Below, piece by piece: positions 1 through 64,000 of a DNA stretch of 64,000 bases. Below the pieces are notes generated by a model. It saw nothing but the letters and a program-made list of their open reading frames with translations, did not search any database and was not told the DNA's origin. Position 1 is the stretch's first letter, and every line of letters starts with the position of its first letter. Source of the stretch: Glaucostegus cemiculus (taxonomy: Eukaryota); the NCBI GenBank assembly GCA_976551045.1, contig CDPCPM010000052.1, positions 4,030,001 to 4,094,000 on the forward strand. Reading direction: 5' to 3'. The translations under genes were made by a program, and so were the position numbers.

Positions 1-197
1 GTGCTGGAGGATGCCAGTTAACCCATTGGGCCCATGTAAACATCTAATGGAGCAATCCTATCAGTGGAACTCAGCGGGTCAGGCAAGGGAATGGATAATC
101 GACATTTTAGGTCAAGACCCTTTTATCTTTCTCCTGAGTTCCTCCAGTAGTTTGTTTCTTGCTCTGGATTCCAGCATCTTCAGTCTCTTGAGTCTCC
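1..197. mobile_element. Decayed fold-back Penelope-derived element (cut by the window edge) with a ~55-bp insertion
   Basis: gctggagg...gaactcagcgggtcaggc arm and the inverted ctgagttcctccag arm; degenerate antisense hammerhead core (cgacattttaggtcaagacccttttatc). Confidence 0.7.
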
Positions 198-199
198 AA

Positions 200-440
200 T
201 CCTATCAATGTTCTTTTTCGCATGTCCATCAGCTCCTCATCTTTTGCCACGTAACTGAAGAGCAACTCGCCATTAAGCCATGCGTGTCTTTGGGATGTTG
301 GAGGAAAACACAGCATTCAACAAAAAAAACATCCAGGGAGGGTGTAAACTCCACTCAAACAGCACGGGGTTAGAATCAGACCTGGGTGTGTGGAGCTGCA
401 AGAGGGCAGCAGTAACTGCTACGCCACCCATTGCACCCCT
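200..440 (-). mobile_element. Old tRNA-derived V-domain SINE (HE1-like)
   Basis: Minus strand reads ggtggcgtagcagttactgctgcc...cccaggtctgattc...gttttcctccaacatcccaaagac, i.e. an A/B-box head plus V-domain core. Confidence 0.7.
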
Positions 441-2907
441 ATTGGATGTTTGTTTTACTCTGTGTTTAACCTTGATTGTCCCTTTTGCTTTTCTTAAGTC
501 TTGTCTCTCTTAAGTGATGCACCCTTTTGCCTCAGCCTTTACTTCAGTTTTCTTCTGTGTTACTTATTTTGTTCCCTTGCTGTTAACTGTTGGTCTTTTG
601 TACCAGTTGCTTTTTTGGTTATTTTTCCTTTGTTTGCAATCAGTGTATTTGGATCAAGAATTTGTATTTTGTGTGAAAGTGCTAAATTTTGTCCTAGTCT
701 TGGTTTTCCCATTTTGTCCTCTGCGTTCCCTTGTACCTTGGAAGCACCATGCCCACTATTCACAGTGAATGTGATGCTTGGCACAATTTCTTCTGACATT
801 GGCAGTGAGCGTGCCAACATTTTTGAGTGAATAATAAGAAATATTTTGGTAGGGGTAGAAAGTAGTTGTTGTGGGGAGAGATTTTCTAATTTGTGCTTTT
901 TAAAAATTAGTTTTTTGTTGAGCATCTTGCACTTTTGGAAGGAAGACTTCAGTGGCATTGGATGCATTTGAAGCACTTGCAGAAAGGTTTGTTTGGAGGT
1001 TGTCATGAAATTCTCTATTCAGGACAATTCTATTAGCAGTATTTGTATTTCATGAGTTAAAACAGACAATAAAATCTTCCAGAATAAATGGATTGTTGCA
1101 CCAGCTGTTGTCTGTCTTCCCCTCCCATCCCAGCTTGAGTTGGTCCACTGAACTTTTTGCCAGAGGCCATCTTGTTGTCTCCTAAGATTTTTGTAACAAA
1201 AGATGACATTCCAAACACTAGTAGCTTTTCTTGAATAATTTTTAATCCTGGCTAATTGCCTCCTCTTTTCTGACCTTTTTCACTCTTGCACACAAGTTAA
1301 GCTGAAGATATGTATGTACATTTAAGTTACTGAATTGATGTAGATCCAAGTGTCTCTGCCAGAAAGACTGATTCGCAGCTACATATGGAAGCAAAAGCTG
1401 GCTCAAGGGCTGGTTAAATATGAACATAACATACACTGTGTAGGGAGGCTTTTCCTTTCTTTATTAAGTCACACTTCATTAGAGAAATAAATTGTCAGCA
1501 ACTGCTTTTTCTGATTTGTTGGGGGATTAGTGCAAAGGGCATTTTAACCTCTTTACTCTGCAGCTTTGTTCAGCTTTGGTAAGGCTGTTGGAGCCGTGCC
1601 TTTCTCCACAACTCCCCAAATAAAATCTTGGATGTAATATTTTACCCTCATCTGTTGTATTTCGCTGTCAGATTTTTTTCTAGTCTTTCTGGCCATGGCC
1701 AACAATATAAGCTGCATCTAGCTGTGATGGTCCACGGAATAGGGAAAAAAGGTGGGTTACTTGGTTTTCTGAAGGTTGGTATTCCTTCCCTAATGTGTGA
1801 TTGTGCAAAAGCCCAGATGGATGTTCTGTTAAAAACGACACTCCTGTGCATTATGTACAACCATCAATACCGCTTAGTAATCTGCTTATCATTCCAAACA
1901 AGAAAAAAACCCTGTGGTTACAAATATCTTCATTCTGATCATTTTATTTTAAACAAATCATTACAAGAAGCTCTTGGTTTTTATATACACAAGATAGTCT
2001 CAAACTTGGGTACGGTTAGAACAGTGATATATGACACGTACCTGAAATAGATTGGAAAGCAGCAACAGACTATCATGAGTGTATTTGATTTGGCAGTGAA
2101 AACCAATTCTTTTTCCATGGATATTAACACGGCAAGTAGAAGCATTTACAGCGTGAAATGTATCTTTCCCAAGGCAATATAATGTATGTTAAAAATATTC
2201 ATTATATTAGATTTACTGAGAGTTAGGTTTTCAGCCTAGATCACTTCAGCTGTCAGTAGACTGTTAGCTGGAATTGGTTTAAAGTGGAGTTGTTTTACTG
2301 CACTGGAGCAGGTGTCAGAAACCCCTGACACAACTGGAAATCCTGTCACTCTGCATTTTGTTTCCATCACACTGAACTGAATTCAGAAAGAGCAGCAGGA
2401 AGAAAGTGGGGTACTGAAAGCTAAAGTAAGTTCAGGTTTTCCTTCAGAATAAAAAGTGCCCAAACTATCCATATATTTTTGATCAAATCGAGTACAATGT
2501 ATTTCTTGGAGTCAGATGAAATGGTTTATTCTCCTTTTTCTTTGTGCCTCTGCCTTGCAAAAATACTTCTCCTAGTCGTAGATACTTTGATGCAAGTTTT
2601 GGACTTGGACTTGAATTGCTTTAACTGTTTCTTTAGATTTCTGTGCTCTGACAAGACTGAAATATTTACAGAATATTTTCTTTTATAAATACTTAATTTA
2701 GGAGCTGAAAGCTGCATGTCATGAATTCCTGACTTGTTAGTGGATGCAAATATATTTGTAATGCAAGATCAAAGCATTAAATGTTCTGCACGTGTTTTAT
2801 TCGCGGCTAGAGTTCCCAGTTAGATGCACTTACAGCTTACACTGGAGTCCAGTATAGTTCTTCGATCATCCAGGCTATTGAGATTTAAAATGTAAATTGG
2901 TTTTAAT

Positions 2908-3775
2908 TATAGAAACCTAGGAAAACTACAGCACAGTTCAGGCCCTTCGGCCCACAAAACTCTGCCAAACATGTCCCTACCTTAGAAATTACTAGGCTTA
3001 CCCATAGCTCTCTATTTTTCTCAGTTCCGTGTATCTATCCAAAAGTCTCTTAAAGGACCCTATCATATCCACCTCCACCACCTGTTGCCGGCAGCCCATT
3101 CCATGCACTCACCACTCTGAGTAAAAAAATTTACCCCTGACATCTCCTCTCTACCTACTCCCCAGCAGCTTAAACCTGTGTTCTCTTGTGGCAACCATTT
3201 CAGCCCTGAGAAAAAACCTCTGACTATCCACACGATCAATGCCTCTCATCATCTTGTACACCTCTATCAGGTCACCTCTCATTCTCCGTCGCTCTAAGGA
3301 GAAAAGGCTAGTTCACTCTGTGTTTTCATAAGACATGCTCCCCAATACACGCAGCATCCTTGTAAATCTCCTCTGCACCTTTTCTATGGCTTCCACATCC
3401 TTCCTGTAGTGAGATGACCAGAACTGAGCACAGTACTCCAAGTGGGGTCTGAGCAGGGTCCTATATAGCTGCAACATTACCTCACGGCTTCTAAATTCAA
3501 TTCCATGATTGATGAAGAACAGTATACCGTATGCTGCCTTTGCCACAGAGTCAACCTGTGCAGCTGATTTGAACATGCTATGGACTCGGACCCCAAGATC
3601 GCTCTGATCCTCCATTCTGCCATCTTATTTGACCTACCAAAATGAACCACTTCACACTTATCTGGGTGGAACTCCATCTGCCACTTCTCAGCCCAGTTTT
3701 GCTATCCACAACACCTCCAACCTTTGTGTCAACAGCAGACTTACTAACCCATTCCTCCACTTCCTCATCCAGGTG
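2908..3775 (-). mobile_element. 5'-truncated CR1/HER1-type LINE (RT C-terminus + 3' UTR)
   Basis: Minus-strand ORF fragments WVSK.A.DTKVGG, MEFHPDKCEVVHFG, LYRTLLRPHLEYCAQFWS; 3' tail gggccgaagggcctg...gtttctat. Confidence 0.95.
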
Positions 3776-6700
3776 ATGGGCCAGGATTTCTTTGAGGTGA
3801 AATAGTGTTCACTTTACTGAATCACAGACTGGTTAATTTATGATCAGTTGCTTCCTGTATTAATGTGCCAGACAGCCAAACAAAAGCGTACAACTGCTTT
3901 AATATTTTTTCTTCCCCAGCAATGAGTCCCTTCCATAATTTGCAGCTATTCCTTGGCCTTGTTCTAAGCTTAAGATGGCAGGGTGAAAAATCTTAAGAAC
4001 TAGATTGGTGCAAAGTGAATTTTACCGGAGCTTAATGTTAACATATGTTTCATAAGCAACAGGGAGATGATTCTTCAGATGTTGTTATCTCACAGTTGTC
4101 AGGGAGTGAACCTAGTGCCTGTCTTATCATCCAGACTCTGGCTGCTTTTGGGTGCAGCCCAAAATTTTGCACAAGCTGATATTTGTATTTCCTAAGTGAG
4201 ACTCTCAAGCATCCTTAAAGCCTTTTCTCTGTTGCCCTATCATTGTCACTGAAATGCTTTATGATCTGTTCTTAACCAATTGAGTGGTAATCCATGGTGC
4301 ATTTTTTGTAGTACAGAATGTTTATCAACCATACTAAAGGTATGTAGGGGTGTGTTATTTTAACCACAGTGACAGAAAAGCAATTTGATTATTTGATTTA
4401 ATATTAGACTCTTGGTTCGGGAAAATTGGACAAAATCTTTGTGCCTTGCTCTCTGTTGTAAAGGATGCTTTAAACAGATTTTACTTACTTCATTTCAGTA
4501 AGCAGCTTTCATCATTTGCTGCTGTGGATTTAATGATCTGAACTAATAATTGTTAAACACATTCAAAAGGAGACCATAGTTGATTGGAATGATCCAAACA
4601 AGGAAGTGAGTGATAGCGAAGCTAGTTAAATGTGAAGTGGCCGAAACCTGCAACTTAGTTGATCTCTAGTGATCTGCTCAGTTTAGTTACGATTTTTATC
4701 CATTAGTTTGTGACTGGATGATGGTGATTTGGTTGCATCCAACTGTCTGGAGAAAATTGGATCTTTGATAAGCACCCTGTTATCAGAAGGGGCTAGTTTC
4801 TCATTTGCATTTAGATGAGTATTGATTATTTATTTACTCAACTGAAGTGGGATTCTTTTCCAATTTTAACTGAATTGTCTGTGTTGTCAGTTGAAAGAGA
4901 GATAAAGCTCCTGACACCACCATGAGATAAGAACACTTTGTAGTGAAGATAAAAGTTCGAAGGGACCTTTTTCTGTTGTTGACTGGAAGTGAAAGTTTAA
5001 AAATTAGAATTGATGGGTTGTGTTTCCAAAACGTTTTCAGTATTTTTTTTCCTATTTAGTCAGGTTTGTTAGGAAAGTAACCTCTGTCTTTTCACCACAC
5101 TGGACTTGTCTGAACTGTGCATTCAAACAAAAGGCAAGGCTCCTTTGTTTCAAAACCAGTGCAAATGCAAGATCTTATCCCACAGTAAAATAATGGAAAT
5201 GTTGAATATGTTACTGGCATTGAAGGAGAATATGTTGTTTTGTGCAGCTCTGCATATGTATAGTCTTAACACAAGTTAAATATCTTGTGTAGTCATACAT
5301 AATCGTAACAGCCCTTTGTTTTGTTTAACACCAGGCAGTTGAGTTAATTTAGAGATGAGCATTTTCTAAAGGGCAGCCATAGCTTCAGCCTGTTTTTTTT
5401 TGTCTGCAAACACCTGCACTGTTGGTTCTGTGATACAGCATGTTTATGCATACACAGGTTTTTCTACAATTGCAATAATGTGCCTGCTGTCTCGTATGGT
5501 AAAACCCCCAGTTGACATGTAATATCCTAAAGTGTCTTACAGATTATGATCTGTCACTTTGCAGAATTTATATTGATTTACAAAGACAGCTTGTGTTACT
5601 GTAGCCATCAAAGATTAGTGCAGCATTTTCACACTATATAAATGGGGCAGAGTTGGTATTATTTGGGCAATTTACTGAATTGTATTAATTAAACATGTGA
5701 TTTCAAAGTAATATTTTAAGATTTAATGCTTAAATTATAAAGAAATTAAAATTTACACCAAATAGAAATGGTTTGTGTTGCAGAGTCATTCCAAGATACC
5801 TTTTGACTTCAGAGAAAGGCTCATTTGAAGGATGGGTTCATGTTTCATGTGTGTGTGGTTACAATGTGTTGTTCAGAAATTGCTTTAGTTTCTGCATCCA
5901 AATGATTTTTTTTAAAGGCTTTTGAAATAAAAAAAGTATAACTTTACAAATTAAATGGATCTTTATAAAATTATTTAAAGTACATATAGCTTTACAACTG
6001 CCAATGTGAGGATTGTTGAAATTTGCTTTAAGCATTGAATTAAGTGTCACACAACACAGTTCATGTGATAAAGATTATTGCCATTTTTAAAAATCTTTTC
6101 ATAAGCATTCTGTTTCTGATAATTATGCTCATGTTAACATGCTGGGGATTGAAACTCATTTCCAGTTCTAACACCATTATCAATATCAAACAGACACAGC
6201 TTAGCTGCAGCATAAAGCTTCCCTCACATTAACACAACAATGCACTTCAGATTTTGCTGCAGAGAGATGACCTCCTTGATCTCTTCCTCGCAACTTTTTG
6301 GCTCTGGAGTAAAAATGCTCATTTTTGTGCCACTAGGGCTGGTGTCCATTAGAACGACGTTGAGGCGGGTGAATAAATGTTGCTGTAGTAGTGGCAAGCA
6401 CAGGACACTTTCTTTGGGGAAAGACGAGGATTCAAATTCCAAGAGGAAAAGATTGTGTTATTATCAACTGTGATCCTCCCCCTTAGACCCCTTACTTTTA
6501 AAGCTTTTTAATGAATTAAAGTTTCATTGTTTTGTAAATGATGATTGCTGTCAGTTTACATAAAACTGAATGACACTCAAGGCTAGCTGGCAAGGATGTA
6601 CAGAGTACTCTGGAGTATCCCTGCCGCTCTACATGAGTGCAGGGCTGAAGCAGGGTAAGTGCTTTTACGTAAGCACTGAAATGCTTTACTGGCCCAGTAC

Positions 6701-6779
6701 AACTAGATCCTCTGTCTTGCACAAACGTTGTGATTATATCAGATTGTAACTTGAATTTGTCTGCTATTTAATTTTCAAA

Positions 6780-7120
6780 CAATGCCATTGGACTGAGCCG
6801 TTTTCAGATATTGAACAGTTGAGCTTGTTCGGCTCACAGCAAGTTACTGGGTTAACCAGTGATATGAGCAGAACGTGTTTTCTGCTTGGGAAGGGGAAGA
6901 TCCAGCAGTGCTCACGCTGTTGGTCACTATGCAGGAACCTCCCACTGTAGAGGCATGCTGGATATTCAGTGAGAACAGATTAGCTGAGCACCCACTGTGA
7001 TCCAACAGTCGACTCGCATTCCAGTGCCCGTGTTCATATGGCAGCCATTTGGACAAGATACAGGAGGGCAACTGGAGTGCCGAAAGAGCTCAACGGCTTC
7101 AGAAGAGGGAGAAAACTGAT
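6780..7120 (+). mobile_element. Highly diverged ancient SINE-like dispersed repeat
   Basis: Resembles a recalled chondrichthyan SINE (ggcagccatttggac...caggagggc...cttcagaagagggagaaaa end). A possibly related remnant lies at ~60050-60280. Confidence 0.4.
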
Positions 7121-7684
7121 GCAAGAGAAAGCACTCAATTATATGAGGGAAATAAAACACGATTGTTAAATTTCATTTGTCTTTGTAGATCTCATAATAT
7201 TTCCGCAGGTAAATAGCAATAAAATTCTTCCCAAATAAATTGTGGAAATTGTGAGGAAGGAAGCAAATACTTTTGATTAAAGCCATGACCTAATTTCTAG
7301 TTTTCTGAATCTGCGTTTACATTGAAAGAGAACAGTGGCTGAGAAAATCAGGAGATTTTCCAAACCAATTTAAATTAGTTTGTTGCCATTGGGCTGTTTT
7401 AAATGGCTGTGCAATATAGGAGAAATGCCACGAGTATTAATATATTATTTAAACTTTTGTGCCTAAAACCATTTACTTTTTTGAGCCTTGACTATAAAAT
7501 ACAAATGACCCTGGTTTTATTGAAACAATGGTTGATGTGTTAATCGGTTCATGGCATTTGTTTTTGCTTTGGGGGAAGCGATGGGATAATAAACACTATC
7601 TTTGAAGTGTTTAACTACATTTTCTACACAATTAGGATGAAAGTTTCTCATTCACATTATTTGCTGGCATTTTTTTCTTTCCAG

Positions 7685-7792
7685 GACATCAATATCGGCT
7701 TGAGAAGCAAAATGAACCTAACGTAGCTGTAGATTTAGATCGTACCTTAGAGAGTCAGAGCACTTTGGAATTCTGTCTGGTCAGAGAGTACA
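7685..7792 (+). CDS. MAPKAP1: MAPKAP1/SIN1 internal coding exon (108 nt, phase 1-1), C-terminal part of the Ras-binding domain
   Basis: Acceptor ttttttctttccag|GA, donor TACA|gtaagt. Translates (G)[35 protein letters not shown](S), matching human SIN1 [37 protein letters not shown]. Confidence 0.97.
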
Positions 7793-8879
7793 GTAAGTTT
7801 GACTTTTTATTCTTGACAAATATCTAAAAAATATATGCAAAGTACTGATTAGAAATGTGCATGTTTGAAATGGTTTGAAGTATTAAAAAAAGTTGTGATG
7901 ATAAAAACGGGACACTGGGTTGGCAGATTTTGGTGTCAGTGATATAAAACGAACGCATGAGGATGCTGTAATTGGTGGAAGAGCATTCTTTACAATGGGA
8001 GTATTTGGAAGAAAACTTCAGTGGAAGCTGAGTCTGCGTTCCTTATGTACTCTGTTTCAACCCCTCTCACTGATGTTGACCATTAGGACCGGCAGTCACA
8101 ATTGCAACATGGCATCTGAATAATTCAACTTTGAACAAACAGCATTCCACATTTAGTTGGGAAAAAAATGACAAGGAAATGTCAATGATTTTTCAGAAAA
8201 ATGTGTGAGATACCAAAGATATTCTTTGCATTTTGAGCAGAAGCAGATGGGATTTTTGTAAGACCTAAATATTGTAAATAATCTTGACATTATATTTTTG
8301 TTTTGATCTCAAAATTACTTTGGAGTTGAAGACTTGCTGGAATTGCTGAGCTTTTAACAGTGTGAAGAAGGTGAATCAAAGCTGCTGTAAATCTGAAAAT
8401 GTTCTCTTGAGCTGTTCAAGGCTTCAGTAGTTCTATTCTCGTCCTTTCTCCCTCCATACCCACCCAACACACCTTTACCTCAAACCATGGAAAGAAACAA
8501 ACCTGTTCTCCCGATGCTCGTAAAAAAAAAACCCATGCAACTGAAAGCAGAACAGCAGGATTTTGAAGTTAATTATATTTTTAAACTAGGATTGAAAGCA
8601 TTGCTGATCTCTAGATTTTCTGGTCAGATTCTTATCAAAGCTGTAGAAAGTGAAATATCTACATATTTGGGAATGATTTCTGATTGGGCATTAGTTTTGT
8701 TAATTTTACAGTGCAGTAATAGCCTCTACGCTGAATTACTTGTCATCTTTTAAGTACCAGTAGTATGTTGAACAACATTTTATGTTAAGAGTTGCAAGTT
8801 TGCATGTAGTAAATGCACCTTAATGAGAAGGAGGTTGAAAGAGATTGTTGTAACTTTTGGGTTAAATTACTGAGTGGGA

Positions 8880-9120
8880 AACCCAGAATATTGAACTGAT
8901 TCAAAACCCACCACATGGATGAGGCATTTGAATTCAGGAAAGTCAATAAAAAGCTCATGTCAGGATAGTGAACATGAACCGCCTAACCTCCTGGTTTGTA
9001 GCTCTTTCAGAGAAGAAATCTGCCTCCCTCATCATGTCTAAGATTCTCAGGCAAGTGGTAGAGTCCAATATGCACCTAAAATGGCCTACAGTCTTTTTAA
9101 TTCAAGGACAGTTCTAGGTA
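8880..9120 (+). mobile_element. Decayed chondrichthyan tRNA-SINE (family sharing its 3' tail with an old CR1-clade LINE)
   Basis: ttcaaaacccaccac...atttgaattca...tgaacatgaa...ctttcagagaagaaatctgcc...aaatggccta; same order of motifs as 46170-46390. Confidence 0.55.
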
Positions 9121-10139
9121 CCCTTTCAGAAAGGCTTTATCTGTGACAGCTACTTTGTATAAATTAGTAAATAAAGTATACTGAGAATTTAAAATATTTT
9201 TATGTTTCATTGAAGAATACAATTATTTTGTTTAATTTGCTTCATACAGCACAATTTTGTTTTCTAACCAATGCAAAGTATCTTGTCAAAATGTTAAGAC
9301 TGCTCACCATTTTAACTTGACTTCTGGAGTTGGTCATATTTTACAATTTTAGGACATTTTTTAAGTTGAACATTTGTATCTTGAGATTTAGTAACAATGA
9401 AGTGGAAGTTTTATTTTTCAGTTTTGAAAACAATTTGTAAATTGAGCAAGGCTGTTGTTTCATTTTGTATTTGCTTAACGATTCAAGAGCATGTGTTAAT
9501 CCAGTATATTATTTTTAAAGACTGTACAGTTTTCAAACGGTAACCAATCCTGTTATGCTGCAAATTATTAAATCTGATAATTTATTGATAATACACCAAA
9601 TTGCAAGTCTTTTGCATGAAACCATCATTTGGAAATTTGTGCAGTTCACAAGTCAAGTTGCAAGTTCTATTTCAGTATAAAGCTGGAGAAGTCTGCTTGT
9701 TCAAGTACTGCTTGAAATTGTCACCATGCTGGCATGCTGTTGACATTCCTTGCAATGCAAATTATTTGATCTCAGCTGGAGATATCTGGCTTGCCAAACG
9801 GAAGGCAAAATCCTTCCATCAGGCAAAGGATGGAGAAATTGTAAGAAAAGCTGAAAATTATCACTTTGTTTAATTCTCCTTGCACAGCCTCTAAAATTTC
9901 CTTTTTATTTACTATTTGACATGATAGCAAGTTATAAGAAATGGCCAGCAACATGATTAGGTGAGCTGGTTCTTGACAAATTCCACTTGCTTGAGAATTT
10001 TGCAGATAGATGGTATCATAAGTACCTCACATTTAGTCAATGTGAAAGGTTTCTGTGTGCCACATGAAAGAAAGGTACATTGATTTGGGGCTGAACAACT
10101 TGTGGCTTGAAAAGGGGTAAACCAAGAGTACTGAATGAG

Positions 10140-10560
10140 GAAGCCAAGTGAAGTTTTATAAAGTTTAAAGGGTGAGTTCTTGGTATTATCCTGTTCCTAA
10201 TGTGCATAAATAAAATGGATCATGAAATCAATGTGATGATGAGAAAAGAAATTCAAAGTTCAGGAGACCAGATCCAAATTAAATCAATTTTTCAATCAGA
10301 CAAAATAAAATCAAGTATTACATTTATTTGAAAACTCTGTTCATCACAGTTCAGGTCATGCAGTGAAGCATTGAAGAAAACTAAATTTAATGTTAGGGGA
10401 TGTAGTTAGAATGATTTGAAATAGCGATGCTTTGCAAGACTTCAGTTTTGGTCATTGTGCATTGAAGAAAAACACTTCAGAAAGCATGTAGACAAAAGAG
10501 ACAAGTCTGAAGAGTACCTGAGGTTTGAGGAATTAGGGAACTTAACATTATTACAGAGTC
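10140..10560 (+). mobile_element. Very old CR1 RT fragment
   Basis: Degenerate similarity to CR1 RT/C-terminal sequence (ttcttggtattatcctgttcctaatgtgcataaat; ttcagttttggtca...agaaagcatgtagac...aagagacaag). Confidence 0.45.
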
Positions 10561-10589
10561 TTGTATCACAAGAGGAGACATTTGCCTAT

Positions 10590-10920
10590 TTGTTCTGATT
10601 TGATCTATCATCCCCTTTTCATGTTTCTTCCTGATGGCATTGAATTGTTTTTCCTCCAAGTATCTGTCCAGTACCCTTTTGTAAGGCTTCTGTTGAGTTT
10701 ATTTGCCATGTCCAAACTAGCATTCAAAACTATAAACACTTGCTGGATGAATTTTTTTTTTTTTGCTTCTTTTCTAGTCACTTGAAATCTGTGCCTTCCA
10801 TTTAATAGCCTTTCGGCCACTGGAAACAACTTCTCTTCATTCGTTCTACTTAAACCTTTCATGATTTCAAACACCTTTCTCTTACCCCCTCTTGGCTGCC
10901 AGCTCTCAAGGAGAACAGCA
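10590..10920 (-). mobile_element. Old CR1 3'-end fragment
   Basis: Minus ORF 10608-10874 FEIMKGLSRTNEEKLFPVAE...GRHRFQV...KKFIQQVFIVLNASL corresponds to the CR1 ORF2 C-terminus. Confidence 0.75.
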
Positions 10921-12589
10921 CTATTTGCATCTCAGTATTAAATCTATATTTAAAGTAGATCTGAATTGTTAGATTTAAATATCAAATGTTGGAAAAGACT
11001 ATCAGTAAATATCAGATGACATTTAAAATGATAACTGTTTGGAAGGTTCAGCCAAAGTTAACCAAGAATATTGGAATTGTTACAAAGTTGAATGTTACAA
11101 TGGCAGTATCAACGTAGACCTTTCAAAGTTTTTGTCTTTTATAAATTGGCATGCCGTGTTGCTTCTAATAATATGCAGATGTGTGAAATCTTATTTGTTA
11201 TTTTTGGAGCATGAGATTGGGGTACATTAACAGTAGTGGAAAGCAGTTTGCCTGTTGGCTGGTGCTAACCAGCAGTGAAAATAGAGTTTGGGCCCAACCC
11301 ACAACGGAGCAAAACTCTGAGGCTAACCAGTTGAGGTCACCTTCAACTGCTTAGTTTGTTGACGCTTGAAGTGCAGACGCAGTGAGGTGTAGATTTTGGC
11401 TCAGAGTATTCAGACAATCCATTGTAACGTTAAAGTCCTTATTAAAGCTAGCTAACTTTAAGTCAAATGTTGAACAGCGAATTCAGCATGAATATTTTCA
11501 GAGTTCTAATGTTCAAATGTGCCCAGAGATTTTAGATAAACAAGCAGAACAGTTAAAATTCCAGCCTGATTAAAAAGACCACAGATATGGGCCTTACACT
11601 GGTAGTTGGCCTGAAAGTTTGCCTTTTGCCTTTGTCAACTCCTAACGTCATTTGATTATTGGCATTCAAAACAAATTAGTGTTAATTTATTGACATTGGT
11701 TATAAGACTTCCAGTGGATGCTCAGTTCATACTGTAAATTTAGTTGGGGAGTTGGAATAGGCAGTTTATTTAATTGCAGGTAATTGCTGTGCATCATTAC
11801 AGTAATTCAATTGCAGTAATATAACTAAATTATTGTGGGGGCGTTATTGTTTATTTAAATTGTTTATAAAGTTCCAGTTCATGGCTTGCATTTAAAGCAT
11901 GTAGGAAAACTTGTTAACAGAGGTGCATTTCGGGATCAATGGTTGTTGCAGAAGCCACCACGATAACATCATGCTTCACAAGTGTCAAAGTAGAGACGTG
12001 TTACCAGATTTGTAATATTATTGGTCTACCCTGTCCTTTGGGTGGGGGATTGGGCTTAAATATTAATTCCAGTTAATTGCAAAAGAAAATGCAAATTATT
12101 AATCTGACATATCCATTGGAAAACTGCTTGCATGTGCTATTTTGTTTGCTTTAGGATAACTGGTCATTCAGAAGTGTACTTAATTTTGGTTCATAGAACA
12201 GTTAGATTGAAGGGATAATAAGACATCTGGGAATGTTAATCTTTGCCAAACTCCTTTCTGACAGACTCTTCCAAGCAAATGCAGCAAAAGAAATGAAATC
12301 ATTGGCATGAGGTGATGGCATGTGCCTTATGTTTCAATCTGTGTTGAAGACTCCCAAAGCTTCTGGTGCAATTTCAAGCATAAGAGGACATCAATAATTA
12401 CGCTGCACCTCCATCACAGGGGTGATTCTTAATCTTTGTCCAGTTTTCTTAATCTGTTGAAATTATTTTTTTTAACTCCTGATTTTTTTTTTCCCCCCTG
12501 CAAGCTCAATTTCATGACATTCTGTGCTTTATGCTACCATTGCTGATGTGCTCAGGTCATTGGATCTCGGTTTGCCTGAATTTCTGCTT

Positions 12590-12810
12590 TTGCAGGATTT
12601 TGCTGATGCTGGATTGGCCATCATTTGTTGCCCATCCCTAGCTGCCCTTGACAATATGGTAGTGAGCTCCTACCATGAACTGTTGCAGTCCTGGTGTTGG
12701 GTAGGTAGTTGTAGAGCTTTGACTTAGTGGCAGCGAAGGAACCGTGAGAAACCCAGTATCCCTGCTAAGTTGTCCTTTGAGTTGGAGGTTAGAGGTTTAA
12801 GGATGTTCAA
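12590..12810 (-). mobile_element. Old CR1-clade LINE 3'-end fragment
   Basis: gctggattggccatcatttgttgcccatccctagctgcccttga is the reverse complement of the ggcaattagggatgggcaataaatgc tail, also seen at ~46320-46350. Confidence 0.65.
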
Positions 12811-15800
12811 GATAAATAACGCTTGTATTCTGTATTGCACATTAAATAACTTGCTTCTGCTGAAAACAAAGGTATAAATATGTCAGTTCTTCGCATTTAG
12901 ACTCCAAACAAGAAGTAGGATCAGATAAAGATGAGCACAGCCTTAGTGCACTAACAGCACTGTTGGTCCTGAAATATAAACAATTGATTTATAACACTAT
13001 ACTGTTGTTTCTGTACTTGAAGACTTATTTTTTTTAATTTTGTTATAGTAAGTACTTAAAAGGTTATAGAGTAATGGCATTCAAGGGGATATTAAGAAGA
13101 AATGGGTTAATATATCAAGGAGTCTAGTCAGGTTCTTGATTAGTCTACTGAGGGGTCACCCATGAAGGCAAAGTGATCTTGTCAGGGTACATCAGTTTAA
13201 AAGCACTGTTCTCATCTGAACCACTTTTTAGTACTGGGATATGTGATCTTATTTAAGATAATCTTGAGTAAGAATCTTTTTGTGTGTATTACAGGGAAAT
13301 CCAGTTGAGGTGATCAGTGTTGAAAGCTCCTGATGTATTCATATCACTGATCTGCAGATCTAAAGATGGCAATTGCAGTGTTCAGTAGGGCAGCTGGCAA
13401 ACCAGCAAGGTTGTTTGAACAGCTGAGCAGTGCTGAGAGCAAGCAATCCTGTCCTACTACTTTTGGAGCTCTGCACAAACTAATCAATACAGTTGACTTG
13501 GCCTAATGTCCGCAACTAATGTAATAGGCAGATTTAATATAAATGGATTTAGTCCTTTGGATCTAGAACATTGTACATTGTTAGGACACCTCAGAATCCA
13601 AAATATATGTTCCCAAGAGCTGTGGCTTGGCTTTGGATCTATGCACAAATGCAAGTGAGTGGGAAAAAGTTATTGTCTTTATTCATTAATTTGTTATCTA
13701 CAGATGAGCAAGCCATCTTCCAAATGAAGAAAAACTGTAACCAACACAGTGCAGCACCAAGCAATCCATTTGTACCTTCTGCACCAAGGCAAAAATGCAA
13801 CTTGCCTCTAATTGTATTCCAAGTGTATTCCTGAACTAATAACTCCATTGACATCACTTTAGGAAACAGGTCATTGAATTTCATGCTCTCGAAAAGCACA
13901 CATTTACTCCATGTCAGCCAAGCAGGTTTCAGCTTCCCTGTTGACAGAGCCTGTGCGGTATCAACTTGTTCAGTGTCGATTTTGCTGATTGATGGACAAC
14001 ATTGTTCCAATTACCTCAGAAGTTTTTGGTTCACAGCATTGGTAGCTGATGCCAATGAGTTCTGTAATTTTTGAAGTCCCCAAATGTGAATCGCAAAAGG
14101 TGAAGGCCATGTACATGAAGGGGAGGGAAGCATCACCTTGTGCTCCACAATTCAGCCATGTTTCAGTTTCATGGCTTCGATTCTTAAATTGCCTCTGAAT
14201 CAAGTGTTGTACAAATTATTTCCCATGCTTATTTTTTCCTTCCAGTTGCAATTTCTGAGACAAGTAGAGAACGTTAAATTTATTTTCGACCAGATTCTTG
14301 AAGGTCTGATTAAAGTGCCGCCCAACAACAACAACAAGGTGCTGCACATCATCCGCAGGTTACAGCGGGGTTCCGTTCCTGCAAACCGTTCATAACCCCA
14401 ACAGTCTGCTCGTCGGAAATGCGGCTGCGAACCACATTCCCAGGTGGCAGAAGATGCCTGCAGCACCACAGCAGCTGGCAAATTCATTCCGCTGGTCTCC
14501 CAAACACTCATTCCTATGTACAGACTGTGCATAAATCAGGCATTCATAAGCTGGGGAGGGACCTATACTTGTACCTGCTCCTTCAAGGTTCCTCAATTAT
14601 TTTTAAAACATAGTACAAACTTTGAATTGCCTTCATCTGAACAAAGAACGATTCCTTGCAAAACCCTAAAAATATATAACAGAGAATGCTTCTCTGCTGG
14701 AGAAATTAGCCTGCTTAGATTGGGAAAAGTTTCTGCAGTTTCCTTTGTGCTTTAACTGGGCTGTTTTCTGAACCACTCTGTACAGTAGGCTGAGAAATGT
14801 ATGCCCCTTCCCACCACCTCCCAACGTTTTTGCTGATGCAGTGTTAACACCAAGTAATCTGGGAGGGAAAATATCTCTATCCTGGGCATCTGTTAGATGT
14901 TAATTGCTTTGTATCTAGGTTAACAGATCAGATAGTAAGCAGTAAGAGTAAATGTAACAGATACTGCAGTTCATGCCATTGTGATTGGTCACATGACATT
15001 TTGGATAATTTAAAAGCTCATTACTAAATGAATGAAGTTCTCTACTGGCAGCTGAGGAGTGCCTTGAGACCTCCATTGGTTGCAACCAAGGAAGTTTGCA
15101 TTGTGTGTGTGCTTGACTTGGAAATGTAACATTGTACTTTTAGGGATATGTCTGATAAAGATCAGAGTTTCTGTCCTTTATTCCATTCTCCCAGTATTCA
15201 GAACTATCAGAGGTATTCTGGCCTAAGATGTAGGAGCTCTGTTTTCCTCGACTATAAGGAAAACCTGTGATTCTATTTCGGCAGTGTACTCTGTCTGGGA
15301 GGATGCACATCAGAGTATTAAGCCATTCCAAGTCATAAGGCTCTTTGGATTAAATAGTGGAGTTGGAGAATGGGAAACTCCAACCCCTGTGGTTTGTTGA
15401 ATGGTAAAGGGTCAAACATGAATGGAAGATGGTGGAAAAGTAATACAAACTAACCAGATCGACGTTTATGCAGATGGCTCAGTTTATGTGAACTCTGGAC
15501 ACCCGGAAGGTGCAGCACTCACCTTACTGGTGGTTTTACTTGGTGTGTAATTTTATACATCCTTAGATATCTGCAACACCTACTAAATCTTAATCAGAAA
15601 TTGAGGCAAAAAAATGGCATGGTTAGTAAACAAAAACTATGGTGTTAGATGAATCTTGGTGCTTGTGATGAGAGACTCGATTAATCTTTAAACATAATTT
15701 GAAGAACCCATAAAGTAGACTGAACCCCCTCTCTCGTGGACTAATTGCTATTGCAATGTCCTGTCTGATCACCCTCCTTCAAGAATGCTGCATCATTTCC

Positions 15801-15983
15801 ATTGAGTGGATACAGTAGGCACTGTCACTTTACGAATGTAAAGAATTCAACTGAAAAATGAGATTTTCTTGTGTTGAACAGGACACATCTTGTTTGGCTT
15901 TCAACAACAGGAACTTGCATTGAAATAGCATTTTCAAAAAAAAATCGCAACTTTTCATTACAAGGTAACAAAAAATAAAACTT

Positions 15984-16646
15984 GTCCTCTACTTCCTGCG
16001 GAGACTGAGGAAAGCGTACCCACACCCCTCAGTCATGAAATCCTTCTACAGGGGGACCATTGAGAGCATCCTAACTCAATGTATCTCTGTTTGGTTTGGA
16101 AGCTGCTCAGCTGCTGGGCGGAAGTCCCTCCAGAAGATAGTCAAGGCTGCGGAGTGGATCATAGGTGTCTCGCTTCCATCCCTCGCAGACATATACAAAG
16201 ACCGTTGTGTGAGGAAGACCAAAAGCATAATGGCCGACCCCTCTCACCCCTCCCACCACCTCTTCACAATTTTGCCATCAGGGAGGAGGCTTAAATGTAT
16301 CAGGGCAAGAACGTCCAGGCTGAACAATAGCTTCTTTCCGCAAGCCATAAGAACTGCAAACTCTCTCATCCCTCCATCTTCCTTTGTTAACACTAGGAGA
16401 TGCTAGGTGCACAGAAATGCACCAGCACTTTAAATGCCCAACACCAGCCCGTTCACTTTAAGATCTATTTATGTAAGAACTAATGAGTAATGTTTTGTAC
16501 TGTGTATTCTGCCAAGTGTGTATGTGTCTCTCTGTTGGTTGTTATGTTATTTTTTTATGAGACGTGTTCCTGTGGAGGACGGTATCTCGCTCCTATGCGT
16601 ACCATGTATGTATATGGTTGTGACAATAAAACTGATTCTGATTCTA
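15984..16646 (+). mobile_element. 5'-truncated Rex1/Babar LINE (ORF C-terminus + 3' UTR)
   Basis: Uninterrupted frame LYFLRRLRK...FYRGTIESILT.CISVWFG...DPSHPSHHLFTILPSGRR...TSRLNNSFFPQAIR (stop at 16406); ends in gtgacaataaa plus a (ctgatt)n microrepeat. Confidence 0.93.
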
Positions 16647-17887
16647 TATGCTGCATATTTGCCAACCAGTTCAATTTTGGCCTAATTAGAAATAATTTAG
16701 TGCTGGATAAAATGTTTTCCTTTTTTGCTCGATATTGCCATAGTATGAATATCTTTCAGTAGGTGAATAGAAGCTCCATGTGAAAGGAAATTCGGGTGCC
16801 ATCGTGAGGTCCCATAGGGCTTCACCCTGACACATAGCCTAGTGATTTTACAAGGTATTTCCAATAATACAGTGAAAACCTTTAGAGCTATGAAGTCAGT
16901 TTTATATTGAAAAATTTGTACAGATAAATGAAGAAAAGCAGGTAGATTCATGAAAGGTGCCTTATTTCATTTCATACTGGCAAATAAAAGGGAATCCTTT
17001 TGATGTCATTAACCAGTTATCTCTTATTTTGTATATATACATTTTACAATTTGGCATGAAGAACAATTTTTGTAATACTGTTTGCTAAAACTGTTGATTG
17101 AACCTTGAGCTCCCTGGGAGACAAGCTGGCAATCTTCCACTAATAACAATTGCAGAAAAATGTGACTCTAGTAAATCCCCAGTGTGTATTTGAGTGGATG
17201 GCTGATGGTTGCATGCACTACCCTTGATTACCAAACCATCACTGAGAGATTCTGTATGATAAATGCAGCATGAATTCAAGTTCTGTAAGAGACTCTAATA
17301 CTACGCATTCTTGAGGAATCAATAGTGTTATGGTGCACCTGTATTTACAAACATTAATCTTGCATGAGGGCTGTTGACCCTGACTCAGTTGCAGTTGACA
17401 CATCACATTTCTGTCTTGATTGCCCCACCCCACTTCAGTTCTGCAGAAAATACACTGGGAAGATTCAGTACTCTTTTATGGTCCTAGACCATCAAGGTTA
17501 CATTTTGAGTGCTATAACAATATTGGGCATGATTCCTTCAAAGTTAGAAATGTACTAATTAGAGTTTTGTTGGTATTACAGAATAAAAGCTTCCTTTTAA
17601 AGTTCATTAACAAGATACCATGTTTGTACTTTACTACATGCAGTTCTGCTTCAAAGAACTGTAGAATCTCAGAAGCTAGCAATTTGGCACCAGCTCTCTG
17701 CCAGAGCAACTCCTTGGCTCTGTAGTCTTGCAAATTATTCTCCACCATTTGTTTATCCAATTGCCTCTTGAACACCAGAAAGGAATCTGCCTTCACTACA
17801 TCTGCAGGCAGTGCATTCCAGATTCCAACAAGACAATGCATTTAAAAAATAATTCCCCTCATTTCATTCTTAATTCCATTCCCTTTT

Positions 17888-18915
17888 ATAGAGTTAGAGT
17901 TGTACAGCAGAGGAACAGGCCCTTTGGCCCACCACATCTATGCCAACCATCATGCCTATCTGTACTAATCCCATTTCCTTGCATTAATTCATACCGCTTT
18001 CATTCAAGTACCTGAACAGATGCCTCCTAAATGTTGTTACTGTTCTGCCTCCTCCACCTCCTCTGGTAGTTCATTCTAGATATCAACTGCTCTGTGAAAA
18101 ATTTACCCCTTGGATTCCCTTTAAACTTCCTCTGACCTTAAACCTATGCCCTCTAGTTTTAGACACCCCTACCTTGGGAAACACTCTGGCTATCTACACT
18201 ATCTGTGTCTCTCATAATTTTGTATGCCTGTCAGGTCACCTCTCAGCCTCCTTCAGGGGAAAAATGTTCCAGCTTCTCCAATCTCTCCTGATAACTCGGG
18301 TTATCCAAACCAACCAGCTTCCTTCGGGCAGGCACGGTAGTGTTGAGGTTAGTGTAACTCTTTACAGCGCTAGCAACCCGGGTTCAATTCCCGCTGCGGT
18401 CTGTAAGGGGTTTGTATGTTCTCCCCATGTCTGCGTGGGTTTCCTCCGGGTGCTCTGGTTTCCTCCCACATTCCAAAGATGTTCAGTTTAGGGAGTTGTG
18501 GGCATGCTATGTTGGCGCTGGAAGCGTGGCAACACTTGCTGGCTGCCTCCAGAACACTCTATGCAAAAAGATGCATTAAACTGTGTTTCAATGTGCACGT
18601 GACTAATAAAGATACTTTATCGTATGAATCTTTTCTGTGCCGATTACTCACATCCTTCCTGCAGTAAGGCAACCAGACCTGTACACAGTAGTCCAAGTGC
18701 AGATTCACCAATGTTTTATGCAACTTTAACATGATGTCCTGACTCTTGTATTCAGTGCCTTGTGCCTTCATCAACACTGTGTCTACCTGTGATGCCACTT
18801 TCAGGGAACTATGTACCTGTACCCCAGGTTTCTCTATTCAACAACACAGCTCAGATCCCTGCCATTATCTGTTCTGCCTTGGTTTAAATCCACAAAATGC
18901 ATCACTTCACACTAT
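17888..18915 (-). mobile_element. Younger CR1/HER1 fragment nested in the older CR1
   Basis: Has its own 3' tail (atagagttagagttgtacagc...aacaggccctttggccc) and minus ORF VASQVD...EYKSQDIMLKLHKTLV..HLDYCVQVWLP. Confidence 0.85.
18326..18625 (+). mobile_element. tRNA-derived V-domain SINE, 'gtgactaataaa'-tailed subfamily
   Basis: A-box region ggtagtgttgaggtta, B box ggttcaattcc, V core tgggtttcctccgggtgctctggtttcctcccacattccaaagat; tail shared with the copies at 54639 and 58432. Confidence 0.93.
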
Positions 18916-19439
18916 TAACCATGACCTCCAGTCCTCGAACCCTTCACTCAAAGGATGGTCTCCCACTATCCACTCTATCCAGTCTCCTCCTATGTTTCCA
19001 TCAAATTTCTCTTAGGTCTTTAGGGAAAACAGTATAAGCCGATGGTTTCTGGAATAGAATACATTCTTGTAAATCTCTTCAAGGCCCCCTCTGTTGCTTT
19101 CAGATCCTTCCGATACCCACTGATCAGGAATGAACACTATGCTCCATTTGAGGCAGGGCCGTGTTTTAAAAGTTTCATCTACTTCCCAACTGTATGCTGA
19201 ATGCCTCAATTGATAAGGCCCAGGATTGGTATGTCTTATTAGTAGCGTTCTCAACCTTTCAATGATGTGTGGGCACATGCCCCCAGGACCCTCTGCTACT
19301 GCATCCATTTTTGACCAGTATCATTTATACAGCCTCTCCTCATTCTTCCCACCAAAATGCACCACTTTACATTTTCTTGCATTAAACCACATCTTCCATG
19401 TGCCTGTCCATTCCAAAAGCTGCTACCTCTCCCCAATGT

Positions 19440-19525
19440 GTCTGCGTTATGTGTCCCCAATGGTTCCTCCAGGTGCTCCGGTTTCTTCCCACATTCCAAA
19501 GACAGGTTAGGAACTGTGGGTGTGC
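19440..19525 (+). mobile_element. SINE V-domain fragment inside the old CR1
   Basis: ttcctccaggtgctccggtttcttcccacattccaaagacaggttaggaactgtggg...gctatg. Confidence 0.8.
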
Positions 19526-20534
19526 TATGGTGGTGACACTTGAGATATATATCTTGTTCTTTGCAGTTCACAATGCTGCAAGTTCTGTCATTGGCAAATT
19601 TAGAAATTGTGCTTAAGACCCCAAAATTGGGTCTTGAGATTTAAAAAAAAGCAGTAGTCCCAACTGTTTGCTGGGAAATGCCCCTATACACTTACCTGCA
19701 GTCTGAGAAACAACCACTCACCATGACACTTTGCTATTTAGCCAACCTTGTATCCATGGTATCAGTGTCTGTTATGCCATGCATTCCAACTTTGCCGTTT
19801 AAGACTGTTTGTGGCACCGTATTAAAAGCCTGGAAGTCCATTGCACCAGTTTGACTGAATTGCCCAAGGTCCTTGTTTAAGTTAAACTGACTAGTCTGTA
19901 GTTGTTGGGCTTATCCTTTCTCAATTTTTTTTTGAACAAGGGAGTAACATTAGCTACCTGTTGGCCAAGGAGCATAGAAAGATTATGGTTAGTGCCCCTC
20001 TCTTGAAATCCTGGGATGCATCCCATCCAGTCTGGGTGACTTAACCACTTTAAGTTCAGCAAACTTTTCTAATATCAGAGGTATCAAATTTTAACATGAC
20101 TTGGGTCTCCAGTATATCCTCTGATTGCTTTGGAAGCAGCCTCTTCCCTGGTGGAGACGGATACAAAGTACTTATTTAGTACCTTAGCACTGCTCTCAGC
20201 ATCCATGAGCAAGTTTCCATTTTTGTCCTTAATTGGTTCCACTCCTCTGTGTATCACCCTTATAGGCATATGAATGGTATACTATACTTCGATTCCCATT
20301 TATGTTGGCAGCTAATCTTTTCTTATACCCTCTCTGCTTCCTATTTTAATTTTAGCTTCCCCTCTGATTCTTTCATAATTGGTCTGGTTCTCACTGGTAT
20401 TTGCAACCCATTATTACATTGTTATGATGGTCAATAAATTCTGTTTTCACGTAGTTTCTGTGCTAGGAATATGCATTCCAAATTGAGAAACTATTGTGAA
20501 ATTATTTTAAAAATCAGCATACATTTGTGTCGAG

Positions 20535-20815
20535 TCTCTGGATGTCCCCAAAGCACTTGTCAATTAGGTAATTTTAGAAGTGTAATTGGTGTTCTGATAT
20601 TGGAAACAGAGCAGCCAGTTTTTGTACAGAAAGATCCCACAATCAGAAACCTGATGATAAGATAATAAATTCTTTTGCTTAATGCTGCCTGACAGAATTA
20701 TTAGTCGAAACGTGAAATAGTGCTGCAGGATCTTTCATGTCCAAGGTTTAACATACCCACAAGAGGATATCCCTGATTTTGAGGCAAGAGTTCTACCCCC
20801 TGCACTACAGTGGAT
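20535..20815 (-). mobile_element. Decayed Deu-domain SINE (SacSINE1-like)
   Basis: ggatgtccccaaagcact...gaagtgtaatt...ggaaacagagcagccagtttttgtacagaaagatcccaca...aaatagtgctgcaggatcttt is the reverse complement of the DeuSINE body and tail. Confidence 0.65.
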
Positions 20816-21859
20816 GTGTATAGATCTCTTAAGATTTAGCTTGTGTAGAATTTATTGTTCTCCAGTTAACTTATTGAGTACTATGTACTTGTTCCACTGT
20901 AGCATCTTGCTTTATGGAGGGTTTAATGTATTGGTTTTAAACCTTTGGAAACATTTATGCAGGTGATATGTGATTGTTGTACCAGAAAGCTGTATACCAA
21001 GTTCAACATGGCTTTAGTTACTGTTATGGATTTTTTTTATACTTGAGGGCGATTCTTCCCGTGATGTACGGTACAGGTGTTAACATTTACATTCTTTGCC
21101 TGCTATAATGTAGCATATGCTTGATTTCATTTCAGAGTGAAAAATAGATGAAATGCCAGGGATTCAAATAATGTATAATTCACAGCAAGTGACAGCAGGC
21201 TTTTAATACTTGCTCCAGCCGACAGCCTAGCGCCAGGAAATGTCACACTTGGAGTGAAAGCAACTTGCTTCCTGTTATGTAGGCTTTCTTGATGACTAAG
21301 TGATCGATTACCTATGACTTTTTTTCATTTGGGAAAACCTTATGCAAAAGTGTGTTTCTTTTTAAGCAGTTTCATTTGTTGAGCACAATGGAGACTGTTA
21401 ATATTCAAGTGTATCAAGTGCGTACTTGAAATATCTTTTACACCACCTGACTGCACAAAGTGCTTGTCAAATTGAAAGAGCCAGCAGTAATTTACTGAGG
21501 TGGTGCCCAAGTTAAAATGCAAAATGAGCATTATATATTTTCTTTATCAGATACCTAAACCAAGGTTCCTTTCTATCAGTCTTGGTGGTGGTGTGGCTCT
21601 TGGGATTTTCCTATAGTAGGTCCTTGTAGATGCACCAGTCCATAAGACAGGTGAAGTTGAATGTTGACCAGAAAATTGAATTCTTATTTTCTGTTTTATT
21701 TATTCAACGTGCAGAGTCTAGTGTGCCAGACAAGTCCCAGCACCGTACCATTAACAGCATATTACACAGGCCTAGGAGCTTAAAGTGCCAGTAACTGTGC
21801 TCATTAACCATGTTGACTCATCCTAAGACATACACAACCTTTGTTCCACACATCCCTCC

Positions 21860-21975
21860 CGCACCTTCCCTCCTCCTGCTTGCATCTCTCTCTCTTTTCC
21901 AGTTCTGGTGAAGAGCTGCAGCCGCAGCTTGCCTTGCCAGTTCTTCCAGCATTATTTGTTTCAGTTTCAGACTTC
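21860..21975 (+). mobile_element. Penelope-derived arm remnant
   Basis: ctctcttttccagttctggtgaag...ttcttccagcattatttgtttcagtttcagactt. Confidence 0.5.
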
Positions 21976-22129
21976 ACCACTACTACGGTAAATGAAGCCT
22001 TCTAGAAAATGAAGGAAAAGTAATGATAGTTGGCGTAGATGAATAATGGGATGATAAAGAAAATTTAAATCAAAGAAGCTAAGTATGATCTCTTGGTCCA
22101 GTGGTATCACCACACTCCTCCTTGTACAT

Positions 22130-22275
22130 CCCTGTTGCTCATACTCCAGTTTATTCACTCCACCCATAGCAGCTTGCACCTTTATGCCTCTGAACTCCAT
22201 AATTCATTCTGTAATCCCTTTGCATTTCGTTTGTCCTGTGAGAAGCTTCCAAAACTCTCCTGTTTGGTCATCTAC
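22130..22275 (+). mobile_element. Old L2-type LINE 3'-end remnant
   Basis: Degenerate match to a recalled shark L2 tail (...ctctgaactccataattcattct...cttccaaaactctcctgtttggtca). Confidence 0.35.
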
Positions 22276-24109
22276 ACGAAAATCCCACCATCACCGAATG
22301 GCAGAATTTCCCACAGATGCTCTGACCTGAACTGTAGCACCAGAAAGCCAAGGTGCCATCCTGGGATCATTTTCAACCACCGAAACAAACCTGTGGCTTG
22401 GTATTCCATTGCATTTGCTCCTCTGGAAGGGCTTCAGGTTTTGTTCGATTAGCGATGCTCCATATATACAGGTTACTTTTGCTAGGTTTAAATCCAATCC
22501 AGGATGTGGAAAATCTAAGGGAATGGGGAAACTTGCAAGGAATTGGGGCGTCCTTCATCAATTCCAAGGATTCACAGCAGAAACTGACCTCCAGTTAGCA
22601 TTAGTTACATTTCTTGCTCTGACCTCAAGGATGTGAAAAATGAAGAACATATATACAGAGGTGCCAGAGAGGTTTGTCTGCATGAGATCAGATTGAAGCC
22701 ACAGTGCTACATTACCTTGTACAACTGACTGATTTAGCTGACCTGCAAATGGTTGATGTTGACACGAAAGAAACTCTATTCTTCAACCTTCACTTTCAGA
22801 ATAAAATAAGGAAAGGTTTTCATTTTGGTAAAAACAAAAGAGAATTTGCCATTCCAATAGTGCAGAGATGCTGGGCTACAAATTCATCCTTCAAAGCGTG
22901 CTTTGACCATGCACTCCATTCGTGCCTGCATTTTGTGCTCTCTTAAAATTCAGTTCCATTGAACTGCTTGGGAACTAAATTTTGCAATTTGTGTACAATG
23001 CATAGCTGTTAGAGTGGTGTGCATTCAGTATATGTTAAAGAACAAATTTTTGTTACTGGACTTTAATCAGCAGGAAAGTTTTGGGTTTCATCACTGATCA
23101 GCTTCTCATTTCTGAGCCTTTTCATGGCTTCAGACTTCACGCAGCCCGTGAAGAGTAGTCACTTTTGTAAAGTGGAAAGGGTACTACAGCACTCACAACA
23201 TACCTAGGTTAAATGAAGAAAGTCTGCCAGACCTGCTTGAAACTCCTGCTGGAAATGAATATCAAGAAGAGAGTATCAATTTTTAGCAAAGATGTTTCCA
23301 CAGGGAAACAGCTTTCCAGCACTTGCAATCAGACTTGAATGTGAAGATTGTCCATCTGGGCAAGGTTATTTAAATTGGAATGTGCCCATGGAAGTGCACC
23401 AAAGCAGATAGTGCTTTAAGAGAGTGCAGAAATAAGCTATTTGAGAATTTAAAACAAGCAGCATTATGCAAAGAACAAAAACTTTAGCTCTATATCTGGC
23501 AAAAAGAAAGGAATGAAGCATTAAAACAAAAAGTCAGCAATAACTAAAAGGTTCCAAAGCAAAGTGGTAGTAATTGGAAAGCATTATCCTTCACAGAGAA
23601 GAGATTTATTTTGTTGGAAACATTTTACAAATGAGCTCAGGCTGCTATGAAGTAATTTAAGGTTCGTATTTGATCACTGGAGCTACATGCAGAGTGCATT
23701 GGCCACTGGTTGTAAACATCCCACAACATTTGGTTTCATTGACTTCATTGGAACCTAATCAGAAGCCAAGTGCAAAATGCAGCCAGTACTCCAGTGCATG
23801 TTTAACACAGGACAACAGTGAACTTCCCTCACTGACCCTTGCTTTGGGCTGCTGGAATTTCTTTCGATTCTTCTGATTACAGTGTTACTGGTGTTCATTT
23901 CTGCTTGACACTATTTCCATGTCATTCAGTTATGCCCTGATTCTTCATAGATTTCTTAATCATTTTGATCAATATATTGTGTGTTGTATGGAAAACCAAA
24001 TTACTAGATTTTACCTCTGCAAATTTGGCCTCCATACCTGAGTAGAGATATACTCAAGCTGAATTTGGTAAAGCATTGTTTTTGTATATATATTTAAAAA
24101 GAAGAATTC

Positions 24110-24270
24110 CAAGATGAAGGGATTATCCTTTCACAAACAATAGAGGAGGCTGGGTCTCTCCTCAGAAGAATGAGGTGTGCGCTCATTGGGATGTATGAGT
24201 TAGAGACGGATCCAAGGAGTATGTGATGAGAAGCTGTTTCTTCTTGCTTGGAGATATGTTCTCAGAATAT
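24110..24270 (+). mobile_element. Old CR1 fragment
   Basis: ccaagatgaagggattatcc...gaggaggctgggtctc...agaagaatgaggtg...gagaagctgtttc; the CR1 ORF2 C-terminal region. Confidence 0.55.
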
Positions 24271-24389
24271 GGGATTTGTCCAATGGCTTACTCCTGCTAT
24301 TAATGTTTGTCAGAAGAACTATGCAAGATCTTCCATAAAAACTTCTTAATATAGTTTTGTTTTGTATGTTAAAAGGATTTGCTTGCCCC

Positions 24390-24850
24390 CAAAACAAAAA
24401 AAAATTGCAGATGCCTAAAAGCTGAAAGCAAAACAAGAAAATGCCAGAAGGCCTCAGCAACTTAGCATTGGTGAGGGAGCAGATTGTTCACCACCTGCTG
24501 AGATGCAAAACTGGAATTTTGCACGTCAACTGTCAGTTGTCAAAACTGCTGGGTTTTGAAATCAAAGAAAATGAAAACTGGGCACCTTCTGAAATGGGCA
24601 GCAGATCTGTAAAGCCCATTTTAGACCTGAGCAGGAGGTTGTAAATCTGCCCCTATATTTAGAGTGTGGTACCTCAGTCAGAATTGGAAATACTGAGAAT
24701 TCACTGGCCACCTGAAAAAAAGTAAAGTTTAACAGGTGACCAGGGAACCAACAGAATCTGTGTCTTGGAGATTTTAAGCCTACAGGAACTCAAGTCTAAT
24801 GTCTTCTGATAAGAGTCTAAATCTGAAATGTTAGTTTATTTTCTCAAGTA
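24390..24850. mobile_element. Decayed Penelope-derived arms with an intervening MITE-like piece (~24505-24655)
   Basis: tgcagatgcc...aaaatgccagaaggcctcagc arm; degenerate core ttctgataagagtctaaatctgaaatgtta near 24805-24835. Confidence 0.4.
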
Positions 24851-25012
24851 TACAATTAATGAAAGCTTGTCCATGTATTTTACCAAACCAATATTTCCTT
24901 TTTATGTAATTCTCATTGCTTATAGTTTTAAATATTGAGTTTTAATTTTAAGCAAATCGGCCGTTTTTGTTTTGCAAATGGATTGTCTTACACTTCTGAC
25001 TTCAATCTGTAG

Positions 25013-25153
25013 GTTCAAGAGGAGAAGAGAGTTCAGAGGATGAGCCGCCTCTGGATATAACAACTGTGCAGGACATTCTAAGCAGTCAACGCTACAAATC
25101 TTACAAAGTCAGCGTCGTTCACAAGCTTCGATTCACCACTGATGTTCAATTAG
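25013..25153 (+). CDS. MAPKAP1: MAPKAP1/SIN1 internal coding exon (141 nt, phase 1-1), linker and start of the PH domain
   Basis: Acceptor ttcaatctgtag|GT, donor TTAG|gtaatt. Translates (S)[46 protein letters not shown](G), matching human ...[31 protein letters not shown]. Confidence 0.97.
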
Positions 25154-26929
25154 GTAATTGTTATTACTTGGGGGGAGAAACAGCCTTTTTATGCTTGCCA
25201 AATGACTTCAAACAGCGCAAAAATTAGATTTTAAAAATAATTACCTGAAGTAAATTGCTCTTTCCTTCAAATCGCTCATTTTCAAAATAATTCTGTAATG
25301 GCTGGTAATATTGTAGGCACCAATTACATTAATTGTAATGGAACACAAAGAAACTAATTATTCAAATTGCTACAGAAAGTATTAGATGTTTCCGAGGAAA
25401 GGCTGCCATAATATTTTAACATATAACTAAACTGATGTGTTAATAGGAACTTATACGTATGGTATATTCTTTGCCCCATATAAATTGCTTTCTAGTGACC
25501 TTTCTCCAGTGAGGTCTAAAATATTTTACTAGGATAGAGTAAATACTTTTAATTCAACAAAGTTGATGTTCTGCAGTTGGAAACAAACCAGTGAAAGACC
25601 TTTGAACAGGATTAGAGTTAACATTCAATTTGTCGATTAACAATAAACCCCATAAGGGCTAATTGAATTTAAATGAATATAAACACAAATAAGCACCTTT
25701 ACTTTAATAGCCACCTGAAGCTCTCTTATGCAGGGTTAAGTTGCCACAATGTTCTAATCAAGACATTTTGCTTTTAATCTGAGCAAGTAGAATGCCTTAA
25801 TTCTTTTGATGCCTCAGAAATTTCTGATCCACCCTTGTATGTTATTTCCCACAATTTGCTCAAGTAGTAATCTCTGTGGTCGGTTATTATTGTATTGCAA
25901 ATTAGAAATCAATATCCTTGAAGGCAATATTGCTACATCTTATTAATAAAGAACTTTGTACATCTCATAATCTTAACTCAGTTCCTTCAAATTTAACATA
26001 AGAGAAAACACTTAAAGCTTATCTCTTCAGTTCTTAATCGATATAATTCTAAAATACCCAACTTGCAGTTACATTTGGCAGCCTAAATGATCAATCAACA
26101 AATTGTTGATTATTTTGTATAAATTTGATTTTTTTATTCAGTGTCCTGGATGTCATACCTAGTAACATTGGAATATGAAATGCATTACCATAAGTGCTTG
26201 TTAAATCAAAACAATTTGCCATATTAACCACATATAAGAAGAAATTTGAAAATAATTAAAGGGATAAAAGGAAATGTTAAGGTGCCTTTGGTGTAATTAC
26301 AGTAGGTCTAAAAGATGAAATTTCTAAATATTCTTGTTCTCTCAGTGCTATTGACAATTTTTATTTACTTGATATCCTGCTTGAATTTTTAGCTTCTGTA
26401 AAATGTTTTGTTTCTGTATATTGATGAGAATCTTGCGCAGTATCGTTCGAACGTACAATCCTTCTGCAAAGCCCACCTTTTTTTGCTAGTTGCTGTTAGT
26501 TTGCTTCTTGGAGAATTTTTTGGCCCCTCTGCATCTGGAAGCTGTCAGAACAGAGCACTTGAAAAGGTCATTCCTTATCACTAAAGATAAATGATAGGAG
26601 GGGAGTGGAGCTGTTAGGTGAAACGAATGGTTCAACTTGTTCAGTACTGATGGGACTGACCTGTGAGTACAGCTTTCAGGGGTTAATGCACCTTTCAGTG
26701 TGCTTATAAATGTGAGGTTTCAGTCATATTTTAATTCTGTGCTTTATGGATGGTACAGTCTGCCTATGGTGATGTGGAAACGTTTGAGGACTCCTGTTGA
26801 AAGGTGTTGATGTGCACAATGAAATTAATGTAAAGGAAAATCACTGGACTATTTTTAGGGTAATTTTCAGTTTACTTCAAATAAATAAATGTTTCTGCAG
26901 CAAAATAACATCTCAGTTAAAAAATAAAA

Positions 26930-27545
26930 CATGGGTTGGATCTTGGTTCACCTGCACAGGGTAGTTTCAGACCCATACTTGGGTCCCCTACAGCCAAGCC
27001 AATCCAGATGTCCCAGAGGATCACAGCAACATCTGGACACCAGCAGTGCCTCTTGTGATAGGGCCTTAACTGTCCTGAAAGCTTTGCCAGCCAGCAAAGA
27101 TGCTGTAGTTGGCTGTAAAAATCTGTGTGATCTTAAATGTTTCCTGACATTCAGAAAGACGTATCTACTTTTAAAGATTGAAGTAGAGAATATAAACATT
27201 TTAACTTTAAATATAGTTAACTAAAAGCAAAATTTTGATTAAAGTTAAACTAAAACAAAACACAGCCTTACAATCACCATTGAAATTGGCAGGATCTTTG
27301 GCACAGGATCTCAAAGGTGATTTTCCCCCAGCATGATGCTCAGAATCTCAGCAAGGCTGGTCTCCATGGGGAACCCAGTGGTGGAGCAAACTGACAGCAT
27401 CTCGAATCTGTCAGTAAGTCTGGGACTTCAGCAAGTGACAGTGCATGTGCATGATTTCTGCACTGCCTGCTGTTTAAATTGCATTAGCATGGGAGATCTC
27501 ACCCCTCTCTCCCATCAGTACATTGGCAAACCTATATCCCACTTG
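26930..27545. mobile_element. Possible decayed non-autonomous DNA transposon (MITE-like)
   Basis: GC-richer block with an AT-rich core, starting gggttggatctt and ending tatatcccac; resembles recalled shark MITEs. Terminal repeats are poorly preserved. Confidence 0.3.
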
Positions 27546-27859
27546 TAAGTTTGGAATTTCTATCTATTGCCAATAACCATTGAAGTTACAATGTCAGAAC
27601 AATGATACTTGCAGATTAATATGGTTGAAATGTTTAGTGCTGTTTTTCTTCCAAAGCAAGATGATAACATTTATCATTGGTTAAAGAGTGTAGCTCTAAA
27701 ATGGAAGGTGCATTTACGATATCCCTCAGGAGCCAGAGAATTTACAGACTGACTCCAGATAATTGGTAATTGCAGATATTCTTGGGTAAATTTAGTCACT
27801 TAGTTACAAGGGGCAGTTACAACTGCAAATCCTATCTACAGTTTTGCAAAGCAGAAGAT

Positions 27860-28200
27860 CATGGCTTAATGCCCCACATCAGGATTTGAGTGCGCAATCT
27901 CAGACGAATTTCAGTATGGTGCAAAGATGGGTTTGCATTATCTGGGCTGCAGTTTTAGTCAGATAAAATACTCAGCCTGGCCCATCTGCCCTCTTAGTAG
28001 CAAAGGGTCATGTGCAGTTTCGAAGAATGAGGATTCTCCTGGTGTATGGGTTGTGTTTATTCCTCCATGAAGACATCATTGTTCTTTGTGCTGTCTGGTT
28101 CTGTGCAAATTAGCTGCCATGTTTCCCATATATTAACTTCATTTATGCACTTTGTGTGCCTCAACTTTGCAGGTGGTTCTTGCATAGAATGCAAAGTCCC
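27860..28200 (+). mobile_element. Decayed Deu-domain SINE (SacSINE1-like)
   Basis: ttgagtgcgcaatct...ggcccatctgccctctta...gaagaatgaggattctcctggtgt...ctgtgcaaattagctgccatgtttcc...aatgcaaagtc. Confidence 0.7.
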
Positions 28201-31200
28201 ACGGTGCTGTTAATTGTGTGCGGTGATAAATCATGTACAGTTCAGATTTGATATACAAAATGGTCCTGTGTATAGGCAGCCCATAAACACCATGTCAAAC
28301 CAGGCTTCTGATGGTGTTGAGTTAACTTTGTGCATTAAAGAAGCAAAATCTTACCTTGGCTGCTGCCAGGTGGTCTGTAGCATTAGTTGTTAACAGGAAG
28401 ATCTTTAAGTGGTTTCCTTGTGTTTGCTGCATTCTTCAACCCTCCCCCTGCCAGTCCCCCTATGATTTACCAACACTGGCCCAATCCTCTCCTCAACCAT
28501 CCCCAACTCAACCACTTTCCTGTTCCTTTCTACATCCAGTCCAACCTTGGTTCCCACCGTTACCTGATCCTCTCCCTAAAACCCCCATTCATCCCTCTGA
28601 AATCCACAATCCAGCTGTCTTTCTCTGCTGTCTTTGCAAAAGCAGGAAACTATGGCCATAAAGCCTTGGCGTTCACAAACTGTGAGAGTCCTGTTGTAGT
28701 CTGCACATGTCCTATTCCTCCACCACGATAGAATTTTGCCTCTCTCTAAAGTGACAAGAGCCCACTGCACAGCATTGCCTTAAATAGACTTTTCCCAGGA
28801 GCAGTTTTTCTGATTCACTAAATTTCTTTATTTTCAAAATAATCTTCTGCTAAGTTTCCTCACTGTGACCAAAAATACACCACCACAGTGGTAAAATATT
28901 GATGATATTGCAGGTCAGAACAGTTTTTTCTTAAATTGGACTTTAGCTGCTCCTAAATATTTCCTATTAGATCCTTCTGTTTAAAAAAAATTACACTTCT
29001 GTATGACAAAGAAGAAAATCTTAGATTTAACTGTGGGAAGTGGAGAATCGATCACTTGTCGGATAATGCTTTGTATTCCTGTGGCCATGTCTGTTGCTCG
29101 AAGTTCTGAAGTACCTTGGATGACATCTCACCTCTATGGGCAGGAAAATAAACTTGGAAACTGCTATTCATGCTTTGCTGAGGACAAAGTAATTTTGCAA
29201 ACTTCCAGTAGACCAGTTAAATTTAATTAGTGCAAGGCAAGGTATTTTTATCCCCCATAAAAATGGGTGTTAATTGTGATTAACAAAAATTGAGAATATC
29301 TAAATAAAAAAAAATATTTTGGGGATATGCCATTTTGTTGCTGACTGCACAGAAATGTTAGTACAAGCTGAAATTGTGAGTTATGGCAGCAAACATCTCA
29401 CTGATATCTGCTTTAAGATGCAGAATGATTTAGATCCATTATTGCTTAGTTTTTCACTATTTTATATCTTCAGTTGCACACTACATTTTATAAGGTGAAG
29501 AGGAGGTAGCTATTCATGTACACTTATTTTTTACTAAAGGCTTGTGAAGGAGATCTGCTTCGAATCTGTTCACTGTGCGGTCTTTAAGATTAAAATTTAA
29601 AATGATTCAGAAAGTAATAGTAGAAATCGCTTCATTATCCTCTTTCTTCTTCCCCTCTTCTCCCCTCTACCAGCCCCCCACCCCCAAAACATTACCAAGC
29701 TCGAATGGGTAAAAACAAGCTGTGGCGGAGTAGCCTTTGCTGAAAAGATTGATGCAATGGGGAATGACCTTGGCTTGGAGCAGGAGCTAGTGATGTATGT
29801 ACGAGCATCTCGCTGCTAAATGGACCCAGATTTGTAGCACTAATATACATGGAAGCCCAGAACCAAACTCAGGATGGCAATAAATCAACAGCCACTTTAG
29901 GTGTCATTTCTGGTTTATATTCTGGTATTGTTCTATCAGTTTAATTCATGTCACTATCATCTGTTCATCTGGAACAGTTTTATATAATTTTCCAGTGGAG
30001 TTACCTGACAAATCCCATCAAATTAACAAGGTACATTAACAATATTGACTGCTTCTGTGGTTTCTGGAGCTTTTGGACCATAGAATAAATTTTAGATGTA
30101 TTCCCTTTTTAGATAGTAATGTTCAGGGGCTTTGTCAAGTAGAAACAATTGTTTATATTTTTTCTTTGACAGATTGCAGTAAGTTTAAAATGTAATTTTC
30201 TGGAGAGAATTTTTTTTTCAAAATATCCGATTTATAACTGCTTGTAGAAAGTATTCACCATCTTCAGTTTATTAATATGTACACATTCTGTTGACTTTAA
30301 TTAGTGTTTTTATTGAGACTAGCTTATTTTTAATCTTTTGGTGATCAGATACTCCTCTGGGCTTGCACATCCTGTTCATTAATGCTGTCTTTCATGTTTA
30401 ATGAAAATTACAATCATAAAAATATTGATGTCTTTCCTGTAGTTGTTTAATGGCAAATTTTTAATGTTGGGTGTTGTCATGTTAATGTTCTTTATTTACA
30501 TTTACTTTATTAAAGGGGTTTTTGAAGAGTTGGGAAGCTATTTATTAATTTAGTGCTTCATGCCTACAAGATATTAATTTCTGTAAAGTGGGAGTGGAAA
30601 TTGCTTAAACAATACAAAACCGAATTATGTCTCTACTTGAGCTTGTAGAACTAATCACCAGGTATTCTGCGCCACGAGTTATTATAGAAGTATCATAACA
30701 TGTTGGGTACATTTATTAAAACAAAGAGCTAACCAACAATGATCGAGCAAATGGCTAAATCTGTGCAGAAGTGAACATGTCTATTTTCCAGGTGTCTGCA
30801 CCACATTACAAGTTTATCTGTACTCTGAGAGGAGGTGAACCACCTCCAGCAGTTGTAGAATAAGACTTCCTTCCACAATTTACATTAGTGGCATAGATTT
30901 CTTAATGAACTGGATTTTCGATTATTCAAGTAGATTATTACAGTACTCAAACTATAGTTCATTATTTTTGACTCTTTTATCTGTAATAAAATGAGCTTGA
31001 GTACACCTGTTTGGCTGTGTGAATTACCAATCTTGTTGAAACAATGGATTGATATTTATTATGGTATCAATCTCCTCAGGGAGCTGGCTTCCTGCCATAT
31101 TGAAAATTTCTCAGCAGAGATCAACTTTTATTTTTTTTATGCCATCACACAGCCTCTAATATCTCTGTTCAACAATGAATTGTGTAGTGTAAAATTTTAT

Positions 31201-31234
31201 TCCTGTGACTTGCATGAAAATATGTTCCTTAAAT

Positions 31235-31460
31235 AAAATAGAAAATGCTGCAAACACTCTGTACATTGAACAGCATCTGTAGGAAGAGAAACAGTTCATG
31301 TTTCACATCGAAGTCCCTTTTTCAAAACTGGGCAGGAGATGGGTCATCAGTATTGTTTTAATTGTTTCTCTTTCCTCAGATGCTGCATGACCTGCTGAGT
31401 GTTTACAGCATTTTCTGCTTTATTTCAGATTTTTGGCATCTGCAGAGTTTTTTTAAATTT
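31235..31460. mobile_element. Fold-back Penelope-derived element, decayed
   Basis: gaaaatgctgcaaacactc...cagcatctgtaggaagagaaaca pairs with tgtttctctttcctcagatgctg...gagtgtttacagcattttc. Confidence 0.8.
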
Positions 31461-31519
31461 TCTGTTTAAGTGTAAGTTTAGTTCATTTTATAGCAAGATC
31501 TCAATTTTTTTTATGTTGG

Positions 31520-31860
31520 AAAGTTGTGAGTTTTATTTCCACTATATGTTTGGGCTCTTAATCTGAGTTAATACCTGAATAACTACCAGAAGAGGGCTGA
31601 TTGGTAGCAGGGCCATTTTCAAATGATAAGTTAAACTGCTTTATAGAATTCAAGTTAAACATCCAAGGAACTGTTCAGACAGATGTATAGATTTCTCTTG
31701 CTGTTCTGGCCAGTTTCCATCCTTTATCCAAAACAAATGAATAAATGGATTACTTCATTAATTCATTGTTGTAACAACCAACTGTGCACTCAGAAATGGC
31801 AACATTTGAAGGTCTGAAATTAAGGAAGCCAATCACATGTTCAAATTCATTGAAGGGCTG
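31520..31860 (+). mobile_element. Highly decayed Deu-domain SINE
   Basis: Same motif order as 27860-28200 (ttgggctcttaatctgag...gttaaact...ttctcttgctgttctggccagttt...tgtgcac). Confidence 0.45.
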
Positions 31861-33746
31861 TTGAACATTTTATTTTATTGCCTCTCTTGCAAATTATGTA
31901 ATGGGTGTCTTTGTGGACATACTTTCTCCATCAAACTTTCCTAAATAGCAATCTGATGCTCTATAATTGAATGTTGGTGTTTGATGCAAAATATTTCCCA
32001 AATATCCAAATCAGCACTAATTTCACAATGGTAATGATGCTAACACTGATGTTCACTGATGACCTGGACTTTACCCTGAAGCTGATAGCAACTTAGATTA
32101 ACATTGGAGTCCTAGGGTTCCTTTCAGTAATCCATTTTACCTGTATTTCACTGTAAGCAGCTGCAATCACGTGAATAGATCTGAATTTTAGGTGTTTATA
32201 AAATATTCTTGTTGCAAAATTGAAAATCTTGTACTAGGTTACGTGTTCAAAGTGAGTTTTTAATAGTGTTACCAAGTAATATTAACTGCTTAGCAAGTTA
32301 ACTAGCCCTTAAAAGAACTAAGTTTATATCTGTAGTAATTTTATTTAATGCTTTTAAATACAGGAGAATTAACATTTCAAATAAATTGTGGTATTCCTAC
32401 CTTTAAATCACAGGTTCCCATTTTTATACAGTACCCTACAAAAGAACTTGAGTACTTCCTGGTTTGCTATTTCTGCGATAAAGGTGGGAGATCTTTGGCT
32501 GCTCAACCAGGTCGATGACATCACAGCTGCTTAATGGCAGGGATCCCATTGAATTGATGCCTGACAGTTCAACAGAAAACTCTGTAGAAATAGTTAGATA
32601 TTTGAGTTTCTTGACATCGGTTTGAAGATGCGTTGCTATGCTACTGCCCGGACCATTTATCATTCTGGGTCATTTACCTGGTAGAAAATTCAGGAAAATG
32701 CATTCAACTTATCATAAAGACAAGGGATGATTACTGGGACATTTCCTCAATGTTTTTCATTCCCTAGTAATTAGATTTGTAGGTTTAACAATATTGTTAG
32801 ACTTAACACAGCATTTTGTAAGGTTTATTTTATTTTTTAAAGATAGCCACTTAACAAGAGCTTACTAATTATAATGTTGTGAAATGTTCTCAACCGCTTA
32901 ATCTTTTGAAGTTTGATTTGTATGGTACTTGATACTATTACCCAGAACTGCTGTACCGAGTTTATAATGCTCAGTTACACATTTAAAAACATTCAATATC
33001 ATCCTGAGTTATGCACTGTTATTTCATGTAGAATATCGCCATATTATGACAGTAAATCTTCTTCCACACCATAAAACTTTGCTGGCAATTTCACCCCCAT
33101 CCTAATAACATTCCGTACCCTATCAAGACCATTAGTTTTGTACCCATAAAGTTTTATTTAATTTGTCAAAGATAAAAGCAAATAAGCATTTCAAGTTGGA
33201 TCTCAGTAAGCCTTGTATCTATCAAGTTATGTATTTCAGCACCATCCATCAAAGTTGGCCTTGTTACCTATTAACTGCTTCTGCCTCTGTACACAGTGTG
33301 CTTTGAGCAATTGGTATCACCACAGTTATAAAACTAATATCAGAACATGATTGGCTACATTTCACAAACAATCTGATCTAGAAGTCATGTAGTTCTGTGT
33401 TCTAAATAACTAGAATGCTGTAACTGTTCTGCAACTTTCTGGTACTATTTGGTGACCTTATTAGATAAAAGAGCTTTTTAAGTGTAACCAAATTCAACAC
33501 CACCACTGTTTTTAAGAATACAATGTTCATATCAGATGCATTTTATCATTATTTTGTTCAGCTGGTGGTCCAGAAATCTGTGCTGTATTCAATTTTCTCT
33601 TAGAATGCTGCAGAAAAGCTCAGAGTTTCAGAGGGCTTAAGAGAGTATTTTATGTGTTCATTCCATTAAGATTTATAAAGTGTGTCAAATGGTTGATATA
33701 AAATCACTTACACAGCCCACTGGTTTATATCCCAACTGATTCACAG

Positions 33747-33884
33747 GTATCTCGGGAGAAAAGGTGGAGATAGACCCTGTTACTAATCAGAAGGCGAGCA
33801 CCAAGTTCTGGATTAAACAGAAACCCATTTCAATTGATTCTGATCTACTCTGCGCTTGTGACCTTGTGGAAGAGAAGAGTCCAA
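33747..33884 (+). CDS. MAPKAP1: MAPKAP1/SIN1 internal coding exon (138 nt, phase 1-1), PH domain
   Basis: Acceptor ttcacag|GT, donor CCAA|gtatgt. Translates (G)[45 protein letters not shown](S), nearly identical to human SIN1. Confidence 0.98.
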
Positions 33885-35451
33885 GTATGTGGTACTATAT
33901 TTTTGTGCTGTATCTTTGTGCTGTTCTGTGAATAAGTGCACACACTGAAATAGAAAAATTAGAGCTCCATATTGTCCACGGGTTTAATATTAGATAAGAC
34001 AGTGGTGCTATGATACATTATTTTATCTTTTGGATTGCTAGCTGTAAAACTGCTATGCTTCTGAAATCAGTTCCTAAATTTTCAGCTGCCTAAAGGTTGA
34101 ACAACATTTTGTCACACTCTGCAGTGGTGCCCTGTTAATCTATCAGAGTTGGCTGGTGATAAACCCAGTCAAATTTAAGTTGAGAATTTAATAAGGTCTG
34201 TGGCTAACAATCAGTTACTGGTGTTCTCACGTCAGTTAGATATTTTCTTTTTATCGCACCCCTATTTTTAAACAAGCATGCAGTAGAGTTGAACATAAAG
34301 TTGTGGTTGGAAGAAGTTAATGATATTAGTATTTTTATCAGAGTCCATTGTAGTCTGTATGCAGATAAATAAGTTAACTTGACAAATGTTTTTGGTGATT
34401 AGTTAAAGCGGTGAGAAGGAAAATAAGATGTAAGCTTTCAGTCTTGTGCTTTATACAGTTGTTTTAACAATGTTCTTACAAATATATATTAAACAGTGCT
34501 CGTCGAGTTTAAACTGTATCGTATCAGGATCATGGTTTTTAGCCTATTTTAGAGCAGTTTTACACAAAGCTCACAAAAGGGAAACACAAGATTACTGGCT
34601 TCGGAGGTGGGGGGGGGAACTGATTTTAAAATGAAGCAGGATTGTTTTACCCATGGATTTGTGTCCTTCTCAGCATCCACAAGAAATCCAGCTTCTGCCT
34701 GCAAAGTTATGCTAGCACTGTATCTCACATGGTTTATAGAGAGGTGCATTTGTGCCTCTGTCATAAGTTAATTTGTCGTCATCTGTCTTAAAATGATCAA
34801 AATTTAAAATGGTTATTTTCAAATTGAAAAATGTGATGTGGCAGTTGTAACTCATTTTATTATCAGTTTATTAACAAAAGTCTCAAAGCAAAAATTTTCA
34901 AATATTTGAAGTGTTCTGTGTGCAATGAGTTATTTTAAAATTTAGTCATTGAAATGCATATAAGTTTAGCAGGATCTCATAATTCAGTAATTTGCTTGGT
35001 CAAATCGTCAATTTTTGGCAGATGGTATGTTCATTTTCACTGCCACAGAGTAGTCAGTTAGAGTATTTTGGGTAATAAATTCCAGAACATTTAGAACTTG
35101 CCTCTTATCAGTTTTACATAAATATCTTAAAAATACTTTGGGACCTCCATATAATATATGTTGATGTTTAATCGAGCCAAACACCACTAAATTGATGCCT
35201 ATTTAGTATATTGTCTCTTTTTACAGAATAAGATTGACATTTCCAAACATGGTGAACTGATTTTTGTTTTAAAAGAACATTGCAGCTTCTAGCCCATCTG
35301 GTTCCTTTTCTGCTTGAAGGACAATGGCCTTAATCAGAGGTTATTTGGTGCACCTCACAGTACAGAGTCAACATCACCCTAAACTCACCTCTCAAAATGT
35401 CTTGCAATTCAGCCAGTAATTAAATAGCTCCATTTATGCAGTTCGTTTATG

Positions 35452-35522
35452 CACGTGTGTGTATACACACACATAAATACACACACGTACATAGACACAC
35501 ATATGCATACACACACGCACAG
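35452..35522. repeat. Imperfect (CA)n/(TG)n microsatellite
   Basis: gtgtgtgtatacacacacataaatacacacacgtacatagacacacatatgcatacacacacgcac. Confidence 0.8.
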
Positions 35523-38500
35523 CAATGCAACATTTAAAAATGTTAGAAAATGCTATTATGCTGATATACTTGTCAAGCCTTGATACTGCATGAAAGATTG
35601 CTTTGTTTCAGACTGTTAAATGCAACAAAGACATTTCAGTTTTTTTTTCTTTTGTGAGCACTACATTATTTGGTTAAATCCTGCTTATCATTAATTGGAT
35701 GCTCTACATCATGTGACCCTGATCTCTTCAATTGTTATCATTCCATTGCTGCAGAGGGGCTTAACAGAATGTTAACCTGATAATGGGGACTGGGCCTTCT
35801 AGTTGTGCCCCATCATATAGTTTTCTATTGAGCAGTTCTGCTTGACTAGCTAAAGAAGGTGGCAAGAAGATTAATGATGGTAGGCTAATACAGGAGGGTG
35901 TACCTTTCCAAGACTTCTACCACAGAGATATTAGAGCTCAACCAGAGCTTGGCTTTTTCCTTAACCTGTGACCTTTAACCCTCCCTCACCGTTGAGATCT
36001 GTCACTGCAGCCGACGTTTTGATTGATGTTCTTACAAGAGTCGGTCTTTTTCATTGAATTTCACATCTGCACGAAAATAGCTTCCCTTGCAGAATTCGTG
36101 CTGGCTGTTAGTGATAGCAAAATTGATGGCAGAAATGTTTTTATGTAGTTTTCATTTAAAACCAAAGAAACTTGACACATGCTAATGTAGCGCTGTGCCC
36201 TGCAATGCCCTGTTCTTGAGTTTATTCAGTTCAGTGTAATTAATGCCTTGAATCTTGCTGTAATATGGATTACACCAGAAGCAAACTTTAAAAGGAGGTA
36301 ATCCTAATTCATTTAATACGCAGTTAGTACTTACTGGCTTCCCACTAATACTGACCTCCTTGTGTGACTTATTACACGTGTGTAGTAAGTTCACAAAATA
36401 CACTTTGATGCAAATTTATTGTTAAGTAGCTAGCAGTATGAGTTAACTCAGCTGCTTTGTTAAATGGACAAAAACCCTTTTTGTTTAAGAATTAACCTAA
36501 TATAAGTAACCCTAAGGTGCTGTTTGGAGAGAACCAGTGCCAGGTTGGTATGGGTCCAGGTTTTAAATCTGCATTTGGACTATTTGGGATGCTTTCACAG
36601 TTGTCAGACAAGATAATCTATACTTGAGCCCCAGTGCCAATTTGTTGTTTTTGGCAACATACAAAAGCCACGTGCAACTTTCCCTGTTAATGCATTTTCC
36701 CTACTTGGTGCTATTTAATCCATCTTGGATAGAATACCAAGAACTACTGCAACTGGTGATAGCTAAGTAAAGGTATTCCCAACCCATCCTCTCATCACCC
36801 CACCCACACCCCTTGCCACCTTCTCTGCCTGTTCAAGGGGTTGTTTTTTCACTGTGTTGGAGGCACTTTTCTTCCAGATTTGTGTTGAAGAATCTGTTTT
36901 AGCCTTCAGGTTGCAGACTACCATCCCTCCCCAAGTTATTGGCACCACCACCCACCCACCACTCCCAGTCCTCCAGCTGATTGCAGTTGGCATTTTAACA
37001 CCACCTTGCGCCTGTGCCAGTCCACATGCTGTGTGCACTGATCTGAGGTTCTCTTGTAGTCGTCGTCATAGCGATGATTCAATTTGGTTCACAGCTCTGA
37101 TTAACTGGTTGTGATTTCCATGACGACCACGGGACATTCTGTTCCGATTTGCTGTTAGCATTGTAAATCCTGGCCAATTAGCAAATATGTTAATAATATT
37201 TGGATACTGTATTAACTGCTTTCCACTGCTGTGCTGAGTTATTTATTAAAAGAGACAATGATTGGTAATTTTGTCAGTAATATAATTAGGTGGGTGGGGG
37301 GGTGGCAGGAAGGTGAGGAGCTGACCGAGATTGTTCTTGTGCACGTCCAAACGGCTGTCAGTGTGGTAGAGCTCTGCGCTCAACTTGTCAGTTGGTAAGG
37401 GGAGAAAGGGATTCTTTCATAAAGGAAACAAGCTACTCCCAGCCTGGTTACCTTCGAAACTCTTAACTTCCTCTTTACTTTTCTCCCACTCGATCCAAAA
37501 GCCATCCCATGATTATTAAAAATGTATTCCAAGTTCTGCTGGCCTTTTTTTTTTTAAGTTTAATTGCTTAACTGACCAACAAGCATTATGTGTAAAGCAA
37601 GCTGATGCTAACTTCAAGTAATTTTGCATTCTAATCAATTCCTTTTAAAATATGCCATCATTTGCAAAAAGAAAACCATTTAAAACCTAAGTGAGTCCAG
37701 CAAGTGCTGGTACTGGGAATAGAATTAAAATAATTTTCCTGTGCATTTGCATCATCCTTGTAACAAATACTATATCAGCCTTATTAAAAGAGGTTTTGAC
37801 TATCCTGTCAGAACTGGCCTACCAGGGTATTTTAGTTTAATTACACTATCCAATTAAAACTCATAGCAGTATTCTGATTTTCTTCTACTTGGACTTGAGT
37901 GGAGATGACATTTACAAGCCTTGGCTTTCAAGTAGACAATAGTTTGATTGATGAGCTGCAGAAGGAATGAGGGAGGCAATTGCCATGTGGAAGAACTGCT
38001 TAGTACACTTTGATTTATTTATCATCTGTTCCTAAAACAAGACTGGTGAGGTGATAGTGGTGGGCAGTGGGGTGTGCTGTGATTTACAAGGTACACTGCA
38101 ACATTCCAAGAGGAGTCAGTTGGCAGAGGGGGGAAAGCTGTAATATAAGGACAAGGATGCAAGAGTCTGCCGCAAAGAGTTTAGCCCTTGCACAGCGAGT
38201 AACTGCAGTCTGTGCCATTTCGCCATAGTATTAATGAGGAGGTTTCTGTCAGTTTGCCACAGACTAAAGCAATCTGATCTGTTCCTGATGTGTATCCTAT
38301 AATGTCAGTGTTAAATGAAACTGTTCCAATTAAATTGCACATAAACCTTTGTCATGCTACTAGCTTTGACATCTCGCAGGAATAGCAGTATTTTATGATA
38401 AAAACTATTTTCAATTATAAGCTTCAACTCTGTATTTTATCAAATTAACTAACTTTTTAAGAACAGAAGTACAGTGTGTATCTTGTCTCACCTTGGGCCT

Positions 38501-38979
38501 TTGTAAGGTTAAATGTAATCGTGTCAAAATGCAAAACAAAATCACTGGAGTATTAGACAATTCTGATATTTTTAATTGTTCGTGATTACTTTCATCCTTC
38601 CATCTCCATACTGTATACTTTTGATGCTTAACAAATCTCAATGCAAAGTGTTCATTGAATTATTTGTCGTACTACTTAAGAGAAGTGCATTAGCTTTCTG
38701 AGTTCAATGCAGTGTTTCTTTTAAATATGGTTAAATTTTATTTTATTTTAAATATTACTGTACTTTAGACTTGATGTGTTTCTCTCGCCCATGGAACCCA
38801 ATAATCTACGTTATGATCGTGTGCAGTCTCAACACCTTTCTTTCCTTTTTTTAATCTCTTTTACTGCTGTGATTTCTACTTGCTCAGCTTCCCATATATT
38901 GGCTATTTGGACAAGCCATTCTTTCATGTAGTTTTGCTTGTTTTAAGACTTTCTGTCCATTCTTCACCAAATACTACAG

Positions 38980-39070
38980 TACAGAAGCAAAATACTGAAG
39001 GGTGCTGGAATTCAGAAATTAAAACAATGCTGGAATTGCTAACAGGTCAGGCAGTCACTGGAGAGAAACC
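38980..39070 (-). mobile_element. Single Penelope-derived arm
   Basis: tgctggaattcagaaattaaaacaatgctggaattgctaacaggtcaggcag...ggagagaaac. Confidence 0.6.
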
Positions 39071-42054
39071 AGCCTGTAATGCATTTAATTTCCAGGTTTT
39101 ATTCTTCACAGTTACGCATAACCATGGGTGGTTCTATCAATGCATTTCAAAATTAATGCTGATTATAAAAAATGAATTCCTAGGGGAATGTTACCAAATA
39201 AAATGTTAAAACAAAATCGCTAAGCATTTAACTGCAAGCCATTTGGAAAGATTGCACACTGTATGTAAAGGTATTAGCGTTATTGATCTTCCAGCAGTAT
39301 CATTTAGTCTGAGCACTGGTGTGCGAGATGTTTTGTTTTCTTGTGTGTGTGTATGATGAATGCTGAATATAATTTTTATCCAAATTATTTTTGTCTTTCC
39401 TGCATACCAATATGTCTGTTTTATATTATTTTGATTACTTGCAATTTGGCTGCTGATTTTTAAAAACAGCATATTAATAGAAAAGAAACGTGGTAGCACT
39501 GTAATTCAAACACAAACTGCATATGCACCACCTGTAAATGTCTAGTAGGGCTCCTCAGATTAACTCACTAATCTCAGTAGTATTCAGATCATTTGTGTCA
39601 GCAAATTTCAGCACATTCACTGCACAACATTCTTTCTTATTGAACAGAGCACTATCAAGCATTGGTAATTCTTTGGAGAACTGTATTAATCCTTTAATTG
39701 TTGAATTTCCAAGCATAATTTTCAATATATTCTTGTTCAAGTTTGTTAGATGCTACCATAGTAAATTCTTTGCCTTGTTGTCATTCAATTACTCAGACCA
39801 AGAAGTTCCCAAGTTCAATCCTAGGGCACTATTGACTTGACTGAGCTAACGTTTGGTCCTACGGTAAGGGAAGGGGAGATTTTGCCCCAGGTCCCACTGA
39901 TGACCACAGTCTAATGACTGCTGGTGGATATGCAAAAATGCTGAGAGGTAGCAGGAGAGATTGAGCACCCACATTCTTGAGTAGCCTGATGATCTTCACT
40001 CTCCAGTTTCCTAAATGAAGTTGGAATATTGAAGAACAGCTGTTAACGTCTTCAAGCAATTAATTTGTATATATAAAAAGTTGTGAGAAAATTATGCATG
40101 TGTGTGACTATTTTTTAGATTTTGCCACCAGTATAACAAAAAGTCAGAGCAAACATAAGTGCCTCATTAAACCAGATGTTTGAGAGCCAACATGTGAAAT
40201 GAGAAAGTATCATTATTTTTCTTGTCTGGGGAAAAAGTGAAATAAACCATCCAATTGAAATTTTTGCATTTATTGTAATAACTTTTTAAATAGGTTTTTC
40301 TGTAAAAATCATCCCTACTCAGTTGTAACAAAACACCACTCCATTTACATACTAATGAGCCTCTAATTAAGATTTTTTTCATTGAGACTTTTAAAATACA
40401 TTGGACATTAGTACCACTGGGGGCTTTTTGTCAAATGCTTTAAAAATACTTTTTAAATTATTTGACAATTTCCAATTTGGGAATTTATCTTAATGGTTAG
40501 TAAATCATAATTATGTTTAATTGCCCTTTTTACCGTGAAACCAGTAGGAAACCCTAATTAATATGTCATCAGTATGTAGTTTCTCATTTCTTTTGCAGAA
40601 GTATTTGTACATTCGAAAAGATAAATGACAGAACATTTCTGTAAATGTAAACCGTAAGCTTAAAATTATGCCTTGACAAAATCATGGCCCCAAAAAATGT
40701 GGTGATGGATTTTTTGCATAATGACAATTTGACAACTTTCACCTTCCCCCTCCCTCTTATAGCTGCTACACAATTATTGTTTATTGTTCTTGAGATCAGT
40801 TACTTCATCTTTGCATCAGATGGTTAACTAAAGCAATTTTTTTTAAGGTTGGTAGGATATTCATTTGGCTGTGGACCTGGGCATTTTTTTCATGGTTTGA
40901 GTTTGTGCCTGATCTTTTCCAGAAAACGCTTCCCTCGTGACAGTTCGGGCTTTGAAATTTGTTAAAACTATTCATAAACCCACCCCGATGCAGCCAATCA
41001 CACACAAATGTTTTTATTATGTTGGATTAAATCATGGCTGCAACTCGTGCACCTTTTACCCCCTCCCCCCCCCTCCACCCCACCCCTGGAAAAATCAGCA
41101 ACCTTACAAGATTGTTTAAAGTGGTCTGTGCTGAGACTTCAGACATAGGAGTGCTTTTCTCTTTTTGTTAAAGAAATTCCCAGTCAGAAGTCAGACTTAA
41201 AGGGGAGAGGGAATTTGCTTGGTGAAGAAAACTGCCGTAGTGAATCCCCAAGTTCACTGAGTGAACCCCCAAGTATTGGAGCCATTGTGCTTATGGCAAA
41301 ATAATTGTTGAGGTAGCTAAACCTTAAATTTCTAAGGCAAATTAGTTCCTCCACGGACTTCTATTTCCTTTTAGCTGTATGGATCTTGCTCCTAACTCCC
41401 TCCCTGTATTGAGTACATGAGGTTTACCGTGGACAGTTTAACTACTACAAGTCTGCATCCTCTATTGAAGATTTGGGGATTGTCAGTTGACCTTTCCACC
41501 AACAGCAGCCTTGAAAATAGCAGTGACTGTGGAGAAAAATTGCCTAAAACTTGATTGTGTTTCTTTATTACTTGCAAGGGAATTTGAGATCTCGGAACCC
41601 AACTGATCAATAAGGCCAAGTGTCCTTCAGCTGATTTAGTGCTGTACTAAACTGATTTCAAAAAGGGCGATCTTTGCGTGCGTCTTTCAGGACTGTAGAA
41701 CCCAGAACTTGTCCACTTCATTGATTCCTGAGACACAATTACTGATTCTCTTCTGGGACAGGCTGCCCCAGAGGATAGAAGAATCTGCAATTGAAGCATC
41801 CCAGACAATCTGCAGTGGATGTAAGGAACTGGGCTCCAAGGAATTATTCTTCGTCTGATTCCACAACATACAGACTCCATTCCTCCTCTGTCAGACCCCT
41901 GTGTTGGAGGCAATACTACAGGACTTCTTGCATCACTATTGTTGTGAAAATCATGATTCTCCTGGTAATTGGGATTGGTCTGCGATCTGTGGACATGAGA
42001 CACAGCTTACTGAAGGTGATTGCTGATGACAGTTACTTTATTTTTAAGTACAGA

Positions 42055-42228
42055 GGAAGTGGCAAATGCGGGTACAATTACAATATTTAAAAGACATTTA
42101 GACAGGCACGTGGATTGGAAAGGTTTAGAGGAATATGGACCACAAATGAGACTAGGTCGGGTACATAGCTTGGTCATCATGGACTAGCTGGGCTGAAGGG
42201 CCTGTTTTCGTGTAGTATAACTCTGACT
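42055..42228 (+). mobile_element. CR1 3'-end fragment
   Basis: atttaaaagacatttagacagg...gggctgaagggcctgttttcgtgtagtataactct. Confidence 0.85.
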
Positions 42229-42587
42229 TTATCACTTTCATCACAGAAACAGCTTTCTATATTGTGTTCCCCACCAGCACCCTGCTTCCTTCAAGGCCCT
42301 TGCCTCCGTCAATACTTTTTTGAACGATGCTTATGTCAAATTGGGAGGGTAAAGGATGTTGTGCTGTTGTCGCTGATAAAAGTTGCAAGTGACATTCACT
42401 TTGTCGTTAACTCACCTTGGGAAATGTCATTCTATTATTTTTTAACTTGCCTTACTTGTATGAGGTAGAACACTTGTATTCTATGTTGTACTGTCATAAG
42501 AGTACTCTGCTGCTTTGTGGCCAGATCCAGGACTTTTAAGTAAGTTCTTGAATGCATGAGTTATCAGTCACAGATTTTCATTACATC

Positions 42588-42805
42588 ACACAGAATGGTG
42601 GGTGCCTGGGGTGGTAATGGAGGCAAATACGACAGAAGTTAGGAGACTCTTACGCACATAAATAATAAGAGAATTGAGGGATATGGATATTGTGTAGGCA
42701 GACAGGATTAATTTAGTTAGGCGTTTAATTACTAGTTTAATTAGTTCAGTGTAACATTGTGGGCTGAAGGGCCTGCTCCTGTGCTGTACTATTCTATGTT
42801 CTATC
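42588..42805 (+). mobile_element. CR1 3'-end fragment
   Basis: cacacagaatggtgggtgcctgg...gtgggctgaagggcctgctcctgtgctgtactattctatgttctat. Confidence 0.85.
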
Positions 42806-43985
42806 CTTTGTAAAATGATCAGTGTCCTGATTAGTCAATTGACAAGAGAACAAATCCTGTTGACCACATTTGAAAGGTTACTACGTAGTTAGATGTAAAC
42901 CAAGACGTTGTTTGCATTTGCAGGAAACTCATGCAGTCAGGATTCTGAATAATCTGGATTTATGCAAATGGTGTATTCCTGGAAGTAATCGATAAAGATA
43001 ATTTTTAATGGTAATAATTGTTTTTGAAGCTTGGTCCACATGGAAAGTGCTGAATGAATGCTTGCAACTTAAATGCTCATTTCAGAAATGAAGTTAATGT
43101 TACAAAAAAATAAAGGACAAATTTTGTTTGGTCAATAGCAGGAAAAATGATAGTGCTAAATTTTTATTTTGTTTTTATTTTTATTTGCAAAATTACTTTT
43201 GTTCATCTTTTATATAAAGTGTAACCAGAAACCCAAAAGCTGTGCTATGAAATAAAATGAAATTATTCTCAGAATTTTTGAACAAAATGGGTAAATGTAG
43301 TGAAACTGTTCAAGCCAAAAATCTGACTCAACACTTTTCTTGTGAAACATTATCTTCACCTACTGCATATGGAGGATTCAATATAATGTTTACGGTATAA
43401 TGTTTAAAATATTTGGCCTTGTTCGTAATGAACCGGATAAAGTGCTCTCAGCCACTTCATTTTGAGGTTACATATGATACAAACATCTATGTCTCTCTTC
43501 TCCCAGAAAGTTTGCCAGAGATTTTATTTCCAAAGAAATATGACCACTCTCAGGCTTGAAAGCATTGCTTAAGCCAGGGTTAGTCTCAATTTATTTTCTG
43601 ACCTATTCATTTCACAATTGTCTGATGCGTTTGACCCTTCTCTCCTGGGACATGGGTCTGAGATCAGTGCAGTTAGCTTTTACTGCCACTAGATGTCTTG
43701 ATTTTGTTTTATTGAATGGATTTTAACTTCTAGAGGCAGAACATACTGTGAAACATTCCTTATTGTCATCTTGGTGAAGGGATATTTTTAATTTTGCTTC
43801 AAAGTTATTGTGAACAAAATGATTTTAGGATAATTATCACTGATAATTTACCTGTTGAAGAAATTTCTTCAATGCAGAGAATGTGGATTGTTCTGTGATA
43901 TTAAAATGTGCAAATTTAAACAGTGTAAAACCTGGTCCACTTAACTTTGTTTTATAGTTACCCAAAATTACAACTTTAATGTACC

Positions 43986-45428
43986 AAGGGGATGGTGCCG
44001 GAGAATTGGAGGGAGCCGAATGTTGTCCTCTTGTTCAAGAAAGGTAGTAGGGATAGTCCAGGGAATTACAGACCGGTGAGTCTCACGTCTGTGGTGGGTA
44101 AGCTGTTAGAAAGGATTCTAAAGGATAGGATCTGTGAACACCTGGAGAGACATGGACTGATTAGGGACAGTCAGCATGGCTTTGTGAAGGGAAGATCTTG
44201 CCTCACGAGCCTGATAGAATTCTTTGAGGAGGTGATGAGGAAGATTGATGAGGGTAGTGCGGTGGATGTGGTCTACATGGATTTTAGTAAGGCGTTCGAT
44301 AAGGTTCCTCATGGTAGGCTTCTTCAGAAGGTCAGAGGTCAAGGGATCCAGGGAAGATTGGCTGTGTGGATCAGGAATTGGCTTGCCTGTAGAAAGCAGA
44401 GGGTTGTGGTGGAGGGAGTGCCCTCGGATTGGAGGGCTGTGACTAGTGGTGTCCCGCAGGGATCGGTTCTGGGACCTCTACTCTGTTATATTTATAGATG
44501 ACTTAGATGAAGGAGTGGAAGGATGGGTTAGTAAATTTGCGGATGACACCAAGATTGGTGGTGTAGTGGATAGTGTGGAGGACTGTCAGAGCTTACAGAA
44601 GGATATTGAGAGGATGCTGGGCTGGGCGGATGTGTGGCAGATGGAGTTTAATCCGGAGAAGTGTGAGGTGGTGCACTTTGGTAGGACAAACTCCAGGGCA
44701 GAGTACAAGGTAAATGGCAAGGTACTTAGCAGTGTAGAGGAGCAGAGGGATCTGGGGATTCATATCCACAGTTCACTCAAAGTTGCCTCACAGGTGGATA
44801 GGGCAGTTAAGACGGTTTATGGGATGTTAGCTTTTAAAAATCGTGGGATTGAGTTCAAGAGCTGAGAGGTGATGATGCTGCTTTACAAAACTCTAGTTAG
44901 ACCGCACTTAGAGTATTGTGTTCAGTTCTGGTCACAGCATTATAGGAAGGATGTGGAGGCGTTGGTGAGGGTACAGAGGCGATTTACCAGGATGATGCCT
45001 GGATTCGAGGGTATGGAATATGAGGAGAGGCTTAAGGTGCTAGGGCTTTGCTTGTTGGAGAGGAGACTTGATAAAGGTGTATAAAATATTGAGAGGAATA
45101 GATAGAGTTGACAGCCAATGCCTCTTTCCCAGGGCGCAGATGCTCAAGATGAGAGGGCATGGCTTTAAGGTATTGGGTGGAAAGTTCAGGGGAGAAGTCA
45201 GAGGGAAGTTTTTCACCCAGAGAGTGGTTGGTGCATAGAATGCTCTACCCTACCTGGGGTGGTAGTAGAGGCAGATATGATGGACACGTTCAAGAGATTG
45301 TTAGATAGGCACATGGAAGAACGGAATAGTAGGATATGTGGGAGGAAAGAGTTAGATCATGTGAGGTTTGATGGATGGCACAACATGGTGGGCCGAAGGG
45401 CCTGTTTTGTGCTGTATTGTTCTATGGT
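43986..45428 (+). mobile_element. 5'-truncated CR1/HER1 LINE with reverse-transcriptase domain (inactivated)
   Basis: ORF pieces NYRPVSLTSVVGK...QHGF..GRSC...YMDFSKAFDKVPH...SGVPQGSVLGP / FADDTK / RPHLEYCVQFWS. Frameshift near 44485, TGA at 44863-44865, further indels; 3' tail ggccgaagggcctgttttgtgctgtattgttctat. Confidence 0.97.
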
Positions 45429-46169
45429 TGAACCTGACTAATCCTTGTATTTTTGTGAGGTTTATTTCAAGCATTTTAGAGTTTCTCATTGATCAATATG
45501 CATTTATACAGCAAAAAAAGTCTTTTGACCCTGCTGCAAATGCTCAGAAATATTTAAATGTTCATTTTTTTGCTTCAAAACCTGCACAGCTAATCTTAGG
45601 TTTTTTTCCATAGTTTAACATTTTATTAATATAATATTGTCCTGAGTTGTGTTAATTTCTAATTGCATTTACAACTGAAAACTCAAACAATTTATCTTCT
45701 GATGCCCTGACACTGTCAGCATCAAAGGGACAGCACTTGCTTGCTCTTGACCTTGAAGTGGGCTACAAAGTTTTGCTGGGTTTATAGCAAAGCCTTGCTC
45801 TAGTCAAACATCAGATGTGCTGTGCACCCTCTCCATGTCACCTATTCCTCACTCAGACATGCTGAGCCGCAGTCAGGAAGTATGTGGTAACTTTAAGTCG
45901 TGCATAGAACATGCAATAAGGCTTGGGGAAAACTTGTGGTATTAAGAGTAAGATAAAAGACTTGGGTAAAACATTTTTTAATCTCTAGCATTAGTTAACT
46001 CATGTGGGATGAGGATCCATATTTATTTTAGTTAGTTTTCAAGGCTAGTGATGTTGTTGGGCAGTAATTATCATTGATTTATTCATTTAAAAATCTGCTT
46101 ACGCCTGTGTGCAGCAGCCCTAATATCTTTACCTGTCTCTAGTGGAGATTTAGTCAGCAAATGCAATTT

Positions 46170-46390
46170 TGAATCCCAGCACGGCAGCTGCCTAATTTAT
46201 ATTCAAATAATTGAATAAATACAGAATTAAAGCTTGTTACAGTAATGGTGAACATGGAATTACTGGTGGTTGTGAAAGCCCATCTGGTTCACCAGATTCC
46301 TTCAGGGAATGAAGTCTGGGGCAATTAGAGATGGTCAATAAATGCTGGTATTTCCAGTGATTGCCACCTCATATGAATGAATGGGGAAAA
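46170..46390 (+). mobile_element. Chondrichthyan tRNA-SINE, internally deleted
   Basis: gaatcccagcacggcagctg...aaagcccatctggttcacc...ggcaattagagatggtcaataaatgctgg...atgaatgaat. Confidence 0.75.
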
Positions 46391-47773
46391 ATATACTCCA
46401 AGTCCCAGCACTGATTATCAGCAAGGACTGTGAAAACACATGATGTGGAGCAGCACAGTACCACTGATGGCAGAGACTTCCTGCAGACTCCAAATTGTCA
46501 CATTTGATATTGCAAGACTATAAGCAGGAACACGCCAGTTGGGCTGGAGTTGATGCTGATCTCTCATTGGAATGTATTCTGGTTTTGTAGGAGATCTTTG
46601 ATTCAACAATGAATCCTGCTCATCTTTTCTCAGTAGCTCCTTTGTGGCCTGTGCTCATTTCTTAATCATCAGCTTATTCTGTTAAATTTGGTGCAGCTGC
46701 TCTGTGTTGTTTCCCAAGTGATGGATACATCCTACACCAGAAAACCAAGTTCTGTAAATATCAACAATCTGCAGTGTATGCCGAATGGTAGAAGCACAAA
46801 TGGGAAGCCCTCATGGCTCAATGGACATTGGTCATTCAACTTTGGAAGACATCAGGGTACCCCAGTTTACCAAGCTCTGCCATCATTGTGTTGTACAAGA
46901 TATGGCAGCATATGGCTGAAAATGCTTCAGGATTTTCTCGCTTCTCTGTTGTCTCCTTCATTACTTTTGTATTGATGTATTGCACTGGTGCTGCTCTTAC
47001 CACTTCCAATTGTAAATCCATAAGGCTACAGTGGTCTACACAATGAAAACTGTAATGTTGGCCTTGCAATACTGAATTTTGAAGTTGTGATAATTTTTAG
47101 TAAGATGAATCTAAAAATCCATGATGCCCTGTAATTTAATGCCCTTGCTGTACTGAATTATATCATAAAAGGTTATTGGAATAGTGGTGGGCATTGAATT
47201 AAACATATATTAAAAAATTTGACTCTACATCAAAAGAGAAAATTAAAAAGATTTCATTTTCTAATGCATGTTAACATAACCTCTCCAGAACTGCAGCATT
47301 AAGAAAGGCCATGTAGCAGATTATTAACATATTACATCAGTCTGAAGCAGTAAATCTGTATAAGTCCACCTCAAATGTTAAATCTTTTCCTCCTGTAACA
47401 TGAGCAGCAAGCAGAATCTGGTTTCTTTTTATTCCTCCTTCCTTCCTCACCAACCGCAGCACCCAACCACCTCCCCCCACCAAGAAGAATAGAAACGAAT
47501 TGACAGAGGACCTAACTAACCAAATGATTGATTTTGCACTTTGTCCATTGTGATGGGATGGGGAATCAAATTATATTAAAAAGGGTTCTGTTGCCTTTGT
47601 GGTGAGTTTTGCCTGAATGATGTTGAAATGACATGCGGAGCCTGTCGCCATCATGCAATTTCCTTCTGTTCTGCTGATGGGACATTAATATCGCCATCTG
47701 TTTCTTTGTCAAGCTGCATCCATAGTAAAACTCTGTTCATCTGTTTGACTCCTGTCCTTTGTTTGCCTTGCAG

Positions 47774-47871
47774 GCCATGCAATATTCAAGCTCACATATC
47801 TAAGCAATCATGACCACAAGCATCTCTACTTTGAAGCAGACACCAACACAGTCAATGAAATTGTGCTGAAG
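47774..47871 (+). CDS. MAPKAP1: MAPKAP1/SIN1 internal coding exon (98 nt, phase 1-0), PH domain
   Basis: Acceptor ctttgtttgccttgcag|GC, donor AAG|gttagt. Translates (S)[32 protein letters not shown] (human [33 protein letters not shown]). Confidence 0.98.
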
Positions 47872-49362
47872 GTTAGTAGCAGAGCAGGTATTTTGCTGAG
47901 GAAAAGCTGGTGACTGATGACAGTGTGGCAATAAATTCTGTACACTTCTGTTGTAATGTAGTTTGACTGTAATGAGTTCAAACATGATTTGTAACTTGCT
48001 AGAGGTATGGAGCATCATTGCTGCATTTCAACAGTAAAAGTAATTCCACTTTATCTTAATAAGTGTTTCAATTTGCATCTTATGGAAATAGCAGCATTTC
48101 ACCACTGAGAGTGAGTTATAGCACTGCTTTCATAAGTGATCTTTGCATGTGTGATGCATTATTTTGAACTGCATGAACTGTCCCGTGACTGTGTGAATGG
48201 AGACCTTGTGTTAGAGAGTTAAGTATGTTTCCTTTGCTGTAGAACTCCATCCATGCTGACAGTTGCATTGAGCTTCTTTAACAAAATATGTCAGCCTCCC
48301 AGATTTATTGCTTAAACAGCGTGATGAGTGTCTATAGACCGGGAATTTTGCTGATAGGAATTTTGTGTCCAGGACACGTGTGCAAAGACCTGGCATGAAG
48401 TGCTTGAAATAGGAAAAACTGATAGCATTCCTTTTATTAAGCCATCTGCATTAAGATTAAAATCCATAGCAACAGATCCATGCAATGTATCCGTTCACTT
48501 TCAGCTGCCTGCTTTGACACTAAACTGGAATTAAATGAAATTCGCGGAATAAACCAGGCTGGGACAGTAACTGCTGAGAATTTTTAAGTGTTATCGTCAC
48601 AGTGAGGATGCAAGTGTTGAATCTGATGTAACTTGATGGGAAAGTAATTTTGCAGTAACAAAGTTTCTGTTCAAAAGAATGTTTTCTAGTTATTAACGAC
48701 GGTAAAATTCAGTAAGCTACATGAAACCTGTTCATTGGAAGCAGGCAAATTTAAAAGCAGCTTCATTTACCCGATGATCAATGATATATTTTACACGCTG
48801 ATTTAGGGAGGAGTCATTAAATTTGTTTTACACATTGTTTTAATACAAAACAACATATTTCACATTCACTTCAGTGAAATATGTCAGTGTTACTGACAGA
48901 AGAACATCACTATCGACCACCATCGTGACTCATGATTTTGATCTTTATTTAATTGTCTTTTTCTTTATTTTTCAATATTTTGGGTGACTACACAGTTTAT
49001 ATTAAATACTTGCTGGAGTTTATAGATTCTGTAAGGCATTCCTATTGCAATTAAAATGTTAATGATAGTGTTTCATTGAAGTGCTTTAACATATTAAAAT
49101 TAAAATCTGTTGTAAAAACATTAGCATCAAAACAGATGTAACACAGTTCAAATTGCAGTTAAGTTCAATGGGTATTTCATTTTAATGGCAGAAACCTACA
49201 ATTGAACAGAAAGAGAAAGAATCAAAGATAATGAACATGTTTTGTGCACCTAATTCTTCAGTAACCTCAAACAGTTTTGAGCTTGGTTTAGGGGGGAAAG
49301 CTCAAGCTCCTAACATGTCAGTTTGATTAAACGCTTCTCTTGATAATTTTGTGATGCAAGCT

Positions 49363-49620
49363 CTTTTTTTTTAATTTTAAATTTTATTTACAGCGTAGTA
49401 ACAGGCCCTTTCGGCCCTCCGAGTCCACGCCGCCCATTTTAAACCCACAAATTAACCTACCCGTACACGTCTTTCAGAATGTGGGAGGAAACCGGAGCAC
49501 CCGGAGGAAACCCACGCAGACACGGGAGAACGTACAAACTCCTTACAGTCAGCGACGGGAATCGAACCCGATCGCTGGCGCTGTAACAGCGTCGCGCTAA
49601 CCGCTACGCTATCGTGCCGC
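49363..49620 (-). mobile_element. Young full-length V-domain tRNA-SINE, CR1-tailed subfamily
   Basis: CpG-rich. Minus strand gcggcacgatagcgtagcggttagcgcg...gggttcgattcccg (A/B boxes), V core, then tail gggccgaaagggcctgttactacgctgtaaataaaat and an A-rich end. Confidence 0.95.
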
Positions 49621-49884
49621 TCTCTTGACATTGATTTTCCTTTCCCCCAATGGCACACTATCTTTAAAATTCTCTAGAAATAAAATGTTGTTGTTTTACT
49701 GTGGCCGTAACGTGTGGCTTGTGTATGAAGAGAATCGGGATTGAAACAATCCACATCTGACTATAGCATTGTCTTAACTGCTGGGAGTCAGTTTTTAACT
49801 TTCATCACTGAAGATTAATTTGACTAAATATAGGAACCACTTTGTTTGGTGGCTAATATTAAATGAGCTATTGAAGTAAGAAGT

Positions 49885-50780
49885 AAAAACCGAAAATGCT
49901 GGAAGCATTCAGCAGGTCAGGCAGCATCTGTGGAGAGAGAAGCAGATAACATTTTGGGCTGAAAGCCCTTCAGAACTGGGAAGGAGGGAAAACAAAGTGG
50001 TATCAAGCTGCTGAGGAGTTGGGAGAGGGATGGATAAGACAAAGGGAACATCCTTGATAGGGTGAGGCCAGGGTCACTGTGGGCATCGTTGTAGGGGTCA
50101 TTTGGTCAATGGGTTAATGGGGCAGTTAGTGACAGAAAATGAACAAAAGCTATGAAGGCCATTAGAGAATGAGGGTACAAACTGAGTAATGTAAAAGTTG
50201 CAGGACAGGCCCAGGCTGTGCTGATGGAGAAAGGAAACACTGAGCCAATATTACAGGTCAGCGACTCACAATGGAAATGTTTAATACTGAAACAGATGGA
50301 GAAAGTAAGTTAGTTGTGGAATTTAATATTGAGACTGGAAGTTGCAATATCAAATTCTACAACTTGAGGTAACTTTCTTTTGCTGTCTGTATCAGAACAG
50401 GCCGGGTCACCCATCGGTGATACTGGTTCAGTTTCTTGCTCAACAGCTGGACATGTCACATGACCCAGTGTTTTGCAGCTTTTACATTCCTTTGACTGTA
50501 TTCTCACTCTCTAACTTCCCTTGTATAAAAACTTCCATGAGCAAAGGACTGTATTCTCTCTCCCAAACTGCCTCCATCGACCATTAGGCCTTGTTTAAAA
50601 CTTAACCCCATGGCAACCCTGGCCTCACCCCTATCAGCAATACTTCCTTTATCAATTCCCCCTACCCTTCGTGCAACTTGTCACTTACTTATTTTCTCTC
50701 CTCCCCAGTCTGGTGAAGGGTCATCGACCTGAAACGTTAACCTTGTTTCTCTCTCCACAGAATGCTGCGTGAGTGTTACT
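49885..50780. mobile_element. ~900-bp inverted (head-to-head) Penelope-like element 3' ends
   Basis: Nested inverted matches 49921-49940/50748-50768, 50056-50074/50616-50635 and 50313-50331/50345-50363. The centre encodes ...SLNIKFHN* (minus) and NIKFYNLR* (plus), resembling a Penelope ORF end. Hammerhead-like core at 50710-50738. Confidence 0.85.
50710..50738 (+). ncRNA. Minimal type I hammerhead ribozyme motif (mutated core)
   Basis: CTGGTGA-AGGGTC-ATC-GACCT-GAAA-CGTT: CUGAUGA box with one A>G change, stem II GGUC/GACC, GAAA, palindromic ACGU stem III. Confidence 0.6.
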
Positions 50781-51529
50781 GCTCCTGTCTCCACCACCAC
50801 CTCTTGCAGCTAATTGCAGATACAGTCTATTCTGTGTGTGAAAAATGTTTGCATTCTTACCTCGCAATTGCTAAGTACAGCCTTCAGTGAAAATGAGATT
50901 CATTGGCTGCACAAGGGATTAAAGAATTACCTGAAAGTTCAGGACTAACATTAATGCTGGCTGTTAGATGAAAGTATGTTTATAGGCTGAATTGTTGTAA
51001 TGAAGGGATATAATCAAGATTAATGTAATTAATACAAGCTCTCAAATTATTTGTATTCAGATGTGTCGAAGATGGCTAAAATTTATTACCAGAAATTTTT
51101 GGTTTTGAAACCAAGATCATTGACAATAGCAATAGTGCTATTTTAAATCAAATGTATTGGCCAAAATTACAGCCAGGCCAAGGTGTTGCACTGGGGATGG
51201 AAAAGAGAGATGCTAGTTATGGACTGGACTGGGAGTTTATAATTGAATCATCCAGACTAAACCTGATCTAGTGCTGCTTCTCTGCAAAGATAAGTTAACC
51301 TATGTCTACATGGTTCACTGCCACAAGCCCAAGACAATTTTAGTGGTGTGACAACAACTAATAGAACTCGTATCCTAGATCAGGAATATCACCCACGTGC
51401 ATAAATTCTTTGCAATTTCAGACTGTAGCTTGCTTTGTTGGTGATTAAGTGACTAATGTTTTATTGCTGCCTCCAAGAGGTTCAACACCAGGGTCTAAAT
51501 CTCTGGGCATACAGTGCAGGGAGTAATAA

Positions 51530-51672
51530 CAGAGGCACAAGAGGCTGCAAGTGCTGGAATATGGAGCAAAAAGCAAATTGCTGGAGGAACTGGAAACATT
51601 AACTATCCCTCTGTTTCCACGGATGTTGCCTGAGCTGTTGAGATTTTCCAGCAGTTTGTTTTTGCTCCACAA
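51530..51672. mobile_element. Internally deleted fold-back Penelope-derived element
   Basis: tggagcaaaaagcaaattgctgga pairs with tccagcagtttgtttttgctcca; retains gaaacattaact. Confidence 0.75.
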
Positions 51673-52574
51673 AGTATATTAATGTTTGTTAACTTTTTGC
51701 AGGGAAGGAGAATGAGGGAAAGGGAGATGTTAGAGTGAGATCCATTCATGTGGAATTCAGGTGGTTGGAAATTTCAACAAAGTGAAACTGCTCAAAGATT
51801 ACTAGCTATGGCTGTGCAAAAATAGAGTTGGGGAACCATAGCGCTGTAAAACATCTGTCCGTCTGAAACAAGAAATTGTTTTTGCTTCTGTCTCTATTTG
51901 GAGGCCTCTTCAAACTACAATCCACGGCTCAGAAGCCCTGCTTCCCACCGTAACTGGTCAACGCCTCCTGGCATTGTATGTGTCATGACTAATTCATTGA
52001 TTGGGAAATACCTAATACTCCACACTCAATTTAATCAAAAGTGTGTAACTTTAATGCTTTATTTTCCCACTCTGGAACCTGTCCCAGTGCTACTATGTAA
52101 ATGTTTTGTTTTAGTACTTCACAAGCTGGCAAACTTGCTGTTGTTCCCTTCCATGGCCTGCACCTTGCTCAAGCTCAGCATTTCCTAAGACAGTCCTGCT
52201 TCAATCAGTTAACTACTGCGCGGGGAATTGCACGTACACAGTCTTGTCTCACTGTTCCAAGTTCAATTTGGCAATAAACCAGGCATCCTAGTAAGTAATC
52301 TTGCTAATCTGACAATAAGAATACTTGGATGTCTCTGCAATACTTCATTCCTGATCTGTTGTGTTGAATAGTGATCAAATTGCTTACTTCCTATTAATAT
52401 CTTGCAGAAACAAGCAGAAGAAAAACATCCAAGATAACCTTTGTTTCCCCCCCCTCTGGTGAGGGAAGACACTATTGTCCACGTCTTGCCACTGCTCAGT
52501 TGTTTTAATCCATGATTGATAACATTGACTTGTATCCTCCATGTGGGGTCAGTTAGTTGTGCTGAACTGTTAGT

Positions 52575-52665
52575 TTACCAGACTAGCCTAAATAATCTTG
52601 AGACAGAGTTCAGATCCCACCATGAAAATTGAGGACATGAAATTCAGTTACATTAAATAAGTAAA
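52575..52665 (+). mobile_element. tRNA-SINE head fragment (same family as 46170)
   Basis: agactagcc...gagttcagatcccaccatg...atgaaattcagtt. Confidence 0.45.
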
Positions 52666-52959
52666 ATGGCCAAGTAAGCATTTCAATTTTTCTTCAACTG
52701 CAAGGGATACCCTGCAATGTTTGTGAGAGCAAAAGAGGCTGACAAGTTTGCAACAATCATCAGTCAGAGAAGCCAGTTTGATTCAAGAAATATATCAAGA
52801 AGTGGTTGAGTGCACAAGATACAGCCAAGCCTGACTACAACTTGGCTGTGGTGATAAAGGTTTGAAATTTTCCTTAGGAAACCTCTGGTGTGTACCTGTC
52901 AGTAGAAATTTGTCCAGTTATCTCCTGTCTATAAAATGCAGGACACATCCAGCCCCAAC

Positions 52960-53830
52960 AACCTACTCTCAGTTATCAGCAAGGTATTGGAAGGAATTGT
53001 CAGCAGTGTTATCAAGCAACATTTATTCATCAATAACTCATTAATCAATGCTTATGCTGGGATCTGCCATGATCATTTGATTCCAGTTCTCATTGTCTCG
53101 GTCCAATGATGGACCAAAGAGCTGAATTCCTGGTGCAAGTGACTGTCCTTGACGTCAAACCAGCTTTTACCAGAATGTGGTATGAAAGAGCCCTACTTAA
53201 AGCTGAAGTCTATTGGAAAGTGGTCAGACCCACAGACAGCAAAGAGGAAGATGTTTCTAGTTATTGGAGCTCAGTTTTCTTTACCCCAGGACATTGTTGT
53301 AGGAGTTCCTCAGAATAGTGCTCCAAGCGCAAATGTTTTGAGCTGCTTCATCTATGACCTTCTCTCTATCTTAAAAGTCAAAGTGTCGGTGTTCACTAAG
53401 GATTGCATCCATCACGACTCTGGTAATGAACGTGTCCTTGCCGACATACAGCTATAAGCTGGTCACTGTTCAGGCTTGGGCTGAGAACTGAAAAGCAACG
53501 TTTGTGTAATACAAGTGCCAGGCAATGACTAATCCAATACAAGAGCCTGATCACTTTGTCTGCGTGTGCAATGTCAGTACTGCTGTTGAACATGCTGTCT
53601 TCATATCGTGACTCAGAACTAAACTGGCAAGCCACATGAATATCAAGGCTGGAAGCATAGGTCAGGGTCTAGGCATCCTGCAGTATGTGAATTGTATCCT
53701 GCCACCCCAAAATCTTGCCAAATCTAGGGTGTGCTGCAGTACTATTCAATAGCCTGGATGAGTCCAGTTCCAACAGCACCTGAGGCATTTGGTCCTGACC
53801 AGGACAAGGCAACCTGCATGTTTGGCACTC
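52960..53830 (+). mobile_element. Old CR1-clade LINE RT fragment
   Basis: ORF remnants VTVLDVKPAFTRMWYE (LDIKAAFDRVWH motif) and VVGVPQNSAP...LSCFIYDL (GVPQGS motif). Confidence 0.85.
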
Positions 53831-54638
53831 TCTCCTCCACCTTAAATTAGTCTCTCCTCCACCTGTGCTTGGTTTGGGAAATAGGTGGTGCACACTGTCA
53901 CCCCACCTTCAGGCAGACTGTCGAGATGCTGTCATCACATTGAGTGATTTCAGCCACAAGTTCAATCCTACCACATCTCAGCTCAGTACCTTACACCACC
54001 AAAGAACTGTATCCTGATACCAACAAAATTCTGCACATCCTCGAAAGGTTGATGCTTCCTTCATGTATTGTTGACCTTGTTTAAGACTTGTAATTAAACT
54101 GCTTAGAATTTATATGGCAATCAAGCCAATTAGAAAGTAGCAATACAAAATTATTTGGACAACTTTTCTAATTCTCAAATTCCCATCTAAAGTACAGCAC
54201 AACTGCTGTACTTCCCATTAAATTAAAACTAGCTGAATTTCAGTTTTTAAAAATGCAAGTATGAATGGCATTGATACATTTAGAAATATTACACATTAAT
54301 GCCAAAGAAAAAACAACTTCATCATGTTTCTTGTACAATAAACTCTGCAACATATTAAGATATAATATTCAGACACTAAGCATCACTCAGTGAGTTCAAG
54401 TAGAGAAAATATTTTCTCAACCAGTGGCACAACTGAAGCCATCTTCTACATGAATACATTAAAGATAACAGGACCCAAGAGAGTAAGTCGTGTTACTTGT
54501 GACCGAACATTTCAGAAATTCCAAAAGTTGCATCCTTGCTGAACAATCAGAAAACTTCACATGTACCAATTTAATCAGTGGTGCTGGGGGGAAAGAAAGT
54601 GAAGTGACTTGCATTAAGGGAGTGTGAAATATTTCTGC

Positions 54639-54927
54639 TAGTGTAGCGGTTAGCGTAACGCTATTACAGTGCCAGTGACCCAGGTTCAATTCTGGCCACT
54701 GTCTGTAAGGAGTTTGTACATTCTCCCCGTGTCTGTGTGGGTTTCTTCCAGGTGCTCCAGTTTCCTCCCACATTCCAAAGACGTACAAGTTAGGAAATTG
54801 TGGGCATGCTATGTTGCCGCTGGAAGCGTGGCGACACTTGTAGGCTGCCCCCAGAACACACTACACAAAGATGCATCTTGCTGTGTTTAGATGTACATGT
54901 GACTAATAAAGATATCTTGTCTTATCA
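54639..54927 (+). mobile_element. V-domain tRNA-SINE, 'gtgactaataaa'-tailed subfamily
   Basis: tagtgtagcggttagcgtaacgctattacag...ggttcaattc...V core...gatgtacatgtgactaataaagatatcttgtcttatc. Confidence 0.95.
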
Positions 54928-55319
54928 TGGCCAACCTAAATATTGAAGGTAAAGTTTCACTTGTGCTTTTCCATACGTTGATTGCTGCAGTAATTCAGAA
55001 CTATAAAGTGCCAAGAACACATTTGAGATAATTTAATATCATACCTGACTGTCTTCTTAAAATGTTAACTGCTCTGTTTGCAGGTTTACCAAGCAAGCTA
55101 TCATCACACAAAGGAACATCCTAAACATAATGCAAATGTGCTCATTAATGGAGCACCCACACAAAAAGGGAGCTTTCAGCAGTCAGAGCTTAGACAATGC
55201 TGATTATTTCCCACCAGTGTGGTTAACTAATTTACCTCCTGTGCCAGACATTTTGGCTCCCTCAAAACATCATGTAAACTTTTGCCAGTGCATACAAGTC
55301 TAAACGTTGCAAGAGCAGC

Positions 55320-55550
55320 ACAGATGAAGTGCTGGAGGAACTCAGCAGGTCAGGCAGCATCTACGGGAGAGAAATGAACAGTTGATGTTTCAAGCCGAGA
55401 CCTTCATCAGGTCTCGATGAAGGAGTCTCAGCTCAAAACGTCGGCTGTTCATTTCCCTCCACAGATGCTGCCTGACCTAAGTTCCTCCAGCATTTTGTGT
55501 GTGTGTGTGTGTGTTGTTCCAAATTTCCAGTTTCTGCAGTCACTCTTGTG
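55320..55550. mobile_element. Best-preserved short fold-back Penelope-derived element with opposed hammerhead cores
   Basis: ~80-bp inverted arms gctggaggaactcagcaggtcaggcagcatc...ccttcatcag / cgatgaagg...gatgctgcctgacct..gttcctccagc; (TG)n expansion at ~55496-55514. Confidence 0.9.
55381..55410 (-). ncRNA. Minimal hammerhead ribozyme motif
   Basis: Minus strand CTGATGA-AGGT-CTCG-GCTT-GAAA-CATC-AAC: intact CUGAUGA and GAAA boxes, stem II with wobble pairs; CGUC>CAUC is consistent with CpG decay. Confidence 0.6.
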
Positions 55551-56779
55551 TAAACATCACAGGAGACATATTTGTTGAGTAGGTGGGTTCTTAAAGAGAA
55601 GGGTATTTGAAGCCCATGTCTATCTCATGGCAGATGCAACTCCCTGTTTGTTTCTGTGGAAGCTGCAGATTATGTAAATTGTCCCGAAGAAGGGTCATGT
55701 CGTTCAGCAGCCATGTTCAGTGAATAACCTGGCTGCTCTTTACTCATCCTGTGTTTCATCATCACCCTTCTCAAGGTTTCAGGAGAGGCTCAAAGCCATC
55801 CATCTGAAGTATCCTGTTGACTGACATCCTATACACGTGCAGAAGCTTTAATGCAGGTATAGGTGGGGTACTCAATGTGACATTAGTAAGCTGATTAAAA
55901 AATACATGGTGAACAGTGGTTATGTACCTTGACATTTATTTATTTATAAAAACATTTATTAAACATTTCTGTGTCAGAGAGGTTTTCCCTTCAGTGAGTT
56001 TGGGGAGGAGCAGGCTGTGTTCTATGGTTCTGTTGGTCCAGTGGACCTTTTTCCACTTTAAGTTTTGCCATCCTTTTTCTACACGGAGGAAGTCCTGCAC
56101 ACTGTAAACTGTTATTGCTGTGTGGGCTTTCTTTGAAGTCATGTCCACACTCTCGTCCTCTCCTCTTCCTTACCAAAATATACATTTTGGTTAGAAGAAA
56201 CAATAATGAAAAATGTAGCTGCCTTTGCAATTAACCCATCCTCGCTCTGAATATCCAAACAGGAATTACAAACTACCTACTTTACAAACCCTCTGTATGA
56301 GGGTTTCCACTACAGCAGGAGCTGTAATGAAAATTAGTCATCACATTTCTGCAGGTCAGGTAAAAGATTGCAAATCATTTGGTGTACTCCACATCAGAGA
56401 TGATCACCGGTGCACTTGCATACATTTTACAGCCTCTTCATCTTGGAAGCAGAAAGTGTGTATTGTGGTTCCCCAGACAATTCCACCACTGGATGATGTC
56501 TTTAGGCCCTCTGGTGAGCCTTCTTCTCCACTTGTCATACCCCGGCTGCCATTGTGCCCCATGCTTTCCTGCACACCTTTCTATTCCTGCTCTTCATTAC
56601 ATGGGGCTTCTGCTGAGGAGAAAGTGAGTGACTGTGTGATGATGTGTTGCTGCAGCTGGAAGCAGATCATGAGCTTTCATCTTCCTCTGCTGCTGCTTTC
56701 TCTAGCTACATCCAGAAGGCAAAAACAATTTGCGTTTCCATTTCTGGGCCAAGCCAGAGTTCTTTGTGTCCTTTGGGGC

Positions 56780-56945
56780 TAGCCACTTCTGTAATGTAGG
56801 AAACCAGACTACTTGTACCCAGATCACATAACGTGCAATAGAGATCAAAAGCTGAAAGCAGATCACAGTGTGGTTGATAAAGGGTACAAGGGGGAAAGCT
56901 GTTTAATGCCTTATTTGATTGAATTGGAAACATTGCATGTGGAAA
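56780..56945 (-). mobile_element. Decayed Deu-domain SINE remnant
   Basis: agccacttctgtaatgtaggaaac...gtggttgataaaggg...gtttaatgccttattt. Confidence 0.4.
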
Positions 56946-57190
56946 AAATGAGGGTAATATTTAAGGTGAAAACTGAAAATGCCCTCAAAGTGTTGTTAAT
57001 AACCAAGTTGCCCATTCAGTGAGCAGCTAACATGTGGATTCAATGTTGTCTCCGGCCAGATTGTGCACTTGCTAAAAACTTTGCAGCAGTCCCAACACTC
57101 CTGGCTGCCCCTCCCTACGTGACGTGCACCCACTCAATGCAGGGAGTAACACTGAGAGTTTCCCTGGCTTGAGGTGACCACCGTGGCAGA

Positions 57191-57304
57191 CATGGGAAAG
57201 TGGCACACTGCAGAAATTCTTGGCTTGTCTCAGTATAAGATGGCTGGCATGGGAAAATGGCACACTGCAGAAATTCTTGGCTTGTCTAAGTATAAGATGG
57301 CTGG
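57191..57304. repeat. Tandem duplication, 2 x 57 bp
   Basis: catgggaaa(g/a)tggcacactgcagaaattcttggcttgtct(c/a)agtataagatggctgg at 57191 and 57248; 2 mismatches. Confidence 0.95.
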
Positions 57305-58431
57305 CTCGAGCAACTGGTAGCGTACAACTGCCTGAAGTATCTTAAAACCTTACCATCTGCTCGTGGCCCCCATCTTGTTTTTATATTTTTCATCACCATT
57401 TTACTTTCATGATCATTGATTTTCCTGAGCCCAGCAGTCATTGTGTGTGTTACATCAGGGATGTGTCCAATTGACTCAAACATTAACAAGTTAACTGTCT
57501 CAATCACTCTTGCTAGTCCAGACTAAGGTTTTATTAGCCATGAAAAAAATATTCAAAATCATTTGAAGCTATCAGCTTTAAAATTTAACGACTATGAAGA
57601 CCCAGCAGTACATAAAACTGTTCAGGTTTTAAGCTGCCAAATCTTTTCAGTGAACCAACTGATGCTAAGCCAAAGGGCTTTTTGCATTTTGATTTTTACA
57701 TTAACCTTCCATTAAAAATTATCACGGCTATCATCACAAAGTATCGTGGCCAATAAATTAGCATTTTATGAGACATGTAAAACAAGTATTTACGATTTGC
57801 TAATGTGACTGTCTTTCATGCTGAACCAGCTTCTGCGTCAATTTTATTCACTGCTCTCCACCTTTTTAGGTCTCTTCGTGGGATTAGCCTCAAGGCTTTT
57901 ATATCTTCACTCTTAAACTAACGGTGCTGGCATTTTGTTCTGTACTGGGAAGGAACTCACATGAAGTGGGTAACCTTTTTAATTGAGACACATTGTAAAA
58001 AAAATCATTCCCACACTCAATCATTTTGATTCAAAGTTGAACCTGAGTTCTGTAGCTTCACTCATGTCTAAATTAGTTCATGGCCATGTGCTAAAGGTTA
58101 ACCAATTCTTTAACACAGAAGAGTGGGATGGGACTTAAACATACAAGTCTGGGCAAATCAACAAAACTTCATTGATTGAAGTGTATTATTTTTAAGAGGG
58201 TTACATTTTATTGAAAATTGCAACAAAAGCACCAAATTTACCATCAAATGTTGAAGTAAAATGTACAGCCCTATTGTAACCAAACTACTGTTCATCAAAT
58301 GCTTTTCAGCACATCTTGAGGTAATCCAAGTTGTGCATTCTAATAGGGCCATAGCTGATCGTAACTGACTGACAGCCAGCATTCGAGCAAAGATCAGTTT
58401 TTAAACATGGATGAGCTGTCAGCCTCTGCTT

Positions 58432-58680
58432 GGTAGTGTAGTGGTGAGCATAACTCTATTACAGTGCCAGTGACCTGGGTTCAATTCTGGCCACTGTCTG
58501 TAAGGAGTTTGTACGTTCTTTCTTCCCACATTCCAAAGACGTACGGGTTAGGAAGTAGTGGACATGCTATGTTGGCGCTGGAAGCGTGGCAACATTTGTG
58601 GGCTGCCCCCAGAACACTCTACGCAAAAGAAGCATTTCACTGTGTGTTTTGATATACGTGTGACTAATAAAGAAATCTTA
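58432..58680 (+). mobile_element. V-domain tRNA-SINE, 'gtgactaataaa'-tailed subfamily, internal deletion
   Basis: Same head and tail as the 54639 copy; lacks part of the V core after gtttgtacgttct. Confidence 0.93.
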
Positions 58681-58920
58681 AACTAAAATCAGAATCTCTT
58701 AATGTTGTAATTGATTAGGAGCTGATTGAGCTCAGATCCAAATTGGTGACCATTCTTGAAAATTTGTTGGCCTTTCGTTGTTGTCGAGAGAGGCTGCACA
58801 GCAGCAGGCCTGCCGAGTCCATGCCAGCCAAACAGTATCTGAAGTGTACTTCAAGTTCTTACTGATTTTCTTCCACAACTGCCAAAATAATGACACCTGC
58901 GTGTTTCTGTTTGTTGCTAG

Positions 58921-59043
58921 ATAAACTACATTTTGGAATCCAGAGCAAGTTCGGCACGAGCAGACTACCAGGCTCAAAAACAACGAAAGCTTAGCAGAAG
59001 AACAAGCTTCAGTTTTCAGAAGGACAAAAAATCAGGACAGTAG
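58921..59043 (+). CDS. MAPKAP1: MAPKAP1/SIN1 terminal coding exon (40 codons + TAG)
   Basis: Acceptor gtttctgtttgttgctag|ATA, phase 0. Translates [40 protein letters not shown] (human [41 protein letters not shown]). Confidence 0.98.
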
Positions 59044-59393
59044 CAGCAACATTAATGTTAGTTGTGTAGACAATTCTGTTGAGAGAGAGAGAAGGTCCCC
59101 ACCCCACAGTATTACAGGTGGGAGATAGGACCATGAAGCTGTAACTGTCCAGGCTGCCAAGAACAGAGCACAGCAAAAGAAACTGATTCAACTTGGAGAC
59201 ATTTAGATCTCTTGCTGCTCGTGTGTTCAAAGGATCCTTAGCTTCCTGTTTGGGATGCAGGCTTTCCTCCACGATTCTTCCTCTTGACAAGCAGCCATAT
59301 CAGAGAAAAAAATGCAGGTGGCTCAGTTTGGTTCCCTGTGCTTTGATTCATGGGGAGAGTCCACGTATATAATCACCTAAGGATTATGGATAC

Positions 59394-59399
59394 AATAAA
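59394..59399 (+). terminator. Candidate proximal polyadenylation signal
   Basis: AATAAA about 350 nt after the stop codon. Confidence 0.4.
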
Positions 59400-59590
59400 T
59401 TGCACTGTCTGACAAGTGACTTCACACAGGTGTTGTAGCTTGTCACTTGATCAAAGATGAAAGTTAATCATGTTGGGACAAAACCATGAAATTTCCTTTT
59501 CTGATTCTTTTAAAAATACAATTACTGGATAAGTAGTTTAACAGTTTTTCTTAACGGCTGAATAATACATTTTTTATGACTTCTGGAAGA

Positions 59591-59596
59591 AATAAA
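59591..59596 (+). terminator. Candidate polyadenylation signal
   Basis: AATAAA with T-rich upstream and T/GT-rich downstream sequence. Confidence 0.5.
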
Positions 59597-60369
59597 CATT
59601 AGTTTTTACTGTGACCTGTAAATGTTCCTGCATTGTACCTGCTAACTATAATATAATGACAAAGCACTGTGTAAGAAATAGCTGGTATTATTTCAGTCTG
59701 TCATTTCAGGACAGTATGGGAATGTGTAATATGTTTAAAACATTTTCTTTCTGGCAAAAATGTATAAAACAAAATGTGCAGTTTCCAAAAACTGATAGCT
59801 TTAGTTGAAATATTCTTTATCAACAAGTTTGCGCCATAAATTTAAAGCAAGCTCATATTTACAGGATCCTCCATGAATAACTGCTGATTCAGACAGTTTT
59901 ACTTTCCATTTGTAGTGTTCTGGCCTCTCATTCAGTCCACAAACTGAAGATTTTTCCGCATCAGCCATTTCCCTGGAATAGTTTAATAAATTCAACACTT
60001 TAAACATCTCTGCAGCATTCAGTGACCACTTAAACAAAATGAGTTAAAAGCTTGGAGTGCTCAAATGAATTGTGCAAACTCTCTTTGGATCATGTCACAG
60101 GTATCAAGTTCATGTTGGTGAGATTGAAGTCTGCTGTCTGATTCCTGCCTTAATACCAAGATACCCACTCCTCCTGTGAACTAGTGTCATCAACCTGTGG
60201 GTGTACAACTGAGTTCGGTGTTGAGCTGTGATCCACTTCCATGATCTTGCCAGGTCCTGCCTCCACTCCTCTGGGTGCCTACATTGGCCTTTATCATTAC
60301 TTCTGGAATCAGTTCACAGGTTCTTCCTTAAAAAAAAAAGCTACTTCAACTTTGCTCCATGTTTAAGAA

Positions 60370-60615
60370 AATCAAATAACTGCACATTTGGAAATCTAAA
60401 ACACAAACACTCAACAGGTCGGGCAGCATTTGTGGAGGGAGAAATGAGTAACATGTCTAGTCTGGGACTCTGACAGAATTGAAGAGAAAAATATGCCAGA
60501 TCTCTTTCCCAGTTCTCATGGAGGGTCTCACCTGAAATGTTAATAGTTTCTCCTTCCATAGCTGATGCTGCTTGACCTGCTGAGTGTTCCCAGCATTTTC
60601 TGTTTCTGTTTGCTC
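60370..60615. mobile_element. Fold-back Penelope-derived element, decayed
   Basis: aacactcaacaggtcgggcagcat pairs with atgctgcttgacctgctgagtgtt; degenerate core cagttctcatggagggtctcacctgaaatgtta. Confidence 0.8.
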
Positions 60616-60849
60616 TGTGTATCTGATCCTGGGCAGGACTATGTCCTTTAACTTCTGTGGTCTGCTGCCTCCCTCCCAGCAACTCTAGAATTATGTCCTC
60701 ATCTCCCTGGATTTTCAGTCTGCTTTCATTTACTCCCTTCTATCTCCATATGTTCCTTGCACTCGTACACTTCTGACCTTCCTGTTGCCCCTGCACCTGG
60801 TTATCTTTTACTATCAGCCAAGTCAGCACTCTACACGTCCCCCGTACAC

Positions 60850-60985
60850 CCGTGGGTGTGGTGGCATTATGGTCGTCGAGGTGGACCATTGTTCCAGAAG
60901 CACAAGGTCAAGCCCACCATAGCAGCTGGAGAGTGTGAATTCTTGCCACCAATGGTCTTCAGGCAGAGGAAGCTGCCATCCTAAT
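60850..60985 (+). mobile_element. tRNA-SINE head fragment (same family as 46170)
   Basis: ggtggcattatggtc...tggacc...tccaga...ggtcaagcccaccatagcagctgg...tgaattc. Confidence 0.5.
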
Positions 60986-62779
60986 GCAAACTCCAGACAC
61001 CACTAGTGCAGTTGGTTCTCAGCTTTTCAGGGTCAATAAGGGATTGGAAGCCCTGATGTGAGTGAATAAAGAACTTGCCCACTTCCACAAAAACCTACTG
61101 TACCTGTACTTGCTCCCTCCCTGCCCATTGCTACCTTTGCCTCTTGTTGAGATCTCTGCTGCTCATCCACCTCCCTCTATTTCCTTTGGGGGGTATGGTT
61201 TAATTTTGCCAACATGAAGCACTTCAAGAGTGGACACAGTTACTGCTATTGAGAACATCTGGACACCAAGGGCACGCACCAAGACTCCTGATTAGAGAAC
61301 AGTGAGTAAACGTGAATTGAGGCAGCAAGTATGTTGTTCCAAAGGCAAGTAACGTATCAAGCCACGATAGACACTTCTTTTAAAACTGACTTAGGACCTC
61401 ATTCATTCTGGAATGAATCACAGAATAAGGCTTCCCAATTATGCAGGGGTGAAGTTCAAGAAGAGACTTGGCTCGATCACTGAAATGAAGAGCACAGAAC
61501 CCCGTAATACAAGTGCCCTTTCTTGTTTCTACTGGCACAGATTATTGGAGCACTAATGGTTTGAGTCACAGCTTAGCCGTGACTGAGTTAGCGCCAGGCT
61601 TTGACTTCCACAAGATAAATTATTTTTGTACTGATTCTCAGGATGACGAGAATTGCCAACAACCCAGGGAATGGGGTTAAAGGGGCCTCGTGCCATTTTC
61701 TTTCTACTGTCACTATGTCTCTTCGTGAGCAACAATAGGAACCTGGGGCCATATATGGCAGAGCCCGAAAATCCCCGAAAGCATGTGGATTATGAGAGAA
61801 TTCTACATTTTCATTTACATTTTCCTGTTTCTGATTCTGCCAATGGTAATTGATTCATTATAGTCACGTACTGAGATACAGTGAAATGACCATTGGATTT
61901 GAGCTCTATGCATTCTCAATGCAAGGTACTGTATTGCAAGACCAACTACATAACCGGGAGCATTCTCAATAAATTATTACTCATCTGCATAACAAAACTG
62001 CGAAAGTTTTTACACTGTCTTTAAATATTTTTTATTGCTGTAGGAGTTCTGATCGTTTTACTTTCTGTTCCATCTTTTCCCCATCACCCTGCTCCAGCCT
62101 TCTCCCACCTCAGCAGGATAATCCTCCAAGGATGATCATAAACCTGAATTTTAAAGAAAAACATTTTCCAGATCGACCTTTAGAAGCAATTTCCTTGAGA
62201 GTTTCCTTTTTGAATTTTGCCACAGTGAAATGTGGACCAGTTCCAGTTATAAAAAGGTAAACTTGGTATATGCATCGTAGAAAGCTAAACTGTTCCATAA
62301 ATATGTCAATCTGCAGCACTGATACAATTTGTACTTTTATGGATTTTTAAAGCTACAATTGCAGTAAAATCTGGCATACTTTTCCTCAATCATGTACTTC
62401 CCAGCATGCTGATAAACACCTTAATGGGCAAAATTGAAGTATTTTGCAATATGTCAACATAATTTCAGTTTTGCTTACAAACATAGCTAAAAGATGGATT
62501 TAAATATTTTACTGAAGATCTGTTAGCAAATTGCTTTTAAGAAAAATGCAATATAAATTCTTTTTATGGGGCATTATTGTTTTAAAGGGCTATAAAAGCC
62601 AATTTACCAACCCCATTTCTTGCTGCATTCTTTTCTCCCCATGTGCTAATTCTCATTTAATAATAAATGTTACATTAGCAATATTAGTTGAAGTAGATTT
62701 AAGTAGTATGCAGTAAGATTGATGAAGCACAGATTTGTTTTGTCTTGCTCAGGCTCAGTAGAATACAACAAATAGGTAC

Positions 62780-63360
62780 AGCCCTCGAGTCTGCTCCATA
62801 ACTTAGTTCCATCCTCCTTGGTTTTGCCTCCTGTGCCCTTTCTAACCTCCATAACCTTCCATTTCCCCTGAAGTCCAAACATCAGCTTTGAACACACTCA
62901 AAGTCTCAGCATCCACAACTCTAAGCTTTGCAGTCTTCGGAGAAGTTCCTCCTCGGAATCTTTCGCACCTAATCCTTTATCCTGAAATTATGCCCCTTAA
63001 TTCCAGACTCCCTCAACCAGGGGAACTCCTCCCCCACAGCATCAACATTTTTTTTTTATTTACAGCATGGTAACAGGCCCTTTCGACCCAATGAGTCCGC
63101 GCCGCCCATTCTGAACCCCCAAACTAACCTACCCGTACGTCTTTAGAACGTACCTTTTGCATTCCACCTTTTTCAATGAGACCATTTCTTGTTTATATTA
63201 ACTCCAGAGGCTGTAAACCCTGTACCCTGAAACCTTTCCTTATAAGACAACTTCATCCCAGGGATATTTCAGTGACTCTTTGCACTGCTACCTCAAAGTA
63301 TGTCCCTCAGTTAAGGAGACTAAGGCTGTATGCAGTACCCAAGGGGTGGTCTCAGTGGCA
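62780..63360 (-). mobile_element. Old CR1 3' fragment interrupted by a SINE
   Basis: ctcagcatccacaactct...gaagttcctcct...ttatgcccctt...ccagactccc...caatgagaccatttcttg...aactccagagg...ctttgcactgc. Confidence 0.6.
63049..63150 (-). mobile_element. 5'-truncated CR1-tailed V-SINE
   Basis: tttatttacagcatggtaacaggccctttcgacccaatgagtccgcgccgcccatt...aacctacccgtacgtcttt; homologous to 49385-49475. Confidence 0.9.
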
Positions 63361-63372
63361 AGACTTATTCAT

Positions 63373-63401
63373 GGTCTTATTGGTAGGTCTTATTGGTAGG
63401 T
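63373..63401. repeat. 13-bp tandem duplication
   Basis: ggtcttattggta ggtcttattggta ggt. Confidence 0.85.
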
Positions 63402-63642
63402 TTTAATGTGCATCTTAAAGCCCTTATCTCCCTGTAACTTCTCACACATTCCCACTAACTCCACCCTGAGCACTCTCTAACACCAGGCATCAACTAGTGC
63501 CATCCCCCTGTGAGAAAAATTTAATGTTACCACTTAAAACTAACAGCCCATGATTTATTTACATAACTACAAAGAATGCTGTCATTTAGGATTTGGTAAC
63601 TTCCAATGCTCTCTTGTAGCTACACCCCTGCTTCCTACCCTC

Positions 63643-63715
63643 CTGGGACACTGGGAGCCCCCAAACCCCTGGGACTGGGACACTGGGAGCCCCCACCCCT
63701 GGGACTGGATCACTG
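63643..63715. repeat. GC-rich ~31-bp tandem repeat (2 copies + partial)
   Basis: ctgggacactgggagccccc(aa)acccctggga twice, then ctggatcactg. Confidence 0.85.
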
Positions 63716-64000
63716 AATTTTAAGTTTTAGAAGTATCTTTTTACCTGACCTATGAACTCCTTCATTCTGGAATGAATCACAGAACAGGATTCCCAATTTT
63801 CCAGGGACAAAGTGCAACTCTGCATCAGTTTCCCCAAAGGTCGACATGGAGTAGAAAAAGTTTCTGAGCTGCTCCTGGTCAGTGACCAAAACTACGTGTA
63901 TTCAACAACTTTGAAAAGGTTCCATGAACCAATCCTGTTCAGGTCCTGTTGGAAATAGAGGGTTTCTGTCAGGTACCAGTAGGTCCCACCTATGCACAAG

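Follow-up and report, generated by a model that had tools for sequence, protein, structure and literature searches.

Accounts of endonuclease-bearing (EN+) Penelope-like elements (PLEs), among them Adineta Pen2/Pen2a (PMC3846280), the elements treated in PMC8557442 and the Penelope of D. virilis (PMC2377424), describe an insertion unit that comprises a pLTR, an adjacent inverted and 5'-truncated copy, a tail of 30-40 bp at one end and a target-site duplication (TSD). An inverted pLTR, an optional one-sided tail and a TSD are the typical PLE layout in these accounts and in PMC8969392, and the origin of the inverted pLTRs is named as an open question in PMC8557442. In vitro work on the Poseidon element PAc of Anolis (Frangieh et al. 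2024, PMC11167929) places a pair of tail-bounding end sites downstream of a hammerhead with an AUG in its core. The same study shows that a purified PLE protein, a dimer by prediction, can cut each of the two strands and extend it, and that reverse transcription starts at these two sites. Hammerhead motifs have already been reported in fish Neptune and Poseidon elements, and opposite-strand hammerhead pairs 100-700 bp apart were noted in Schistosoma in 2014 (PMC4209133). Cleavage by minimal hammerheads is weak even when they are intact, and it depends on dimer formation or on help from a protein (PMC4209133, PMC11167929). The non-LTR retrozymes (bioRxiv 10.64898/2026.07.22.740005), which are likewise non-coding, pLTR-derived and hammerhead-bearing, are described as direct tandem repeats with complete hammerheads.

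How does the unit at 55313-55551 of the window (the whole 64-kb stretch of DNA analysed here) compare with these systems? With the EN+ PLE unit it shares head-to-head copies, a tail at one end, a TSD in the range of ~9-17 bp and variable 5' truncation. It differs in that both copies are cut to 100-135 nt, leaving only the two pLTR ends, a form taken by about a third of the copies sampled. Every feature of an EN+ PLE insertion is present in the family, namely continuity with GIY-YIG and reverse transcriptase (RT) coding sequence, an adjacent inverted copy, a one-end tail and a variable TSD, although the TSD at the locus is weaker. With PAc it shares the two end sites bounding the tail downstream of a hammerhead with an AUG in its core. 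It resembles the retrozymes in origin and content, but it is an inverted pair rather than a direct repeat and its hammerhead cores are incomplete, which rules out that identity. We conclude that the unit is very probably an old insertion in which the 3' end of an endonuclease-bearing PLE stands twice, head to head, with both copies truncated at the 5' end. A single target-primed event is its likely origin, and it is probably inert now, an ordinary dead insertion of a known kind. Its features are collected in Table 1.

Table 1. Features of the fold-back insertion and of its host intron, in window positions
Feature	Position	Strand	Remarks
Left copy of candidate TSD	55301-55315	+	Decayed; 11/15 identical to 55551-55565; last 3 nt overlap arm end
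Tail-less arm, Penelope-like pLTR end	55313-55411 (99 nt)	-	Family positions R4 to R102
Minus-strand minimal hammerhead remnant	55379-55410	-	C3-A9 and GAAA intact; stem I 5' strand absent
Head-to-head joint	55410-55416	+	GGTCTCG there repeats stem II sequence
Tailed arm, pLTR end with (GT)n expansion	55416-55551 (136 nt)	+	Family positions R7 to R133
Plus-strand hammerhead remnant (MAPKAP1 pre-mRNA strand)	55416-55447	+	C3 and U4 absent; G12>A; extra stem II base; stem I 5' strand absent
Penelope-type 3' tail, tailed arm only	55516-55551 (~36 nt)	+	Beyond the palindrome; from bimodal family 3' ends; tail concept as in PMC11167929 and PMC8557442
Right copy of candidate TSD	55551-55565	+	Decayed; pairs with 55301-55315; first base common with arm end
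Last MAPKAP1 intron, approximate bounds	47870-58920	+	Flanking exons placed by peptide motifs

The initial annotation had described two inverted arms of ~80 bp. The inverted arms are real, but the unit is larger and less symmetric than was thought, a lopsided pair of 99 and 136 nt with a tail of ~36 nt on one of them; three nested inverted-repeat pairs were found within it. A long hairpin had been expected on either strand, and the plus and minus strands do each fold, in prediction, as a single long hairpin (-143.2 and -131.9 kcal/mol, z -11.2 and -12.4, respectively), with none of 200 shuffles equally stable. The predicted hairpin has 95 pairs in total, and its longest perfect helix is 20 bp. 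Measured against the family majority, the tail-less arm carries 13 substitutions in 98 aligned positions and the tailed arm 17 in 129, so that both stand at ~13 percent, compared with a median of 8 percent for the unconstrained arms of a younger sample, and indels disrupt the pairing.

The insertion is flanked by a candidate 15-bp duplication in which all four mismatches are transitions, three of them readable as CpG decay. Only one of 1500 random right flanks was as good, under a transition-lenient score that was picked after the candidate had been seen; plain scoring gives it only 5.5. The duplication is thus likely, though not certainly, a TSD. At the joint, the GGTCTCG may be a short templated insert; alternatively, C3 and U4 have each been substituted.

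Both arms represent the pLTR, or 3' end, of an abundant PLE, as judged from sister copies in which the same pLTR end is continuous with RT and GIY-YIG coding sequence upstream. A DNA search of the animal's own genome returned 2760 candidates, and at each of the best 40 scored places most of the query is matched on both strands. Upstream of the intact hammerhead motif, long copies have as much as ~1 kb in common, including a GIY-YIG frame that in one copy (L031) lies ~340-730 nt upstream of the motif and matches the Pfam GIY-YIG model with E 0.003, below the cut-off; searching with the GIY-YIG protein gave 51,939 first-look candidates. RT motifs lie further upstream, with an RT frame in L189 (RVT_1, E 0.008, also below the Pfam cut-off), and in most of 30 RT-anchored loci the same pLTR end follows ~1.2 kb downstream of the RT. 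The RT fragment had no match among solved structures. The assignment to PLEs thus stands on motif reading together with Pfam matches below curated cut-offs, and it agrees with the Penelope-like origin first proposed from the locus itself.

A CX4CxxC linker precedes the endonuclease, and two cysteines lie within the endonuclease core. In PMC8557442 the Neptune and Nematis clades are described as having a CX2-5CxxC linker before the endonuclease and a CCHH motif, and by these features the linker and cysteines point to one of the two clades, with Neptune the likelier. Poseidon elements, to which PAc belongs, are without this linker. No full-length intact element was found among the copies examined. 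Nor was an open reading frame seen to continue past the tail, the tailed arms of the sample sharing no downstream sequence. In a sister subfamily that is rich in GC and CpG and has a mismatch in stem I (L221-L238, on contigs C1, C3 and C4 of the G000 assembly), 0.5-1.3 kb of common sequence does lie past the tail, 75-85 percent alike between copies, and this may be the 5' interior of the element or part of a larger duplicated unit.

The family majority carries every feature of the minimal type I hammerhead of Cervera and De la Pena (PMC4209133), the motif with which the locus had been compared at the outset: a 5-bp stem I, an extra base after A9, G10.1-C11.1, a palindromic 15.2-16.2 and no helix III. 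It differs from the hammerheads of that paper in its shorter stem II (4-5 bp) and in the incompleteness of the copies at this locus. Stem pair probabilities in the predicted fold of an intact copy are 0.9-1.0. The intact 38-nt motif occurs exactly 117 times in the genome and a looser core pattern 1286 times, and both stems are perfect in 6 of 30 core-pattern matches. Among 100 listed core matches the variation is mostly CpG-type decay and loop changes and, coming from a single genome, holds little covariation signal. An older arm on the minus strand at window 49950-49972 has stem II GGGCU/AGCCC where GGGUC/GACCC is found otherwise, two changes between subfamilies that appear compensatory by eye. 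Two splice-acceptor-like pyrimidine tracts ending in AG flank the family hammerhead, at R-30 to R2 and at R38 to R54 (R0 being the first base of hammerhead stem I), and the second is followed by an ATG whose frame is open through the tail.

Both cores read from the locus at first sight, one on the minus strand and a decayed one on the plus strand, are indeed present. On the minus strand the core CUGAUGA-A-GGUCUCGGCUU-GAAA-C-AUC runs from 55410 to 55384, with one stem II G lost, C11.1>U, G16.2>A and a G>A change in the first base of the stem I 3' strand; taken alone (37 nt), this remnant is predicted to fold into two other hairpins. Since the left arm starts at R4 and the right arm at R7 (or at R2 with two core substitutions), both arms are without the 5' strand of stem I, a loss that probably dates from the insertion itself in each case. 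Neither arm has a complete core together with stem I. The plus copy is also without C3 and U4 and has G12>A. Losses and changes of these kinds abolish hammerhead cleavage. Both ribozyme copies are broken and likely inactive, so that the hairpin probably has no active ribozyme to mask, contrary to the earlier suggestion that it could mask the ribozyme. Hammerhead mutants at C3 are also described in PMC11167929. Rfam models gave no match at gathering score anywhere in the window and only chance microRNA-hairpin matches at the locus; this blank result is uninformative, since Rfam misses an intact hammerhead of the family too.

To place the locus among its relatives we drew a sample that was not chosen on structure, anchored on a 46-nt stretch downstream of the ribozyme. 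The stretch has 773 exact matches, and the first 92 places gave 90 loci (one of which, L106, duplicates L105 and is dropped where the count is 89). Short adjacent fold-backs make up 31 of the 90. A TSD score of at least 9 was reached by 19 of these 31, compared with 5 of 930 mismatched flank pairs, and by 4 of 22 short single arms, compared with 6 of 462 mismatched pairs. The 3' ends of the family are bimodal, falling at R94-111 and at R129-137, and this bimodality defines a tail. One tailed and one tail-less arm are combined in 30 of the 31 fold-backs (P ~8e-9 if the arms were independent), and in the exception, L158, the tail has been split off by a later insert. The same pairing holds in all 25 distinct top matches of the own-genome search and, by eye, in 12 of 12 longer inverted copies. 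Among RT-anchored long copies, also judged by eye and with TSDs left out, seven fit, two are unclear and two (L192, L215) are tailed on both sides.

The coordinate pairs of the joints differ in 31 of 31 fold-backs, with an uncertainty of a few bases, because positions come from local alignments and microhomology is present. Arm lengths form a continuum up to copies that reach the endonuclease, and subfamily variants do not set short arms apart from long ones (Fisher P 0.28 and 0.64), on which ground a separate short master element was rejected. The whole hammerhead motif is kept by 14 of the 62 fold-back arms, and on both arms in 3 of the 31 fold-backs; the fold-backs are thus not enriched for working ribozymes. 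These observations speak against the idea, put forward in the initial annotation, of a separate non-autonomous derivative that consists of no more than a ribozyme and terminal sequence.

The 5' ends of the arms pile up at the hammerhead. The stretch R-10 to R35 holds the 5' ends of 48 of the 87 arms at risk, which amounts to ~120 percent per 100 nt as compared with 12-20 percent further upstream, or roughly tenfold; ends downstream of ~R50 are excluded by the anchor, and the 5'-end positions of long arms were taken separately. The pile-up is not an effect of hairpin deletion, since single arms show it too, and it is the reason why many insertions are hairpins of 200-250 nt with a hammerhead remnant at their centre. 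The peak, R-2 to R10, coincides with the hammerhead's 5' edge and not with its cleavage site, which is at R32/33. With only a few ends at R30-37, the cleavage site was rejected as the main source of short arms. Splicing at the acceptor-like site just before the core was also considered as a cause and rejected, in that many arms retain the AG and no common upstream exon is seen at the joints (by eye). The pile-up may instead reflect an RNA 5' end, a roadblock at the upstream acceptor-like pyrimidine tract, or trimming during repair. In D. virilis the 3' end of an intron maps to the 5' end of helix I (PMC4209133).

Strict tail pairing and the 5'-end pile-up both fit priming on two strands at two RT start sites, a mechanism that we infer from DNA scars only. 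The enzyme of the element, acting in trans, would cut both target strands ~10-16 nt apart, and reverse transcription of a pLTR copy would be primed by each target 3' end, from the outer (tail) start site in one case and from the inner start site in the other. The two cDNAs would stop after ~100-130 nt, on reaching the hammerhead's 5' edge, whereupon host repair would join their ends head to head via microhomology; ~10 percent decay would have followed. Because both arms cover the same sequence, two pLTR copies would be needed, from two RNAs or from one tandem RNA, a requirement that sets this scheme apart from LINE-1 twin priming. We propose priming on two strands because of the in vitro cutting and extension of both strands, and the two start sites, described in PMC11167929; the main text of that paper does not report one start site per strand within a single insertion.

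We would go further only tentatively, with a proposal that we regard as worth stating although the balance tips somewhat against it. The fold-back stubs may record an unsolved step of PLE transposition, in which a dimeric enzyme primes both strands of a cut staggered by 10-16 nt, with the two strands always divided between the outer and the inner RT start site. Most cDNAs, more than half, would then end at the 5' edge of the hammerhead and not at its cleavage site, so that the hammerhead region would act as a length gate and not as a cutter; the gate might be an RNA 5' end, or a roadblock formed by protein next to the pyrimidine tract. Such a scheme would account jointly for inverted pLTRs and the one-sided tail.

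The main rival to two-strand priming is self-priming, or fold-back synthesis on a single cDNA, in which the second arm would be copied from the first. It has been proposed for Adineta PLEs (PMC3846280), and in its favour the GTCGAC palindrome across the cleavage site forms the centre of two fold-backs, L121 and L132. Arms of one insertion also share non-consensus bases slightly more often than chance would give (7 of 626 sites, or 1.1 percent, compared with 0.44 percent between insertions; permutation P 0.007), although some excess is expected because each pair comes from one source subfamily. The two arms, however, mostly differ in the family position at which they start, and additional bases often separate them; the tail-less end at R94-111 is used by single arms and long copies as well, which suits an initiation site better than a fold-back stop; we consider self-priming unlikely. 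Still less likely is that the fold-back is itself the non-autonomous element, with the PLE enzyme retrotransposing a transcript of the whole hairpin in one piece. PLEs can mobilise pLTR-flanked sequence in trans (PMC3846280), and fold-backs are very common, as seen in the sample, in all of the best 40 of 2760 candidates and in at least four more examples within the window. A joint with CAG/CTG microhomology moreover recurs in several top matches, as a mobile master could give, and that of L030 is close to the joint of the locus; these matches were selected for likeness to the locus. Against this, every sampled copy has its own joint, and the outer ends fall at two fixed sites where whole-hairpin copying should leave one ragged end. 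The continuum to long-armed copies, the lack of subfamily variants private to short copies and the use of the same end points by single arms argue in the same direction, as does the absence of an A>G editing scar from the DNA of the locus, where the plus strand has 6 A>G and 5 T>C changes and hence no strand bias. Three other fold-backs (L109, L130, L147) have four or five A>G changes, all confined to a single strand; these are possibly editing scars, but they are few and in part subfamily variants.

Two further readings give the hairpin a different nature altogether. Co-option as a regulatory double-stranded RNA in the last MAPKAP1 intron, acting through editing, small RNA or splicing, we hold to be very improbable. 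It would suit the strong hairpin predicted on the pre-mRNA strand and the acceptor-like pyrimidine tract on the plus arm, but both arms have decayed as ordinary copies do, with indels that break the pairing, and like copies number in the thousands. At the level of sequence and predicted fold, 55313-55551 shows no sign of function. That the unit is a MITE or another DNA transposon with terminal inverted repeats (TIRs), as its short, non-coding, palindromic, duplication-flanked form might suggest, can be practically dismissed. The outer ends are unequal, the TSDs vary in length between 9 and 17 bp and the centre is variable, and direct continuity with RT and GIY-YIG coding sequence refutes such an origin; a match of the arms to TIRs was named early on as an outcome that would overturn the Penelope reading, and they match PLE 3' ends instead. 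Two-strand priming of a truncated PLE end thus remains the reading that we prefer.

The host gene is MAPKAP1, on the plus strand, and the element lies in its last intron, as the initial annotation had placed it. The CRIM exons of the gene score above the Pfam cut-off and lie upstream of the 64-kb window, and a SIN1_PH match at 33746-33886 is weak (E 0.36, below the cut-off). The last two exons are at ~47.8 and ~58.9 kb, where we placed them with short peptide motifs that we take to be theirs. Within the MAPKAP1 pre-mRNA the unit would form a long imperfect hairpin without self-cleavage, and it is physically plausible that such a hairpin could be a double-stranded substrate for ADAR or Dicer. 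The plus arm also presents the second pyrimidine tract to the pre-mRNA, at 55448-55466, with its CAG ending at 55466. Nothing sets this locus apart from the thousands of like copies.

This cartilaginous-fish-like genome is best seen as one strewn with short intronic hairpins that are by-products of Penelope insertion, and such stubs could pass for MITEs, microRNA hairpins or ribozyme switches. How their ends are distributed, in both the pairing of tailed with tail-less arms and the pile-up of 5' ends, yields a prediction on the origin of inverted pLTRs that bears directly on the existing in vitro PLE system. Our literature search, whose scope stopped short of most subscription papers, repeat databases and supplements (those of PMC4209133 and PMC11167929 may bear on these points), brought up nothing on this family in sharks or rays, on strict tail pairing, on one start site per strand or on a pile-up of truncations at the hammerhead.

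Finally, the window holds other repeats. Further, older fold-backs of the same family or of sister subfamilies, at least four in number, are found at 66-197, ~31246-31453, 51532-51669 and ~60385-60603, and single arms at 49893-49985 and 50618-50772. Decayed LINE reverse-transcriptase fragments lie at 43980-44865 (minus strand) and 15969-16406, presumably of a CR1-like and of another type. A SINE-like repeat of ~290 nt occupies 54639-54925, with copies near 18331, 49467 and 58431, and its central block looks like what we take to be a V-SINE domain.
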